This document shows positions 1 through 64,000 of a stretch of DNA of 64,000 bases, piece after piece (within the stretch, counting starts at the first letter, position 1; each line of letters begins with the position of its first letter). The DNA comes from an uncultured Gammaproteobacteria bacterium (GTDB taxonomy: Bacteria > Patescibacteriota > Patescibacteriia > UBA1558 > 2-01-FULL-52-15): contig CAZIOU010000002.1 in assembly GCA_964540995.1 (NCBI GenBank), forward strand, positions 43,750 through 107,749. The letters are read 5' to 3'. The translations under genes were made by a program, and so were the position numbers. The notes under the pieces were generated by a model, which did not search any database, was not told where the DNA came from, and worked only from the letters and a program-made list of their open reading frames with translations.

Positions 1-690
1 TATCAGTTTATTGTCAGGTGATACGGTCACTTGTAGATCTAAACCCTTGGTACCAGAAATCGGCTCGACCAGTTTCAGATTGGAACCGTCAGTGTTGCTG
101 GTGACCAACCATTGATTGTTTGCGCTGTCACCTTTCCAGACTGCAGCGATAGCGGTTCCTGAAGGATCGATAGCGAAACTTTCTAATTCTTTGGGTAACG
201 TAATCTGCTTCTTGGTAGTGAAATCATAGAAAATATTGGAACCATCGGGATATTCTAATATGGCCTGCTGTTTGACTGGCGACCAGGTGACATTGTCAAC
301 ACCAAAAAATATTGGGTCACTGTAGGCCTGACTTTTACCGTCAGCATTGAGCAACATGAACTGCGAACTATTGGGTTGGAAATAGACTACACCACTACCG
401 GTAGGTTTGGGACTGACTACGCTATCGCTACTATAATCAGTAACCTGCGTCAATCCTCCGCTGGCCACGGTGTCGACAGTACCGGTGGTAGGGAAATTAG
501 TCGACGGAGTACTGGTCGTACCGGTTGTCGGTATCTGCCCCGGTGTCACTCCTGGTAGCTGACCAGGCGTATTGGTATTGGTCGTCCCCGGTGTAGTACT
601 CGTGCGGAAAAATAACGCGTACAGACCGAAAGCCAGCAAAAGTATGATGAGAACAAAACTTGCTATTAATCCAATCCTACGAATATTCAT
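1..690 (-). CDS. Partial (C-terminus off window) membrane-anchored protein with a beta-propeller-like (TolB/PD40-like) C-region
   Basis: Reverse strand ATG at 688-690 gives MNIRRIGLIASFVLIILLLAFGLYALFF (N-terminal TM) followed by a Thr/Pro-rich linker, then repeats of the form DGS..L, WSPD and DGxxI. The frame stays open to the window edge. It is not in the ORF track because no stop is seen. Confidence 0.5.
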   Translation of the reverse strand, partial: MNIRRIGLIASFVLIILLLAFGLYALFFRTSTTPGTTNTNTPGQLPGVTPGQIPTTGTTSTPSTNFPTTGTVDTVASGGLTQVTDYSSDSVVSPKPTGSGVVYFQPNSSQFMLLNADGKSQAYSDPIFFGVDNVTWSPVKQQAILEYPDGSNIFYDFTTKKQITLPKELESFAIDPSGTAIAAVWKGDSANNQWLVTSNTDGSNLKLVEPISGTKGLDLQVTVSPDNKLI

Positions 691-698
691 ACAAATTA

Positions 699-1229
699 TT
701 AATTACTTGTTGTAGCTTGGCTAACGAATCCATCCCACCAGCTCTTCACCGCACTTAATAAGGCATTGAGCGTTATTTTCGGGTCCAGCAATGGCAAAAA
801 GACGATGAAAAAAATTGATATAACGGTCATCAGCATCCAATCAACAAATAACAGCACCCCCACTTCAGTATCTGTTAGCTTATCCTCGCCAACCAAAGGA
901 ATTTTGAAAGGCAATAAATTGCATACAATCAAACGAATATGCATTTCGAAAAAAAGAAAGAAAGCTCCGACCAACGTTAACCCAGTCACGATACGGCGAA
1001 GGTCTCGAAGTGAACGTAATGCTTGGGCAGTATCATCGACAGTCTGAGTCTCCTCTGTATTTTCTTCTGCTTGAGCCGTCATCGCTTCCAGACGACTGCT
1101 TACTTGCTGCAGCTGGAGCTGACGACTATATTCTTCTTGGACTTGCTGGCGTTGATAATACGGATCCTCTGGATAATCGATACCAGGGCGCAGATTGAGA
1201 CCGGCTGGAGTAGGTAAGACGTCAGCCAT
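699..1229 (-). CDS. Hypothetical membrane protein in the T4SS-like operon (start probably at M11, MADVL)
   Basis: The ORF track gives 699..1259. The internal Met at 1229 removes the overlap with the upstream gene. There is a Gln-rich coiled segment followed by 2-3 hydrophobic helices. Confidence 0.45.
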   Translation of the reverse strand: MADVLPTPAGLNLRPGIDYPEDPYYQRQQVQEEYSRQLQLQQVSSRLEAMTAQAEENTEETQTVDDTAQALRSLRDLRRIVTGLTLVGAFFLFFEMHIRLIVCNLLPFKIPLVGEDKLTDTEVGVLLFVDWMLMTVISIFFIVFLPLLDPKITLNALLSAVKSWWDGFVSQATTSN

Positions 1230-1230
1230 A

Positions 1231-1776
1231 CTATTTCTGCAGCCAGTCAGCCGAATCAACTAACCACTGATCCGCTGACTTAATTAATTGTAATTTTAAT
1301 TGTTGGAAATAAGTAGTGGTTTTCAAGCTGGCATCACGCTCACTTCTTTGTAGTGTCAATACAATAGTCGAGGCAGTAGCGGTCTGCTGAGAAGTCTTGA
1401 TACTGACTACCCTACTCTCGACACCTTGGTACTTGTCGCCGGGTTGAGTAGTACCAGCTGATACTACCTGCCGCAGATGATCGGTCATCAGGGGAAATAA
1501 CTGCTTAATATTTTCGTAAGGATTCTGGTTGGAATAGCTACCATAGCGTTCGGCAAAGTTACGCGCAGCCACCACAGCCTCGCCTCCTACTGGCGGCTGG
1601 ATCTGATCACTACCGGTTACCGTGTTGGTTGGCTGATTGGCAGCTCCGGTATTAAGGACTACATCGGGAGGTCTCTGATCGCGCAGTAACCACCATAATC
1701 CTAGACCAAATAACACCGCCATAATGATAGCGCCGATAATAATTGGTCGTTGGTAGCGTGGCCACAAAGCGTTCAT
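1231..1776 (-). CDS. Hypothetical N-terminally anchored protein in the T4SS-like operon
   Basis: 181-aa ORF. The N-terminal TM segment IIIGAIIMAVLFGLGLWWLL suggests a bitopic protein. Confidence 0.45.
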   Translation of the reverse strand: MNALWPRYQRPIIIGAIIMAVLFGLGLWWLLRDQRPPDVVLNTGAANQPTNTVTGSDQIQPPVGGEAVVAARNFAERYGSYSNQNPYENIKQLFPLMTDHLRQVVSAGTTQPGDKYQGVESRVVSIKTSQQTATASTIVLTLQRSERDASLKTTTYFQQLKLQLIKSADQWLVDSADWLQK

Positions 1777-1781
1777 GGTTC

Positions 1782-3674
1782 CTAAGAATTACTCAAGGTT
1801 TTGTTAACAGTTTCAGCAAAATCTTTCTTGGCTTGTTCGATCTCCAGCAACTGCTTCGGATCGGACGTGATAAGTTGATCTTCGGTATAGGACGCCATCA
1901 CCTTGATAGCGGCGTGCTTGGCACCGGCGAAGAAGATACCCTCTCCTACTGCACTTTCGAGCAACAAATATTTCTCTCCTTCTGTCAGTAAGAAAGTTTT
2001 CTGAATATTATTGATGGACGCCGGAGATTGCTTGAGCAGCATCTGCATCGATGAGTTCGTTACGATCGCCTGACCATAGGGGGACAACAAAAAGTCATTG
2101 ACATCTTGGGTAATAGTCGTGATGCCCAGATAATATTTGCGACATCGTTTCACCAGAGCGTAGATAAATTTGGCACTATCTTCATGCTGCATCAGCCACC
2201 AGGCCTCATCAATAATCAGGAGACGTTTCTTGACTGAAGAACGAACAATATTCCAGATATAATTGATGATGGTGTAAATTGCGATCGGGCGTAATTCGTC
2301 TTCTAGATCACGGACACTAAATACTACTAGCTGATTATCAATATCAACATTGGTAGGGGCATTAAACAATCCTGAGAACGTACCTTGCGTATATTTCTTA
2401 ATGCGCAAAGCAATGTCCTCTCCTCCCACCATACCCATCAGTACTTCCTCGAAATCGGACATCAATGGCATACTTCTCTGACTCCAATCTGATCCAGGTG
2501 TAATATCTTTCTTGGCATAAGTCTCCAGCAAAGCTCGATCAACGATCGAGTCCTCTTCATTGGTCAGCACTCCTACCATCAAGCGAACCAGACCCTTCAA
2601 GGTAATAACCGCACTGCGCAAGATATCTTCCGGTCGAGCGTCTCCCAGCTTACGTGGCAAGTCAAAAGGATTAAGCTTACTTTCCGCGTTGAGAGATAAA
2701 TTCACGTAGGTGCCTCCAACCGATTCAGATAAGTGCAAATACTCTTTTTCCGGATCAATAATGATAATATCAACGCCTAACATCATACTGCGAAGGACTT
2801 CCAATTTGACGGCGTAGCTTTTGCCAGCACCAGAGGTAGCGAAGACCACTGAATTGGCGTTCTGCAAACTGAATCGATCGAAGATAATCAAGCTGTTATT
2901 GTGTCGGTTAATACCATACATAATTCCGTTGTCGGACGTTAGCTCTGAGGAGACAAATGGGAATGAAGCTGCCGCTGGAGAACTACTCATATTGGCCGTC
3001 ACATAGAGCTCGTCATTACCCAAAGGCAGAGTCGAATTGAAGCCCTGCTCCGACTGATAGAAGGCTCGTCGTGACATCACCAGATGCGCGCCCAACAGAT
3101 TCTCTATCTTATCCGAAGCGCTATCTAAGCCTTCTTTGGTTTCCGAGTAGATCGTGATATAGAGCGCATATTGGAAAAATTTCTCCGTCCCCTGACTTAA
3201 GGAGTCACGTAATGATTCAATATCAGCCAGCGCCGTTTCTTGCACCGGATCACGTGGTGCTCCTTTCTCCCGATCAGATATAATCTGCGCTTCGATGACT
3301 CCAACCTTCTTCTTCAATTGCTTCAGCACGGTCGTACTATCGACGGGATAGAAGAACATCGCAATATCCAAAGGCAAACTATAATTGATAATCGGAGCAA
3401 ACCAACTAATCGTCACATACCGAGGATAGGCAATGACAAAGATCGTTCGAGCAAAAAGTGGTCCCAGTCGTAAATGATTAACATCAACTTGGAAGGACGA
3501 CGGTGCGATGATATCGCGGATGTTAACCACTCCCTGACGGAAAAACTTTTCCGCTTCTAGGACACCAATTTCTTCTTTGTTCTTCTCACGTATCTCCTCT
3601 TCCTGCTGATAGACTGACTTTGGTTGCGTATCAGTGGCAGAATAGGTACGTTTGAGTTCTTTGGGTTCTATCAT
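1782..3674 (-). CDS. virB4: VirB4/TraE/PrgJ-like type IV secretion ATPase, catalytic (C-terminal) part
   Basis: Walker A is VVFATSGAGKSY and Walker B is LLIIDEAWWL, the latter being the VirB4/TrbE signature DEAW. The 630-aa length fits the ATPase half of VirB4. Its start overlaps the upstream ORF's stop (ATGA). Confidence 0.8.
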   Translation of the reverse strand: MIEPKELKRTYSATDTQPKSVYQQEEEIREKNKEEIGVLEAEKFFRQGVVNIRDIIAPSSFQVDVNHLRLGPLFARTIFVIAYPRYVTISWFAPIINYSLPLDIAMFFYPVDSTTVLKQLKKKVGVIEAQIISDREKGAPRDPVQETALADIESLRDSLSQGTEKFFQYALYITIYSETKEGLDSASDKIENLLGAHLVMSRRAFYQSEQGFNSTLPLGNDELYVTANMSSSPAAASFPFVSSELTSDNGIMYGINRHNNSLIIFDRFSLQNANSVVFATSGAGKSYAVKLEVLRSMMLGVDIIIIDPEKEYLHLSESVGGTYVNLSLNAESKLNPFDLPRKLGDARPEDILRSAVITLKGLVRLMVGVLTNEEDSIVDRALLETYAKKDITPGSDWSQRSMPLMSDFEEVLMGMVGGEDIALRIKKYTQGTFSGLFNAPTNVDIDNQLVVFSVRDLEDELRPIAIYTIINYIWNIVRSSVKKRLLIIDEAWWLMQHEDSAKFIYALVKRCRKYYLGITTITQDVNDFLLSPYGQAIVTNSSMQMLLKQSPASINNIQKTFLLTEGEKYLLLESAVGEGIFFAGAKHAAIKVMASYTEDQLITSDPKQLLEIEQAKKDFAETVNKTLSNS

Positions 3675-4348
3675 TGGCTCAACGATAATTGGTTAATATC
3701 TTCCAGTGGCTGACTCTTGGTCATAGTTGGATTATAGCTATTATAGTAGAGCTCAATTAAAGCCTGTGTATCCAGACGTTGTACCTGCAGTCCCATACTC
3801 GTCAGTCCCGAGGAGATGAAAATAGCACGCTTAGTCAGCTCGCGAGAATAGGTATCAAATTTATCGCGTCCCAAGGTAATCCTCCGAGCAGTGGAGAAAG
3901 CATCCATCAGGCGTTCCCAGTATTTACGTTTCAAATCGTGTAATGGATTATAGGAGACAACAACGAAAAACTTCTTACTCATAATGTCTTCCAGTTCCAA
4001 TAATTCGGTGACAAAATTGCGATAATCGGCGGTCTGCAATCGTAATAACTCATTGGTGTGTTCACGTTCAGTCTTGCGTAGACGATCGAGATATTCATCG
4101 ATATTAAGCGGGCGAGATTGCACCACTATTTGCAGTGGCATACTGAGCGAGTTGAGAAAATTGACATAGGAACCAACCATTGCTTCCTGCTCGTCTTCTG
4201 ATTTGAGATCGAAGTTCACCGAGGATACAATCAAGACAGCTCGTACCGTTCCATCACGCATCACTACGACGTCTTCCTTGATCTCGGCAATGTCCAGATA
4301 ATGCTGGGCCGAAGCCAAGGGATTTTTCTTATGATTATTTTTGGCCAT
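3671..4348 (-). CDS. VirB4 N-terminal domain encoded as a separate ORF
   Basis: The block YLDIAEIKEDVVVMRDGTVRAVLIVSSVNFDL resembles the N-terminal region of VirB4/TrbE proteins. Its stop overlaps the ATG of the ATPase ORF (ATGA). The probable start MAKNN is at 4348. Confidence 0.5.
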   Translation of the reverse strand: MAKNNHKKNPLASAQHYLDIAEIKEDVVVMRDGTVRAVLIVSSVNFDLKSEDEQEAMVGSYVNFLNSLSMPLQIVVQSRPLNIDEYLDRLRKTEREHTNELLRLQTADYRNFVTELLELEDIMSKKFFVVVSYNPLHDLKRKYWERLMDAFSTARRITLGRDKFDTYSRELTKRAIFISSGLTSMGLQVQRLDTQALIELYYNSYNPTMTKSQPLEDINQLSLSQ

Positions 4349-4793
4349 AAACAGTTTGATTGGTGAAGTTAGCCTGCTCCTCTCCTCGATACGCACCGCC
4401 GGTATCGACGACTAGAGCTAATTCTGACAATTTACGCGGAGTTAGACGAGGTTTAGTTGCATAAGAGTCGTCTATCTTGACCGGCTGTTTCATCGGCTCC
4501 GACACTACATCGTCTTCTTTCTGCCAGACGCGTAAATCCGGTTTACCGAATCGAGATAAAAAATTAAGTATAAAAATGTGCATTGGCGTCCCGTTGATTT
4601 TGAGAAAGGCGAAGCTACCACCGATAGCCAAAATAAAGACAGAAAATAATAGGAACAAATTAAATTCGAACAACTTATAGGTAGCAAAGATAAAGATGCC
4701 AGTCACAATCAAGGTGATAAATTGGCGCGTGGTAATACTGCCAATAATCTTATCTTCGATGTCAATAAATTGTGGCACGATAAATTTACGCAT
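4335..4793 (-). CDS. PrgI/VirB3-like small T4SS membrane protein
   Basis: The N-terminus MRKFIVPQFIDIEDKIIGSITTRQFI followed by two TM helices is the PrgI-family pattern, and the gene sits immediately upstream of VirB4. Confidence 0.55.
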   Translation of the reverse strand: MRKFIVPQFIDIEDKIIGSITTRQFITLIVTGIFIFATYKLFEFNLFLLFSVFILAIGGSFAFLKINGTPMHIFILNFLSRFGKPDLRVWQKEDDVVSEPMKQPVKIDDSYATKPRLTPRKLSELALVVDTGGAYRGEEQANFTNQTVYGQK

Positions 4794-4796
4794 AGC

Positions 4797-5939
4797 TTAG
4801 AAGCGTAGCTGTTTATTCAGATCAGTCATAGCTTCAAATTCTTCTGCTGTCAGGTAGGGTTTATTTTCCTTCTGCAATTCCTGGACAACCTGCGACAAAT
4901 TACGACTATGCTCCAAGCCGTGATGACCCATCGTTAGATAAGTTTGATATACCTGACTCGTGCGCCAAGCAGTCATGCCTTGTGCTTTGCGTGCCAGAGA
5001 TTCTTTGGCCAGATTATTGATACGTTGCAGTACTTTGGCGGCCCGCACACGCGGATCAGCATCAAGCTGACGGAATTCGTCAACTGTCATAGCAGCTAAT
5101 TCATCGATCCGACTCATCACTTTGGCAGGACGATTAGCTCGTATCGGTGCGCTAACTTTGATCGGCTCTATAGTGACTGCTCGGCGCACCTTGGGTAATT
5201 CTGAATCGTTAAAGCTAGGCGCTACTGGCTTAGGCGGAAGTATAACCGTCGGTTTGGGGGCTACTACTGGTTTCTCAACCGCTGCTTGTACTACTGGTGG
5301 TTTAACCTCGATTGGCTCCGGCATAACGGGTGATATCTCGTCTGTTTCCATCGTGCGTTCGGCGGATCCGCGGATCACTACACCGTCAGCGGCTTCAATC
5401 TTATCTTTGAGACTTTTAACAATAACCATCACTTTATCAGCCAGACTAGGATCAAATGAGAAGTCCTGAATCAGTAACTCTTTGGTAATAACGAAACTTC
5501 GCACTTGTCGGAAGAAACTTAGTAATAAACTAACAAATTTCTCCTCTTGCTCTGGAGAAAGTTTGACTTTATTCTTTTCGATCAATTTGGCAGCGATTTT
5601 CTCAATACTATATTTTCGCTTCTCAGCTGCCGCCGTCAGATACCCATTAATTTTGGCCATTTCTGCTTCCAAATCCGCTTTATCATCGGGATGAAAATGA
5701 AATTCCGCCACTTCATGCGGTTGTCCGCTGATGGTAGCTGGTAAGAAATGACTATCAACCGCTTGAGAAGCTGGTTGCTGAAAATTAGGCGTTATCACTG
5801 GCGGTGGAGTCGTCTTAGCCGGCGAAGAAACGGCTGCTAGAGCACCGTGTTGCCAAACTTTAAACTGTCCGTCGACATCCTTAACCAAAAAAGATGGATC
5901 CTGGGGAATTATGACTTCAGAATTTGCCATGGGTAGCAA
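4797..5939 (-). CDS. Hypothetical Pro-rich protein, first gene of T4SS-like block 1
   Basis: 380-aa ORF with a PVVxxPK-type proline linker. No motif recognised. Confidence 0.45.
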   Translation of the reverse strand: MLPMANSEVIIPQDPSFLVKDVDGQFKVWQHGALAAVSSPAKTTPPPVITPNFQQPASQAVDSHFLPATISGQPHEVAEFHFHPDDKADLEAEMAKINGYLTAAAEKRKYSIEKIAAKLIEKNKVKLSPEQEEKFVSLLLSFFRQVRSFVITKELLIQDFSFDPSLADKVMVIVKSLKDKIEAADGVVIRGSAERTMETDEISPVMPEPIEVKPPVVQAAVEKPVVAPKPTVILPPKPVAPSFNDSELPKVRRAVTIEPIKVSAPIRANRPAKVMSRIDELAAMTVDEFRQLDADPRVRAAKVLQRINNLAKESLARKAQGMTAWRTSQVYQTYLTMGHHGLEHSRNLSQVVQELQKENKPYLTAEEFEAMTDLNKQLRF

Positions 5940-5974
5940 AAATGCTCAAAAAATAATAGCTGTTAACAACTAAA

Positions 5975-5983
5975 TTATACCAT
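5975..5983 (-). promoter_or_regulatory. Extended -10 promoter (TGgTATAAT on the minus strand) for the block starting at 5939
   Basis: Plus-strand attatacca has reverse complement TGGTATAAT, about 35 nt upstream of the ATG at 5939. Confidence 0.45.
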
Positions 5984-6010
5984 AATTATGGCTCCAGCGG
6001 AATCCCATAA

Positions 6011-6042
6011 GCAACAAAAAAGTTCATCGCAGTGATGAACTT
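6011..6042 (-). terminator. Rho-independent terminator of the methyltransferase gene
   Basis: 9-bp hairpin aagttcatc-gcagt-gatgaactt followed by tttttgttgc on the minus strand. Confidence 0.6.
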
Positions 6043-6065
6043 TGTGCACGGATAAAATTCTTAGA

Positions 6066-7271
6066 TCAAGACGTTCTAGTCCAGACAACAATCTCCCGAC
6101 CAACGATTTGTCCTGGTCGATGATAGAGCAAAGTGCCGCGAGTCGACAATTTGGCTGCCAATGATGTCGAAGCGACTTTAGGTTTGACGAAGCTGAAGCC
6201 TAATTGGGCCACTTCATACAGGAGCGGTAAGAATTCTGTCCGCTCTCCGATGAAATAGACTGGCCAGACCATGACGACGCGTCCATCAGACTTCAAAATA
6301 GTACCTAATTGACGGAAGACAGCAAGATACAGCTGCGATAGCTCTCTTTGAATAGTCTGCAAACGTAATCCCGTGACAGCTCCTTGCAATTCTCGTGCTG
6401 GACCCAAATACGGCTCCGTCACTACCACACCTATGGAGTTGGGCGCGAGCCTGGTGGAGAGCTGTTCTGCTGAGATGGTCTGAAATCGGGCTTGAGCATC
6501 TGGATACTGCTGTTGCAACCAAGCCATATTTTTCTCCGCCGCAGCGATAGCTCGCTGATCTCGATCAGTACCCAAGATTGATGTGAAGCCTAGGAGCGTT
6601 GCTTCCTGCGCAACCGTACCGACTCCGCAGAAAGGGTCCAGCAGAGGAGCGTCATTTCCTGCTCCGCTAATATTGATCATCATTTGAGCCACCTTGGGAG
6701 GCAGCATCCCTCGTTCATCATCACGATCCGGTCGCCCATAATCACGGTTGCTATAAGCGGCAAATGGTTGCACAGCACGCGTCAAACCCAAGTAAGTCTG
6801 ACCTTTTTCTGTCACCACGACAAACTCGCGATCCAATAATTTACTTTTGGTTACTGCTACTGAAGATAAAATACCATCATTATTAGCCACCATTCGAGCT
6901 TGCTTGCCATCTGCTTGTAACCGACGTTTCAATTGCAAACCGATCTTCTGCCAGACGCGGACGCTATGAGGTTGAGAATTATAGAGACTATAGCCAAAAA
7001 CAACTTTCTTCTCATCATCAGACGATGGTAATAATGTAAGCAGATCTTCGGGTGTGATAGCATCGGGCCGTGGCAAGGTATGGACCAATTCAGCAATCTT
7101 GATCGTACCACCCAATTGCTTGATCAGATCAAGCGGTTCTACTTTTGCCCGTATAATCAAGGCCTGTGTGCCCAAACTAACAATATCTGACTTTTTGGCC
7201 TTAGTGACAGTCAGTATTTCCTCGGCCGAAAGCGCCGGAGAATGGCCTAAAATGAAGATCCAAGATTTCAT
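6066..7271 (-). CDS. Class I SAM-dependent methyltransferase with an N-terminal THUMP-like region (RNA m2G/Trm11/RlmL-like)
   Basis: Motif I is LDPFCGVGT. Motif IV appears as the unusual VVTEPYLGP, where DPPY would be expected. The probable start MKSWIFILG is at 7271; the track starts the ORF at 7328. Confidence 0.55.
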   Translation of the reverse strand: MKSWIFILGHSPALSAEEILTVTKAKKSDIVSLGTQALIIRAKVEPLDLIKQLGGTIKIAELVHTLPRPDAITPEDLLTLLPSSDDEKKVVFGYSLYNSQPHSVRVWQKIGLQLKRRLQADGKQARMVANNDGILSSVAVTKSKLLDREFVVVTEKGQTYLGLTRAVQPFAAYSNRDYGRPDRDDERGMLPPKVAQMMINISGAGNDAPLLDPFCGVGTVAQEATLLGFTSILGTDRDQRAIAAAEKNMAWLQQQYPDAQARFQTISAEQLSTRLAPNSIGVVVTEPYLGPARELQGAVTGLRLQTIQRELSQLYLAVFRQLGTILKSDGRVVMVWPVYFIGERTEFLPLLYEVAQLGFSFVKPKVASTSLAAKLSTRGTLLYHRPGQIVGREIVVWTRTS

Positions 7272-7515
7272 ATTGGCATTATAGCACATGGTTGACAGTA
7301 TAACCTCATTATGGTAATGTTGTGCCACTTAGATTTGTTATTTTGCTTGCTCGTATTACCTCGATCAAGCCTGACAATATAAGTAATCCACATCTCTTTG
7401 ATCAACGTTCAGGTAGCTTCAGTCTTTTTTATAGAGCGAAGCCCTGAGCGAAGTCGAGTTTAACTCGACAAGTCGAGGGGATCCTTAATCAATCTTTAAG
7501 AATTAAGGTTACATC

Positions 7516-7992
7516 ATGTCACACTATGAACTAACCTATATTCTGACTTCAGCTATTGCTGAGACAGAATATCCGGCTTTGCAGAAAAGCATCGCCGATT
7601 TGATCGTTTCCTTGGGTAAAGGAAGCGTTACCAGTGAGGTCATCCTGGGTAGAAAAAAATTGGCCTATCCTATTAACAAGGAAAAATACGGTCACTACGT
7701 GACGGTAGAATTTGATGCTGAAGCCGAAAGCATCAAGCAGCTGGATACTGAGTTTAAGCTCAACAATGGCTTACTCCGTCATCTAATGATCACCAAGAAG
7801 GTACTTAGCCCAGAACAGCAAGAAGAAGAAGCCTCTCGTCAGGCTAAGGTCAGAGCTCGTAAGGCAGCTGCCAAAAATACTGTCGTCGAGCCAGTAGAGA
7901 AGGAAAAAAAGCCCGAAAAATCCAAACCCAAGATCTCTCTCGATAAGCTCGATGAGAAATTGGATGAATTACTCGGACAAGAAATAAAATAA
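7516..7992 (+). CDS. rpsF: 30S ribosomal protein S6
   Basis: MSHYELTYILTS...GHYVTVEFDAEAESI is the S6 pattern. It has a Lys/Glu-rich C-terminal tail. Confidence 0.9.
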   Translation: MSHYELTYILTSAIAETEYPALQKSIADLIVSLGKGSVTSEVILGRKKLAYPINKEKYGHYVTVEFDAEAESIKQLDTEFKLNNGLLRHLMITKKVLSPEQQEEEASRQAKVRARKAAAKNTVVEPVEKEKKPEKSKPKISLDKLDEKLDELLGQEIK

Positions 7993-8023
7993 TCGAGCTC
8001 AGCTCGACTAAACTTCAAAAAAT

Positions 8024-8479
8024 ATGGATCTCAATCGTGTCATGCTGATCGGAAATGTTGTGCGCGATCCTGAATTACGCACCACCCCGTCCGGCCAGAC
8101 CGTAGCCTCTTTCTCGATCGCTACTAACTTGAGTTGGACCGATAAGAGTGGTCAGAAACAAACCAAGGCCGAATTCCACAATGTCGTGGCTTGGCGTAAA
8201 TTGGCTGATATTATTGGCCAATACGTCAAGAAAGGCAGCAAAGTCTACCTCGAAGGTCGACTGGAGACTCGCTCTTGGGATGACCAAAATGCGATTAAGC
8301 ACTATCGAACCGAAATCGTCTCTGACAATCTAATCATGTTGGATCGAGCTGGTGCACCCAGTGGCGCACCCAGTCCTCGTCCGATGATGAATAATTCCGC
8401 TCCTTCTGCCCCACAGTCTGACGAACCGACCATCAATGTCGATGAGCCAGAAATTAATGTGGAAGACATCCCCTTCTAA
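8024..8479 (+). CDS. ssb: Single-stranded DNA-binding protein
   Basis: OB-fold motifs LIGNVVRDPELRTT and FHNVVAWRKLA are present, and the acidic C-terminal tip is DIPF. Confidence 0.9.
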   Translation: MDLNRVMLIGNVVRDPELRTTPSGQTVASFSIATNLSWTDKSGQKQTKAEFHNVVAWRKLADIIGQYVKKGSKVYLEGRLETRSWDDQNAIKHYRTEIVSDNLIMLDRAGAPSGAPSPRPMMNNSAPSAPQSDEPTINVDEPEINVEDIPF

Positions 8480-8594
8480 TTAAATATCTCTGTTACTAGT
8501 TATTTGTTATTTGGGAAGAACCAAGTATCGCCCTAATAACGAGTAACGAATTCGGCCAGAGGCCGAAACGACTCATAAAAGAATAACTAACCTC

Positions 8595-8810
8595 ATGGAA
8601 AAAGAATCCAAGAAATATTGCTTCTTCTGTGTCAATGCTATCTCTAGTATTGATTATAAGAATACACAGATGCTTCAGCGCTTCACTTCTTCCTATGCCA
8701 AGATCGTACCGAAACGTCGAAGTGGCGTCTGCTCCAAACACCAACGCAAATTATCGCTCGCTATCAAACGTGCTCGATTCTTGGCCTTGTTGCCTTATAT
8801 CGCTAAATAA
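8595..8810 (+). CDS. rpsR: 30S ribosomal protein S18
   Basis: CFFC...[12 protein letters not shown]...[28 protein letters not shown] is the S18 pattern, in the conserved rpsF-ssb-rpsR arrangement. Confidence 0.9.
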
Positions 8811-8815
8811 CTCCC

Positions 8816-9373
8816 ATGCTTGGACTAAGTGAAATCAAATTAGGCACTGTTTTGAGTATTAATAATGAACCGTATCAGGTCGTATTCACTCAACACATCA
8901 AGGTAGCCCGTGGCGGCGCCACCCTACGTACCAAGTTGAAGAATTTGGTCACTGGCTCAACCTTAGAGAAATCCTTCTCTGGGGCTGACAAAGCCGAAGA
9001 AGCCGATCTCAATCGCTCCTCTGCCAACTATCTGTACCAACAGGGAGATAAGGCGGTATTTATGGACAATGAAAACTTCGAACAGTATGAATTTGACCAC
9101 GACATCCTAGGTGAGGGCATGAAATATCTCAAAGAAGGCCAAACCTGCGACGTCTTGATCTATAATGGCCAAGCCGTTACTGTCGCTCTTCCCAAGAAAG
9201 TAACTCTCAAGGTTGTATCCGCTCCTCCTGGAGTAAAAGGTGACACCAGCGGTGGTGCTACCAAGACAGTGACTATGGAAACGGGTCTAGAAATCAAGAC
9301 CCCGCTCTTCATCAAAGAAGGTGAGGACATCGTCATCAATACTGAAACCGGCGATTATGTAGCACGCGCTTAA
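8816..9373 (+). CDS. efp: Elongation factor P (Arg-type loop)
   Basis: KLGTVLSINNEPYQVV...KVARGGATLRTKLKNLVTG is the EF-P pattern, with Arg at the position of E. coli Lys34. Confidence 0.85.
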   Translation: MLGLSEIKLGTVLSINNEPYQVVFTQHIKVARGGATLRTKLKNLVTGSTLEKSFSGADKAEEADLNRSSANYLYQQGDKAVFMDNENFEQYEFDHDILGEGMKYLKEGQTCDVLIYNGQAVTVALPKKVTLKVVSAPPGVKGDTSGGATKTVTMETGLEIKTPLFIKEGEDIVINTETGDYVARA

Positions 9374-9449
9374 ACGCGTGCGGAATAGCCTGCCCCGAGC
9401 TTGTCGAGGGGTCGCTCGAGCGTAGCGAGAGACTTCAAGTCAAATAGTC

Positions 9450-9480
9450 AAAAAATCCTGACAGCTTGTCAGGATTTTTG
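9450..9480. terminator. Bidirectional hairpin terminator between efp (+) and a convergent minus-strand gene
   Basis: aaaaatcctgaca-gctt-gtcaggattttt: a perfect stem flanked by an A-run and a T-run. Confidence 0.65.
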
Positions 9481-9496
9481 GTTTATTATTAAACTA

Positions 9497-10753
9497 CTAA
9501 TTTGCTCCTTCGATGACAAAATTTTTGGCAACCAATCTAACTTCCCGCAATCTAAATTCGGCTCTCGTCATATCAATGTAAGCCGCCTGATCCCAACCAG
9601 CTTCCGAACAAATCAAGTCTGCAATCATAGCGGTTTCAGCCGGTGAATAGTGTAACTTATCTTGGAGAATAAGCTGAAAGAACAAGACAGCGCTTACCAA
9701 CGTACTATCGGGTTGCCACAGGGACCTAGCTTGATCACTGAAACGGACACTTATGAAGCGGCGAACTATTCCAATGAAGCGCAGATCCGACGAGATAAAT
9801 GTCGCCAGCTGTTTACGCCGAGCTGCCAGTACCAAGGCAGCAATTACTCGATCTTTGTCCTCCACTCCTAGAGCTTCCCAAATAATGTCGGCTAAACGTC
9901 CAGCTTGATCGCCAATCTCAATCTCGATTCCAGACACACTAGCAGAGATACGAGACAGTAAATCTTGTCCGTAGGCGCGGTACTGGTCAGTGATTCGGGA
10001 TACGTCGACAGTGGATATGGAGGGTTGCTTCGGTTGATCGGCCACAGCTTCGACACTGCCGCTGCGAACCGTAACCCGACGACCGTCAATGCTGAAACGG
10101 GCCAACGTACCTTCACCGTAGGAACTAATAAAATTTAAAACATTAGCTTTGTCCTCTGGGGGTAGATTCTTGACATTGACACTACGGATCAAGTATTGGC
10201 TTCGGGCAAGTCCGTCTCTCATCGAAGGACCCATAGCACGAAGGAAATCTTTGAGCCAATTATCTATTGTTGGGTCTTCAACTGGTCCTTGTCCCAAATC
10301 AAGTGGTTGAGCGGTTAACCACAGAGAACGATTATCACCATGTTGCTGTAGGAATTCCTCGGCCGTCGCCACGATTGCACCGTCACTCATTGCTTCTGCA
10401 ACCGGTTGCGGCATTGATCCTTGGGGTAACTGTCCACCCAGACGTTGGATCAGAGTATCGACGCCAGGTAAGTATTGTCTCATGGACCACAATTTACGAG
10501 TAGCTATGGCCAAAGTTAAAGCCCGAATATCAACCGACCCTAAGTCAAGCTTTGATAAGGCAGCCGGCAAATCAATTACTTTCTGCTCGCCAGTGTAAAT
10601 AGTCAATAATACACCTAATACTAATCTCAAGCGTGAGCCGGATAAGTCAAAATCACGAGCAATCGAATCGTTAATTTCGACCGACCCTTCGTTAAATATC
10701 AAATCTTTAAATCCCTCAGGTAATGCCTGAAGTAATTTTGTGTTCACAGACAT
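9497..10753 (-). CDS. Hypothetical protein, last gene of T4SS-like block 2
   Basis: 418-aa ORF with an ATG start, separated by a 3-nt gap from the VirB6-like gene's stop. No motif recognised. Confidence 0.45.
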   Translation of the reverse strand: MSVNTKLLQALPEGFKDLIFNEGSVEINDSIARDFDLSGSRLRLVLGVLLTIYTGEQKVIDLPAALSKLDLGSVDIRALTLAIATRKLWSMRQYLPGVDTLIQRLGGQLPQGSMPQPVAEAMSDGAIVATAEEFLQQHGDNRSLWLTAQPLDLGQGPVEDPTIDNWLKDFLRAMGPSMRDGLARSQYLIRSVNVKNLPPEDKANVLNFISSYGEGTLARFSIDGRRVTVRSGSVEAVADQPKQPSISTVDVSRITDQYRAYGQDLLSRISASVSGIEIEIGDQAGRLADIIWEALGVEDKDRVIAALVLAARRKQLATFISSDLRFIGIVRRFISVRFSDQARSLWQPDSTLVSAVLFFQLILQDKLHYSPAETAMIADLICSEAGWDQAAYIDMTRAEFRLREVRLVAKNFVIEGAN

Positions 10754-10756
10754 AAA

Positions 10757-13336
10757 TTATCTCACATCATCGATAGGGGCTCCACCACGAGCTACCCTCT
10801 TGATATCATTTTCTTTTCGCTGTCGCTTCTCTTCCTCACTCGGTGCTTTGGGTGCTGGTTTGGGACGGGCTGTATCAGGTGTAGGCGTACTAGTTGAAGT
10901 CGTGGCTTCAGCATTGGTTGCCGTAGTACCTCCGCCCCGTGTGGCGTCACTAGCTGCCTCGGCTGAATCATATGGCCCATTGATAATCACTGTATCGTCT
11001 AACGGTCGTACTGTATCATTCTTCTTTTCATTCTCTTTTGACTTATCTTTATCAAGATCCTTGATATATTTTTCAAGTTTATCGAATGATTTTCCTTGTG
11101 TACCGACATTACTCAAATAATCATTTTTGAATAAGCTGGAGGCCAATTTTTGTTGCTCTTTTGCCAATGACTTTGCTGTCTCAAGCGTCGATTCCAAAGT
11201 TGTCAAAGCCGCGATCTTGGCTTTTTCAACCTTCGCCGGATCACCGCTTCGAGCCATATAAGTAAATTGCGACGGTGTCAGGTGTGGAGCTACCTGTTCA
11301 ATACTATCGTCATGTATTCCGGCTGCTTGTTCTGGGGTCAACTTACTTACCAAACTATGAAGTGGCATCAGCGCTTCACGTTTCTCTGAACCATCGTCAT
11401 TAGTACCGACGACCATCTCCTCATCAGATGCGTATTCAGTAATATGAGCACTATCAACCTTAGCCCCCAACTCTCGTATCTCACGCATCCGTTTAACGTC
11501 ATCTCCCTCATCAGCTATACCAACTGCTGCTTGAGTGGCGGTACCAAAATTTCCCTTTTCATTCTTTGTCATCTTGGTGGGCAAGGCAGCCAGCTGCTTA
11601 CCAGTAATACCGACATCGAGAGCGGTATGCATCAAATCACCAGTCCAATCCCAATGAACAGCGTTCTTCTCAAATTCGCCGGATGTATTAAGTGCTGCCA
11701 ATTTTTCTTTCTGTTTCTCCGGTGACAAGACATCGATATATTTCTTAGTGAACTCATTATAGTGGTCCGATACTGGGTCACCAGGGCCAGCACCCTTCAT
11801 GATATTGGCGGCTTTCTTACGTAAATCTTGTTTCTTTCTTGATTCTGCTTCGTAACGTTCATCATCATGTTTGATATCCGAAGCCACACTGAAATGTCCC
11901 CGTTTGTCTAAAGTCATAGCTGCCGCACGAGCTTCCTGCGCATTGACGCTGCCCATCTTACGCTCTAGTTCATTATCAGTTAATGAAGTCATTTGCTTCA
12001 TGAAATTACTAGTCTGCGCAGTCTGCATCTGACGATAAGCCGGGACTGCCTTCTGCAATATCTGGTCATAAGCGAAAGCTCCGGTGGCGTATTTCATCGG
12101 GCCGCTGGTGGCAACGCCGGCAATATCCTTAAACACCTTATTATCACCCACCCGTTTCACGGTCGCCAAAGCACCAGATCCCGCACGACCCAACGTACCA
12201 CCCAATAATTTATTGTCCGCCAAAGAAACACCACCGGCAATGCTACTACCGATACCTCGTGTGGCTGCCAATGCGCCCATACCGGCGGTAGCTGCAGCTC
12301 CAACTGCCATTCCCTTGAGCGCGCCACCAAGCTTACCTGACCATTTATTGGCCATAGCACCGCCAGCGACACTAAGCTCCTTAGCTACCGTCAGTCCGCC
12401 GATCAATAACGAGATACCAACCAAGAAACGAAGTATTGTTGCTACCAAGGGATTATTAGAAGGAGTCGGACAAGCCGTCTCACCAGTAACAGCGGCGGAG
12501 TCCGTCGCTTGATTGAGCTGGCCTTGTGCGCCCTCCTCTGTCTTCTGAATCGTAAAAGAAGAGTCCTGTCCCTTACCGGCGACAATTTGTGACAAACAAC
12601 CCGATGCAGTCGGTTGTTGAACTACAGAGAAGCTTAGCCAGAGGAAGAAAGCTAGTGCCGGTCCAACTGCTGTATAATTACCCAGCTCTTTCCACCACCG
12701 TTGATAGTAGGTAAATCCCGTCGGCCAAGCACTCAGTAAGAAGGCTATCGGTGCCAAGATAATAATGAAACCAAAAGCAATAATACGATACAAGAAGAGC
12801 AAGGTAATAATAACGATGACGATCAAAGCGATCACCATCATGATGCCGCCCAACATAATCTGAACAAAGACGGATAAACCGCCAACTACTTGCGCGCCAG
12901 CATTACCTTTCACTAACTGTAGAACAGGAGTTAGGCCAAGTAATTCCGGAAACCCAGCTTGGAGAGAATTTAGGAAGGCATTAACGAAGGCCAGAGTAAC
13001 CACCTGTGAAACTTCAATGAAAAATAAGGCGATTGATTTACTGAAGTTAATCAGGATCGCCATCAATACGAGACGTCGCAGATTCTGCTGATAACCATAA
13101 CGACCACTACGTAATATTGTACCCAACGCTATCACCAGTAAGACAATAATAAACAGCATGTTGCTGAAATCACGTGTCACCACCCAGCCGCGATTGATAA
13201 TGTCCTCGTTAGCAAAGTTCTGATAACTCAAGATAATAACTAAGATACGACTAACAATCGTAAGAGCCCAGCCGGGGATATAGATCCACAGCAAGTACCA
13301 AATATGCGATAAGACGTCAATTATTCCTGAAAACAT
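10757..13336 (-). CDS. VirB6/TrbL-like polytopic T4SS membrane protein with a long C-terminal extension
   Basis: The N-terminal 400 aa contain at least 6 TM helices, typical of TrbL/VirB6. After that comes a Gly/Ala-rich stretch (GAMANKWSGKLGGALKGMAVGAAATAGMGALAA) and a 350-aa charged C-terminal tail. Confidence 0.55.
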   Translation of the reverse strand: MFSGIIDVLSHIWYLLWIYIPGWALTIVSRILVIILSYQNFANEDIINRGWVVTRDFSNMLFIIVLLVIALGTILRSGRYGYQQNLRRLVLMAILINFSKSIALFFIEVSQVVTLAFVNAFLNSLQAGFPELLGLTPVLQLVKGNAGAQVVGGLSVFVQIMLGGIMMVIALIVIVIITLLFLYRIIAFGFIIILAPIAFLLSAWPTGFTYYQRWWKELGNYTAVGPALAFFLWLSFSVVQQPTASGCLSQIVAGKGQDSSFTIQKTEEGAQGQLNQATDSAAVTGETACPTPSNNPLVATILRFLVGISLLIGGLTVAKELSVAGGAMANKWSGKLGGALKGMAVGAAATAGMGALAATRGIGSSIAGGVSLADNKLLGGTLGRAGSGALATVKRVGDNKVFKDIAGVATSGPMKYATGAFAYDQILQKAVPAYRQMQTAQTSNFMKQMTSLTDNELERKMGSVNAQEARAAAMTLDKRGHFSVASDIKHDDERYEAESRKKQDLRKKAANIMKGAGPGDPVSDHYNEFTKKYIDVLSPEKQKEKLAALNTSGEFEKNAVHWDWTGDLMHTALDVGITGKQLAALPTKMTKNEKGNFGTATQAAVGIADEGDDVKRMREIRELGAKVDSAHITEYASDEEMVVGTNDDGSEKREALMPLHSLVSKLTPEQAAGIHDDSIEQVAPHLTPSQFTYMARSGDPAKVEKAKIAALTTLESTLETAKSLAKEQQKLASSLFKNDYLSNVGTQGKSFDKLEKYIKDLDKDKSKENEKKNDTVRPLDDTVIINGPYDSAEAASDATRGGGTTATNAEATTSTSTPTPDTARPKPAPKAPSEEEKRQRKENDIKRVARGGAPIDDVR

Positions 13337-13340
13337 GAAA

Positions 13341-16300
13341 TTAGGATTGTGGTTTCTTAATCTGAATCATCGAGTCATTGCTTGAGCCATAGAATATATA
13401 GCCTGCCTGATTACCTGCCGGCCCAGTACAACCCTGCCCCACCGGTCCCCAAGCAGTATTAGAACACCAACCCCAGTTATCCTGCACCCTGGCTCGTGGC
13501 CTATAACAGGCATAGCCAGCCGGACAACCGGAGATACCCGACGATGCGCCGTCAAAAGCTACATTATACTGATAGACATGGAAGTAGCTACGAATAGTCG
13601 GGTCACAGCCTTGTGATGTACCGGCAAAATCCATCGTCGTCTGGAAAGCTGGATTGGATACATTGGGACGGATTATTTGCGTCGGATCACAGACAGACCA
13701 ATTATTTTTATAATAACCGACATTGGCCTGACGCGATCCATCACCCCAATCAACTTCAATCGAACGCAATGGCATACGATCCTTATAAGCTGAAGCGTAG
13801 AAGGAAACCGTAGCCAACATAGTTGGACTTTGGTTCTCGATGATCGGACCAGAAGATTTATCATTGACCAAGAAATTACTGGTAGGGCCGAGATCGCAGG
13901 TTATGCTAGAAGCAGAGCAAACTGGTTGCGCAATAATCGGACCGAAGTCTGCCTGTGCATAGCGACTTGATCTCGATGCAGCTGCTATCTGATCCTTCTG
14001 ACTTTGCGGAATAGTCGTTCCATTGGCATTACGTACGGCAAAACTTTGTGACATACTAGCATCAAGTGGTAGCGCCTTTTCATCAATAGCCTGCGTCGAA
14101 CCAGCTATACAGGTTGGATCGGTGTCAGGGTTACATAACGGCTGATACGAATCTCGTATAGGCGTACAATAAGGTCGCTTGTCATTTCCGCCGTTAATAG
14201 AAACCTCTACTTGATTCGCGTATTTACAGATTGCATCGGGCGCTTGGCAAATTTCATTACCAGCATTTAGTCTCTGTCCTAGATTATTGGTTATAGCTGT
14301 TGCACAGCTCTGAACTCTCGTTAGTTGGTTAACTCCCGTTGTCGAAGTATCCGAGAAGTCCACACCAACACAGTACTGACCCTGTGCCGGAGCGCAGAAA
14401 GTCTTGGAATCATAAGCCTCGGCCAAAGCATCGCAATCATCGAATGAATGCGTACAGCTGATAACAGTGCACTTAGAGGCATCACGTGAGGAACAACAAC
14501 GCTGTGCTTGCATATTACAAGTTAAAGACTCACGGACCTGACACTGACTGCGGGCATCAACCTGAGGACGCTCACAGCTTGTCTGACCACAGGTAGCATT
14601 GGCCGGACAATCACTATCAGAAATACACAGCGCCTGATCCGATGAAGTGCACCGTTTGGCACATTGACCTTGACCAGTGGTACAGACAGCACAGCTTATC
14701 TCACTGGGTGATATAAGCTGATAGCAACCACCCGTAGTTAGATCCACTTGCCAGCCAGCCGGACAAGAGCTGCAAGATGTAGCAGTGCCCCAAGCGGAAT
14801 TGATACAGGTATTGGAAATCGTCTGACAGACATTACTCTTACTCTGATCAGTTGGATTATTACGATCATAACGCAAGGTGCACTCACCGTTAATGCTGCC
14901 AGTAGCACCACAACGATTACCACCGAAGGGTCCGCCACTACATACCGGATAAGCGCAGGACTCGCCAGCTTCAAAACGATAAATTCCAAATAATTTTTGG
15001 TAAATCTGCTTCAAGCGGTTAACACCTGTAACATACCATTCTTTAGTTTCTATGCTAGCCGAAGGAGAATCGCCAAATGAGGGATGAGTCCAACCCTTAA
15101 TATAGAGGTCGCTCTTACTATCTGACAAGAGTCGGCAATCTGCTTCGTCATTGGCACAAGCATACGGACTACCCGCTCGCGGCACCACTCCCCGATCCTG
15201 CACCGACAGAGCGCCGAATTGTTGCGGTACAAATCCTGATCCCGGCACCGCAGCGCCAAATGGCGTGTCATCACGATCAAGGGTATAGCCTTGGCCAGCA
15301 GTCTTGAGGCTGACGACGAAAGGCTTGCCATCAGGACGATAATTGGCCCAGAAGGAATTGGTCTTAGCAGCATTATCTCCTCGCTCATTTACAGCTGCTG
15401 TGAGGTACGTACACAAGGAACGTGGCCAACTTTCTGCTTGTATGAAATCACCGCGTGAGCCATCACAAGTACTGTTCGAGTTGGTACAAGAGAGATAGTC
15501 AGTGGACCCATTATATCGTCCTAAACAATGTTCTGAATATCCGATCCAAACATTATCATCTCTAACCCAACCCAATATGGTCGGATTATCAATACAGTTG
15601 GAAGTAATCTTATTGGTTACAGGATCTCGGTAAGCAGCGATAGGATATACATCATGGGCGTCGCCAGTATTATCCTTCCATGGAAGTATTATATGTTCTT
15701 CATGAGTCCATTCACCACCCATTCCGCCATTAGTTGCATTAGAGCTTGATAAACTACCATCACGATTCATCTTGCTATAGTAATCACCAACATCCTTAAG
15801 CTTCATCGGGGCCGTCCTCCAATGATACCTGTCTTCCACGAGCTGCATTTCCGTGCAGTAGTAGACCGGAGCTTTGAAATTATAGCCAGCGTCTCGATTC
15901 TGATTGAAATAATCAATACCACCGATGGCGTTATCAACTGGCAACCAAGAAAGACAAGCGTACTCTGACGATGAGCCATTGATAGATGATGATAGATCAG
16001 GCTCTAGACAATAGCCACCCCAATTGAGGAAAATATCGCTGCGTGATAAGTAGGTTGGATTACCACCAGGACACTGATCAGAAATCGAAGACTTCGTGTC
16101 GCTGTTGGATTCAATGACAGTACACGACCTGCCATCAAGGTTACCACCCTGACAGATACAAGAAGATATCTCTCCGCTACCCAAGGAAGCGTTGAGCGAA
16201 TAGAATCGAGTAGCCCCGCCGGAACCATACTGTAATTTGTAATATCCCACTTCACAGGAAGCTACCGCGCTATCACAAATATTAGCTTGTTGAAAACCAA

Positions 16301-19300
16301 ATTTGACTCGTCGTTGTTGACCAGTATTACTGGAAACGACGCTCTGCGGGAAAGGCGCTTCAGTTTCAGCAAATCCACGTGTGGTCGGCTTAATCACAAA
16401 TGGCGAAGTCAGGTCAAATCGACTGCCATCGATGCCATTGACACACAACGGGCTACCGCTGACACCGAAGATGGCACCTGTTGATTGACCTTTGCCATCC
16501 AGCGTACCGCATTTCAATTGACCATAGTTAGTGGCTAATTGGTTACATTCAGCTGTAGTACAATTCTCGGCACGAACCAAACGGAAATCAGGATTGGCCG
16601 CATCAGGACCATTCTTAGCGGCATTAATACTGACATCAACCAAACGTAGGTGATCTACTGGATAGCGATTAAAGAGTGAGTAGCCAGAATAATCCAGAGC
16701 GTCATAGCGGACATCGCGCGTCGTATAAGCTGAATAATCAACTTTGGAGGTACTCTCTGGTAACCAATGGGCACAGTTCAGACTGCCATTGTTGGAGCTA
16801 TACTGGTCGCAGAGCGCTACTTCGGTACAGATCTGACGCTGTGAATTGGTCTGGGTATCGAAGATCTGCGAGCTCGTCTTACAGGTTAACCATTCGGCAC
16901 ACTGACGATCACGGGAGACCTTGATGATACGATTAGCGTCATTGGTACATGCTCGCAGGATCGGATCGGCCGAGCTCGGATCGCAGACTACCGGACTGAC
17001 GCCTTTGCCATTGGCGCGTTCACTATAGAAATAAGTTAAGAAACTATTGTATTGTTTTACTGGATCATTAGGATCACTGAAGAGGATACAGCCCTCATTC
17101 TTGCTTACTTGACCATTACAGGAACTATCATCAATAGACTTATTATTGAGATAGAAATAGGACTGAGCCTTACGCAGACTTAGGTTGGAGAACTGCACTT
17201 CATTGGGCGTACTGTTGTTATCACAATCTCCTCCACTCGGACAATCCAGGGACAAACGGAACGTTGGTTCACACATAACCAATTCATCGCCTTGTGAGGC
17301 AGATCCCAGATCGGCAGTAGCCGTCAGTGTCTGAACCGTTGATTTATCTTGTATGTCAGCACCAGCATAAAATTCAGTCAGATGATCACGACGATTACCG
17401 CGGGAGTCAGTAGTGTCATAGCCAATAGCTAGATTACAGGTGTAGCCACTGGCACATTGAGTGTTGCTACTACATGGCGTCTGGGTCATATCAGTAGCTG
17501 ACTCACAGTAACCATCAGCCTTCTTATAACAAATTTCCTTGCCCGGACAATCACTATCAGTGATACAAGTATTAGCATAATCGACGATGGTGCCGTATTG
17601 GCTGTTGCCGCTTTCTACTACCGTGGCACAATAATCTTTGTCGTACGGACTATCCCAGAGACAGCGCATCACCACTTGAGCACTGGCTTTGCCTTGGGTG
17701 CCGACATTGAGATTCTTGACGGTGACATCAGCACTAATGGTATAGACGTCGGCGTTGTTGATCGGCTTAGCACCGAGGACATCTTTGGTAGTATTGAAGA
17801 AACGCTGGAAGATCAGAGCTAATCCATGCGGTTGTGATAATAAGGTTGCAGAGGCGGTCTGTGGATTAGCCACAAAGGTTTGATCGAGAGGCAAGGCGTT
17901 GCCACTAGACTGCCAGACTCCCCACTTGGCTTTGGGTCCTGTCGGATCGTTGAAAGTTGGATTGGATAAGAAATTATCTCCATTGGTAGCTTGTGTGTCG
18001 ATGAATTCGGAGCACTGATTCTGTGAACCAGGACACAGGCCGGCGGAATTATTGAATTGATTCTCGGCAGCAGTATAGATCTTATAGTCATCCAGTGGGG
18101 TGACATTGTCAGAATAACAGCCTACCGGTGACTTGCCGGCTTCCAAACTATCAGTCTGGAACCAGCCCGTCTGAATGACGCCATTAATACTAACACCGTC
18201 TTTGTAGGTACACGTACGATTGCCTGGATCACTATAATAATGAGACACACCATCACTGCCGGTATATTCCTGACAGTATAAACCCTCGTTCTTACACAGC
18301 TGATCACTATATTGATCAGGATCATTGATCTTGAATACCGTCTGATAGGATCTGACGTAGCGTGGATCTTGCTCCGGCAAATTGCGGTTAATGTTGGGTT
18401 TGCCGAGCGCCTGACAACCTTGGTATTTCGGTTCGCAGAATTTCTTACTATCGACTACGACGTATTCTAATGAATCTGCTGGTACGGTGACTTGTGACTT
18501 ATCGCCAGCGTTAAATACTTGTTCATAAGGATAGTTGGAGTTTTGGGTATTGATCACTGCCTGACAACCAACCGCCTCCTGACGACAGATCTGGGAGAAT
18601 GAGCGCAAAGCATAATTCTTGTTGTCGGTACCTTTGTACAACTGACAACCAAGGTTGGCACCAGCAAATGGCAGATCGCATGAGGCTGGTGTTTTCCAGC
18701 TATCACGGACCAAGAATAGATTAGAAACTGATTCTCGCAGAATGATGTTATCGATGAAGGTACCGCTGGCACTAGGAACCAAGGTTAAATTGGCTGCTTC
18801 CGGATTGACCACTTGATCAATCAACAATGGTCCGACTTTATACAGTTGCCAATCTCCAGCAGTAGCTACCGTAGTAACAGCAAATTGACATGGACCTTGA
18901 CCACATTTAGTCTGCGTTCCATTAGTATCGCCGAGGTAAGCTCGTAATTCGGCTCCGTTCTGACTGGTCTTGAGCCAGAAGCTTAGATAATATTCCCGAC
19001 CAGCAACCAACTGATTGCTCAAAGGATAGACTACGACTCCTGGTGCGGTGACAGCTAAAGAATGACCGCCAGAACTTGCTGCTTCGCTCGATAAAGCGAT
19101 TTTACCACTACCTTGGCCAGCCCATGGAGCATAGGTAGCGCGTCCTTCGAACGTATCGTTGATAATCGTACGAACATTACTACTCTGATTACCACGGAAT
19201 TCAGTACAACGTACATTGCTGGCGGAGCAACTGCGACTTTCGGACGCCAAGCCATTGTAGGTTTGATTACCGTCGCTGCGTCTGTAAGGATGACAATCAT

Positions 19301-22300
19301 TGGAAGCGAAGATGACCTTGTCTTGGAGACGGAAATAGGATTGGCCGGCGGTATCGAAGAATTCTCGACAATTAGGGTTGGTAGCCATGTCAGCTGCGGT
19401 ACAACTAGCCTGTGAAGCAGCAGTATCAGTACAAGTCGATCCACCATTAGCAATGGTGGTACACGGTCCTTGATCGGTCGCCAAATTACTCGGTAAAATC
19501 TGCCATGTCTTGACTTGGAAGCCACTAGTATCGCTACCTTCTAACGTATAGTAAGTAACTCCTTGGTCGGCTTTGACACATTGGCGTAGGAAACTAAAGT
19601 ACTTCTTGCCCTCTCCTCCAGCCGCAACTTCATCAAGATTGGTAAACTCGCTGCAACCAACTTCGGTAGCCGGACAAGCCTTGGCTGTCTTGGCGATGAA
19701 ATTAATTTGCTTGGCCGTTGCCGATGCGCCTTCGGCTAATTCAAAATTGGTCGGCAACTGTGCGTAGGTCTGATAGCCCACACATTCGGTCGGACAATAA
19801 TCGTTCTGACTGATGACTCCGGGGATTACCGCATCACCATTGGTTGGGCTATAGAGTGAACAGCCAACCTCCTGCGCCGTACATTGTGAACGCTGTCCCG
19901 ATAAATAAACCGTTCCTGACTGGCCATACGTTGTGTAGGCAGTAGCACGAGTGCCAAATTCTACTTTGACGCCGTCGATAAATAACGAGCCACAAGAAAC
20001 CTTGCTCTGTAATACGGCTAGAACTTGCGTATCAGGGACATCAACGCCAAACGTATACGTCAACTGATATCGCTGCCAGCTATCGGTATAGCTGACGTCC
20101 ACCGTACTGCCTGGCGCGGTGGCTGAAGAAATCGTCGCTTGAGTCTGACAGGCAGTAGTAGCTTTGGCGAACCAGGACAAAGTCATCGCTTTACCAGCAA
20201 CTTGACCGCTTAAGGCCGAGGTCGACAAACTGCCATCACCACTTATTCTAATACCGACCGGTCCGAATTGAGCCGCTTCATTTGAGGTGAACGTTTGTAA
20301 ACCATTACCAGTCCAGCCGACGAATGTATCGGCTTTGTCATCATTGATCCAATCAGGGTTACTGTAATCAGTCGAAGGGTTAGCTTGATAATCAGCGAAA
20401 TCGCTATTGGCTACCAAGTTAGCAGTAGCTGATGTTGGATTGATATATTCCTGACAGCCATCTGCTTCCGCCGGACAACTGGCAGCATTATTATTGAAAT
20501 AGATTCTGTCGGCTGGATTCCAGTCATAGTTCGGATCCGTCGCTGTGCCGAAATTGGTCTGACTCTTACTATACCAAGTACAACCAGCTTGCGAGGCGTC
20601 ACACGTAGCTAAGGTGTTGGTCAAATAGCTATATTTGGCGCCGTTATCACGACGCACCAGCACCTGACAAGAAGCATATTGCTCTTGGCATTGGGTACCA
20701 GCGAAGCGCCAGACATTGCGTTCTTTGGTACAGTAACCGTAGCCACTCTGACAGTTACCTTTGTCATCTTCTGATAGACAAGAGGGACGATCGACACAGA
20801 CTTGCTGACGTTGATTACTGTTGACATCTTCTAGAGACGGGCCACTAACGAGTGCTTTGCACTGAGTCAGAGGAGCAGCCAAGACCCAATCAGGGTCAAT
20901 CAGATGATAATAAATATTGGCCGCTGCATCCAAATCGCAATTACCATTATTTTCGAAACAATTAATCACTTGACCTAAAGTCACTGGTCGACCAACGGGA
21001 CTTAGCGCTGCGGCAATCTCCCAACCTAGTGGCAAAATACGATAGCTACGCATCTTACTGATATTGCTGTAGCAGTAGGAATTCTGATAGCACTTCTTAC
21101 CACCATTAATGGAAGAGTTAAGGTAGGAAACCAATGGCCAATTGGCGTGTAGATGACCACGGTCCAGAGCTTCGCGCACCGTCTCCCTATTGTTAATAGC
21201 GGTCACCAGTCCCGTATCAGTCGTACAGTTCAGTTGGCTAGCGATCCGTGTATCAGCCGGACAGGCGCCCATCTCGGAAACATAATCAAAGTTATCAATA
21301 GCTTGCACATCAACTGTGTTGAGATCAGCCAGAAGCTCCGAAGCAGACCCGAGACGTCGCAAATCAACTCGACTCCGCAACTTAGCTATCAAGCTGTCTC
21401 GTAAATTAGTGGATCCACTGTTGCTATTTAGATCAGCCAAAGACCACGATCCAGAGATAAACCGTTTCATCAAGCGAGACGTCAGTGTCTTGGTAAATAG
21501 TACGGCCGATTGCTTAAAAACATTTTCACTCTTAAGCAAACTAGCCTCGGCAATATAATCATTGATAGCATTCTCATGAAGATTCAATATCTGTTCACAA
21601 GTATGAGAAATGTCGTTGGACAAAGGTCGTTTAGCATCTATATAGCCGCGACACGTAGCTTCATTTAACTTAGCTAATTCCTGTTTGTCAGCTGCCTGCT
21701 GGCGAGCTAAATCATTTAATTTCAGGAAAGCGCCGATATCATTGTTCTTAGGATCAAGATATTCGGCAAAAAAATTGACTTTATCATCTGGACTCAAGTC
21801 GGATAAGGAGGCAGTCAACCAACGACCAGAGTTCAACGTCTGCCCGAACTGTTCCCAATTCTTCTGAACTTGCCGAATTTCACAACGTGGCTTAACAGAA
21901 GGCGGAGTAATATCATTGATAATACCTAAGCTAATACGGGCTTGAACATCGGCCGAAGGCTCACAAAGATCTAAACCAAGACCTTCGAAGTAACCGTCCG
22001 AAAGACGCCCGATAAATTCCCCGTAGGCCGTATCGCGAGCATCAGTCCAGACGCCCTCGAAGCTCTTGGTTCGGATAAAAGGTGTGCCGCCCACATTGCC
22101 TTCAGCAATATACTTGGCTGTATCGAGAGCGATACGATTGAGGGTCACTTGCAGGGTTGAAGTTAAGATATTGTAACCAATGGCCTGATTGACCTTATCA
22201 ATTTGCTTAGTAATCTTCTGCCAGATAGTCGCTTGACGGTCCTGCACTGGTATACCGCCAGGAGCAACGGCGCCAATCGTACCTAGTGCGCCCGAAAGAT

Positions 22301-22427
22301 TGGTACCAGAATCAAGAGGCGGTTCAAGCCCGACAGGTTGAGCTACAGCAATTACACTTGAATACAATAATCCCACAACTATCAAGATAGTAGCGGCAAA
22401 TATTCTAATATGAGTTAATTTCTTCAC
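13341..22427 (-). CDS. Giant (3028 aa) Cys-rich secreted/cell-surface protein
   Basis: Single uninterrupted 9.1-kb ORF with a GTG start overlapping the upstream stop (GTGA). It has an N-terminal signal/TM (IFAATILIVVGLLYSSVIAVA), very high Cys/Ser/Thr/Asn/Gly content and no TM segments after the N-terminus. Confidence 0.8.
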   Translation of the reverse strand: MKKLTHIRIFAATILIVVGLLYSSVIAVAQPVGLEPPLDSGTNLSGALGTIGAVAPGGIPVQDRQATIWQKITKQIDKVNQAIGYNILTSTLQVTLNRIALDTAKYIAEGNVGGTPFIRTKSFEGVWTDARDTAYGEFIGRLSDGYFEGLGLDLCEPSADVQARISLGIINDITPPSVKPRCEIRQVQKNWEQFGQTLNSGRWLTASLSDLSPDDKVNFFAEYLDPKNNDIGAFLKLNDLARQQAADKQELAKLNEATCRGYIDAKRPLSNDISHTCEQILNLHENAINDYIAEASLLKSENVFKQSAVLFTKTLTSRLMKRFISGSWSLADLNSNSGSTNLRDSLIAKLRSRVDLRRLGSASELLADLNTVDVQAIDNFDYVSEMGACPADTRIASQLNCTTDTGLVTAINNRETVREALDRGHLHANWPLVSYLNSSINGGKKCYQNSYCYSNISKMRSYRILPLGWEIAAALSPVGRPVTLGQVINCFENNGNCDLDAAANIYYHLIDPDWVLAAPLTQCKALVSGPSLEDVNSNQRQQVCVDRPSCLSEDDKGNCQSGYGYCTKERNVWRFAGTQCQEQYASCQVLVRRDNGAKYSYLTNTLATCDASQAGCTWYSKSQTNFGTATDPNYDWNPADRIYFNNNAASCPAEADGCQEYINPTSATANLVANSDFADYQANPSTDYSNPDWINDDKADTFVGWTGNGLQTFTSNEAAQFGPVGIRISGDGSLSTSALSGQVAGKAMTLSWFAKATTACQTQATISSATAPGSTVDVSYTDSWQRYQLTYTFGVDVPDTQVLAVLQSKVSCGSLFIDGVKVEFGTRATAYTTYGQSGTVYLSGQRSQCTAQEVGCSLYSPTNGDAVIPGVISQNDYCPTECVGYQTYAQLPTNFELAEGASATAKQINFIAKTAKACPATEVGCSEFTNLDEVAAGGEGKKYFSFLRQCVKADQGVTYYTLEGSDTSGFQVKTWQILPSNLATDQGPCTTIANGGSTCTDTAASQASCTAADMATNPNCREFFDTAGQSYFRLQDKVIFASNDCHPYRRSDGNQTYNGLASESRSCSASNVRCTEFRGNQSSNVRTIINDTFEGRATYAPWAGQGSGKIALSSEAASSGGHSLAVTAPGVVVYPLSNQLVAGREYYLSFWLKTSQNGAELRAYLGDTNGTQTKCGQGPCQFAVTTVATAGDWQLYKVGPLLIDQVVNPEAANLTLVPSASGTFIDNIILRESVSNLFLVRDSWKTPASCDLPFAGANLGCQLYKGTDNKNYALRSFSQICRQEAVGCQAVINTQNSNYPYEQVFNAGDKSQVTVPADSLEYVVVDSKKFCEPKYQGCQALGKPNINRNLPEQDPRYVRSYQTVFKINDPDQYSDQLCKNEGLYCQEYTGSDGVSHYYSDPGNRTCTYKDGVSINGVIQTGWFQTDSLEAGKSPVGCYSDNVTPLDDYKIYTAAENQFNNSAGLCPGSQNQCSEFIDTQATNGDNFLSNPTFNDPTGPKAKWGVWQSSGNALPLDQTFVANPQTASATLLSQPHGLALIFQRFFNTTKDVLGAKPINNADVYTISADVTVKNLNVGTQGKASAQVVMRCLWDSPYDKDYCATVVESGNSQYGTIVDYANTCITDSDCPGKEICYKKADGYCESATDMTQTPCSSNTQCASGYTCNLAIGYDTTDSRGNRRDHLTEFYAGADIQDKSTVQTLTATADLGSASQGDELVMCEPTFRLSLDCPSGGDCDNNSTPNEVQFSNLSLRKAQSYFYLNNKSIDDSSCNGQVSKNEGCILFSDPNDPVKQYNSFLTYFYSERANGKGVSPVVCDPSSADPILRACTNDANRIIKVSRDRQCAEWLTCKTSSQIFDTQTNSQRQICTEVALCDQYSSNNGSLNCAHWLPESTSKVDYSAYTTRDVRYDALDYSGYSLFNRYPVDHLRLVDVSINAAKNGPDAANPDFRLVRAENCTTAECNQLATNYGQLKCGTLDGKGQSTGAIFGVSGSPLCVNGIDGSRFDLTSPFVIKPTTRGFAETEAPFPQSVVSSNTGQQRRVKFGFQQANICDSAVASCEVGYYKLQYGSGGATRFYSLNASLGSGEISSCICQGGNLDGRSCTVIESNSDTKSSISDQCPGGNPTYLSRSDIFLNWGGYCLEPDLSSSINGSSSEYACLSWLPVDNAIGGIDYFNQNRDAGYNFKAPVYYCTEMQLVEDRYHWRTAPMKLKDVGDYYSKMNRDGSLSSSNATNGGMGGEWTHEEHIILPWKDNTGDAHDVYPIAAYRDPVTNKITSNCIDNPTILGWVRDDNVWIGYSEHCLGRYNGSTDYLSCTNSNSTCDGSRGDFIQAESWPRSLCTYLTAAVNERGDNAAKTNSFWANYRPDGKPFVVSLKTAGQGYTLDRDDTPFGAAVPGSGFVPQQFGALSVQDRGVVPRAGSPYACANDEADCRLLSDSKSDLYIKGWTHPSFGDSPSASIETKEWYVTGVNRLKQIYQKLFGIYRFEAGESCAYPVCSGGPFGGNRCGATGSINGECTLRYDRNNPTDQSKSNVCQTISNTCINSAWGTATSCSSCPAGWQVDLTTGGCYQLISPSEISCAVCTTGQGQCAKRCTSSDQALCISDSDCPANATCGQTSCERPQVDARSQCQVRESLTCNMQAQRCCSSRDASKCTVISCTHSFDDCDALAEAYDSKTFCAPAQGQYCVGVDFSDTSTTGVNQLTRVQSCATAITNNLGQRLNAGNEICQAPDAICKYANQVEVSINGGNDKRPYCTPIRDSYQPLCNPDTDPTCIAGSTQAIDEKALPLDASMSQSFAVRNANGTTIPQSQKDQIAAASRSSRYAQADFGPIIAQPVCSASSITCDLGPTSNFLVNDKSSGPIIENQSPTMLATVSFYASAYKDRMPLRSIEVDWGDGSRQANVGYYKNNWSVCDPTQIIRPNVSNPAFQTTMDFAGTSQGCDPTIRSYFHVYQYNVAFDGASSGISGCPAGYACYRPRARVQDNWGWCSNTAWGPVGQGCTGPAGNQAGYIFYGSSNDSMIQIKKPQS

Positions 22428-23197
22428 AGCAATGATTTGATTAAATCTTTCAGATCATCCGGCGACATGCGGTCAACTTCAGTCTGAGATACACCAGAAT
22501 CAACTAAAAATTTACGAATGTCTTTCTCATCCAGTGAATTAACATCGATCGGATCTTGTTGATCGTAGCTGACAATTGCGTCCATATAAGCAAATAGCTG
22601 TCGGTCATCAAGTGTCGCTAGCGTTTCAGCATCCATACCGCTATCTAGCAAAATCTGACGGAACTGTTTCAGCGTCGCTTCTTTCAAACTCACGTTCGTG
22701 GGTGAGAATTGGGGCAATAGATCGGATATTTTGACGTCCGGATTGATGAAGCGCACTCCGGTACAGGCACCTTTCTTCTGATCGCAGTTCGGATCGCTCC
22801 CCCGCTTCACTTCAGTACCGTCATCGACACCATCACTATCGGTATCTTTCAAATAAGGACTCGTACCATAGACATAAATCTCATCATAATCAGTCAAACC
22901 ATCGGCGTCCGTATCCTTCTTCTTCAGATCAGCAGCCACTTTGGTCGTATCTGTTGTTGAAGTAGCTGGTTTCAGAACATCAGCCACAGAAACATTGAAG
23001 GGGTGGGTGATACGATACTGTAATAACCAACCAGAAAGTCCCAAGATAACCACTCCACATAAGGCCAAAGCGCCAATAACAATTTTGGTCGCCTTATCAA
23101 GAGGCGCCCTACCGGCAATCTGAATTGTTTCTGGCTGTTCCAACACTTCAGTATCCTCTACTACTTCTGCCTGAAGATTAGAACGTTTAGTTGCCAT
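22424..23197 (-). CDS. Membrane-anchored protein with thrombospondin-type-3-like Ca-binding repeats
   Basis: The TM segment is IVIGALALCGVVILGLSGWLL. DxDxDGxxDxxE repeats are present (DTDADGLTDYDE, DTDSDGVDDGTE). Confidence 0.55.
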   Translation of the reverse strand: MATKRSNLQAEVVEDTEVLEQPETIQIAGRAPLDKATKIVIGALALCGVVILGLSGWLLQYRITHPFNVSVADVLKPATSTTDTTKVAADLKKKDTDADGLTDYDEIYVYGTSPYLKDTDSDGVDDGTEVKRGSDPNCDQKKGACTGVRFINPDVKISDLLPQFSPTNVSLKEATLKQFRQILLDSGMDAETLATLDDRQLFAYMDAIVSYDQQDPIDVNSLDEKDIRKFLVDSGVSQTEVDRMSPDDLKDLIKSLL

Positions 23198-23232
23198 GGG
23201 GACAACGAGAAAAGTGAATAAAAATTTTCTAT

Positions 23233-23241
23233 ATTATAGCA
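23233..23241 (-). promoter_or_regulatory. Extended -10 promoter (TGcTATAAT on the minus strand) for the operon of the Ca-binding protein, giant protein and VirB6-like protein
   Basis: Plus-strand attatagca has reverse complement TGCTATAAT, about 35 nt upstream of the ATG at 23197. A GGCGCC-GGA-GGCGCC hairpin lies just upstream and probably terminates rsmA. Confidence 0.45.
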
Positions 23242-23303
23242 TAAAGGCGCCGGAGGCGCCAAGTTTCAAATTCCAAATTTCCAGTTTCCAATTTGAATCT
23301 AAT

Positions 23304-24134
23304 TTAGTGCTTCAATTTCAGTGTTAAGGTCACCCATTCTTCCTTAGAAAGATCTTCCGCACGAACATTTACATTGACACCAGTAGCGGATAGCAATTTT
23401 TCTGCTTCAGTTTTAGTAATTTGCAATCCAGAGGCTAGATTATTGACCAATTTCTTACGTTTGGAGCTAAAACCAATACGAATCAACTGCCAGACCTCTT
23501 TCTCTGATGCGTCATAATCCCAACTATGAACATTATTAAGTCGCAAAATAGCTGAATCGACAGCTGGGACAGGCCAGAAAGATTTGGCCGGAACCTTCTC
23601 GATAATTTCTGGCTGTGAATAGAACTGCGCCGCCAAGGATTGCTTACTCATATCACCAGCCACAGCACAATATTTCTTGGCAACTTCTAGTTGAACCAAC
23701 AAGACTATTGACTGCGGTACTATTTCCCAAGTCAGTAACTGCTCGACTATCTTGCCAGTGATGTAATAAGGGATATTGGCCACTACTGAGTAACGTGAAC
23801 CTAATTCTTCGCTGATGTCGGAGAACTTTACTTTGGTAATGTCGTTGAGTAGCAAGTGAATATTGAGGTGCTGCTTCGGTAACTGCTTCAAGAAGGGTTC
23901 CAATCTACGATCAGACTCTACCGTAATCACTTTGGCTGCCTGTCCCGCCAATGCTTTGGTTAACGTACCCAAACCAGTACCTATCTCCAGTACCGTTTCG
24001 CTCGCCGTGACGCTTGCGGCCGCGACTATAGCATCAAGAACAGTTTCGGATATAAGAAAATTCTGACCCCGATCAGTGTCCGGTCGGAGTCGATATTTCT
24101 TGGCTAAATATTTTGTTTCTTCTAGTAAACTCAT
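23304..24134 (-). CDS. rsmA: 16S rRNA (adenine1518/1519-N6)-dimethyltransferase RsmA/KsgA
   Basis: QNFLISETVLDAIV...VLEIGTGLGTLT...VVANIPYYITGKIV. The start MSLLEE at 24134 overlaps the stop of the upstream MFS gene (ATGA). Confidence 0.85.
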   Translation of the reverse strand: MSLLEETKYLAKKYRLRPDTDRGQNFLISETVLDAIVAAASVTASETVLEIGTGLGTLTKALAGQAAKVITVESDRRLEPFLKQLPKQHLNIHLLLNDITKVKFSDISEELGSRYSVVANIPYYITGKIVEQLLTWEIVPQSIVLLVQLEVAKKYCAVAGDMSKQSLAAQFYSQPEIIEKVPAKSFWPVPAVDSAILRLNNVHSWDYDASEKEVWQLIRIGFSSKRKKLVNNLASGLQITKTEAEKLLSATGVNVNVRAEDLSKEEWVTLTLKLKH

Positions 24135-25300
24135 AGCATCATATACAGCAGCGACGTAACAGCGGCCGCTACGAAAGCCCAATTAAATCCTTGGTGTAAA
24201 TCCGGTACCAGCGAGAAGACTCCCAACAGTATCACGATCATAGCTAATTTGCCAACTACCAGTGATAACTCGAATTCTACCACTGTTTTCATCACGTTTC
24301 GACGCTTGGCGCTAGCATAGGATGAGGAGGTGAGTGCCACTGAAATAATATTTTTCAGTAACCAGGAGAGCGATCCAGCAGTGAAGACGCCACCAACAGT
24401 AGAGATGACCGTACGTAGGATCCAGGTCATCGAATAGAGCAGGCTACCCAAACGTAATATCGGTCGATGGTCACGATGCTTATCGGCAAATTTACCGGCA
24501 ATCAATGTCACGACTGTTGAGACCAGTACCATCAAGCCGATGACTAAGCCAATCTGAAAATCATCTTTGACCACAGTAGCGATAAAGATCGGCCAGACCA
24601 CCATGACGACATATTCTTCGGCATAGCCTAAGTAAGCAACTTTGAAACGCCACAGATTGGTAGAAAATAATTCGACATAGGTCCGCCAATAAGGAAATGA
24701 AAAGGGCACAAACTGTTCATCAGTACTCATCAAAGGCAAATTGGACAACAGGAAGATCAAAGCCACAATGATGAAGAGCCAACCATAGCCTCCGATAGAG
24801 ATCAGGTAGCCAGCTAAGATCGGTCCCAAGATAAATACCAGCGATGTAGCCACCGTCAGACTACTCACTTCTCTCGCTCGTTCTATAGAAGAAGCGTGCT
24901 GTGCGAAATCAGCATGAAAGGCCGGCCAGTAGAACATCTTCTGCAAAGCATAGAGTGCAGCCGCTAGATAAAATAGCTGATGGTTGTACTGGATGGCAAA
25001 TAAACAAACATACAGCAACGAGATAAATATGGTACTCAACTCAATACTTCGCTCGGTACCGAAGCGTCCAGCGAACTTAGCGCCCAAGGGAATAAGCAAG
25101 AAATACATACCGTACACTGCTAAGAAAAAGAGCATAATCTCAGGCAAACTATACCCAATCGAGTAAAGATAGATCGGTTCAAACATCTGCACCATCGCCA
25201 AACCAAAATTCATCAGAATCGTCGATGAATACAGCTCCTTCACTTCAGGGCTTAATTGGTGTGGCACGAACGTACCCAGATAACGAATTCGACGATGCAT
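24131..25300 (-). CDS. MFS-type transporter
   Basis: 389 aa with about 12 predicted TM helices and an MFS-like hydrophobicity pattern. Confidence 0.55.
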   Translation of the reverse strand: MHRRIRYLGTFVPHQLSPEVKELYSSTILMNFGLAMVQMFEPIYLYSIGYSLPEIMLFFLAVYGMYFLLIPLGAKFAGRFGTERSIELSTIFISLLYVCLFAIQYNHQLFYLAAALYALQKMFYWPAFHADFAQHASSIERAREVSSLTVATSLVFILGPILAGYLISIGGYGWLFIIVALIFLLSNLPLMSTDEQFVPFSFPYWRTYVELFSTNLWRFKVAYLGYAEEYVVMVVWPIFIATVVKDDFQIGLVIGLMVLVSTVVTLIAGKFADKHRDHRPILRLGSLLYSMTWILRTVISTVGGVFTAGSLSWLLKNIISVALTSSSYASAKRRNVMKTVVEFELSLVVGKLAMIVILLGVFSLVPDLHQGFNWAFVAAAVTSLLYMML

Positions 25301-25301
25301 A

Positions 25302-25913
25302 TTAATTAACGACGATAGGACCCTGCCTAAGGACCTTCAATGAGTTAGCGGTCAACTTGATAATAGTACTTGGGAATACTTCCGGCAAAACACCATAATC
25401 TAGTACCAAATCCGGCTGCGCTGTGCGACCTCGCATCTGAGCTAAGAAATGTTTGATATCATAGACAGCTGGTTGGCCCGAAACATTAGCCGAGGTAACA
25501 ATCAGTGCTCTCCCACTCAAACGACTAAGTGCCTGCGCAATAGGATGTGATGATACACGCAAGGCTAGCGTGCGACTCTTGAACTGTGTATGTTGTAACT
25601 TACTATGCTTCAATGGCAGTACCATTGTCAGTGGACCAGGCCAATGTTCTTTAGCCAATCGCTGCGCTCTGGCCGGAAACGTAACCAAAGATCGTGCTAC
25701 ATGTTCGTCTGGCACGATCACCGGTAAAATCTTGTCTTTGGGCCGCCCCTTAATCTCCAAAACTTTCTGATACGCCAAAGGAGAAAAAAAATCTCCTCCG
25801 AGAGCATAGGCAGTCTCGGTAGGATAGACAATCGTTCCTCCTCGATTGATAATTTCCAAGGCTTGATGAAGAACTTTGTTTTTATTTTGTGCCGTCAGCT
25901 TAATGACACGCAT
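25302..25913 (-). CDS. tsaC: L-threonylcarbamoyladenylate synthase TsaC/YrdC
   Basis: VYPTETAYALGGDFFSPLAYQKVLEIKGRPKDKILPVIV and WPGPLTMVLP are YrdC/Sua5-domain motifs. Probable start MRVIKL at 25913. Confidence 0.8.
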   Translation of the reverse strand: MRVIKLTAQNKNKVLHQALEIINRGGTIVYPTETAYALGGDFFSPLAYQKVLEIKGRPKDKILPVIVPDEHVARSLVTFPARAQRLAKEHWPGPLTMVLPLKHSKLQHTQFKSRTLALRVSSHPIAQALSRLSGRALIVTSANVSGQPAVYDIKHFLAQMRGRTAQPDLVLDYGVLPEVFPSTIIKLTANSLKVLRQGPIVVN

Positions 25914-26015
25914 GTCATTATTATAACACAATATAAAACCACCGATCACGCGCCTTATTATATACAAAACACCGGAAAACATTATTGTACCTCCGGTGTT
26001 TATGGGTACTGTAAT

Positions 26016-26297
26016 TTATAGAGCAAAAATCTTGGAGTCTTCGATAGCAATACCTTTAGCCTGCAATTCGCGTACCAGATTATGAACTGCTCTGTCGGTA
26101 CCCAGATAGTCCAATAATCCATGTTTAACTTTAGACATATCGTCGTTTAAAGATTGCAACTGTTCCTCAACCCCTTGAAAGCGTTTATTAACACGAGACT
26201 CAAAGCCATCGATACGATCGTTAATCGTAGCGCTGAACCGGGTCAGGGCGCTATCTAAAATAGTAGTTAGATCCTTTTTTGTGACGTATTCAGACAT
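26016..26297 (-). CDS. Small hypothetical coiled-coil protein
   Basis: 93-aa ORF with a heptad-like pattern. Confidence 0.4.
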   Translation of the reverse strand: MSEYVTKKDLTTILDSALTRFSATINDRIDGFESRVNKRFQGVEEQLQSLNDDMSKVKHGLLDYLGTDRAVHNLVRELQAKGIAIEDSKIFAL

Positions 26298-26455
26298 AGA
26301 GATATTATAAATAATTATATCCCTGTTTAGACGATACTAGCATAATATAAATTTATAGTGAAGATGAGCCGTCGGTTTCCACTCGTCACACGAGACGGGC
26401 GGTTTACATGACAACCTCATAATATCTTATGTTTTTTAGATTATTTAGAGATTCA

Positions 26456-26484
26456 TTGACAATATTCACATGTACATCTAATAT
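26456..26484 (+). promoter_or_regulatory. Sigma70-like promoter (TTGACA-17-TAATAT)
   Basis: TTGACA, a 17-nt spacer, then TAATAT, about 45 nt upstream of the GTG at 26532, followed by the Shine-Dalgarno GAGGAGG. Confidence 0.55.
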
Positions 26485-26531
26485 TGGCAGGCTTTTGTTC
26501 TTGAAAAACCTACTACTTACGAGGAGGTAAT

Positions 26532-27122
26532 GTGCCCCGATCTCACCCGCTTTTTGGTCGCAGAGATTTCACGGCCCGTGTCGACGCGAATCCCGTGATC
26601 TTCAAAGTTCGACGCCCAAGAACCCTTTCTCGATCAAAGAAAGCTAAAGGGAAAAAGACTCAGAAACTGCTAAGAATCCCGACAAGGTTCTGCTGTGATT
26701 CGGTCTCCGCTGTCATGCAGGCTCTTGATCTATTGGGGTTCCAGAATAATTGGATCACCCTGACTCAAGCAGGAGGTCGGCTGGTCTTGGCCTATCAGGG
26801 CTGGCTACCGTGGTTACCACCTAAGGCTCCGCTCCTCCTACCCTTCAAGGCGAGCGACCCTGAACCCGAAAAGAGGTTAGCCGAATTACTTGAACGTCTC
26901 TTCAAGCCCTTTGAGCTTCAAGGCTCAATGCGCTACCGCTCTCGTTATGAAGTGACAAGGGATATGGAGACTGCTGACCGGGATATGGATATTAGCCTCC
27001 TGGTTATTCTCAATGCGGCTCTATTCTGTGCTCCGGATATGCTTGAAGCGCTCACAAAGACTCTGACTGAGCTCGATAATATACCCATGCATGTTCAAGC
27101 CTCTGCCTTCGAGCCCGGATAA
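26532..27122 (+). CDS. Hypothetical protein, GC-rich relative to its neighbours (likely horizontally acquired)
   Basis: 196 codons open in a segment that looks about 55% GC by eye. GTG start 5 nt after GAGGAGG. Contains WLPWLPP. No motif recognised. Confidence 0.5.
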   Translation: MPRSHPLFGRRDFTARVDANPVIFKVRRPRTLSRSKKAKGKKTQKLLRIPTRFCCDSVSAVMQALDLLGFQNNWITLTQAGGRLVLAYQGWLPWLPPKAPLLLPFKASDPEPEKRLAELLERLFKPFELQGSMRYRSRYEVTRDMETADRDMDISLLVILNAALFCAPDMLEALTKTLTELDNIPMHVQASAFEPG

Positions 27123-27160
27123 TTGACCATCGCTTCTTTTCCGGCACTATATAAGCCCCT

Positions 27161-27191
27161 AACAAACATTTTGTTAGGGGCTTATTATTTT
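27161..27191. terminator. Long perfect hairpin (14-bp stem) between convergent genes
   Basis: aagcccctaacaaa-cat-tttgttaggggctt followed by tattatttt. A second imperfect hairpin abuts the leuS stop. Confidence 0.6.
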
Positions 27192-27231
27192 GTAAACCTA
27201 GTAGTCGCACATTATAATGCGCGACTACTTC

Positions 27232-30138
27232 TTAGACGACAATATTTACGATCTTACCTGAAACGTAGATAAATTTCTTCGGCTGGTTGCCAACTAGGTG
27301 TTTCTGTACCACAGGTAGCGACAGAACGATTGGTTTCAGATCAGCTTCCGTAATATCAGACGCTACTTCCACCTGCCCGCGCACCTTACCGTTAATCTGA
27401 ACTGGTAACGCTATTTTGTCCGCACGCAAAAGTGCTGGATCATATGTCGGCCAGCTCTGAAGATGAATAGAGTCTTGGTGGCCCAACTTCTCTCGCCATA
27501 GCTCCTCCGTCATATGTGGCGCCAATGGTGCTAACAAGAGCAGAAATGTTTCCAATACAGAACGCTCGACAATTTTCTGCTCCGTAACAGCATTAAATAA
27601 AATCATCAATCCGCTAACAATAGTATTGTAAGAACGACGAGCGATATCATCATCCACTTTTTTAATCGTTTGATGGAGTAGGTTATGAATACTTGATTGC
27701 TTGCTATCAGAAATTGCTGCTGATTGATAATAGTCCCAGATACGTTTCAAGAAGCGATACACTCCCTGCACACTACCATCATTCCAGATCTTAGTACCAT
27801 CATATTCTCCCATGAACATTTCATACAAACGCAAAGTGTCAGCACCATATTTCTCCACGATAGCATCAGGATTGATGACGTTACCTCTGGATTTGGACAT
27901 CTTCTGACTATCAGGGCCCAGGATCATGCCATGAGAAATACGTCGAGCGTAGGGCTCGGCAGTAGGGACTAACCCCTGATCGAAGAGGAACTTGTGCCAG
28001 AAACGTGAGTAAAGAAGATGCAATGTCGTGTGCTCCATTCCTCCATTATAGAGATCTACCGGTAACCAATAATCCAGTTTTTTCTTGTCAGCTAACACTT
28101 GATCATTCAATGGGTCAGTGAAGCGCAAGAAATACCACGACGAACCAGCCCAATTGGGCATAGTATCGGTCTCACGCTTAGCAGCGGCACCACATTTGGG
28201 ACATTTCACATTTACCCAATCTGTAATAGCTGCCAAAGGTGACTCGCCGGTATCAGTAGGCTCATAGTGCTCTATGTCCGGTAATTCCAATGGCAGATCT
28301 TTGTCATCTAGTGGCACATAGCCGCAGTGCTCACAGATAATGACCGGTATCGGCTCACCCCAATAATGTTGGCGTGAAAAAATCCAATCACGCAACTTGT
28401 AATGCGTAGTTATCTTGCCTTGTTTCTTGGCTACCAGTGCATCAGCGATGGCTTGCCAGGCCTTGGTATCAGGCAAACCATCAAATTCATGTGAACTCAT
28501 CATCACTCCTTCTCCGGTATAGGCTGTTCCGCCGCTGATATACTGCTGCCAGATGAACAGTCCATCAACGATGTTCAATTTCTTGGGCACTTCATCGGCT
28601 GTCACCCACAGCGGGCTGTGTTTGGCTGTCTCCTCATCGGTTAACTCACGACGTTGATCGTTAACCAAGTCAAAAACCACAACACTTATATCGGCATAAC
28701 GGTTTTCATCTTTATGACCAGCATAATACTCTGACTGAATCATCAAAGGTAACTGCTGAACAAAGGCAATATTCTCATAACCAGTTTCTTCCAGTACCTC
28801 TCGCTTGGCTGCTTCGATCAGATCTTCTCCGGGATCAACACCTCCAATGACGAAAGAGTATAACTGCGGCCGCTGGGGCGTCAGGTTCACTTTCCAATCT
28901 AATAACATTATCTTCTGATCGCTCGGACGACGCAGAATTATATGAACATTATGGCGACGAACCGATTTCTTACCTGGAATCGGCCGGCTTACAGGTTCCT
29001 CGAAATGTGGCGCAATCACTTGTTTAATCGGCAATTCATATTTGTGGGCAAACTCCCAATCTCGCTCATCATGCGCTGGTACCGCCATGATAGCGCCAGT
29101 GCCATAACTCATCATGACATAATCCGCCACGAAAATAGGTAACTCTTCTTGGGTAAAAGGGTGAAGCGCTTTGATGCCTTTCAATTCCACACCGGTTTTC
29201 TCTTTCTTCTCCTGGCGCTCTCGATCGGTTAATTTTTTGCTCGCTGTCACATAGGCTTCCACCTCAGAGTAATTCTTCACTTTCAACTGGTAACTTTCAA
29301 TTAACGGGTGCTCCGGTGCAATGACGAGAAATGTAGCGCCGAAAATAGTGTCGGGACGAGTGGTGAAGACACGAAGAGTGGTACTTGGTACTGGCGACTG
29401 GGTACTCGGATCCCCGATAGCGGATCCTGCGATCTTAAACTCAATCTCCACTCCCTTACTCCGCCCAATCCAATCAATCTGCTGCTTCTTGATGTGGGGT
29501 AGGAAATTGACCGTTTCTAGATCATCGACCAGACGATCAGCGTACTTAGTAATTTTCAAAATCCATTGGTTAATATCACGTAATTCCACTTCAGTACCGC
29601 AGCGTTCACATTTACCATCGACAACTTCTTCGAACGCCAAGCCAATCTTATCTTTGGGACACCAATTAATCTTGGTTAATTTCTTTTCTGCTAGACCAGC
29701 CTTATAGAGTTGTAAGAATATCCACTGTGTCCATTTATAATATTTCGGGTCAGTTGTATTAACTTCTCGACTCCAGTCAAAAGAGATGCCAAGCGATTTG
29801 ATCTGGCGTTTGAAATTGGCAATATTTTTCTCTACTGCTTGTCGAGGATGTATCTTATTTTTGATAGCATAATTCTCCGCCGGCAAACCAAAAGCATCCC
29901 ATCCCATCGGATACAGCACGTTATTACCCTTCATGCGCAGGTAACGCGCTAAGACATCTTGAGCGGTATAGGACAGACAGTGACCGACATGCAGACCATC
30001 ACCAGAAGGATAAGGAAACTCCACTAAAATATACTGCTTGGGCTTAGCAGAAAAATCTTCAGCTCGATACAAATGCTGCTGATCCCAGTACTGTTGCCAC
30101 TTGGGCTCAAATTCTGATGGTTGGTACTCATTAGTCAT
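27232..30138 (-). CDS. leuS: Leucyl-tRNA synthetase with an inserted Nudix-hydrolase domain
   Basis: HIGH motif PYPSGDGLHVGH; KMSKS motif KMSKSRGN; CP1/editing-region motif AHDERDWEFAHKYELPI. See the Nudix insertion feature. Confidence 0.9.
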   Translation of the reverse strand: MTNEYQPSEFEPKWQQYWDQQHLYRAEDFSAKPKQYILVEFPYPSGDGLHVGHCLSYTAQDVLARYLRMKGNNVLYPMGWDAFGLPAENYAIKNKIHPRQAVEKNIANFKRQIKSLGISFDWSREVNTTDPKYYKWTQWIFLQLYKAGLAEKKLTKINWCPKDKIGLAFEEVVDGKCERCGTEVELRDINQWILKITKYADRLVDDLETVNFLPHIKKQQIDWIGRSKGVEIEFKIAGSAIGDPSTQSPVPSTTLRVFTTRPDTIFGATFLVIAPEHPLIESYQLKVKNYSEVEAYVTASKKLTDRERQEKKEKTGVELKGIKALHPFTQEELPIFVADYVMMSYGTGAIMAVPAHDERDWEFAHKYELPIKQVIAPHFEEPVSRPIPGKKSVRRHNVHIILRRPSDQKIMLLDWKVNLTPQRPQLYSFVIGGVDPGEDLIEAAKREVLEETGYENIAFVQQLPLMIQSEYYAGHKDENRYADISVVVFDLVNDQRRELTDEETAKHSPLWVTADEVPKKLNIVDGLFIWQQYISGGTAYTGEGVMMSSHEFDGLPDTKAWQAIADALVAKKQGKITTHYKLRDWIFSRQHYWGEPIPVIICEHCGYVPLDDKDLPLELPDIEHYEPTDTGESPLAAITDWVNVKCPKCGAAAKRETDTMPNWAGSSWYFLRFTDPLNDQVLADKKKLDYWLPVDLYNGGMEHTTLHLLYSRFWHKFLFDQGLVPTAEPYARRISHGMILGPDSQKMSKSRGNVINPDAIVEKYGADTLRLYEMFMGEYDGTKIWNDGSVQGVYRFLKRIWDYYQSAAISDSKQSSIHNLLHQTIKKVDDDIARRSYNTIVSGLMILFNAVTEQKIVERSVLETFLLLLAPLAPHMTEELWREKLGHQDSIHLQSWPTYDPALLRADKIALPVQINGKVRGQVEVASDITEADLKPIVLSLPVVQKHLVGNQPKKFIYVSGKIVNIVV
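28534..28986 (-). other. Nudix hydrolase domain inserted in LeuS (about aa 385-535)
   Basis: The perfect Nudix box GGVDPGEDLIEAAKREVLEETGY (Gx5Ex7REUxEExGU) lies between the editing-domain motif AHDERDWEF...ELPI and the YKLRDWIFSRQHYWGEPIP block. In E. coli LeuS these two blocks are about 40 aa apart. Confidence 0.7.
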
Positions 30139-30205
30139 ACCTCTTAAATTAGCAATTTACGGCCAATATGGCAAACCTTGGGGCAATGTAACTTGACGAA
30201 ATTCC

Positions 30206-30234
30206 TTGAAAATTGTCAACGAAAATGGTATAGT
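30206..30234 (+). promoter_or_regulatory. Sigma70-like promoter (TTGAAA-17-TATAGT) for the LysM/M23 gene
   Basis: TTGAAA-attgtcaacgaaaatgg-TATAGT, followed by a leader of 100-250 nt depending on the true start. Confidence 0.5.
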
Positions 30235-30335
30235 AGTAGTCGCATAATTAATCATTGATTCGCATTCTGCAATCAAGGTGAGTGCGAACGGTGAATGGAT
30301 GATAGTACGTTATTAATGTCCGTCTGAAAAAAATC

Positions 30336-31658
30336 TTGGTAACCATAGCGCTCCACGCGGTGCGCTTCGTCACCTTACTCTCTGGTCCTATTGGTGCCTT
30401 TTTTTTGTTGGGAGGCAAAGGTATAAAATGGTCATTAAAAAAACTACTACTCAAACCAGCGCTCTTCATCTATCTGCGTGGTTTGAAATTACACAAAATA
30501 CTCACCAACAGTACCGCCAACAGTAATAGCAAATATCTTTACTGGATCAAACGCTTCGGTTATCCAACGACCGCTATTATTATCGTCTTACTGACCGCAA
30601 CCAATAATCTCACCGCCCGCGATCTGGTGCGATCAGACTTTGATACTCCCACTCGACTAGCGCAGATCATTGGTAATCCAGAGGAAGATTTCGTCACCTA
30701 CAGCACGGAGAACGCCTTGTCGCGACCCGCGCCCACGGTGACCAATTATCTAGAGGATATGGGCGCCCTAGACAATCCTATCGCTTCCTCACCTTTCGGT
30801 GATAATGATACCGACACGTTTCTTAGTATCACTCAAGGCGACACTGCTTTGGAAGCTCCCAGCATCAATGATATAGAAAGTTTACCGACCGCGCGTACTC
30901 GTAATGTCGTCTACACAGTGCAATCTGGAGACACGATCAGTGAGATCGCCCAGAAATTTAATATCAGCACCAACACCATCCTCTGGGCCAATGATTTAAC
31001 GACGCGATCCTCACTCAAACCAGGTCAGAAGCTAACTATCTTACCGACATCCGGCACGGTTCATACCGTCAAGGCTGGAGAATCGCTAGCAGCCATTGCC
31101 AAAAAATATCAAACCACTGTCGATCAAATTATCGCCTTCAACAAATTATCTAGTGAACGTGATATTCGTAGCGGCGAGAACCTGATTATTCCTGGCGGTA
31201 TCAAGCCCGCTACCGCGGTAGTTAAAGCTTACCAGCCACCAACAACAGCTAGTGTGTTGAAAAATATTATCGGCTCACCCGCTACTCAGGACAGCGGCGC
31301 TACGCTACTATGGCCATCGGGAAGTCATAAGATTACCCAATACTTCTCCTGGCGACACACTGGTCTCGACATCGGTACACCGATCGGATCGGCTGTCTAT
31401 GCTTCCGAAAATGGCCGTGTCACAGCTGCCGGCTGGAATAATAGCGGGTATGGTTATTATGTAGTCATTGATCATGGTAATGGCATGACCACGCTCTACG
31501 CTCACAACTCTGCCCTCTTGGTCAAAGAAGGCCAGAGTGTCTCCCGTGGTCAACAAATCTCCGAATCTGGCTCTACCGGAAGATCGACCGGACCTCATTT
31601 ACATTATGAAGTACGTGTTGGCGGTCGCCGTACCAACCCACTCAATTACATCCGATGA
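30336..31658 (+). CDS. LysM-domain M23 family peptidoglycan peptidase
   Basis: Two LysM repeats (YTVQSGDTISEIAQKFNIS..., HTVKAGESLAAIAKKYQTT...) and an M23 core (HTGLDIGTPIGSAVYA...HLHYEV). The track start is TTG. An alternative in-frame TTG around 30483 lies before the TM segment AIIIVLLTA. Confidence 0.8.
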   Translation: MVTIALHAVRFVTLLSGPIGAFFLLGGKGIKWSLKKLLLKPALFIYLRGLKLHKILTNSTANSNSKYLYWIKRFGYPTTAIIIVLLTATNNLTARDLVRSDFDTPTRLAQIIGNPEEDFVTYSTENALSRPAPTVTNYLEDMGALDNPIASSPFGDNDTDTFLSITQGDTALEAPSINDIESLPTARTRNVVYTVQSGDTISEIAQKFNISTNTILWANDLTTRSSLKPGQKLTILPTSGTVHTVKAGESLAAIAKKYQTTVDQIIAFNKLSSERDIRSGENLIIPGGIKPATAVVKAYQPPTTASVLKNIIGSPATQDSGATLLWPSGSHKITQYFSWRHTGLDIGTPIGSAVYASENGRVTAAGWNNSGYGYYVVIDHGNGMTTLYAHNSALLVKEGQSVSRGQQISESGSTGRSTGPHLHYEVRVGGRRTNPLNYIR

Positions 31659-32188
31659 TCTTACAGCTCATCCTCACCATCTTCATTACCGCGGTAGCTA
31701 TTGTTGTAGTCTGGCAAACATTGCAAGGCCGCCGCTTCGGCCCCTATGTACCGAGCAATATGAAGATGCTTAGGCGAGCGCTGCAGGAATTACCGCTAAC
31801 AGCTAGTGATAGATTTATTGATATTGGCTCGGGCGACGGTCGAGCGGTTATAGTCGCTGCCAAACAATTCGGCCTTCATGCGGATGGCATTGAGATCGCA
31901 CCAGTCCTCTGCTGGTGGGCTACGATGCGAACTTGGTTAGCCGGAGTACGATCCAAGACCAAGATTATCTGCGGTGATCTCTATCAGCTCGACCTAAGTA
32001 ATTATTCGATTATCTATATCTTTGGCTTACCAACTAATATCCAGACTAAAGTGTATGAGAAATTACAGCACGAGTGTAAGTCTGGAACCTACATTATTTC
32101 CTACAGTTTCTCTTTGCCGCAGCAGCAGCCAATCAAATTCTTGCAAGACCGCTGGCGCAAGATCATGATCTATAGAATTGAGAAATAA
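31655..32188 (+). CDS. Small class I SAM-dependent methyltransferase
   Basis: Glycine-rich motif I IDIGSGDGR. Overlaps the upstream stop (ATGA). Confidence 0.6.
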   Translation: MILQLILTIFITAVAIVVVWQTLQGRRFGPYVPSNMKMLRRALQELPLTASDRFIDIGSGDGRAVIVAAKQFGLHADGIEIAPVLCWWATMRTWLAGVRSKTKIICGDLYQLDLSNYSIIYIFGLPTNIQTKVYEKLQHECKSGTYIISYSFSLPQQQPIKFLQDRWRKIMIYRIEK

Positions 32189-32344
32189 GAATTGTTGTAA
32201 CACAAAACACTTTCATTATTCATAATTCTTAATTCTTCATTCTTAATTCATAATGTGTCTCACTTGACCTGTCGGTCATTTTTTGTTAAAAGGTAATGAC
32301 GTTTCGTCCCTTCACAATTACCTTTTCCTTCACAGGAGGCTATC

Positions 32345-33106
32345 ATGCCCGCTCGTTCTGCTTGGAAATCAGCTCTGATATATCTCGGACTGTTACTGAC
32401 AATAATTGGGTTACCGTGGGCACTTGTCTCGGTGCTGCGACCGCTCAATAGCACCGAATACGAACCAATCAGCTTCCAAGTAGCGGTCAATTTCATACAC
32501 TGGGGTGGTCTGTCGTGGCTTTTCTATGTGATCTTCTTCGCCACCACACTGTACTTCGCGGTCATGGGATTCAATATACGCTTCTACCGTCATTACTACT
32601 TTGCTCATGCGCGTATTGATGTCGCTGGACCGATGCCAAAGTTGGTAGCCGCCTATGGAGCCCAGAGCAGCGCTCCTAAATGGAAATTGGCTGACCTCGG
32701 TGGCAACGACTTTCAAATCAAACAAGTCTCAATCTCGATCCCTATGAGGATGCAGCCGATCGCAGACAACCCTAAGGTCAGAAGATTGACCTACGAGATT
32801 CAATTTGCTTCAGCGACAAACACGGCGTCGGCAGAGCATACACTGCAGTTGGTCACCCAAGCATCAAAGGTGTCCAATCAAGGTCGTATCGATGGTGATG
32901 GTAGCCTGAAAGAAGCACTGGAACGCTGGCTCAAGTATCACCTGTATATTTTCAACGAGCGGAATAGTCGGCACCTGGGTGAGCTGTTCAATCCGTTGGA
33001 TAATGAACAGCAGAAAGCCTTCTGGGATCTGATCAACGATTACTTCATACCGATCGTGGCAGGATCTGGTCTGATGGTCCAGCGCGCCAAATTCGATCTG
33101 ACTTAA
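32345..33106 (+). CDS. Hypothetical membrane protein
   Basis: 253 aa. Shine-Dalgarno AGGAGG 6 nt upstream. Two N-terminal TM helices. Confidence 0.5.
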   Translation: MPARSAWKSALIYLGLLLTIIGLPWALVSVLRPLNSTEYEPISFQVAVNFIHWGGLSWLFYVIFFATTLYFAVMGFNIRFYRHYYFAHARIDVAGPMPKLVAAYGAQSSAPKWKLADLGGNDFQIKQVSISIPMRMQPIADNPKVRRLTYEIQFASATNTASAEHTLQLVTQASKVSNQGRIDGDGSLKEALERWLKYHLYIFNERNSRHLGELFNPLDNEQQKAFWDLINDYFIPIVAGSGLMVQRAKFDLT

Positions 33107-33116
33107 TAACAAATAC

Positions 33117-33150
33117 AAGCCCCACATGTTTCATGTGGGGCTTTCTTATT
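33117..33150. terminator. Bidirectional hairpin terminator
   Basis: aagccccacatg-tttc-catgtggggctt flanked by A-rich and T-rich runs, between convergent genes. Confidence 0.65.
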
Positions 33151-33160
33151 AAGAAAAATC

Positions 33161-33736
33161 TTACTTCCTAACTTCTTTGTAGCAGAAACAACTCACCAAA
33201 TGATCATTAACCATCCCAGCTGCTTGCATGAAAGCATAACAGATCGTCGGGCCGCAGAAGGTAAAGCCGCGTTGCTTCAAATCCTTACTCATCTGCTCTG
33301 CTTCAACTGTCTTGGCCGGTAAATCTTTGGACATTTTCCAACTATTTTTAATAGTCTTACCCTTAGTAAACTGCCAAATATAGTTATCAAATGAACCGAA
33401 CTCTTTCTGAATCTGCAAAAAAGCTTTAGCGTTTTTAATCGATCCTTCAATCTTCAATTTATTACGGATAATTCCGGCATTGTTCATCAGCCGTTTATAG
33501 TCGCGAGCGGTAAAGGCCGCCACCTTCCGAGGATCGAAATTAGCAAAGGCCTTCTCGAAATTCTGACGCTTATTAATAATTGTTGACCAGGACAAGCCAG
33601 CCTGAAAAGCATCTAATATAAAAAATTCAAACAACTTCCTGTCATTATGCAGTGGCACTCCCCACTCCTTATCATGATAAGCGATCATCAGAGGGTTCTC
33701 TCCGACCCAGCTACAACGTTTTTTTGATTTGTACAT
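33161..33736 (-). CDS. tag: DNA-3-methyladenine glycosylase I
   Basis: CSWVGENPLMIAYHDKEWGVPLHNDRKLFEFFILDAFQAGLSWSTI. Confidence 0.85.
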   Translation of the reverse strand: MYKSKKRCSWVGENPLMIAYHDKEWGVPLHNDRKLFEFFILDAFQAGLSWSTIINKRQNFEKAFANFDPRKVAAFTARDYKRLMNNAGIIRNKLKIEGSIKNAKAFLQIQKEFGSFDNYIWQFTKGKTIKNSWKMSKDLPAKTVEAEQMSKDLKQRGFTFCGPTICYAFMQAAGMVNDHLVSCFCYKEVRK

Positions 33737-33790
33737 AGCAGCCTGTCATTGCGACCCCGCCTGCTGCGGGGGAAGCAATCTAGCATTACG

Positions 33791-34096
33791 CTAATTAAAA
33801 GTTTTCCTAACCACCTTAGCTAACTCCTGAATGTCATCGTCAGGACTAATCTTATTCTTCTTGCGATAGCCACAGTCGATACACTCATGCACGATAATCA
33901 TATGTTCGCTCGACCCTTCCGATGCCACCGGCTCCATCATACCACCACACTCGGCTGCTCGATCGCCTGGGTTAATATCAACGTGTTTGCTCCAGAGACA
34001 TTTGGGACAATGATTGGTATAACCATTACCGGTCACTTCATGGCCGCAGTGCTCGCAGACAAAATCTTCTACGTTTCTTTGGAACTTCTTAGGCAT
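33791..34096 (-). CDS. Zinc-ribbon (RNHCP-like) protein
   Basis: CEHCGHEV...HCPKCLW...CIDCGY gives three CxxC pairs. Probable start MPKKFQ at 34096. Confidence 0.5.
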   Translation of the reverse strand: MPKKFQRNVEDFVCEHCGHEVTGNGYTNHCPKCLWSKHVDINPGDRAAECGGMMEPVASEGSSEHMIIVHECIDCGYRKKNKISPDDDIQELAKVVRKTFN

Positions 34097-34100
34097 ACTA

Positions 34101-34496
34101 TTACTGCAGTGGTAAACAATTTTGGGAAAAGTCAGAACCTTTTCCTGCAACCATACCAACTCTTACTGCTTGTGAGGGGTATTCATACTGCAAAGCTATC
34201 TGGTAGCCGTCTTTGGTCACCCAAAGATTAGCTGATCGTCCATGAGTAAACCGGATAGTAAATAGGCCCGCAGAGTCACTTTGACTCGTTACCCAATAAT
34301 TCTTATCCCACACCAGATAACTATCCCAACCCCATCCCTGCTGCCTCGCTGTGACGGTAGCATTGGCAATAGGTTGATTGGTACTACAATCATAGACAGT
34401 ACCAGCCACAACTTTCTGACCGAGAAACGATGTGTAGACTGCAACGAAAACAACTACCAGTATCACAGCTAGTATGAATAGGAAGATTTTTTTCAT
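34101..34496 (-). CDS. Small N-terminally anchored secreted protein
   Basis: The signal/TM is MKKIFLFILAVILVVVFVAVY, followed by a beta-rich domain. Confidence 0.45.
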   Translation of the reverse strand: MKKIFLFILAVILVVVFVAVYTSFLGQKVVAGTVYDCSTNQPIANATVTARQQGWGWDSYLVWDKNYWVTSQSDSAGLFTIRFTHGRSANLWVTKDGYQIALQYEYPSQAVRVGMVAGKGSDFSQNCLPLQ

Positions 34497-34525
34497 AACG
34501 TAGGTAGAGAAGGTTGTAGAATAAT

Positions 34526-35926
34526 TTAGCGGCTATAGCGGCTCGGGGCGCGGCGTTTGCCACCCATGCCTCGTTTGCTGTCACGTCGAGTAGATTGACT
34601 GCGTCGGCGTCCAAAGGAATGATCGGCACCGGTAGTACTATCTCCTCCGCTGTGTCCTTGGGTATGATCAGAGAAACGTGAGCTGCCGGGTCTGCGGCCG
34701 CGTGTAAATGGTCGTGAGGTTGCACGTGATCTGCCTTCTGGTACATCAGCGTGATAACGTGAAGCTTCAACTTCTGCTTGTGGTCTGACAGGAGCCAGCG
34801 TAGTCGGGCGTTTCATCGCTACCGTGGTACGGGTAAGACGTTCAATATCACGGACCTTACCACGTTGATCAGCCGACACGAACGTAATAGCTAAACCGGA
34901 TGAACCAGCCCGTCCTGTACGACCAATGCGGTGCACATAATCTTCGGGGTCTTCTGGCATATCAAAGTTAACGACTAATTCAATATCTTGCACATCAATA
35001 CCGCGAGCAGCTATATCAGTAGCAACTAAGACACGATATTTACCGTTCTTGAATCCACGGATAGCATCCTGACGTTGGGCCAGCGAGCGGTTAGAGTGAA
35101 TTTCTGTGGCTCGATGTCCCATAGCACCGACCGCTTGACTGATGCGTTTGGCTCCATGCTTGGTTCGAGAGAAAACCAGTACAGTTCCTTTATACTGACT
35201 TAGCAATGAATCGAGTAAACGAATTTTTTCTTCTTTATTAACCATCAGAAATTCTTGTTGCACTTTGTCAGTCAGAGTACCAGCGCGAGCAACTTCGATG
35301 CGTAGTGGCAATTCCATATAGGCAGTAGCCAACTTAACGATCGGATCAGGCATCGTAGCGGAGAAAAGCATCACCTGTCGCTTGTCGGGCAAAGCACTCA
35401 TAATGCGCTTGATCTGTGGTGCGAAACCCATGTCAAACATACGATCAGCTTCATCCAAGACGACGATCTTCACCCGACGGAGATCGACTGAACGTTGTGT
35501 CATATGATCGAGTAAACGTCCTGGTGTAGCGATGATGATGTGAGGGTTACGATTGAGCGCTGCCAGTTGTCTACGAATATCAGTACCGCCGATAAGAACA
35601 ACCGAGTTCATACGCAAAGGTCGGCCCAATTTCTCGACTACTTCTTCTACTTGGATGGCTAGCTCGCGAGTCGGAACTACAATTAAACCTAAACCGCCAA
35701 GTACTTGTAGTCGCTGCATCAAAGGGATGACGAAGGCTAAAGTCTTACCGGTGCCGGTCTGGGCCACACCGATCAGATCTTTGCCGGTGACAGCGATCGG
35801 GATAGCTTTGTGTTGGATCGGTGTCGGTGTAGTAAATTGTAAACGGTCAAGAATACCCAAAATATTCTGGTTGATGCCGAGTGTGGTGAAACTTTGGTTT
35901 GGGACTGGCGTTGGTGATTGATTCAC
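34526..35926 (-). CDS. DEAD-box ATP-dependent RNA helicase with an RG-rich C-terminal tail
   Basis: Motifs AQTGTGKTLAF, VLDEAD, SAT and HRIGRTGRAG. GTG start. Confidence 0.85.
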   Translation of the reverse strand: MNQSPTPVPNQSFTTLGINQNILGILDRLQFTTPTPIQHKAIPIAVTGKDLIGVAQTGTGKTLAFVIPLMQRLQVLGGLGLIVVPTRELAIQVEEVVEKLGRPLRMNSVVLIGGTDIRRQLAALNRNPHIIIATPGRLLDHMTQRSVDLRRVKIVVLDEADRMFDMGFAPQIKRIMSALPDKRQVMLFSATMPDPIVKLATAYMELPLRIEVARAGTLTDKVQQEFLMVNKEEKIRLLDSLLSQYKGTVLVFSRTKHGAKRISQAVGAMGHRATEIHSNRSLAQRQDAIRGFKNGKYRVLVATDIAARGIDVQDIELVVNFDMPEDPEDYVHRIGRTGRAGSSGLAITFVSADQRGKVRDIERLTRTTVAMKRPTTLAPVRPQAEVEASRYHADVPEGRSRATSRPFTRGRRPGSSRFSDHTQGHSGGDSTTGADHSFGRRRSQSTRRDSKRGMGGKRRAPSRYSR

Positions 35927-35994
35927 GGTGATTATGATTTGTACTAACTTAAATTGTAATTATAGTCTTCAGATGCCTTGGTCGCTGAGCGATA

Positions 35995-36234
35995 TTAATT
36001 GTAAGTCACATCGCTTCTCCGTTGTATCGAAAATATATGATACTTACCACGTCCATCAATGATTATAAATATTCGTATACTGCCGACACGGACTCGCAGT
36101 ATGTCCTTGCGGTTGGCAATCTTCTTGATATCTAGAGCAGTAAGATCCTGACTTTGGATCTGATGAATAACAGCCAGCACCCTCTGTAGTTCTTTGGTCG
36201 TCAAGCGCTGAAGAAACTTCTCGATCTTATCCAT
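35995..36234 (-). CDS. RelE/ParE-family toxin
   Basis: ILRVRVGSIRIFIIIDGRGKYHIFSIQRRSDVTY matches the RelE C-terminal pattern (RvGdyRi...ghRkdvY). Confidence 0.6.
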   Translation of the reverse strand: MDKIEKFLQRLTTKELQRVLAVIHQIQSQDLTALDIKKIANRKDILRVRVGSIRIFIIIDGRGKYHIFSIQRRSDVTYN

Positions 36235-36238
36235 ACTG

Positions 36239-36478
36239 CTATTTCTTAAGCATCCGAGTCAGAGTCTTCTCGACTTTCTCAATCGTGACACCCTTGGGGT
36301 CAATCTGAGTGAAATCAATCACTTCTTCCCAAACGCCATCATCGATATCCGGCGAGGACAATCGGAATACTGGACGAGATTTGCGAACCACCAAGAAAGA
36401 CTGACCCTTTTTAACTTTTTTGATGTAATCCTCAGTATTCTCGCGCAACTCTTTGAGACCAATTATTTTCTCTGCCAT
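36239..36478 (-). CDS. Phd/YefM-family antitoxin
   Basis: The N-terminus KIIGLKELRENTEDYIKKVKKGQSFLVVRKSRPVFRL is Phd_YefM-like. It lies directly upstream of the toxin. Confidence 0.55.
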   Translation of the reverse strand: MAEKIIGLKELRENTEDYIKKVKKGQSFLVVRKSRPVFRLSSPDIDDGVWEEVIDFTQIDPKGVTIEKVEKTLTRMLKK

Positions 36479-36541
36479 AGACTCTAAGTTAATCTTAAGA
36501 TTAACTTAAGGTAGCATCAAATTACTTTTTATGCAACCGAC

Positions 36542-37297
36542 CTAGGCTTTTGACTTATCTCTATGGTACTGCTCTAATAATGCGTTAATCACCTTTGCTA
36601 ATTGCACAGTGAGCATATAAATATCGTCAAGAACTTTTCGACCAGTTTCGTCCGTTTGCTCCGCAAGAAACCCGGATACAGCTGCGTCAGCATAATAGTA
36701 TCTGGTCTCATAAAATCCTGTGCTCGTTGACGAATACGTTGCGAACTTGGTTAAATCTCCCAAATCCTGCTCAAAAAAATGCCTTCTAAATCCTTGCGCT
36801 AGTGGCTTACCTGATTGAAAAAAATGAAATGCAACATTATTTCTAATCATTAATAACAGATGCCTTATCTTTTCAATATCAACCTCATTATATTCTTTGG
36901 TCTCCTTATCGTCGCAAATATCAATAAGTAGCGACCAGATTTTTTGATCATTACTATTCAGCTGCTGATAATATCTTTGAAAAATCGTCGAATCAATAAT
37001 TTTTCGATTTTCCGAAATTAAAAGGAGCGACTCATGTAATAAACCAATTGTGTATTTAAGAGTTTGTATTTTTAAACCAGCAAATTCACCCGCATGTTCT
37101 GAATACTCAGTAGGTTGTGGCTTTCTATAATATCTTTCGCGCCACTTATCAAAGTACACCAAACCTTTTAAGTCATTAAAAACCATTGCTAATGACAAGA
37201 AAAACAAATCTAGCTCCTGCCCAGAGGTGCTTGGTGAATCAGAAATTAATCCTTCGGGCTTTAATTTCCTCAATTTGCTATTCTTAAATTCTTCCAT
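36542..37297 (-). CDS. Hypothetical AT-rich protein next to the tRNA gene
   Basis: 251 aa. No motif recognised. Confidence 0.45.
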   Translation of the reverse strand: MEEFKNSKLRKLKPEGLISDSPSTSGQELDLFFLSLAMVFNDLKGLVYFDKWRERYYRKPQPTEYSEHAGEFAGLKIQTLKYTIGLLHESLLLISENRKIIDSTIFQRYYQQLNSNDQKIWSLLIDICDDKETKEYNEVDIEKIRHLLLMIRNNVAFHFFQSGKPLAQGFRRHFFEQDLGDLTKFATYSSTSTGFYETRYYYADAAVSGFLAEQTDETGRKVLDDIYMLTVQLAKVINALLEQYHRDKSKA

Positions 37298-37344
37298 TAA
37301 ATATACGCTAGCTAATACTCTGAAATAATCGGAGGGGAAAGTAA

Positions 37345-37420
37345 TGGTGGGCCTGGGTGGAATCGAACCACCTACTTCGATCTTATAAGGATCGCACTCT
37401 AACCGATGAGTTACAGGCCC
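37345..37420 (-). tRNA. tRNA-Ile with anticodon UAU (reads AUA); CCA encoded
   Basis: The reverse complement GGGCCTGTAACTCATCGGTTAGAGTGCGATCCTTATAAGATCGAAGTAGGTGGTTCGATTCCACCCAGGCCCACCA folds as a full cloverleaf: 7-bp acceptor stem, D stem ACTC/GAGT, anticodon stem CGATC/GATCG with loop CTTATAA, and a GGTGG-TTCGATT-CCACC T-arm. It is very similar to tRNA-Ile(GAU), including discriminator A73. Coordinates are accurate to about 2 nt. Confidence 0.85.
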
Positions 37421-37486
37421 AAAAAAAAGAACAACTCAATTGTGCTGGTTTAATGCTTCATTGTCAATGCAATCTCGTTCTACCCC

Positions 37487-39244
37487 CTATTTGATAAATC
37501 CTCCAGCCTGAATATTCCACAAAGTCTGATAAATACCCCTTTTCTTCAAAAGTTCCTGATGGGTGCCACTATCGACCACCTTGCCAGCATCGATAACAAT
37601 TATTCTATCCATCTGCATAATAGTTGATAATCTATGAGCCACAACAATGGTAGTCTTATTTTGCATGAGGTGGGCTAACGCCTCTTGAATCAAATGTTCC
37701 GATTCAGAATCCAAGCTAGAGGTAGCTTCATCTAACACCAAGATAGGTGCATTTTTCAAAATGGCTCGCGCGATGGCCACACGCTGACGTTCACCGCCTG
37801 ATAATTTGATGCCTCGCTCCCCGACAAATGTTTTGTACCCATCAGGTAAAGCAGTAATAAATTCGTGACAACGTGCCTTCTTGGAGGCAGCGATAACTTC
37901 TTCGTCACTGGCGGAAGCCCGTCCATAGCGAATATTATCCATCAGGCTTCGGTGAAATAGTATCGGCTCTTGTGGTACCAAGGCGATGTTTCTACGAAGA
38001 CTATCTTGAGTCATGTCGGCAATATTCTGGCCATCGATCAATATCTTCCCTTGAGTGACGTCGTGAAAACGGAATAATAATTTAGTGATCGTCGTCTTAC
38101 CGGCACCTGAGGCTCCAACCAGAGCAACTTTCTCGTGAGATTTTATTTTAAGGTTAAACTTCTTTAAGACGAGGCGAGTAGAATGGAAGTAGAATGAGAC
38201 GTCAGAAAATTCTACTTCACCCCTTTTGACAGTAATGTTCTTGGCTCGAGGCTTATCCTGAACTTCATAGGGTAATTCCAATATCTCTACCATCTCTTTG
38301 GCATCGGAGAAGCTTTCATAGATCCTACGGAAGGACTGATTAATATTCCATAGACGACCAAATACTAGAGCCAAATAGCCTTGAATGAGTATGATATCTC
38401 CAAGGGTCAGGACTCCTTGTCGCCATAATTGGATTCCCCAATACAACAATACGATCTGTATGATCACATTGAGTAACGCTTGCAAGGCACTAATGAACTC
38501 ACCTCGAAACCAGCTAGAGATCTGCAGCTGGCGCCAACGATGAATATTGGTTCGATAACTAGCTTGCTCGCGATTCGTTCCATTGAATAACTTAGTCGTT
38601 GTAGCATTGGAGAAAACATCAGTCGTGAATCCGACAATTTCTGAATCAACGGCTGCTTTCTTGACGTCGATCTTAAACTTCCAACGAGATGCCAAGACGT
38701 TGGCGTAAATAAATATGGCACACCAGACCACGAAGACCAGTGACATATAAGGAAAGCGCAACGCCAAAGCAATAATGGCCCCAATTAGTACAATAATAAC
38801 CGGAATAATACGGTACTGAAATTCATCAGCTATAACCATAAAGGCTTGGCCGATTCGCCCAACTTTCCTCGCCAGAGAACCGGCGAAGTTATCCGTAAAA
38901 AATTTATACGAATGCCCTAGTAGATAATTGAAGCAGGTCTGTTGCAGATCGGCGATGACGTGCGGCTCCCAGTAGGTAGAGACGAAACCAAATACTCTAT
39001 TACCGATCCAATTGACCAGATTGATAACAAAGATCGTGCCTATAATCCACATAAGAGTAGTGGCAATTTCGGGGGTACTAGCTCCTTGCGACATAACATC
39101 TATCAAGCGCTTCATGAACCAAGGACTGATCGTGTCCATGATCACTGCAGCTAAGATCGAAGCGACAATAACAACAACATGCCAAGGATACTTCCAAGCA
39201 TGTCGCCAGAATATTTTTGCAATCGTTGAATTTTTAACTGCCAT
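37487..39244 (-). CDS. ABC transporter, fused permease and ATP-binding domains (MsbA-like exporter)
   Basis: Six N-terminal TM helices; Walker A GASGAGKTT; ABC signature LSGGERQRVAIARA; Walker B ILVLDEATS. Confidence 0.85.
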   Translation of the reverse strand: MAVKNSTIAKIFWRHAWKYPWHVVVIVASILAAVIMDTISPWFMKRLIDVMSQGASTPEIATTLMWIIGTIFVINLVNWIGNRVFGFVSTYWEPHVIADLQQTCFNYLLGHSYKFFTDNFAGSLARKVGRIGQAFMVIADEFQYRIIPVIIVLIGAIIALALRFPYMSLVFVVWCAIFIYANVLASRWKFKIDVKKAAVDSEIVGFTTDVFSNATTTKLFNGTNREQASYRTNIHRWRQLQISSWFRGEFISALQALLNVIIQIVLLYWGIQLWRQGVLTLGDIILIQGYLALVFGRLWNINQSFRRIYESFSDAKEMVEILELPYEVQDKPRAKNITVKRGEVEFSDVSFYFHSTRLVLKKFNLKIKSHEKVALVGASGAGKTTITKLLFRFHDVTQGKILIDGQNIADMTQDSLRRNIALVPQEPILFHRSLMDNIRYGRASASDEEVIAASKKARCHEFITALPDGYKTFVGERGIKLSGGERQRVAIARAILKNAPILVLDEATSSLDSESEHLIQEALAHLMQNKTTIVVAHRLSTIMQMDRIIVIDAGKVVDSGTHQELLKKRGIYQTLWNIQAGGFIK

Positions 39245-39380
39245 AGTATTTAAGTATACCTAAAACTGACTCAAATGTCAGTCTTTTTATCCTCTTCTGA
39301 CTCACCTACTCACTATAATCCCAGTTCCTCGGCCAGAGGCCGATCTAAGTTCCCAGTTCTCAATTTCTAGTTCCAAATGC

Positions 39381-40499
39381 CTAACTCCTAATCAACTTCA
39401 TCTGCTCTCCTAAAACCTGCAACACTTCTTTCTCTGCTTCTGGCAAAGGCAAGGCTAGCGGGAACTCTACGCCACGCTTGCTACCTTGTACTGGATAGCG
39501 AGCTAGCAACTTAGTGAGATCAATCGCTTCTCTGGCAGCGACATGTACCACCGTAGTGTCGAATTCACGCTGATAGAAAAGCACTGCAACTTGAGCTTCT
39601 GGACTGGTGAGGATCAAATCTTCACATAAATCAGACCAATTGACCGTGGTGCTGGCGATCTCATCGCGTGCTATGAAGGAATAGACGACGTCACCAGATT
39701 TCTTCAGACGAGACAAGAGCTTACCCCACAGCTTGAGGGTGGCAATATCACGAGTGCGATATAGCTTGAGCACTATATCATCGCGCTTAGCGCCAGCGAT
39801 CATCAGCTTGCTGGCTAATTGTAGCGTGTCAGGTGAGACGCGATTGGTCTGGAACGATTCCGTTGCTGCGATCAATCCGATAAGCAGCAGCTGTGCGCTG
39901 TCACTATCCAATTGTGTCTGCATCAGCTCATAACACATCTCCGTCAGAGAAGCAGCGGTGACATTAATCCAATTGAGCTGGCCATAACTACGATTATCGA
40001 GACGACGATCAATATTGATGATAGCTACTTTGGCTAACTGTTCCTGATACAAGGTATTGACCTGACCAGTACTAGCCAGATCACTAGCTCCGATCGTGAT
40101 CACGAGGTCATAAGGGAAATCAGTAGTAAGCGCTTCTACATCTTCCGGCTTAAGACTACCTTCTTTGGTCGCAAGATGTATCTCTAGATACTTATCTTTG
40201 ACCTGATACTTCAGCTCTGCCAATTTGGCTTGGTCAGTACGCACCCGCAAGACATAGTGATGTTGGCTGCGCTTATCAGAACTCGGTGTCTGAATATTCT
40301 CTGCTCCAGGTAGCCAGTGAAATTGCGACACAAGCTTATGATCGATGACTACTTCAACTTGTTTATCTTTCTTCTTGAGCCAACGATACCAAGCCAACAC
40401 TGAAGCAACCTCGTCGAAGCGAGCATCAGATCGTGTAGTTATCAAAATTGACCGACTGCGGTCAACAAGTGATGTAATCTGTTCCAATTCGCTAGTCAT
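39381..40499 (-). CDS. Degenerate DHH-family (NrnA-like) paralog in which DHH is replaced by DRR
   Basis: ILITTRSDARFDEVASVLAW parallels ILIISHRSPDGDTVGAATAL of the NrnA at 50343. INIDRRLDNRSYG parallels VNIDHHVTNTLYG, so the catalytic His-His is replaced by Arg-Arg. Confidence 0.5.
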   Translation of the reverse strand: MTSELEQITSLVDRSRSILITTRSDARFDEVASVLAWYRWLKKKDKQVEVVIDHKLVSQFHWLPGAENIQTPSSDKRSQHHYVLRVRTDQAKLAELKYQVKDKYLEIHLATKEGSLKPEDVEALTTDFPYDLVITIGASDLASTGQVNTLYQEQLAKVAIINIDRRLDNRSYGQLNWINVTAASLTEMCYELMQTQLDSDSAQLLLIGLIAATESFQTNRVSPDTLQLASKLMIAGAKRDDIVLKLYRTRDIATLKLWGKLLSRLKKSGDVVYSFIARDEIASTTVNWSDLCEDLILTSPEAQVAVLFYQREFDTTVVHVAAREAIDLTKLLARYPVQGSKRGVEFPLALPLPEAEKEVLQVLGEQMKLIRS

Positions 40500-40695
40500 A
40501 AATCATATGAGCATACCTGTAGAATGACGCCCTGTCAATTCTGTCTTGTATTCCCCCCTAATAACTAGTAACAAATGACTACCGACTTCCTCTTCAACCA
40601 ATTGACAAACCCCCGAAAATCTAGTAATCTTGAGCAGATTCAACCCCATCTTCTGTCCTCTACCCCCTAATAAGCTACCACCTACAACCTACTCA

Positions 40696-42681
40696 ATGAA
40701 CGTCTCCGAACTCGCCCGCCAACTCAACGTCACCACCAAAGAACTCTTGGATAAACTTCCGGAGCTTGGTTTTTCTATCGGTGGACGAGCTATCAAAGTT
40801 GACGATCATCAAGTTGATAAAATTATTTCTGCCTGGAAGAAGAAAGCCAAACTTGAAGCTATCAATCGCGCTCATGAGCATGTGACTGAAGTTCGTTCTA
40901 AAGATACTGACACGGCTGTTAATAAGAAAAGTATCGCTATCGGGCCGACTATCGTCGTCAAAGAATTAGCCGATACCATGAAGCTTCCTCTAGCCAAAGT
41001 CATGGGTGAAATGATGCGCAACGGTATCATGGCTTCACTCAATGAACGCTTAGATTTCGAAACTGCCTCTATCATCGCTGAAGATCTCGGCTTCAAAGTA
41101 GAGAAACTTGGCACTGCCTCTGTCGATGAACACAGTAACAAACAACGAATCGAGTCTATGCTGGCCGATCGCGAACAGAAGGCCACTCGCGCCCCTGTCG
41201 TCGTTGTCATGGGTCATGTCGATCACGGCAAAACTAAATTACTCGACGCTATCCGTAAGACTAACCTGGTCGCTGGAGAAGCTGGTGGTATCACCCAACA
41301 CATCGGTGCTTATCAGACAGTCGTCAAGAAAGGCAAACAAGAACGCCTCATCACCTTCCTCGATACTCCTGGACATGAAGCTTTCAAAACTATGCGTTCA
41401 CGTGGCGGTCAGATCGCTGACGTCGCTATCTTGGTCGTGGCAGCTGATGACGGACTCAAGCCACAAACTCTAGAAAGTTTATCTATTATTCAGAAAGAAA
41501 ATTTACCCTTCATTGTTGCTATCAATAAAATCGACAAAGCTGGTGCCGATGTCGAACGCGTAAAGAAAGAATTATCCGAAATTAATCTCGTGCCTGAAGA
41601 CTGGGGTGGCAAAACTATTTGTGTCCCGATCTCCGCTCTCAAAGGTGAAGGTCTCGATGATGTCCTCGATATGGTTCTGCTGGTTGCTGATATCAATGAA
41701 CTGAAAGCTGATGAAACCGGTCCAGCTGTCGGTACTGTCATCGAGTCACACATGGACCAACACGAAGGTCCAGTCGCCACCGTCCTGATCCAAGCTGGTA
41801 CGCTCAATGTCAATGACCTCGTCACCGTCGGCTCTGTCCCAGGTAAAGTCAAATCGATGAAGTCTTGGAAAGGCGAGACCATCACCAGTGCTACTCCCAG
41901 CACACCGGTGAAACTTCTCGGCCTCAAAGCAGTACCGCAATCAGGTGATATCCTCAAAACTGCTGATAAAGAAACTTTCAAGAAGTCCCTCAAACATTTA
42001 CCGCAAGAACGTGGCGCCATGAAGCCAGCTATCCATACTGCTAGCGCCAGCGATGATAGTGAAGCTGATATCCCAACTATTAATCTCGTTATCAAAGCTG
42101 ACGTCCTCGGATCTCTAGAAGCGATCGACAACTCTCTCAATCGTCTCAATACTCGAGCCTCCCGCGTCAAAATTATCCGAAAGGGTTTGGGCTTCGTTTC
42201 TGATGGCGACATTCAAGCCGCCGAGACAGCCAACGGATTACTGATTGCTTTCCACTTACGAACTGACCGTCAAATCGAGCAGAAAATTGCCGACAAGCGT
42301 ATTGATTTCGCTAGCTATGACATCATCTATAAGTTGATCGAAGATATTCAAGAGCGATTGAAGAAATTGGAGCAACCCAATATTGTCCGCACCCTGATCG
42401 GTTCGCTCAAAGTATTGGCTATTTTCAAAACTAAGAAACGCGAAACCATTCTGGGCGGTAAAGTACTTGATGGTATCGTCGTTAACCCGTGCAAAGTCAA
42501 AGTACTGCGTAATAACAACATTATTACCTACGGTGACTTGAGCGATCTGGAAGCCAATCGTGAGAAGATGCGCGAAGTAGCCGCTGGTAATGAATGTGGT
42601 TTGAAATTTACTGGTGAGGCGGTCCTCGAAGTCGGTGATATTTTAGAATTTTTCACTGAAGGCGATGTCCCAAAGAACTGA
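40696..42681 (+). CDS. infB: Translation initiation factor IF-2 (short form)
   Basis: G-domain motif VVVMGHVDHGKTKLLDAIR. The track ORF starts at a TTG at 40630. The ATG at 40696 (MNVSELARQL) is the more likely start. Confidence 0.85.
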   Translation: MNVSELARQLNVTTKELLDKLPELGFSIGGRAIKVDDHQVDKIISAWKKKAKLEAINRAHEHVTEVRSKDTDTAVNKKSIAIGPTIVVKELADTMKLPLAKVMGEMMRNGIMASLNERLDFETASIIAEDLGFKVEKLGTASVDEHSNKQRIESMLADREQKATRAPVVVVMGHVDHGKTKLLDAIRKTNLVAGEAGGITQHIGAYQTVVKKGKQERLITFLDTPGHEAFKTMRSRGGQIADVAILVVAADDGLKPQTLESLSIIQKENLPFIVAINKIDKAGADVERVKKELSEINLVPEDWGGKTICVPISALKGEGLDDVLDMVLLVADINELKADETGPAVGTVIESHMDQHEGPVATVLIQAGTLNVNDLVTVGSVPGKVKSMKSWKGETITSATPSTPVKLLGLKAVPQSGDILKTADKETFKKSLKHLPQERGAMKPAIHTASASDDSEADIPTINLVIKADVLGSLEAIDNSLNRLNTRASRVKIIRKGLGFVSDGDIQAAETANGLLIAFHLRTDRQIEQKIADKRIDFASYDIIYKLIEDIQERLKKLEQPNIVRTLIGSLKVLAIFKTKKRETILGGKVLDGIVVNPCKVKVLRNNNIITYGDLSDLEANREKMREVAAGNECGLKFTGEAVLEVGDILEFFTEGDVPKN

Positions 42682-43009
42682 ACAAGTCGGCGCCTTGATG
42701 ACACATCATATTAATGAGGTGTTGATCCGCGACTTCGAACCACCTATTGGCTGCATGATAACTATCTCGCATGTCGAGCCAGCACCAGATCTGAAAACAG
42801 CCAAAGTCTTCGTCTCGGTCCTACCGGAGAAAATGTCCGGCACCGGTCTCCAAGCACTTCGTAAGCAAGCTGGTCACATCCAAGGTGTCATCAATAAAAA
42901 GTTGAGCATGAGATTCGTACCGCGTATCACCTGGGTCTACGATGAAACCAATCTCAAACTAGATCGCATCGACCGCGCCCTCAATAATGTCGACGAGCCA
43001 CTAAAATAA
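42665..43009 (+). CDS. rbfA: Ribosome-binding factor A
   Basis: RTEQVGALMTHHINEVLIRDFEPPIGCMITISHVE...AKVFVSV. Overlaps the end of infB. Confidence 0.8.
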   Translation: MSQRTEQVGALMTHHINEVLIRDFEPPIGCMITISHVEPAPDLKTAKVFVSVLPEKMSGTGLQALRKQAGHIQGVINKKLSMRFVPRITWVYDETNLKLDRIDRALNNVDEPLK

Positions 43010-43061
43010 TTCCTATTAGAAGAACCGTTATGACAACATAACGGTTCTTTGTTTCCTGTGA

Positions 43062-43433
43062 TCAGGCGGTGAGACAGATTGCTACTGCCTGGTCTTGTGT
43101 CTGGCAATAAGAGAACATATCGCTCTTGCCCATGCCTTGCAGCATCATTTCAATATGCGGCGCTGCCTGACAAAGGACAAACTTCTTACCTCGTTTCTTG
43201 ACAAACCAAGCCAAGAGAAGACTGATCGCGACAGTAACCAGATCGATCCTATCCACATACTGAAGATCGACTATGACCGATGGTAGATCAGCCAGAATGA
43301 TCATATTATCCAGACCATTAAGCTGATCGCTTACCCTGCGTTGTGTGGCTTCAGCGGTTTCTTCTTCCCTTGCCAGCACTTCCTGCAAATGAACTACCAG
43401 AATCCTGCCATCTTTGAGCAGATCGATACTCAT
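43062..43433 (-). CDS. STAS-domain protein (anti-sigma-factor-antagonist-like)
   Basis: 123 aa from MSIDLLKDGRILVVHLQEV. STAS/SpoIIAA-like pattern. Confidence 0.55.
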   Translation of the reverse strand: MSIDLLKDGRILVVHLQEVLAREEETAEATQRRVSDQLNGLDNMIILADLPSVIVDLQYVDRIDLVTVAISLLLAWFVKKRGKKFVLCQAAPHIEMMLQGMGKSDMFSYCQTQDQAVAICLTA

Positions 43434-43670
43434 GACAACCTCTTGTGAAGGAACTAGGCTAACCAAGTGGGCTGCTGAAAGTACGCCAATTCCTACCTCT
43501 TGTCAAGACAATCACAAGGACTTTACCTTTTCGGGGACTGGGGTTAGTATGGTGGTAGGTTCACCAACCCACTGTTAGTCGAAATATTTCTTTTCTTTTC
43601 TCGGGCTGGTGCCCGAGTGTTTACAAAAATTTTCAATTTCTTTTTCTTTCTAAATATTGAACCACTGGAT

Positions 43671-46376
43671 ATGGTGATGGGTAGCGTAGATAAACAGATA
43701 GGTATATCTGATGAGGCAATTTGCAAATTGATTAGTAATTTTGATCGTGACGGCGATCGAGGGTTTGTCGCACAAAATGTTTTAGATAAATTGAGAACCT
43801 TTGTTGAGGCTGTAACCGTAAAAGCTTGCGGAGAAAATGATTATAGTTACGAAGTTTTTACGAGTAAGGCCAAGCCCTATGCTTCATCCAGGACAGATTT
43901 GAGATTTCTAATAAAATTCCATAAGTTTCTTCAGCGATCTGTTTCCCATTACCTTCCAGACGAAGAAACTTCTGAAAGGTTAATGTTGAAGTATTATGAA
44001 TACCTCTTCAAAATAAAAGTATTTTTGGATAGTAAATACGGAATCGAGGTTCTAAAAAATATAAATGAGTTCCCTATTAACACCGATCCCGCTCTAAAGG
44101 AATATCATGAAAAAATTGCTGAAAAGATAAGTAAGCCTACGTCAAATAGAACGGCTATTACTTACGATGATAGATATTATATAAAAAAAGTAAAACCATT
44201 CTTTGTAAACAACGTAGTTTATTATGAGGTTACTTTCACGACAGCTATTGATAATGTCAGCAAGTTCGAAAGGGTAATCGCTTTTACAAAATTAGATATT
44301 TCGCAAAACTATGCTGTAAAGCTTTTAGTGAGCAATGATGTCATAGAAGTTTTGGGGAAGAAGATGCCAATTCAAATCATTGATGATTGGCAAGTATCAA
44401 TCAGGCCATGTGAATTAAACCATTTCGCAGATATTTTTGGTAAACATTCAAGTATTTCAGCTGGTCTTGTAGAGTCTCGTAGATTAATGACCCTTTTAAC
44501 AAAGACGGGGCTTAATTTAGTTGAAATTGTAGAGCTACCAGATGATATTTATTTACGTTATAAGGTGGCGGTTACGAACAGGGCTAAAACTTCGCATTTT
44601 TTCGACATCTTAGATAAATGCCGTGAAGTGATTAAAAGTGACTCCCCTGGGAGGAATGTATTAAGGTACTTGTTGTATGCGCTCTGCAACAAAATTCTTA
44701 AATTCCAGTATAGCAACGAGGCTTGCAGTAAGTTGTCAAATCTATATCTTGCTTGGGGTTGTATCCCATTTGATGATATGCCCTTTAACACATCGATCAT
44801 TGAGCATAATCCAAAATTTCATGATGTAATTGATTGTATTGACCCAACAAATCGCGAGCACGAATTGTTTGCAAGATTGATAAAAAATAATACGGAGCAA
44901 AAGGGGCAGTTATATACTCCGGAAAATTCTATAATAGGCATCACAAATATCGACGGCCTAATCTCGGCTTATAATGCGAAATTATACTATAAGCACATTA
45001 ATCGAAAAATTGAGAAATACAAAAGCAATATTTACATTAAGGGTTATGAAGAAGATGCGCTACACATCATAGAGAAACTAATTCGCTTTGCTCGATCTGG
45101 AATAAAGAATTATTCCAATTCGGTGGATGCATGGCTTCAAATATCCGGTAACGGTGGTGACAGCGAAGAAAAAAAGATAATTCTTAAACAGATTTTTGAA
45201 AAATCTCGCGTTGCCATGATATATGGATCTGCAGGAACTGGTAAAACCACGCTCATTAATCACATTTCCACATTTTTTAAGGACTATAAGAAGCTTTATT
45301 TGGCTAATACTAACCCAGCAGTAAATAACCTAGAAAGAAGGGTCGATGTGGGAAATGCCACATTCAAGACAGTTGCTAAATTCTTACACGAAAAGGATGC
45401 TGAGACTGATTGTGACTTGCTGGTCATTGATGAATGTAGCACCGTTAGCAACTCGGACATGCTGGGAATTTTAAATAAAGCTTCATTCAGGTTGCTTGTG
45501 CTGGTTGGAGATGTTTTTCAAATAGAATCAATACTTTTTGGGAACTGGTTTAACATCGCGAGATCATTTCTCCCAGAAACTTCAGTATCCGAACTGAAAG
45601 ATCCATATCGTACTAATAACGAAAAACTTCTTACTTTTTGGGGAAAGGTTAGAAATATTGAAGACGATATTTTAGAGCACATCACGAAAAATCAATATTC
45701 TACGGCTTTAAATGAAACAATATTTGAACAATCGGAGGACGATGAAATTATTTTATGTCTAAACTATGACGGTTTGTATGGAATAAATAACATCAATAGG
45801 TTTCTTCAAAGTAACAACCCAAACCAGCCCAAATATTGGGGCATACATACTTACAAAGTAAATGACCCGGTATTATTCAACGAATCTGGTAGGTTCAAAC
45901 CGTTAATTCATAACAACCTCAAAGGAGTAATTGTTGGCATTGAAATCTTTAATGATAGGGTGCAATTTGATATTGCAATTGATATGTCAATCAATGAATT
46001 AGACGTCTCTAATTACGAACTAGAGTTGTTGGGAGAATCCGAAGTTGGTAAGTCGGTGATAAGATTTTCTGTTAATAAACTTCAGAGTACTGATGAAGAT
46101 GATGATGTTTCAAGTTCCGTCGTGCCTTTCCAAATTGCATATGCAGTATCAATGCATAAAGCCCAGGGTCTTGAGTACGACTCTGTTAAAGTTGTGATCA
46201 CAAACGAAACCGAAGAGATGATTACACACAACATCCTCTATACTGCAATTACTCGAGCCAAAGAAAAGTTAAAAATATTCTGGTCGCCAGAAGTGGAAAA
46301 GAAGATATTAAGTAATCTAGAAAAGAAGTTTAATAATAGAGACGTGTCCCTATTAAAAGCTAAATATAATGTATAA
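43671..46376 (+). CDS. Large protein with an unknown 500-aa N-terminal region fused to a RecD/Pif1-like SF1B helicase (AAA_30 plus UvrD_C_2-like)
   Basis: Walker A MIYGSAGTGKTTLINH; Walker B LLVIDECST; motif III VLVGDVFQIES; C-terminal AYAVSMHKAQGLEYDSV. The ORF is AT-rich compared with the neighbouring core genes. The ATG at 43671 is preferred over the track's GTG at 43617. Confidence 0.75.
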   Translation: MVMGSVDKQIGISDEAICKLISNFDRDGDRGFVAQNVLDKLRTFVEAVTVKACGENDYSYEVFTSKAKPYASSRTDLRFLIKFHKFLQRSVSHYLPDEETSERLMLKYYEYLFKIKVFLDSKYGIEVLKNINEFPINTDPALKEYHEKIAEKISKPTSNRTAITYDDRYYIKKVKPFFVNNVVYYEVTFTTAIDNVSKFERVIAFTKLDISQNYAVKLLVSNDVIEVLGKKMPIQIIDDWQVSIRPCELNHFADIFGKHSSISAGLVESRRLMTLLTKTGLNLVEIVELPDDIYLRYKVAVTNRAKTSHFFDILDKCREVIKSDSPGRNVLRYLLYALCNKILKFQYSNEACSKLSNLYLAWGCIPFDDMPFNTSIIEHNPKFHDVIDCIDPTNREHELFARLIKNNTEQKGQLYTPENSIIGITNIDGLISAYNAKLYYKHINRKIEKYKSNIYIKGYEEDALHIIEKLIRFARSGIKNYSNSVDAWLQISGNGGDSEEKKIILKQIFEKSRVAMIYGSAGTGKTTLINHISTFFKDYKKLYLANTNPAVNNLERRVDVGNATFKTVAKFLHEKDAETDCDLLVIDECSTVSNSDMLGILNKASFRLLVLVGDVFQIESILFGNWFNIARSFLPETSVSELKDPYRTNNEKLLTFWGKVRNIEDDILEHITKNQYSTALNETIFEQSEDDEIILCLNYDGLYGINNINRFLQSNNPNQPKYWGIHTYKVNDPVLFNESGRFKPLIHNNLKGVIVGIEIFNDRVQFDIAIDMSINELDVSNYELELLGESEVGKSVIRFSVNKLQSTDEDDDVSSSVVPFQIAYAVSMHKAQGLEYDSVKVVITNETEEMITHNILYTAITRAKEKLKIFWSPEVEKKILSNLEKKFNNRDVSLLKAKYNV

Positions 46377-46403
46377 AAAGAAATTGGAAAATTTTTGTAA
46401 CCG

Positions 46404-46565
46404 GTCCCGCTGCGGCGGGACAAAAGAAAAGAAACACATCGACTAACAGCGCGTATCTGGCTCCGGCTTGCTCCGTTCCTCCGCAAGCCTCCGCGTATAT
46501 TGCGCGGGTGTCCGCTTCGCGATATTATACACCCGCGCAACATCAGATACGCGCAAACGTTAGGT
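46404..46565. repeat. GC-rich nested-palindrome element inside the AT-rich island
   Basis: Hairpin gtcccgc-tgcg-gcgggac at 46404-21. Outer inverted repeat gcgcgtatctg (46449-59) with cagatacgcgc (46544-54) encloses two further hairpins: ggcttgc...gcaagcc (46465-89) and ttgcgcgggtgt...acacccgcgcaa (46500-40). It ends in GTTAGGT. Confidence 0.6.
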
Positions 46566-46591
46566 GAAATCACTCGCATATAACTAGTCTT

Positions 46592-47281
46592 ATGCCTAAA
46601 GAAAAAGTCGAAAAAACTCAAATATCTGACGATGAAGTTCGGTGGATAATGCTCCAATTTTTTTACGATAGAAATAAAAACGCTACCAGCCGCATCGGCA
46701 AAAAAGGATCGGCTGCCAAAATCAGTGACATACGAGCAGCACTAAAGAGCTCTCATGGATTAAAGAGCCAGGATGTCCAAAGTAATTTAACTTATCTGCT
46801 AAGTCAAAAATGGGTTGAAGAGATTACAATAAGTAAAAATTTCACAACCAAATCAGGCGTCGCCATACCCTCCAATACAAACTACTACATTATCAGTGCC
46901 GTTGGGATGGATAAAATTAGCGGGCCAAGTGAATTCACCAGAGACCGGTTCGAGGGTATAAAGATTGAAGCCACAGGACAAAACATCATCACTGTTGGAG
47001 ACGGAAATCAAGTAAACGCTGTGTTTGGAGAATTAAGTGAGGCTTTAGGCAAACTACGCCATGAAATAACAAAAGCAACGCCTTTGTCAGAATCTGATAA
47101 GTTGGAGGCTGTATCAGATATTGATACTATACAAGCGCAGCTCTCAAAATCACAACCGGACAAAACAATTATTGAAAGGGCGTGGGATAACATTAACAGA
47201 TTAGCCTCTGTGGTTCAGCTTGCCGATGCGGCTAAAAAAATCATTCCTATAATAGCAGCCCATCTCACCAAGTTACATTAA
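46592..47281 (+). CDS. Hypothetical protein with an N-terminal winged-helix-like region
   Basis: 229 aa. The N-terminus VRWIMLQFFYDRNKNATSRIGKKGSAAKISDIRAAL is wHTH-like. The C-terminal half is coiled/unknown. AT-rich. Confidence 0.5.
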   Translation: MPKEKVEKTQISDDEVRWIMLQFFYDRNKNATSRIGKKGSAAKISDIRAALKSSHGLKSQDVQSNLTYLLSQKWVEEITISKNFTTKSGVAIPSNTNYYIISAVGMDKISGPSEFTRDRFEGIKIEATGQNIITVGDGNQVNAVFGELSEALGKLRHEITKATPLSESDKLEAVSDIDTIQAQLSKSQPDKTIIERAWDNINRLASVVQLADAAKKIIPIIAAHLTKLH

Positions 47282-47339
47282 AGTATGTTCGCGACATCAC
47301 ATAACACCAGATATCCGATTCGCGAGCGAGATAATATTT

Positions 47340-47960
47340 ATGAAAAATAAATCAAAAAATTTATACCTTATACCTCAAATACCCGACGGGCAAAATATCA
47401 TTGGCCGTTTACTTGTAAGTATGTTTGGTGGCTTCGATGAAGTATTGGGCAAGGATGGACGAATATACTATATACTACTCTGTAGGTTGATAAACAAGGC
47501 GATATATGAGTACAGTATGGTCAATGAGTATTGTATTAAAGAAAGCACACCATCAGATGAAATATTTAGTCACAAAATTATTGATCATCTCGAAAACTGC
47601 GTTAATGCTGTACATCGGGCTAATTTACTAGCTATTGATATGGTAAATAGGAATAAATTACCGTCTAGTATCAATAAGAATCTTTTACTCCAAATCAAAA
47701 GAAAGTTAGCGAGTATCAAAGTTAAGGAAATTAGACATCGAATTGAGCACATGAATGAGGATCTCGCAAACATTGGAAAATACCCATTGAAAGGATCGCA
47801 TTCTGTGTATTTTGATGAGAAGAAAACTAGCCTTGTTATTAATAAACGTAAATTAACCCTCTCTGATTTAGCAAAGAATATTGACCTACTTCAAGGTTTT
47901 GTTGATCATATCAACATCTCCTTACCCAATAAAAGAACGGGAAATAAGTTCTATTATTAA
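47340..47960 (+). CDS. Hypothetical protein with a HEPN-like Rx4H motif
   Basis: 206 aa. EIRHRIEHMNEDL contains R-x4-H. AT-rich. Confidence 0.45.
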   Translation: MKNKSKNLYLIPQIPDGQNIIGRLLVSMFGGFDEVLGKDGRIYYILLCRLINKAIYEYSMVNEYCIKESTPSDEIFSHKIIDHLENCVNAVHRANLLAIDMVNRNKLPSSINKNLLLQIKRKLASIKVKEIRHRIEHMNEDLANIGKYPLKGSHSVYFDEKKTSLVINKRKLTLSDLAKNIDLLQGFVDHINISLPNKRTGNKFYY

Positions 47961-48116
47961 AAATTTATATTATCTCGCTCGCTCATCTACATCCATCCCC
48001 TTCTCGCACGATGTTGGCCTTCACCCTTCGCTAAAGCTTCGGGTGACAAGTACGGGACTTCTCATATCCTGGCCAGTTGTGCAAAATCGCGCTTATATAT
48101 TAGTAATAAAATTTTT

Positions 48117-48371
48117 ATGGAAAACCGAAAATCAAAGTGGGATTTGCTGAGTGATGACAGAAAAAAGGAGTGTATTGCCGAAATCGTCGCCTTCTTTCAA
48201 AATAACCGCAATGAAACCATTGGAGTTATTGCCGCTCAAGAAGTATTTGATTTCTTCATGGAGGAAGTAGCTGAAGACATTTATAACAAAGCTATTGATG
48301 ATGCTAAGACAGCAGTAAAATTGAATTTTGAAAATCTTGAAGTTGATCTAGATTTGCTATTTAATAAGTGA
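48117..48371 (+). CDS. DUF2164-like small protein
   Basis: 84 aa. LSDDRKKECIAEIVAFFQNNRNETIGVIAAQEVFDFFMEEVAEDIYNKAIDDA fits the DUF2164 pattern as I recall it. Confidence 0.45.
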   Translation: MENRKSKWDLLSDDRKKECIAEIVAFFQNNRNETIGVIAAQEVFDFFMEEVAEDIYNKAIDDAKTAVKLNFENLEVDLDLLFNK

Positions 48372-48386
48372 GTCAAAGTTCTATAG

Positions 48387-48415
48387 AAAAAGCCACCGAA
48401 ATATCGGTGGCTTGT
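48387..48415. terminator. Bidirectional hairpin at the right edge of the island
   Basis: aaaa-agccaccga-aata-tcggtggct-tgtg between convergent genes. Confidence 0.55.
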
Positions 48416-48428
48416 GCCTGTCAAAACT

Positions 48429-48782
48429 CTATGTCAGTAACGATCGTCCCTCTTTCAAGGCGTCATCTTCTGCGTCAAAGATGAAGAGATCTTTCTCCAT
48501 TCGTACATGACGATAGAGCCGACGTAATTCTTCAGACATACAACACAGCAGCAACTTAGCCTTTCGTGTAAGATGACTCCTGTGAGCATGAACGAGAGCT
48601 ACGGCACCGTCCGCAGAAACGAATGTCAGTCCACGTAGATTCACTACCACCGGTGGTACTGGCTTAAGCTCATATATTGAGTGTAGCCTCTGACCCAAAG
48701 CAATGGTGGTAAATGTATCCCAAGCAGTTTCAGTAAAATAAAGAACTACTACTCCTTCTCGATCGATCTGCTCTACGGCCAT
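48429..48782 (-). CDS. STAS-domain protein
   Basis: 117 aa from MAVEQIDREGVVVLYF. STAS-like. Confidence 0.55.
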   Translation of the reverse strand: MAVEQIDREGVVVLYFTETAWDTFTTIALGQRLHSIYELKPVPPVVVNLRGLTFVSADGAVALVHAHRSHLTRKAKLLLCCMSEELRRLYRHVRMEKDLFIFDAEDDALKEGRSLLT

Positions 48783-48923
48783 TTGAGGCTCCTTGTCGCG
48801 AGAGGTGTAAAGAAAAAGTAATCTCAGACCAAAGTACACCACTCAAGTATAGCTGTCAATCAAAAAAATGCACCCGCCGGGAAACCCAGCGGGTGCTTAG
48901 TGATTTACACGACAATCGACCGA

Positions 48924-49610
48924 TCAGATGGTCTCAATCTCCTCAAGAATGGTATTAACCTTGGTGATGACGAAAATCTGTCGCACTCTCCGAGGTACTT
49001 TATAGACGATGCAGCCTTTATGGCATTCTTTGGCTGCGATGTAGATAACAATCAGAGTACCAAGACCATTGTTGCTGATGAACTGCGTGCCCTGCAGATC
49101 AAGTACCAGTCGTTGTATCTTCGGATTCTTCAGATGCTCCTTACAATCCTCGACGAACTTCTCTCCATCAGGTCCGCCCATCAGATTACCAACAACATGG
49201 ATGACCATTGAATCACCCTGTTGCTCTGACTTAAAGCTCCTCCTCTCTTGATCGACGCCTGAGGACCGGTAATTTTCGTCATGTGCGTCGGCCAACGTAG
49301 GACGGATATCTAGAATAATATTAAGTTTGGTTGCTTCGAAGATACTTTTCACCGATCTCTGCACCCTGCATAAGATGAGTGATCTTGGGGTATTCTGCAC
49401 AGAACCTTGAGCGTTCACCAAGATACCCAAAGCATTCGAAGTGAGATAACTTACTGTGTGAAGATCCAAGATGATCTTGGTAATTTCACGATTAGCCAGA
49501 AGTTCATCGATGGCCTCTTGGAGTTTGACCGTATTCAGTTCACTCCACAAGGCCACAATCGGTGTCACGGTGGCAGTAGATCCTTGGATCTCGACTTTGA
49601 TCTCTGACAT
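48924..49610 (-). CDS. Tandem STAS-domain protein
   Basis: 228 aa with two STAS-like halves: MSEIKVEIQGSTATVTPIV... and GDSMVIHVVGNLMGGPDGEKF... Confidence 0.55.
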   Translation of the reverse strand: MSEIKVEIQGSTATVTPIVALWSELNTVKLQEAIDELLANREITKIILDLHTVSYLTSNALGILVNAQGSVQNTPRSLILCRVQRSVKSIFEATKLNIILDIRPTLADAHDENYRSSGVDQERRSFKSEQQGDSMVIHVVGNLMGGPDGEKFVEDCKEHLKNPKIQRLVLDLQGTQFISNNGLGTLIVIYIAAKECHKGCIVYKVPRRVRQIFVITKVNTILEEIETI

Positions 49611-49618
49611 CTACCCTC

Positions 49619-50209
49619 CTAGGAAAGGTTTGGTTGCTTGGTCTGGCCCGATCGGCTACCGATATAGGCACCAAGGACGAATAAAGCTGAGATAATCTGC
49701 TGTACCACCATCACTGTCCGGTGTTGACGATACATCAGTAAGGCACAGCTGCCATTCATCAGCAAGAACCAGAGGTAACCGGTATTGTGTCGCCGAGCCA
49801 GAAACCAGGTACCGGCCAAGAATCCGATCACCATAGCTATCTCGAGAACCTGATTGATAGTACGGATGCCGTGATTATCAACGAAGCTAAGCGCTACTCC
49901 CAGCGGGATCATCAGTCGGACAAACCAGTCGATCCATTCATAGCTGCGAGACTGACTCTTCCAACTATTGATCACTCCCAAGATCATGGCCGGACCAGCA
50001 GCGGCTTCGAGGAAGACGGCGATCCAGTTACGACTCACCGCAAATAGTACGATGATAAAGGGTAGCCCTAGGCAGTAGCTGAGCCATGCCAATAGCATCA
50101 ATCGATCTTTCTTGAGCTTCAGGCGTGGTAGCTCTGAAAAGAAGAACCCCACCTTGGCTAACAGATAGAAACTGCCACCAGCAATCTGCAGGACTGTATC
50201 AAGCACCAA
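49619..50209 (-). CDS. Hypothetical polytopic membrane protein
   Basis: 196 aa with about 6 TM helices. TTG start in the track. Confidence 0.45.
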   Translation of the reverse strand: MVLDTVLQIAGGSFYLLAKVGFFFSELPRLKLKKDRLMLLAWLSYCLGLPFIIVLFAVSRNWIAVFLEAAAGPAMILGVINSWKSQSRSYEWIDWFVRLMIPLGVALSFVDNHGIRTINQVLEIAMVIGFLAGTWFLARRHNTGYLWFLLMNGSCALLMYRQHRTVMVVQQIISALFVLGAYIGSRSGQTKQPNLS

Positions 50210-50342
50210 AACCTCCTTAGAGTGTCTGTGTGAATATTCAAATGTAAGGAACCAGTTGATTCCGAAGACTACAATTATTTATCACTATTGTCAACGCTTT
50301 GACAGTTGACGCCACCGAAGTTAACCGCTACACTCCTCTGTT

Positions 50343-51308
50343 ATGCATGACCATCAAATAGAAGCTAATGCCATCAAACAGACTATTGATCAGAGTCGCC
50401 AGATTTTAATTATTTCTCATCGGTCACCTGATGGCGACACCGTCGGCGCTGCCACTGCTCTAGCAGAGACACTTCTAACTCAAGGCAAAGAGGTGCAGCT
50501 TTTCTGTGCTGATCCATTGCCGCTCTATCTCCGCTATCTGCCCAATGCTCATCGCTATAGTACTGATGAGCGCGTATTTGATCTGCATTTTGATCTCGTC
50601 ATTGTCGTTGATAGCGGCAACTTACTCTATGCTGGTGTCGATACACTGGCACCCAAGTTATCCGGCACTCCTCCACTCGTTAACATTGATCATCATGTGA
50701 CCAATACTTTGTACGGCCACCACAATCTAGTAGTAGTCGCTGCCAGCTCGGCCTGCGAGATCGTCGGGCGACTGCTGCGTCATTGGAACATTGATATTAC
50801 TGAGCGTATGGCCAACTGTCTCATCACCGGCATTGTGACTGATACCAGCGGACTACGTAATCCCGCCACCAAGCACACAACTCTCGAAATTGCCGGCTAC
50901 CTGACACGACGCGGAGCTGATATCAATCACGTCTATCGACTGACGCATCATCAGAAAACAGTCGATCAACTTCGACTGTGGGGACTAGCCTTGTCACGAC
51001 TTAAGAAAAGCCAAACTCTGAATCTTGTCACTACCTACATCAATGACCAAGATCTCCAAGAATACGGTCTGACGGCAGACAGCTTAGAAGGTCTAGCCAA
51101 CTATCTGGCTGTGCTCCATGAGGCGGAGATCATCATGGTACTGAAGCAGAAAGACGATGTCGTCCATGGATCGCTACGCACTCCTTTCGATCATGTCGAT
51201 GTCAGCAAATTGGCGCAAGCACTAGGTGGTGGCGGGCACAAGAAGTCGGCGGGGTTTACCGTCACTGGTAAACTAGTGATGCAGAATGATAGATTGTCGG
51301 TTGAATAA
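50343..51308 (+). CDS. nrnA: DHH-family phosphoesterase NrnA (oligoribonuclease/pAp phosphatase)
   Basis: ILIISHRSPDGDTVGAATALA and LVNIDHHVTN carry the intact DHH motifs. A DHHA1-like C-terminus with GGGHKKSAG is present. Confidence 0.8.
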   Translation: MHDHQIEANAIKQTIDQSRQILIISHRSPDGDTVGAATALAETLLTQGKEVQLFCADPLPLYLRYLPNAHRYSTDERVFDLHFDLVIVVDSGNLLYAGVDTLAPKLSGTPPLVNIDHHVTNTLYGHHNLVVVAASSACEIVGRLLRHWNIDITERMANCLITGIVTDTSGLRNPATKHTTLEIAGYLTRRGADINHVYRLTHHQKTVDQLRLWGLALSRLKKSQTLNLVTTYINDQDLQEYGLTADSLEGLANYLAVLHEAEIIMVLKQKDDVVHGSLRTPFDHVDVSKLAQALGGGGHKKSAGFTVTGKLVMQNDRLSVE

Positions 51309-51539
51309 CATCGCAAGAAAGATTCAAGCTACAATAACCAATAATCAAACAATAACAAATATCCAATACCGAGAGTCGGTTTATATTTGAACTCGTCCAT
51401 TAAATATTGTTTCTTGATTATTATTTATTGTTTGAGTATTGAAACTTAAATATTGTTTGGAAATTGTGACTTGATTATTGATTATTCGTTATCCCCTCTC
51501 TCTTGACCTCTCCCTTTAATATGATAGATTAACGCTACT

Positions 51540-52115
51540 ATGTTACTCATCCCAACCGTCATCGAGAAATCCACCTACGGCGAGCGATCGTACGATATTT
51601 ATTCACGTTTACTCAAAGAACGTATCATTTTCCTCGGCAGTGAAATCGACGAAAACGTCGCCAATAGCGTCGTCGCCCAGCTTCTCTTCTTGGCCTCCCA
51701 GAGCGACACCAAAGATATCAAGATCTACATCAATTCACCGGGCGGCTCAGTCACTGATGGCTTAGCTATCTTGGATACGATGCAACACGTGAAGCCTGAC
51801 GTCTCAACCATCTGTGTCGGCATGGCTGCTAGTATGGCCGCAATACTGCTAGCCGGTGGCGCCAAAGGCAAACGCTTCGCCTTACCCAATTCCGAAATTC
51901 TCATCCACCAACCGATGGGCGGTACCCATGGCCAGGCTTCTGATATCAAGATCCGCGCCGAACACATGCTCAAGCTCAAAGACCGTCTTAATGTCATCTT
52001 ACAGAAACAGACTGGTCAACGATTGGACAAGATCGAACGAGACACTGATCGTGATTATTTCATGAGTGCCGAGGAAGCAGTTGATTACGGACTCTTGGAT
52101 AAAATTATTAAATAA
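51540..52115 (+). CDS. clpP: ATP-dependent Clp protease proteolytic subunit
   Basis: [40 protein letters not shown] (catalytic Ser) and ILIHQP (catalytic His). Confidence 0.9.
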
Positions 52116-52174
52116 ACCCAGCCTCAACTAAACGAGTTGAGGCTCTTGTTTACAGTCGGTTCTTTCTACTTGAG

Positions 52175-52411
52175 GTGAAGATGGCTGCTCTAGAAGAGAA
52201 GCGCTGGCATCGGGCTCCGATCGCGAAGTTACGCCGCCAAGCTCGGTTGCAAAAGGTCGCCCGTGAACATCTGGCCGCAACAATCGGAATTATGATCGGC
52301 TCAGGATCATTTCTGGCCTATTATTTGAACGCTCCAGATTTCATCGTTGGGTTATTGATGTTCATAGGATTGACGATTCTCACTATCACCCACTTCTGCA
52401 GTCGTAGCTGA
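52175..52411 (+). CDS. Small hypothetical membrane protein
   Basis: 78 aa. GTG start. One or two TM helices. Confidence 0.35.
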   Translation: MKMAALEEKRWHRAPIAKLRRQARLQKVAREHLAATIGIMIGSGSFLAYYLNAPDFIVGLLMFIGLTILTITHFCSRS

Positions 52412-52835
52412 CATGGACATCAATTTCCAAAGCCTTACCCGACTCATCAGAGACGGATTTACCTTTGGGATAATCATCGCTATTGCCTGTCTGATCATAT
52501 TCGTGTTTGGTCGTTATCTGTTTCGGCGGCGATCATGAGCACGACACCATAGGAGCCTCGCGCCCACTCGGCACGCGGCTCTTTTTATTACTCAAAACTA
52601 CACTCCTATATAGGTGAGCTTGCCCGCCGACCTGTCCCCCGAAGCCTTGGCGTAGGGGGAAGCTTTCTTGCCTGCCGTAGCATCGGCGAAGGCAGGAGCG
52701 AAGGCGGGTCCGACATAATAGTACGACGGCTGATGGAGCAGTGGATAACTGGGTCTTGAAATAATTTACCAATCAGGTACACTTAGACCCAGAAAAACAG
52801 GGGTAGTCCTTACAAACGGGACGCGCAATACTCCT

Positions 52836-52874
52836 GTTATTTTCTTTGCCGTAAATTACGGCAAAGAAAATAAC
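52836..52874. repeat. Perfect 39-nt palindrome (19+1+19)
   Basis: gttattttctttgccgtaa-a-ttacggcaaagaaaataac. Coordinates accurate to about 2 nt. Confidence 0.7.
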
Positions 52875-52962
52875 CCGCCGAGATCCTAATGAGACACCAG
52901 CGGGTAATCGTGAATCGCCAACAAAGATATTGTCGGCGACTACTACCAAAAAGGAGGTTGCT

Positions 52963-53601
52963 ATGAAACAGGGACTGTTCTTTGTTTTAGCTTTGGCTTT
53001 GGCTGCCTGTCAGACCGAAGCCCCTACTACTCCACCGCTACAATTACGAGTTCAGGACTTGTCAGCTGACGATCATCTGATGCAGACACTGGATCACCAG
53101 CACTTCTTCGAGACCATCTCACCCAATGCTGGTTGGATCGATCATGATCATCCCTACTACGCCAACGATGGTCAGCGCGAATTCGTCTTCATCGATCTGG
53201 AAGCTGCTGACGAACATCGTACGCTCGTCATTATCTTCCGTCAGCAGCAGCCTGTCGCAGCCACCATCATCGGCTATGCTCCGATCGAGTCCTGCTATGA
53301 AGATGAGCCAGATCAATCTGCTACTGATGGCTATGTCTTCGTCTATGACCTGTCACAAGGCGTTCGTTGCCTGATGAACTACTTCACCGGTCAAAACCTG
53401 ACATCATCTGAGGAGCTCCCGAGCGACCAAAGACAAAGTCTCGATCTACTGAGTCATGAGTCTCAGCGTCAGTGCCTGACTAGCTACTTCCAGCACAAAC
53501 CACAAGGGCTTAACTGTCACTTGCTGACTGAGCTAGATATCTTGCCGCGGATGCAGTACGTGGCTGACGACGTCAGTCAGATAGTAGATTGCCTGCCGTA
53601 A
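52963..53601 (+). CDS. His-rich lipoprotein
   Basis: Shine-Dalgarno AAGGAGG, then MKQGLFFVLALALAAC with a LAAC lipobox. Has HQHFFETI and IDHDHPYY segments. The track starts the ORF at the TTG at 52930. Confidence 0.6.
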   Translation: MKQGLFFVLALALAACQTEAPTTPPLQLRVQDLSADDHLMQTLDHQHFFETISPNAGWIDHDHPYYANDGQREFVFIDLEAADEHRTLVIIFRQQQPVAATIIGYAPIESCYEDEPDQSATDGYVFVYDLSQGVRCLMNYFTGQNLTSSEELPSDQRQSLDLLSHESQRQCLTSYFQHKPQGLNCHLLTELDILPRMQYVADDVSQIVDCLP

Positions 53602-53606
53602 TCAGG

Positions 53607-53636
53607 GCCGCCGAGCTTAGCTCGGCGGCTTCTTTA
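53607..53636 (+). terminator. Rho-independent terminator
   Basis: gccgccgagc-tta-gctcggcggc followed by ttcttt. Confidence 0.7.
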
Positions 53637-53902
53637 CAAATAGCCCCATAATCAGTCCAAGCTTGTCAGCAAGGCAGGCGCATGTTAGTATGCTTACGCT
53701 AGATTATATCGACCAATAAGTCATTAATTTAGCTAATTTAAGCCATAATCTGTTTCGATTGTTGAAGGGTAAAGTCTGAATTCGCATGTTCTCAATTTTC
53801 GTATCTATCGTTAGCGCGTCAGCCAGTTCAGCCTCATAGACTCCGAGTAACGCTCGGCTAGTATCTTTATACTTCACTATCGGGACAGTCTAATATCTGT
53901 CT

Positions 53903-55417
53903 ATGTTATTTATTTACCTCCTGATTGCAGTGGTCCTCGGAGCCGTCATTGGTTTCGTGGCCAAGAAGATCGCTACCCAGCGAAGCATTGAGTCAGCCGA
54001 GCGCAAAGCGCATGAGCTGATCGAAGATGCCAAAAATAAGCAGAAGCAAGCCTTACTCGACAGTAAGGATCAAGCTTTGAAAATTATCGAAGAAGCCAAA
54101 CAAGAAGAGAAAACTCGTCGTCGCGAAATTCAAGATATGCAAGATCACTTGCAAAAGCGCGAGACTATGTTTGATACCAAGATTCTCGAATTCGAAGGCA
54201 AACAACAGAAACTCTATGAACAGCTGGAGAAAATGGAATCAGCTAAAGAAGAAGTCAAGAAAATTCGTGAAGAGCAGCTAGCCAAGTTAGAAAAAATTGC
54301 CAACTTACGTCAGGATGAAGCCAAACAGGTACTGATGCAAAATCTGGAAATGCGCAGCAAAGATGAATTACTGGCTCGCATGCGCAAATTGGAACTCGAA
54401 GCCAATGATGAATTGGAACGCAAATCCAAAACAATCTTAAGCACCGTGATGCAACGAGTTGCTTCTAATCATACATCCGAAAGTACGACTCTGATCGTTC
54501 CGCTAACGAGCGACGAGATGAAAGGACGCATCATCGGACGTGAAGGTCGCAATATCAAAACCATCGAACAACTCACTGGCGTCGAAATCATCGTCGATGA
54601 TACTCCGGAAAGTATCATGATTTCTGGTTTCAATCCTATTCGCCGTCACTTAGCCAAACGAGTCCTCGAACAACTGATGGTTGACGGTCGTATCCACCCA
54701 GCCCGCATCGAAGAAGTGGTCGCTCAAGCCAAGAAAGATCTCGCCGCCGATATCACCAAAGCCGGTGAAGAAGCCGCTTACGAAGCCGGTGTGGTCGGAC
54801 TTGATCCCAAATTGGTCCAGATCCTCGGTCGGCTCAAATACCGCACCAGCTACGGACAGAATCAATTACGACATGCGCTCGAAGTCTGTCATCTCTCCAC
54901 CTTACTGGCTCAAGAGCTCAAGGCTGACGTCACTGTCTGTCGCAAAGGTGGCTTGTTGCACGATATTGGTAAAGCGCTCGATCACGAAATCCAAGGTGGC
55001 CATCCAGAAATTGGTTATGACTTGATGAAGAAATTTGGTTTACCGGAAGAAATTGCCTATATGGCTATTGCCCATCACGAAGACAACCCCAAGACTTTGG
55101 AAGGAGTCATCGTGAAGATCGCCGACGCTATCTCTGGCTCTCGTCCAGGTGCTCGTCGCGATACTTATGAGAACTATGTCAAACGTCTAGAAGAACTAGA
55201 AGGTGTAGCCAATAGCTTCGAAGGTGTCGACAAGAGCTACGCCATCCAAGCTGGTCGTGAAATCCGTGTCTTCATCAATCCAGAAAATATGGATGACTAT
55301 CAGATGAAAACCTTAGCCCGCGACATCGCTACCAAGATTGAGAACGAACTCAAATATCCAGGTGAGATCAAAGTCACCGCCATTCGTGAGAAACGTGTCG
55401 TCGAATATGCCCGCTAA
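53903..55417 (+). CDS. rny: Ribonuclease Y
   Basis: N-terminal TM and coiled coil; KH domain GRIIGREGRNIKTIEQLTGVEIIVDD; HD domain GLLHDIGKA...HHED. A TTGTCA-17-TAGTAT promoter lies at about 53650-53685, leaving a 5' leader of roughly 200 nt. Confidence 0.9.
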   Translation: MLFIYLLIAVVLGAVIGFVAKKIATQRSIESAERKAHELIEDAKNKQKQALLDSKDQALKIIEEAKQEEKTRRREIQDMQDHLQKRETMFDTKILEFEGKQQKLYEQLEKMESAKEEVKKIREEQLAKLEKIANLRQDEAKQVLMQNLEMRSKDELLARMRKLELEANDELERKSKTILSTVMQRVASNHTSESTTLIVPLTSDEMKGRIIGREGRNIKTIEQLTGVEIIVDDTPESIMISGFNPIRRHLAKRVLEQLMVDGRIHPARIEEVVAQAKKDLAADITKAGEEAAYEAGVVGLDPKLVQILGRLKYRTSYGQNQLRHALEVCHLSTLLAQELKADVTVCRKGGLLHDIGKALDHEIQGGHPEIGYDLMKKFGLPEEIAYMAIAHHEDNPKTLEGVIVKIADAISGSRPGARRDTYENYVKRLEELEGVANSFEGVDKSYAIQAGREIRVFINPENMDDYQMKTLARDIATKIENELKYPGEIKVTAIREKRVVEYAR

Positions 55418-56210
55418 ACCTCTCAAATTATTATTCTTCGGAGATGTCATCGGTAAGCTCGGCCGTCGCGCCGTAGCCCAGATTGTACCGCAGTGGAAAT
55501 CGCAGTATCAACCTGATGTGATCTTGGCCAATGTCGAGAACCTAGCTCATGGCAAAGGTGTAACGGTCAAAACACTAACCGAGCTTAAGGAAGCTGGCGT
55601 CCAAATCTTCACCGGTGGCAATCATATCTTCAGCAAAGACGATCCTACCACTGATGAATACGCTGACAATTTCACTTTGGCCTTACCGGCTAATGTCGTC
55701 CGCACACCGGCTAATTTTCGTTATCACAAAATTACTGTCGCTGATAAAGAGCTGGTCGTTATTAACTTACTAGGCCAATTCCAGATTGAATCTGATGGCA
55801 GTACCAACCCCTTCCTCGAATTCGATAAGCTCTATGACGAGCTTAGTAAACCGAAATTGATGCTCGTTGATTTCCATGCTGAAGCTACCAGCGAGAAGGT
55901 GGCTTTCGGTCTGTACTGTGACGGCCGTGCTTCAGCTGTCGTCGGATCACATACTCACATCCCTACCAATGACGCTCGCATCCTGCCTCAGGGCACTGGC
56001 TATATCTCTGATATGGGCATGGTCGGCGGTCAGAATACTGTCCTCGGTGTCACTGCCAGTATTATTATCAATCGGTTCAAAGGTGAAACAGCTGCATTTG
56101 ACTGGCCAGAGACGGGAGAGGCTATCATCTGCGGTGTCTACCTAGAGCTTGACCCGGAGACAGGACACTGTTTACAAATCACCCCGCTTCAAGCTACTAT
56201 TACAGTATAA
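55407..56210 (+). CDS. ymdB: YmdB-like metallophosphoesterase (2',3'-cyclic-nucleotide phosphodiesterase)
   Basis: LKLLFFGDVIGKLGRRAV...GGNHIF. Overlaps the end of rny by 11 nt, the usual rny-ymdB pairing. Confidence 0.8.
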   Translation: MPAKPLKLLFFGDVIGKLGRRAVAQIVPQWKSQYQPDVILANVENLAHGKGVTVKTLTELKEAGVQIFTGGNHIFSKDDPTTDEYADNFTLALPANVVRTPANFRYHKITVADKELVVINLLGQFQIESDGSTNPFLEFDKLYDELSKPKLMLVDFHAEATSEKVAFGLYCDGRASAVVGSHTHIPTNDARILPQGTGYISDMGMVGGQNTVLGVTASIIINRFKGETAAFDWPETGEAIICGVYLELDPETGHCLQITPLQATITV

Positions 56211-56256
56211 GAAACCTCGTCTGCCCTATCGGTAGACGGACTTACGTCATACTACT

Positions 56257-56535
56257 ATGAACAAAGCCGAGCTATGTGAATCAATTGCTTCTAAACTAAG
56301 TCTCAACAAAACCGAAGTCGAACGAGTCGTCGATGCCTTCGAGGAAACGATCATGGCTACTCTGAAGACAGGCAGCGAAGTCAGCTTAACGGGCTTCGGC
56401 ACGTTCTCCGCTAAGCACCGTAGCGCTCGCGCCGGCGTCAATCCACGCAACCCGTCAGAGCGAATCCAAGTACCGGCCGTGACCATCCCCAAATTCAAAG
56501 CTGGCAAAGCTCTCAAAGACGCTCTCAAGAATTAG
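56257..56535 (+). CDS. hup: DNA-binding protein HU
   Basis: MNKAELCESIASK...GFGTFSAKHRSARAGVNPRNPSERIQVPA. Confidence 0.9.
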   Translation: MNKAELCESIASKLSLNKTEVERVVDAFEETIMATLKTGSEVSLTGFGTFSAKHRSARAGVNPRNPSERIQVPAVTIPKFKAGKALKDALKN

Positions 56536-56548
56536 ATCATTACTCAAT

Positions 56549-56580
56549 AATCCCGCTACCCAGCGGGATTATTTGTTTTA
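56549..56580 (+). terminator. Rho-independent terminator after hup
   Basis: tcccgct-accc-agcggga followed by ttatttgtttta. Confidence 0.7.
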
Positions 56581-56672
56581 TTACGCTATTTGACATACTT
56601 CCTACCATAGACTAAAGTCACACCGTTCGCTCTTTATCAAACCGCCACAACACACTCCCAAGGAGGGCAGCC

Positions 56673-57077
56673 ATGTCCCAACTACTTATTGACCGCAATA
56701 TTGTTACTTGGAGAGAGTTAACTCAAGCCGAAAGCCTGATTATCAGACTGTACCCGCTATTGGTGACTGCGGCCAAAAACACGAATCATGAGACGCATAC
56801 CGTCGGACTTCGAGTTCAGGTATTCGATGAGCTACGATTTTCGATTGTAGTTCAGAAAAAAGATGACTGTACCCAAGAAACAATCGCCACCCTCTTTTGG
56901 TGGGCAGTCGCTGATAATCCCGAACTTTGTCTCGACAGCGAAACGATTAAATGGATTCCCGTGTACATTGCGTCACGACTCTGCAGCCTCTCATTCGGTG
57001 GAGCAAATCCTCTGGAGCAGTTGGGCTGTAATTCTTCTGGATCAGAATCATTCTATTCCTTCATTCCCATGAGATAG
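56673..57077 (+). CDS. Hypothetical protein
   Basis: 134 aa. Shine-Dalgarno AGGAGGG. A TTGACA-17-TAAAGT promoter lies at about 56589-56620. Confidence 0.5.
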   Translation: MSQLLIDRNIVTWRELTQAESLIIRLYPLLVTAAKNTNHETHTVGLRVQVFDELRFSIVVQKKDDCTQETIATLFWWAVADNPELCLDSETIKWIPVYIASRLCSLSFGGANPLEQLGCNSSGSESFYSFIPMR

Positions 57078-57080
57078 CCA

Positions 57081-57125
57081 AAACGGCCCGATCACCAGAT
57101 CGGGCCGTTTCTTATATTATTTTTT
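57081..57125. terminator. Bidirectional terminator
   Basis: aaacggcccgatc-acca-gatcgggccgttt followed by a T-run. Confidence 0.7.
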
Positions 57126-57905
57126 TATTACGATACCAACCTTGGCACCATCAGCTGCTTGACCCGTCCAATCATGGATCGCGGCCATCAAGATATTTTC
57201 CGTATAGATATAATCCGCGCCATTACGGGTACCTGGGTCATTGGTGATGAACTTGCCATCTTTGGTAAAGCCTTTGATCACCAACATATGATAGATCGGA
57301 CCAGGCTGTTTGAAATTGGGATTATGCAGCTCTCTCCCCGCTGCCGGTACTATCACGGGGAAACCAGAGCGTAGCTGATCGCGTATCTTATCAGCTGTCA
57401 GATTGGCAATGATTTGATAACGATAGGAGGGATAAAACTGTTTGGCTAATTCAATGGTCTTGGCAGCTGATAAATCTAAATGTCCACCCCACTCTTTGAT
57501 CTGCCAAGCCACCATCTGATCAATCACATCCTTCATCTGCTGCTTAGTCAGACTGGCGTCGCGTAGATAAAAATCAGTCATGATTAGACTCGCCTCTTCG
57601 CAAGCTTCGCCATAGGGCATACTCCAATCACCAAAAGGAGCCTGCGAGGCAAATGGTACTGCCAAGTTAATCTGGTCAACTGGAGGTTTGGGTTCTGACA
57701 CTGGAGGTTTGGGTTTCTGGGGCACAGTGGAAGTCGGTATTACGGGAACAGTAGTAGTGACTACAGCGTTGATTGGTAGCGCTGGAGGCAGAACAACCTT
57801 GGGTGTCACAGCCTGACGAATATAGCCTCGTCCAGCATAAGCCAAACCAGCGATAACAATGATCGCCAGACCGGCTGTAAGAAATAATGTAGCTCTTCGT
57901 CTCAT
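57117..57905 (-). CDS. Secreted/anchored papain-like Cys peptidase (C39-like, YvpB-type)
   Basis: N-terminal TM and a Pro-rich linker, then FASQAPFGDWSMPYGEACEEASLIM and a downstream YHMLVIKGF. Confidence 0.55.
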   Translation of the reverse strand: MRRRATLFLTAGLAIIVIAGLAYAGRGYIRQAVTPKVVLPPALPINAVVTTTVPVIPTSTVPQKPKPPVSEPKPPVDQINLAVPFASQAPFGDWSMPYGEACEEASLIMTDFYLRDASLTKQQMKDVIDQMVAWQIKEWGGHLDLSAAKTIELAKQFYPSYRYQIIANLTADKIRDQLRSGFPVIVPAAGRELHNPNFKQPGPIYHMLVIKGFTKDGKFITNDPGTRNGADYIYTENILMAAIHDWTGQAADGAKVGIVIKK

Positions 57906-57952
57906 AGTACGCAGGTTATACTATAACCTCATTTCATAATTAAATACAACCT

Positions 57953-58375
57953 ATGAAACGAACTATCGCCGTTTTAGCGATACTATCTATGCTCATTACC
58001 GTCAATACGGTAGTAGCTAAATCCAATGATGCCAAGAATGCCAATAAAGATGGCGCCCTCGGTATCAGTAATACGCTGCAACTCAAGCATAATGAATCAG
58101 CCGAAGTTGAACACAATAAGTCAGCCAAACTAACAGCAGCTCATAAGATTACCTTCATCTATACCAGTGACACAGCTGCTACGACTACACTGTATGCTCT
58201 AACCAAAGATCGTCATGTCTGGTCTATCAGCAATGGCAGCTGGACTGACATGAACCGCACCTTACCAACTACCACACCGGCTATCAAGCAGTGGCAACCG
58301 AGCGCTTTCCTCGATGCTCGCGGTGATGCCTGGCGCTGGAGCGGCTCACTCTGGGTCAATATCAGCCATCCGTAA
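57953..58375 (+). CDS. Small secreted hypothetical protein
   Basis: 140 aa. Signal peptide MKRTIAVLAILSMLITVNTVVA. Confidence 0.5.
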   Translation: MKRTIAVLAILSMLITVNTVVAKSNDAKNANKDGALGISNTLQLKHNESAEVEHNKSAKLTAAHKITFIYTSDTAATTTLYALTKDRHVWSISNGSWTDMNRTLPTTTPAIKQWQPSAFLDARGDAWRWSGSLWVNISHP

Positions 58376-58385
58376 ATTCTTATGA

Positions 58386-58420
58386 AAACCCCTAGTCCTA
58401 AGGCTAGGGGTTTCGTATTG
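58386..58420 (+). terminator. Rho-independent terminator
   Basis: aaacccctag...ctaggggttt followed by cgtattg. Confidence 0.6.
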
Positions 58421-58779
58421 CTGGCTATGGCAACCTCTTACGATAGAACGACATAATTGAAAAAATCACTCTCTGGGGTTTGGGGTCACATACTTGTTTG
58501 AGCCCAAGAATAGAAGGGTAATCAAGAATAGACCGAAGCGAGTCTATGTGACCCCAAGACTTTTGATTACTTTTGGTCACAAAAGTAATGCCTGAGCGGC
58601 GAGCGATAATACCAAAATACTATCGATACTACCCAAGAATAGAGGTGGGATTATCTAAGATGAGAGGAGAAAGATTATATATCTTCTTTAATCTTTCGGA
58701 TGTTCAGAATAAAAAACAACCATGCCAGCTAATGCGGGATTTGGCCGGTTAATAAACTCTCATCGCTGATGAGAGTTTA

Positions 58780-59352
58780 TTATATTGCTCGAGCAATCAA
58801 ACCAATTGCCATGATTCCCAAGAAGCTGAAGACAAAAGATATTAGAGCAAATAATTTCTTATTAACCTTAGCTAGTCCCAGTACCGCCATAGCCAATTCG
58901 TCCGGTAGAGGCGAAGCGATAATCAGCCCAGCAAATAGCGGTGGCAACCAATGAAATATCTTGGTCTTAAAAATATGCCGCAACCTGCGGTGTGGGGCTA
59001 AATTGAAAATATAAAGAATATCCTGATCAAGGTCATCGCGGACGAAACGATAAATAACCGAATCAGCGATCACCGAACCAAGCGCTCCAACCAAGGCTAC
59101 GATCCATATTGGATAGGTTCGAGAAAGGTCACCTAATATGGCAATAGCCGGAGCCGTAGTAAACATCGAGCTGAAGAAAAATCCGGCCAAGAAGCTACTC
59201 ACCAGCTGCCAGCCATCGAATGCCTTTACTAGTTGATGTATCGCGCCCGTCTCAACCAGTAATACTGCCGTCAGGATACTCAACAAAATTGTGCCGATGT
59301 CACGACGGAAATTGGCTGCGTGCTGGGAATCAATTTTCTGAAACCATCTCAT
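58780..59352 (-). CDS. Hypothetical polytopic membrane protein
   Basis: 190 aa with 5-6 TM helices. Confidence 0.5.
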   Translation of the reverse strand: MRWFQKIDSQHAANFRRDIGTILLSILTAVLLVETGAIHQLVKAFDGWQLVSSFLAGFFFSSMFTTAPAIAILGDLSRTYPIWIVALVGALGSVIADSVIYRFVRDDLDQDILYIFNLAPHRRLRHIFKTKIFHWLPPLFAGLIIASPLPDELAMAVLGLAKVNKKLFALISFVFSFLGIMAIGLIARAI

Positions 59353-59858
59353 GCAGACATTGTAACATATTTACGTAAGAGAAAACCGTTCATACTGGAT
59401 GAACGGTCTCATGATCTGATCAAAAAGAAGTCGTTGTGACTGATGAATTCCCGAGAGAATCCAGTTGGTGACTAACGAGTGTTAGTACCTGTGTCATGAC
59501 TTGAATGGTCAGATCAAATAGTTGTGGAGCAAACATACGTAAGACCACTAATAGCAGAAAGAACGATAAGGCTGATGAGATAGCTCGAAACATAAATGTT
59601 TCCTATAAGCGTCAAAGCCTTGGAGAATATTGGTAGTTCGACGGCTACCAAGACCTTGTGAGCTTAAGAACGTGTAACGTTCCGAGTCTCAATGTTATTA
59701 GATGGTCTAGATTATTCTCTTCAGGTAAGAGGACGCTAATCAGAACGCCCTAATAACAAATAACGAATGCCTAATTACCAGCTTCCTGCCTAAAGAGAAT
59801 AGCTCCAGTGATGTAAAGAACTTCTCTACTTTTGGCTTACCAGAGGCTATAAATAATG

Positions 59859-61391
59859 TCAAGACTCTTTCTGCTGGCGGCGATATTGCAGTGCTTCCAA
59901 TACATGCTCGGTAGCGACCGCTTCCTGACCTGCCAGATCAGCGATAGTACGAGCTACTTTGATCACTTTATGGATTGAACGTGAAGATAATTGCAGTGAA
60001 TTGCTAGCCTGCGCGATGATTGAACGGCTCCGAACATCAAGAGGACAGTGGCGCTCTAACTGTCTACTCGAAATATCGGCATTGACATTGAATGGTTGGC
60101 CTTTATAACGAAGCGTTTGAATCGTTCGGGCCTGACTCACACGATCTTTGACTACTTCAGATGATTCACTGACCCGTCGAGAATCAAGTAATTGTTCACT
60201 CGGCACCGGCGCTATATCGAGATAGAGATCGATACGATCGAGAAGTGGTCCTGACACGCGGCGTTGGTATTGTGACACCTGTGATGGGCGACAAATACAG
60301 TCTCGCACTTGGCTGCCGTAGTAACCACAAGTGCAAGGATTGGCTGCTGCCACCAACATGAAGCCAGCCGGGAAACTAACAGCACTATGGGCTCGTGCAA
60401 TGTGCACTGACTTTTCTTCTAAAGGTTGTCGCAGGGCATCAAGTACTTGTCGCGGAAATTCTGGCAACTCGTCTAAGAACAAAACTCCTCGATGCGCCAA
60501 AGTAATCTCGCCTGGTTTGGGCCACGACCCTCCACCGACCAGCGATACTTGTGATGACGAATGATGTGGCGAACGAAATGGCCGCTGACGCATCAGAGGT
60601 TGGTCACTGGGTAATAAACCAGCGTAACTATAGATACGACTAACTTCCATCGCTTCATCCAATCCCATATCAGGCATGATGGACAACAAACTCTTGGCCA
60701 AGAGTGTCTTGCCTGCTCCAGGGCTACCGGAGAAAAAAACATTATGTCCGCCAGCAGCGGCAATTTCTAATAGTCGCTTGGCTTGATCTTGTCCTCGTAT
60801 GTCATCGAAGCTTACTGGTGCGACTGCAACCGTAGCACTGACTGAAGGTGAAATAGGTGGCGTTACAATTATTTCTTTGCCATTAAGATGCCGTGCTAGC
60901 TGCCGCAAGGTGCGCACAGGAATAATTTCAATATCTGGTACCAGCTGTGCCTCGGCCAGATTGCTCAAAGGCACATAGACACGCTTACAACCCAAACGCT
61001 GAATATTCCACACCATGTTTAGCACGCCTTTGACGGGACGCACTTCACCAGTCAGCGACAACTCTCCGAGATACACTGCCTGTAGATCAGCTTGGCCTAA
61101 CGTGACCAGATCCTTATGTAGCAGCACACTGATAGCGATCGGTAAATCAAACCAAGAACCTTCTTTGCGAATATCAGCCGGAGCTAGATTGGTCACCACC
61201 TTGCTGCGTGGGAATCGTAAGCCACTCGCATCACAAGCTGACCTGACACGCTCTCGAGCCTCCTGCACCATAGTATCGGCCAGCCCCACCATGATAAATT
61301 TGGCGGTAGGTGACGGCATAATATCAGCCTCCACCTCTACTAAGTAGCAATCCAAACCTATCGTTCCAACAGTTAAAATTTTACCCAACAT
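59859..61391 (-). CDS. comM: YifB/ComM-family Mg-chelatase-like AAA+ ATPase
   Basis: The N-terminal Lon-protease-like start MLGKILTVGTIGLDCYLVEVE and the Walker A motif GSPGAGKTLLAKSL. Confidence 0.85.
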   Translation of the reverse strand: MLGKILTVGTIGLDCYLVEVEADIMPSPTAKFIMVGLADTMVQEARERVRSACDASGLRFPRSKVVTNLAPADIRKEGSWFDLPIAISVLLHKDLVTLGQADLQAVYLGELSLTGEVRPVKGVLNMVWNIQRLGCKRVYVPLSNLAEAQLVPDIEIIPVRTLRQLARHLNGKEIIVTPPISPSVSATVAVAPVSFDDIRGQDQAKRLLEIAAAGGHNVFFSGSPGAGKTLLAKSLLSIMPDMGLDEAMEVSRIYSYAGLLPSDQPLMRQRPFRSPHHSSSQVSLVGGGSWPKPGEITLAHRGVLFLDELPEFPRQVLDALRQPLEEKSVHIARAHSAVSFPAGFMLVAAANPCTCGYYGSQVRDCICRPSQVSQYQRRVSGPLLDRIDLYLDIAPVPSEQLLDSRRVSESSEVVKDRVSQARTIQTLRYKGQPFNVNADISSRQLERHCPLDVRSRSIIAQASNSLQLSSRSIHKVIKVARTIADLAGQEAVATEHVLEALQYRRQQKES

Positions 61392-61564
61392 AAAAATCCC
61401 GCTTCCACGAGACTCCCTGTTAGATCTCTTAATGCTTAATCGGGGCTAACCCCGTTAGAGTTTTAAATCTCTAATGAGGCTAATTTTAGCCTAAATAGTA
61501 AAAAATGCAAGTAAATAGAATGGCTTATATTAGCCAATAGAGCTTATATTAGCCTAATCTGATA

Positions 61565-61595
61565 TTGACAAAATACTAATAAAATTGTAAGATAA
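61565..61595 (+). promoter_or_regulatory. Sigma70-like promoter (TTGACA-17-TAAGAT), preceded by direct repeats gcttatattagcc (two copies)
   Basis: TTGACAaaatactaataaaattgTAAGAT, about 45 nt upstream of the ATG at 61639, which has a GAGGAG Shine-Dalgarno. Confidence 0.45.
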
Positions 61596-61638
61596 TATAT
61601 TAATCGTACGTCACATATCACACACAGAGGAGCCGTAG

Positions 61639-61938
61639 ATGATCCATCTGCTAGCCGGTTCAGAGTCTGTAGTGCTAAGCACACAGCAGGCTCAGTTACT
61701 GACACTGGAGAGGGATAAGAGAATCCTCCAGTGTGCCACCCCGAACTGCTCACAGCGAGAGATTCCGAGTCAAATGTTTGGCTTGTCTGAGCCGCCAATT
61801 GGCACGAATCATCGGATTCACGTTATCTGCGCCCAACATTATACGGTGGCGCAAATCGTGAAGGACATTCCCAAAGAGCACCTGGCACCTCTACTGGATG
61901 CTATCAGCGCTGCACTGCGTGCCGAACGTGCCGGTTAA
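61639..61938 (+). CDS. Hypothetical small protein
   Basis: 99 aa with a good Shine-Dalgarno. Confidence 0.5.
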   Translation: MIHLLAGSESVVLSTQQAQLLTLERDKRILQCATPNCSQREIPSQMFGLSEPPIGTNHRIHVICAQHYTVAQIVKDIPKEHLAPLLDAISAALRAERAG

Positions 61939-62039
61939 CGCTCCACCCCGCTCATTACGCCATAACGGCTGTAGATGAGCGGGTTCACCTCAAGTTCATT
62001 TATACTAAGTGAATTTAAGGTGAACTAATCTAATTACCC

Positions 62040-64000
62040 ATGAATACATTGATGTCCAAAATTATTACTTTCATCATAGTGCTGACTATTGCTGTCGGTA
62101 ATTTTGGTTTTGCTGCTGTCACTCAAGCTGATAGTACATTGACCATCGATCGTATCACCATCAATACTGATTTCCCAGGTGCCAACGGTTCTGCTAAAGC
62201 TGATATTACGTGGCATACCAATAAGCCGGCCTACGGACAACTTCGTTATGGAGTAAAATCTGATCAACTTGATTTCGTTGCTAATACTTCTGGTAAGCCG
62301 TTATCGGAATATACGATGTCATTGTCGGGATTGAAGAGTGAAACAACTTACTACTTCACGATTCAAGCCAACATCAATACTGAAGCGACTACTTCGTTTG
62401 TCCGCAGTTTTAAAACTGTCAAAGTGGGTGATAGCATCGCTCCGACATTTGAAACTAATATTTCTCGAATCGACACAACGGCTCATACTGTAACATTTCA
62501 ATGGACTACCGACGAGGAAACTTCTGGTACTGTTTATTTCGGTACCAACAAAGATAAACTATCTTCTTCTGCCAGCCACAGTGGCCGCAGCAAAAAGCAT
62601 GAAGTAGTGATCAAAAATTTGAAACCTTCTACCACCTATTGGTATCGCGGTCAGATCAAAGATAAGGATAACGTCATTAGTAATTATTTTGTCGATAGTT
62701 TCCGTACTCTGGATAGTAATGCCAATGAGAAAGAACCTCTGATAATTTCCAGCCTTGGCCCTAATTCTACCAACGATAGTCGCGTACACGAGACGAGCTT
62801 AACAATTTCTTTCACGACCAATCGTCCGACCAAAGCAACTATTACGTTGAAAAGCAAAGCTGTCAGCAAGACGATCAAAACCGATACTTTCTCTACTACG
62901 CTTCATTCTTACACTATCGACGGCTTAGCTCCCAATACTACGTATGATTCAACTGTCAGTGTTTCTGACAATCTTGGTCATACTACCAAATTGGACAAGC
63001 TGACCTTTGCCACCCGCAATTATACTAAGACTCAAGATCAAGTCATCACTACCAGCGCCAACCAAAGCTACATCACCCCTGCAGTCCGTCTGGTCAAATC
63101 TAACTCCAGTGACACCGTCTATGCGGTGGTAACTCCTTTGACTGCTGGTGCTGTCTGTAGCGCAGCTGTCACCAAAGTTACCAGCCAAGCTGGTTGGAAT
63201 GCTGAATACTATGATTGGAACGAGACTTCACCTAACATGGCCAAGGATGACAAGGCAGTATTTAATTCGCCTTTGGAAACCAGTTGGTACAACCCTCAAT
63301 ATTTGGTCAAAACCAAGCTCGATACCAACCTCAAGTTTGGTCCTCGCTTCTATCCCGTTGATGAATTCAAAACGGATAATCAAGCGCACAACTACTATTT
63401 CGGCGCACATTGGAGCGGCAATCTCAATGTGCCTGCGACTGGTAACTATGCTTACGTCTTAGCTTCAGATGATGACAGCTGGGTATTGATCGATGGACAA
63501 GTGGTAATCAATAACGGTGGTCGTCACCGTCCTACCGAGATCAAGAAGACACTCAATCTCACTGCTGGTAGCCATCGTATTGATGTCTATTATGCGGAAC
63601 GATATCCTGTCGGTACTGCCATGACCTTCTATTTCTCTGATCCCAAATTGGTGGTTACCACCGGACAAAATCTGCTTAGCTGTCCCGCTGGTCAGATCAA
63701 AACCGCCAGCGTGAAGCTACACGCCATCATGAATTCGACTGCCTTCCAACGCTATGGCTATCAGTGGAATAAAATTGAGATCGTCAGCGATCAAGAATTG
63801 CAACGTTTCGCTCCTGCTAAGCTCATCCGTACTGCCAACGATCCAACTGTCTACTATGTTGATACTGCCCGACGCTTGAAGATCGCCATTCCCAACGAAG
63901 CCGTGTTCAATTCCTATGGCAATCAATGGAATGATGTTGTCTACGTCGTACCAGAAGACTTGAAAGCCTACTACAACGTAGAACTAATCAAAGAAGCTGG
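62040..64000 (+). CDS. Partial (3' end off window) large secreted protein with FN3-like repeats and a PA14 domain
   Basis: The ATG at 62040 gives MNTLMSKIITFIIVLTIAVGNFGFAAVTQA (signal peptide), then three FN3-like repeats ending ...TTYYF / ...TTYWY, then PA14-like NYYFGAHWSGNLNVPATGNYAYVLASDDDSWVLIDGQ. No stop before the window end. It is absent from the ORF track because it is not terminated. Confidence 0.7.
   Translation, partial: MNTLMSKIITFIIVLTIAVGNFGFAAVTQADSTLTIDRITINTDFPGANGSAKADITWHTNKPAYGQLRYGVKSDQLDFVANTSGKPLSEYTMSLSGLKSETTYYFTIQANINTEATTSFVRSFKTVKVGDSIAPTFETNISRIDTTAHTVTFQWTTDEETSGTVYFGTNKDKLSSSASHSGRSKKHEVVIKNLKPSTTYWYRGQIKDKDNVISNYFVDSFRTLDSNANEKEPLIISSLGPNSTNDSRVHETSLTISFTTNRPTKATITLKSKAVSKTIKTDTFSTTLHSYTIDGLAPNTTYDSTVSVSDNLGHTTKLDKLTFATRNYTKTQDQVITTSANQSYITPAVRLVKSNSSDTVYAVVTPLTAGAVCSAAVTKVTSQAGWNAEYYDWNETSPNMAKDDKAVFNSPLETSWYNPQYLVKTKLDTNLKFGPRFYPVDEFKTDNQAHNYYFGAHWSGNLNVPATGNYAYVLASDDDSWVLIDGQVVINNGGRHRPTEIKKTLNLTAGSHRIDVYYAERYPVGTAMTFYFSDPKLVVTTGQNLLSCPAGQIKTASVKLHAIMNSTAFQRYGYQWNKIEIVSDQELQRFAPAKLIRTANDPTVYYVDTARRLKIAIPNEAVFNSYGNQWNDVVYVVPEDLKAYYNVELIKEA

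Follow-up and report, generated by a model that had tools for sequence, protein, structure and literature searches.

We found that the GC-rich segment upstream of a gene for a lipoprotein with His-rich motifs consists of three mutually nested 30-bp palindromic repeat units, and that it is not an RNA regulator. The segment lies in an intergenic spacer of the 64-kb window (the whole stretch of 64,000 nt that was analyzed). A first-pass annotation had proposed that this spacer contains a riboswitch or leader, a small RNA (6S- or SRP-like in size), or the operator of a dimeric regulator. None of these explains the GC-rich inverted repeats, which are copies of a dispersed repeat. The reading that best explains the spacer as a whole, and to which we assign a probability of roughly 80%, is that it combines nested selfish repeats, a conserved module, and a recent palindrome. 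The features are listed in Table 1.

The surroundings of the spacer were described correctly. On its 5' side, ORFs of 78 and 41 aa encode small membrane proteins, and downstream is a lipoprotein of 212 aa (MKQGLFFVLALALAAC..., containing HQHFF and DHDHPYY) that starts at 52963 and whose translation (52963-53601) is database protein P0001. There is no credible ORF within the spacer. The 79-aa ORF on the minus strand (52533-52772), which had already looked spurious, has no Pfam match and spans a block that is missing from the sister strain L001. The terminator of the upstream genes is predicted by its fold and is kept in L001 and in a more diverged relative, L130. The description of the spacer as GC-rich fits the 90-nt block (GC 0.678) but not the remaining spacer (0.467, compared to 0.451 for the whole window). 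The lipoprotein family has eight members, which limits the power of comparisons; a metagenome scan with the lipoprotein yielded a single locus, L124.

Table 1. Features of the spacer and of the solo repeat unit (positions in the 64-kb window)
Feature	Position	Strand	Sequence or basis
Separate solo unit	48019..48050	-	CTTG TCACCC GAA GCT TT AGC GAA GGGTGA
Intrinsic terminator of the upstream small-membrane-protein genes	52552..52589	+	imperfect GC stem GGAGCC..GGCTCT, then TTTTTATT
Nested block of three 30-nt hairpin units (GC 0.68 over 90 nt)	52619..52708	+	sequence; three-way-junction fold
Outer unit, split	52619-52630, 52661-52666, 52697-52708	+	CTTG CCCGCC GA / AGCTTT / AGC GAA GGCGGG
Inserted unit 1	52631..52660	+	CCTG TCCCCC GAA GCC TT GGC GTA GGGGGA
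Inserted unit 2	52667..52696	+	CTTG CCTGCC GTA GCA TC GGC GAA GGCAGG
DnaA-box-like 9-mer	52740..52748	+	AGTGGATAA; 8/9 match to reverse complement of TTATCCACA, just upstream of -35
Promoter-like site	52756..52783	+	TTGAAA, 16 nt, TACACT; within the 92%-identical segment
A-tract, terminator-type hairpin, U-rich tract	52793..52851	+	AACAGGGGTAGTCC..GGGAC GCGCAAT ACTCCTGTT
Perfect 19+1+19 palindrome	52836..52874	.	GTTATTTTCTTTGCCGTAA A TTACGGCAAAGAAAATAAC; 5' arm = U-tract of the preceding hairpin
Hairpin, second hypervariable site (site B)	52874..52904	+	CCCGCC..GCGGG
Hairpin just upstream of the ribosome-binding site	52915..52939	+	TCGCC..GGCGA
Shine-Dalgarno and lipoprotein ATG (52963)	52951..52965	+	AAGGAGG

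The block is exactly 3 x 30 nt, and every unit has the prefix C[CT]TG. The consensus of a unit is CYTG, a 6-bp GC-rich stem, GWA, GCY-TT-RGC, GWA, and the return stem. The inverted repeats that had been listed (TCCCCC/GGGGGA, CCTGCC/GGCAGG, and CCCGCC/GGCGGG) are all there. Unit 1 is inserted between GA and AGC in the 5' internal loop of the outer unit, and unit 2 is inserted in its apical loop, after GCTTT. The nesting accounts for the three-way-junction fold of the segment. Elsewhere there are intact relatives of the outer unit (e.g., CCCGCC GTA GCT TT AGC GAA GGCGGG), the 26-mer of unit 1 is identical in at least 20 other genomes, and another genome has a close variant of unit 2 (CCTGCC GAA GTC TC GGC GTA GGCAGG). 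We searched the 64 kb with a covariance model of the unit. It recovered both intact inserts (49 bits for unit 1 and 39 bits for unit 2) and the solo unit (48 bits), which is in the spacer upstream of a DUF2164 gene. The next best match had 11 bits, and the window holds only four units. Two compensatory pair changes separate the solo unit from unit 1.

A cis-acting riboswitch or leader in the three-way junction, with a metal or metabolite as its ligand and the His-rich lipoprotein gene as its target, is very improbable. In favor of such an RNA are the lack of a credible ORF, the high GC content, the predicted junction, and the location 5' of a gene with His-rich motifs. However, the junction is built from three copies of a dispersed repeat, and when folded alone the block has a z-score of only -2.6. 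The block is missing from L001, in which the lipoprotein coding sequence is identical (639/639), and it is also missing from L130. Its absence from L001 largely refutes a riboswitch in this segment. Relatives have different numbers and arrangements of units in the spacer, and in L001, L124, and L128 the units are at other positions. The block is in a fast-evolving gap between the terminator and the conserved module (52724-52851), about 250 nt from the start codon. Because it is upstream of the only plus-strand promoter-like match in the spacer, it is probably outside the lipoprotein leader. A check against Rfam, as had been proposed, gave no match to a structured-RNA family in the spacer. With Rfam 15, the only gathering-level match in the whole window was one tRNA, and at E <= 10 the region 52400-53050 had only spurious miRNA-hairpin matches to the palindrome.

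The repeat family is widespread. A pattern for the 26-nt core that left two stem positions free had at least 118 exact matches (a lower bound on the number of loci) in bacterial contigs from one genome per species, compared to a chance estimate of about 0.14. Among the matches listed, the core is nearly unchanged in more than 100 bacterial species from many phyla, and a near-identical hairpin is present in more than a dozen phyla. These matches include Saccharibacteria, other Patescibacteria, Alphaproteobacteria, Gammaproteobacteria, Bdellovibrionota, Omnitrophota, Verrucomicrobiota, and others. There are complete isolate genomes among them, and the cultured hosts Maricaulis virginensis and Aquisalinus flavus have the unit in their genomes; the matches outside the Alphaproteobacteria are mostly in metagenome-assembled genomes. 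The gene content of the window, and the set of genomes in which related units are found, suggest that this DNA is Saccharibacteria-like. Several genomes have at least three copies of the unit. The copies have unrelated flanks, and the GC content of the host loci ranges from 0.38 to 0.69. Viral contigs had only four matches to the unit and none to the palindrome, and therefore there is no sign of a phage vector.

The unit hairpin is under constraint, and its stems covary. Among the matches listed, the two stem positions left free in the scan pattern pair in 110 of 123 and 119 of 123 copies, with CG, TA, and AT types. Many stems of units found with a relaxed pattern are fully compensated, but those sequences were chosen for pairing and only the counts at the free positions are unbiased. 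Rfam had no family for the unit, either in the window spacer or in six arrays with tRNA and GIY-YIG genes; the arrays gave tRNAs and spurious miRNA and plastid matches. A full-text search of the literature found no description of the unit (an absence there is not proof of novelty), and it is not mentioned in one survey from the Breaker lab.

The units are a dispersed, multi-copy family that is common to very distant bacteria and that differs in presence between near-identical strains. Insertion of one unit into another is recurrent. Nesting between GA and AGC was also found in L030 (Doudnabacteria) and L086 (Saccharibacteria), and nesting in the loop after GCTTT is used twice in L124. A two-unit composite was found in three genomes; this recurrence could reflect a selected structure instead of mobility. 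Units are also found in genes. An in-frame copy of 10 codons in BipA gives a net gain of 10 aa relative to BipA of E. coli, and an in-frame copy in a DinB homologue is an insert unique among 15 homologues. Many other long ORFs also span units. The insertion points in DinB and in a lipoamide-dehydrogenase-like protein are in hypervariable loops. The peptide encoded by a unit reads SPEALAKG....

We also looked for signs of the insertion process. Direct repeats of at least 7 nt flank more copies than expected (14 observed vs about 4.5 expected), a modest excess in which the lengths vary from 7 to 10 nt. There was no target-site duplication of fixed length at any offset around the unit copies. No clean pair of filled and empty sites was found; the part of the spacer that surrounds the block has been replaced in its entirety in both L001 and L130. 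Because these segments were swapped wholesale, the exact insertion boundaries, and any duplication, are undefined at the block.

We infer that the unit is selfish DNA that is copied into new sites, with a strong preference for sites inside its own copies. Given such a preference, a filled unit could convert empty units, with the unit halves serving as short homology. The unit would probably be mobilized in trans.

Among the matches listed, 36 of 123 copies have a tRNA gene no more than 300 nt away; most of these copies follow the 3' end of the tRNA gene by 30-130 nt, on the same strand. Within 864 kb of unit-bearing loci, 12 of the 14 GIY-YIG ORFs abut a unit. These ORFs match PF01541, and the proteins next to units are 80-92 aa with the catalytic domain only. 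The units are often just upstream of the GIY-YIG genes. The mobilizer that we tentatively favor is a stand-alone GIY-YIG nuclease, encoded beside unit arrays at tRNA 3' ends in other genomes, that would make a break that is repaired by copying. There is no GIY-YIG gene in the 64-kb window, and elsewhere such a gene adjoins only about 10% of the units, so the link is an association and not a mechanism. With no such gene in the window, the copies there would be non-autonomous. In its fullest form, which is possible but speculative, the unit would be the trace of an undescribed, trans-phylum class of mobile element. A self-nesting hairpin would be spread by catalytic-domain-only GIY-YIG nucleases, with cassettes that home to tRNA 3' CCA ends and solo hairpins that move by break-and-copy into other hairpins, into spacers, and, in frame, into genes. 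The carriers would range from Patescibacteria to Alphaproteobacteria.

Alternatively, the units could be REP-like elements that have been domesticated by the host, with DNA or RNA hairpins serving as a transcription barrier, a 3'-end stabilizer, or a protein-binding site, and here insulating the lipoprotein promoter from read-through. The location of the block directly after a terminator and before a promoter would fit such a function. So would the units in tRNA 3' trailers on the tRNA strand, the covariation of the stems, and the presence of some hairpin repeats in the spacer of every relative. We consider this reading unlikely. A function does not readily account for in-frame copies in genes or for self-nesting, presence and position vary between near-identical strains, and there is no U-tract 3' of the block. 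In addition, the core is identical across phyla regardless of host GC, which points to horizontal spread and not to local selection. A selfish origin and domestication do not conflict if units are occasionally co-opted afterward.

The part of the spacer that is conserved is downstream of the nested repeats. The first-pass annotation had tied its candidates to conservation of the region in relatives. Conservation holds for 52724-52851, which is 92% identical to L130 (compared to 78.6% and 71.3% for the flanking genes), but not for the block. Similarly, the suggestion of a small RNA or leader does not apply to the GC block, but the promoter-like site and the short terminator-type hairpin (52756-52851) are candidates for a small RNA or for an attenuating leader. 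The stem-loop of this hairpin is downstream of the promoter-like site and is followed by UUAUUUUCUUU, as in an intrinsic terminator or attenuator. Its predicted folding energy is -19.5 kcal/mol here and -18.5 kcal/mol in L130, and the hairpin is kept in both L001 and L130. A terminator scan did not list it because the stem is long and interrupted. A transcript that ends at the hairpin would have a length of about 55-60 nt. The hairpin, with its promoter-like site, resembles a longer promoter-plus-terminator module in L124-L128. There were no informative covarying pairs in the four sequences of this module from relatives. Based on consensus and fold predictions for the promoter and terminator, the module is likely the functional element of the spacer, and it would act as a small RNA or as an attenuator in the leader of the lipoprotein gene.

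Two other features were noted at the promoter-like site. The DnaA-box-like 9-mer is the sole copy in the window (about 0.6 expected by chance) and is kept in L001 and L130, and its inverted form, TTATCCACT, abuts the -35 in L125, L126, and L128. We regard it as a weak lead. An 8-bp inverted repeat that brackets the promoter (52749-52756 / 52785-52792) is not conserved in L130 and was dropped.

We also considered that the spacer, from the GC block through the palindrome, might be one long stand-alone small RNA. No ORF is found in its approximately 400 nt, and the overall fold is strong (z = -6.6), mostly because of the palindrome. This notion is highly improbable: nothing in it matches 6S, SRP, or another Rfam family, two internal segments are replaced in the sister strain, conservation is confined to 52724-52851, and an internal promoter-like site and a terminator-type hairpin split it.

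The exact palindrome was confirmed and occurs once in the window. As RNA its predicted energy is -23.3 kcal/mol (z = -10.9 vs shuffles). It is found in the window and in L001 only. The homologous sequence in L130 is not palindromic, and the palindrome is missing from L124-L126 and L128; the upstream sequence of L131 is too short to judge. The palindrome is a recent, lineage-specific elaboration of the U-tract of the module hairpin. Between the window and L001 there is a symmetric double change (C>T / G>A) that leaves the palindrome perfect, and this pair makes up two of the three substitutions in 173 nt. Template-switch correction of quasi-palindromes is an established mechanism. What keeps the palindrome symmetric is either selection, acting on a hairpin or an operator, or correction of this kind between the arms.

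A dimeric transcription factor could use the palindrome as its operator and in this way regulate the lipoprotein gene, although we think this rather doubtful. In favor of it, the 39 bp are exactly two-fold symmetric and sit between the promoter-like site and the lipoprotein gene, and L001 differs there only by symmetric changes, which would be predicted if the two half-sites have to match. The symmetry noted in the first-pass annotation stands, but conservation does not extend beyond two near-identical strains: the palindrome is not conserved in L130, whose protein is 83% identical, or in more distant relatives. In addition, no regulator gene was seen adjacent, the sequence is unique in the window, and arms of 19 bp are much longer than those of typical operators. 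A hairpin in RNA or DNA, or correction by template switching, would lead to a symmetric change just as readily. The palindrome may be an operator, an RNA hairpin, or a by-product. We rejected the palindrome as an intrinsic terminator; on both strands the T-rich arm is upstream and the A-rich arm is downstream, the opposite of a terminator. Of the remaining hairpins, the one just upstream of the ribosome-binding site keeps its structure in L001 and L130 with a different sequence. At site B, L001 has a nested, decayed cluster of units.

For this locus, the results remove a false riboswitch or small RNA candidate and move the focus to the 130-nt promoter-plus-terminator module, the likely regulatory element of a clade-specific lipoprotein. 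More generally, REP-like repeats are normally lineage-specific, and a near-identical 30-bp hairpin in more than 12 phyla implies a conserved protein partner or frequent horizontal transfer. This hairpin inserts into its own copies, can be translated as 10 additional residues, and is concentrated at tRNA 3' ends next to genes for minimal GIY-YIG nucleases. If the link to the nuclease is true, homing-type mobility could be studied in a very small and tractable system. In reduced genomes such as those of Saccharibacteria, the units would give rise to hypervariable protein linkers and spacers, and in structured-RNA screens that pick GC-rich intergenic regions they would be a recurrent false positive. 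If the unit is a trans-phylum mobile element, it would be one of the smallest known.

The unit is similar to several known systems. REPs and REPINs are mobilized by RAYT (TnpA-REP), an HUH Y1 transposase of the IS200/IS605 type. To our knowledge, self-nesting is not a feature of REPs. The unit, like REPs, is a short GC-rich palindrome that is multi-copy and dispersed, compensatory changes keep the hairpin, and mobilization is presumed to occur in trans by a single-copy nuclease gene flanked by repeats. The two also share a length of 20-40 bp, imperfect symmetry, and a mostly intergenic and often clustered distribution. REPs are defined with a terminal GTAG or CGTC tag (PMC3733652). In contrast, the flank logo of the unit has C-Y-T-G at the 5' end and C/T at the 3' end. 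GTAG is found only internally, in GTA variants of the loop, and in place of a terminal tag the unit has an internal GWA/GWA 3x3 loop and the CYTG prefix. REP families are species- or genus-specific, whereas the core of the unit is near-identical across many phyla; the gene beside units encodes a GIY-YIG protein and not an HUH Y1 transposase; and REPs are extragenic, whereas units are also found in frame in genes.

Insertion in frame into protein genes (BipA, the DinB homologue, and other long ORFs) is shared with the Rickettsia palindromic elements (RPEs), reportedly described by Ogata et al. in 2000. RPEs are said to be about 100-150 bp, confined to Rickettsia, and unrelated to the unit in sequence, and this description sets them apart from a unit of 30 bp (10 codons) in many phyla. 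Bacterial MITEs (Correia elements of Neisseria, ERIC, and RUP) are, like the unit, small non-autonomous repeats with inverted symmetry, presence/absence polymorphism among strains, and effects on neighboring transcription units. However, MITEs are 100-400 bp, with IS-derived terminal inverted repeats and fixed target-site duplications. The unit is a single hairpin of 26-30 bp with neither IS-derived ends nor a consistent duplication.

The GC clusters, double-hairpin elements, and byp elements of yeast mitochondria are organellar and eukaryotic, and byps are bypassed by ribosomes. Like the unit, these elements are very short, GC-rich mobile hairpins in AT-richer genomes that insert into each other and into coding regions, and they are linked to endonuclease-rich genomes. 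Their sequences are unrelated to that of the unit, which is bacterial and probably simply translated. Finally, free-standing GIY-YIG homing endonucleases may resemble the system here in having a small GIY-YIG gene beside a presumed DNA target. In the known enzymes (I-TevI and the Seg proteins) there is a DNA-binding domain, and the target is long and asymmetric, whereas the proteins next to units have the catalytic domain only. Break-and-copy by such an enzyme would explain how filled units home into empty units.

The spacer between a 41-aa membrane-protein ORF and a 212-aa lipoprotein gene owes its GC-rich character to a block of three nested copies of a 30-nt hairpin repeat, hereafter the unit. 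The first-pass annotation had described about 400 nt of GC-rich sequence. High GC holds for the block (0.678) and not elsewhere; the spacer without the block has a GC of 0.467, near that of the window (0.451). It had also offered a riboswitch or leader, a small RNA of 6S or SRP size, or a dimeric-regulator operator as candidates. For the GC-rich part we rejected the riboswitch and the long small RNA: the predicted three-way junction follows from the nesting of the units, and the block is missing from the sister strain (L001) and a relative (L130). The Rfam search it had proposed found one tRNA and nothing else in the whole window at gathering thresholds, and no family in 52400-53050 at E <= 10. 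The minus-strand ORF at 52533-52772, already suspected to be spurious, has no Pfam match and we treated it as spurious because it crosses the block that is absent from the sister strain.

Features of the lipoprotein-gene spacer, other loci in the window, and the corresponding module in relatives' contigs
Feature	Position	Strand	Remarks
Spacer	52538-52963		stop of membrane-protein ORF to ATG of lipoprotein gene
Terminator-type hairpin and T-run	52552-52589		ends upstream genes; also in L001 and L130
Block of nested units	52619-52708		GC 0.678
Unit 1	52631-52660		CCTG TCCCCC GAA GCC TT GGC GTA GGGGGA; inserted at GA^AGC of outer unit
Unit 2	52667-52696		CTTG CCTGCC GTA GCA TC GGC GAA GGCAGG; inserted in outer unit's loop after GCTTT
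Promoter-like site TTGAAA-16-TACACT	52756-52783	+	consensus match
A-tract, hairpin, U-rich tract	52793-52851		predicted fold -19.5 kcal/mol
Palindrome, 19+1+19	52836-52874
Solo unit	48019-48050	-	pattern search; spacer of 156 nt, flanked by a DUF2164 gene and an unknown 206-aa gene
tRNA-Ile, anticodon TAT (UAU)	37345-37420	-	only tRNA of the window
Long module	L124 2569-2689; L125 1561-1681; L126 1625-1745; L128 1619-1739

Read directly, the block is CTTG CCCGCC GA [unit 1] AGCTTT [unit 2] AGC GAA GGCGGG, and taking out both inserted 30-mers leaves an outer unit, CTTG CCCGCC GAA GCT TT AGC GAA GGCGGG. Each of the three opens with a C[CT]TG prefix; a 6-bp stem then leads to a symmetric 3x3 internal loop (GWA opposite GWA), beyond which a 3-bp inner stem is capped by a 2-nt loop. 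The solo unit and unit 1 are separated by two pair changes, both compensatory; the spacer around the solo unit (47961-48116) is otherwise AT-rich. An unfiltered search of the 64 kb with a covariance model of the unit recovered three intact copies only (49, 48 and 39 bits) and nothing further above 11 bits; these copies were part of the training alignment, and the informative part is the absence of other matches. The best sub-threshold match (11 bits) was the lipoprotein gene's terminator, GGCCGCCGAGCTTAGCTCGGCGGCTTCTTT (53603-53631, plus strand), probably a coincidental likeness between GC hairpins.

Comparison with related strains pointed to mobility of the units. The sister strain, a Logan contig, has a lipoprotein coding sequence identical to that of the window (639/639) and upstream genes that match at 97.6% identity. 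The block is absent there, ~65 unrelated nt filling the stretch from the terminator to the conserved GTCCGACATAATAG, and a decayed nested unit cluster directly follows the palindrome. L130 (lipoprotein 83% identical) likewise lacks the block. In the same spacer, L128 has a solo unit, CCACCC GAA GCC TT GGC GTA GGGTGG; L126 has a unit interrupted by an N-run, and L124 a triple nest. Nesting sites recur: the GA^AGC site of unit 1 is used identically in a Doudnabacteria locus (L030) and a Saccharibacteria locus (L086), and L124 has two insertions at the loop site of unit 2, with prefix CTTG or CTAG. The variable part of the spacer also holds tandem repeats, ttagaacttagaacttcga.. in L125 (~1740-1840) and cttacaacttataacttacaactt in L128 (~1800-1840), in place of hairpin units or alongside them.

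Many units lie in long ORFs, where they encode ..(L)SPEALAKG(D/E).. or, in another frame, ..PVPRSLGEGG... Compared with E. coli BipA, a homologue of BipA/TypA (L065) is a net 10 residues longer at the unit. Relative to the same protein it has an additional 21-aa insert, CFPPNGGVSPEGAMGGVTGAR (ORF residues ~224-245), possibly a further repeat insertion. The unit carried by a DinB homologue (L003) lies in a hypervariable linker and is unique among 15 close homologues; other DinB homologues have different unit-like peptides in that linker. An alignment of patescibacterial DinB homologues has two linkers of hypervariable length (columns 135-180 and 230-280) with recurring short peptides (..PAGGQI.., ..HLRGEGS.., ..SPYGRSPEGG..), and the linker peptides resemble translation products of repeats inserted in several lineages. 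In a lipoamide-dehydrogenase-like case the unit is in a variable loop and the case is not clear-cut.

Flanking direct repeats of at least 7 nt were in excess (14 observed vs ~4.5 expected), and we found no target duplication of fixed length at the units. The 3' end of the unit adjoins a 9-10-nt repeat in L003 and L090, and on the 5' side are 9-18 additional nt ending ..CCGACCTG, which resemble a fragment of an outer unit, as if a nested donor had been copied. Based on presence or absence between strains, the occurrence of units at other positions, recurrent nesting, in-frame copies and flanking repeats, we infer that units were probably copied in via a repair or template-switch route, and not by cut-and-paste transposition. 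The lipoprotein spacer is a general hot spot of repeat turnover.

The unit is widespread. We scanned both strands of a one-genome-per-species collection (596 Gb) with the pattern TCNCCCGAAGCNTTNGCGWAGGGNGA (21 fixed bases plus W). At least 118 stretches matched; we estimate that ~0.14 would be expected by chance. By record titles, the hosts are Saccharibacteria and other Patescibacteria (Doudna-, Uhr- and Buchananbacteria), many Alphaproteobacteria (including Rickettsiales, Rhodospirillales, Maricaulis and Micavibrio), Gammaproteobacteria, Bdellovibrionota, Omnitrophota, Verrucomicrobiota, Acidobacteriota, Planctomycetia, Bacteroidota, Elusimicrobia, FCPU426, Binatia, Dadabacteria, Thermodesulfobacteriota and a cyanobacterium; one unit-bearing locus (L067) is labelled Mycobacterium sp. 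KBS0706. Cultured isolates with the unit include Aquisalinus flavus (complete chromosome), Maricaulis virginensis, Nitratireductor sp. and Roseiterribacter gracilis. Some phylum labels may reflect mis-binning or mislabelling.

Among the matches listed, several genomes supply at least three loci each. Flanks of different loci are unrelated, and the core is constant in loci with GC from 0.38 to 0.69. The bases just 5' of the core are conserved as T (101/121) and G (99/121), with C/T and C before them, again among the matches listed; just 3' is C or T. The scan pattern leaves two base pairs unspecified; they are paired in 110 and 119 of the 123 copies listed (CG, TA and AT types), an unbiased indication of constraint on the hairpin. 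A structure-based finder gave 127 matches in the loci and 1 in shuffled loci, including variants with fully compensated outer stems, some of them close to unit 2 and to the outer unit of the window; pair statistics from sequences selected for pairing are not independent evidence. Other short GC-rich hairpin repeats adjoin units in L026, L042, L085, L102, L054, L095 and L105 (for example ..GTCATTCCCGCGAAGGCGGGAAT.. and ..TTTGCGAGGGAGCGCC..GCGACCGCGGCAATCTCAT..). In L042, L085 and L102 the unit sits inside another hairpin repeat, which suggests that several hairpin families are co-resident.

Two kinds of gene recur near units. Of the 123 copies listed, 36 have a tRNA gene no more than 300 nt away; almost all of these copies are 30-130 nt past the tRNA 3' end and on the tRNA strand. 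In tRNA arrays the opening hairpin starts with the tRNA's CCA (CCACCC TTC GCC .. GGC TTC GGGTGG). Eleven copies among the matches listed precede, by 10-90 nt, a small ORF that begins M(Y/W)YVY... A profile from these ORFs found 14 ORFs in 864 kb of unit-bearing loci, 12 of them abutting a unit. They are a GIY-YIG catalytic domain alone (80-92 aa; PF01541), matched by no NCBIfam model. The order tRNA, hairpins, GIY-YIG occurs in Alphaproteobacteria and one Uhrbacteria genome (L068); L093 is labelled a Flavobacteriaceae MAG, yet has this layout, alphaproteobacterial in style. Within the 64-kb window we found no GIY-YIG gene of this type, and the sole tRNA is 15 kb from the block. (tRNA-Ile(UAU) is uncommon in bacteria, AUA usually being decoded by a lysidine-modified CAU tRNA.) The GIY-YIG nuclease is a candidate partner in unit mobility, a link we consider less likely than not; if it does mobilise units, the window's copies would be non-autonomous.

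The candidate regulatory features that remain in the spacer are an apparently young palindrome and a short conserved module of promoter and terminator. The palindrome is exact, as first described, and occurs once in the window. As RNA it is predicted to form an 18-bp stem (-23.3 kcal/mol, z = -10.9). It was found in the window and the sister strain only; in L130 the sequence that comes after the module's hairpin is recognisably homologous but not palindromic (CTGCTTTTTGTTTGGCTCAATTTCCGATG), and more distant relatives have different sequence there. Since the U-tract of that hairpin doubles as the palindrome's 5' arm, the simplest origin would be inverted duplication of that tract. The window and sister strain differ by three substitutions in 173 conserved nt, two of which are a mirror pair (C>T / G>A) that leaves the palindrome perfect. 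By our estimate the chance of such a pair is of the order of 1e-3, so the symmetry is maintained. The cause may be selection, acting on the site as a DNA operator or as an RNA hairpin, or template switching that corrects one arm from the other. An intrinsic terminator was ruled out: on either strand the T-rich arm comes first and the A-rich arm after.

The module (52724-52836) is 92% identical to L130 and is more conserved than the genes on either side (lipoprotein coding sequence 78.6%, small membrane genes 71.3%), which indicates purifying selection. Its promoter-like site is the sole plus-strand match in the spacer, and with the A-tract, hairpin and U-rich tract that follow (52793-52851) it describes a predicted terminated transcript of ~55-60 nt. 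At the same place L124, L125, L126 and L128 have a longer near-invariant module: a promoter-like site (TTGCC(A/T)-17-TATACT), a 5' mini-hairpin, an A7 run, an 86-nt hairpin with a GCGCAA loop, and T8. The two forms share CTTG..ACCAAT..TAnACT, AAAAAnAGGGG and GCGCAAT. The long form has no copy in the window, its four sequences gave no covariation, and Rfam has no match for the window's version. The long module looks like a small RNA gene of ~86 nt; our reading of the window's module is a predicted small RNA or attenuating leader of the lipoprotein gene. A DnaA-box-like 9-mer, AGTGGATAA (52740-52748), abuts the window's promoter-like site, with one copy in the window and ~0.6 expected by chance; the inverted form, TTATCCACT, is just 5' of the -35 in L125, L126 and L128. 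A second conserved terminator-like hairpin, AACAGGGAACC..GCATGTCTTGATGCTG..CCCTGTTTTTTT, lies ~100-150 nt upstream of the lipoprotein ATG in L124, L125, L126, L128 and L131, followed by GGCATCAATCC, which could pair with its loop. It may be an attenuator or antiterminator leader in those lineages.

We class the unit as a small palindromic selfish repeat of an apparently undescribed form: Rfam has no model for it, and we found no description in the literature, of which coverage was incomplete. Unlike REP elements, which carry a terminal GTAG or CGTC tag (PMC3733652), the unit has neither; unlike MITEs, it lacks MITE-type ends and duplications; and its associated gene encodes a GIY-YIG nuclease, not an HUH transposase. 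In behavior it is nearest to REP/REPIN sequences, Rickettsia palindromic elements and the GC clusters of mitochondria. Like Rickettsia palindromic elements, which we compared by description, it inserts in frame, but it is a much shorter element with a much wider distribution. Like mitochondrial GC clusters, it nests within itself.
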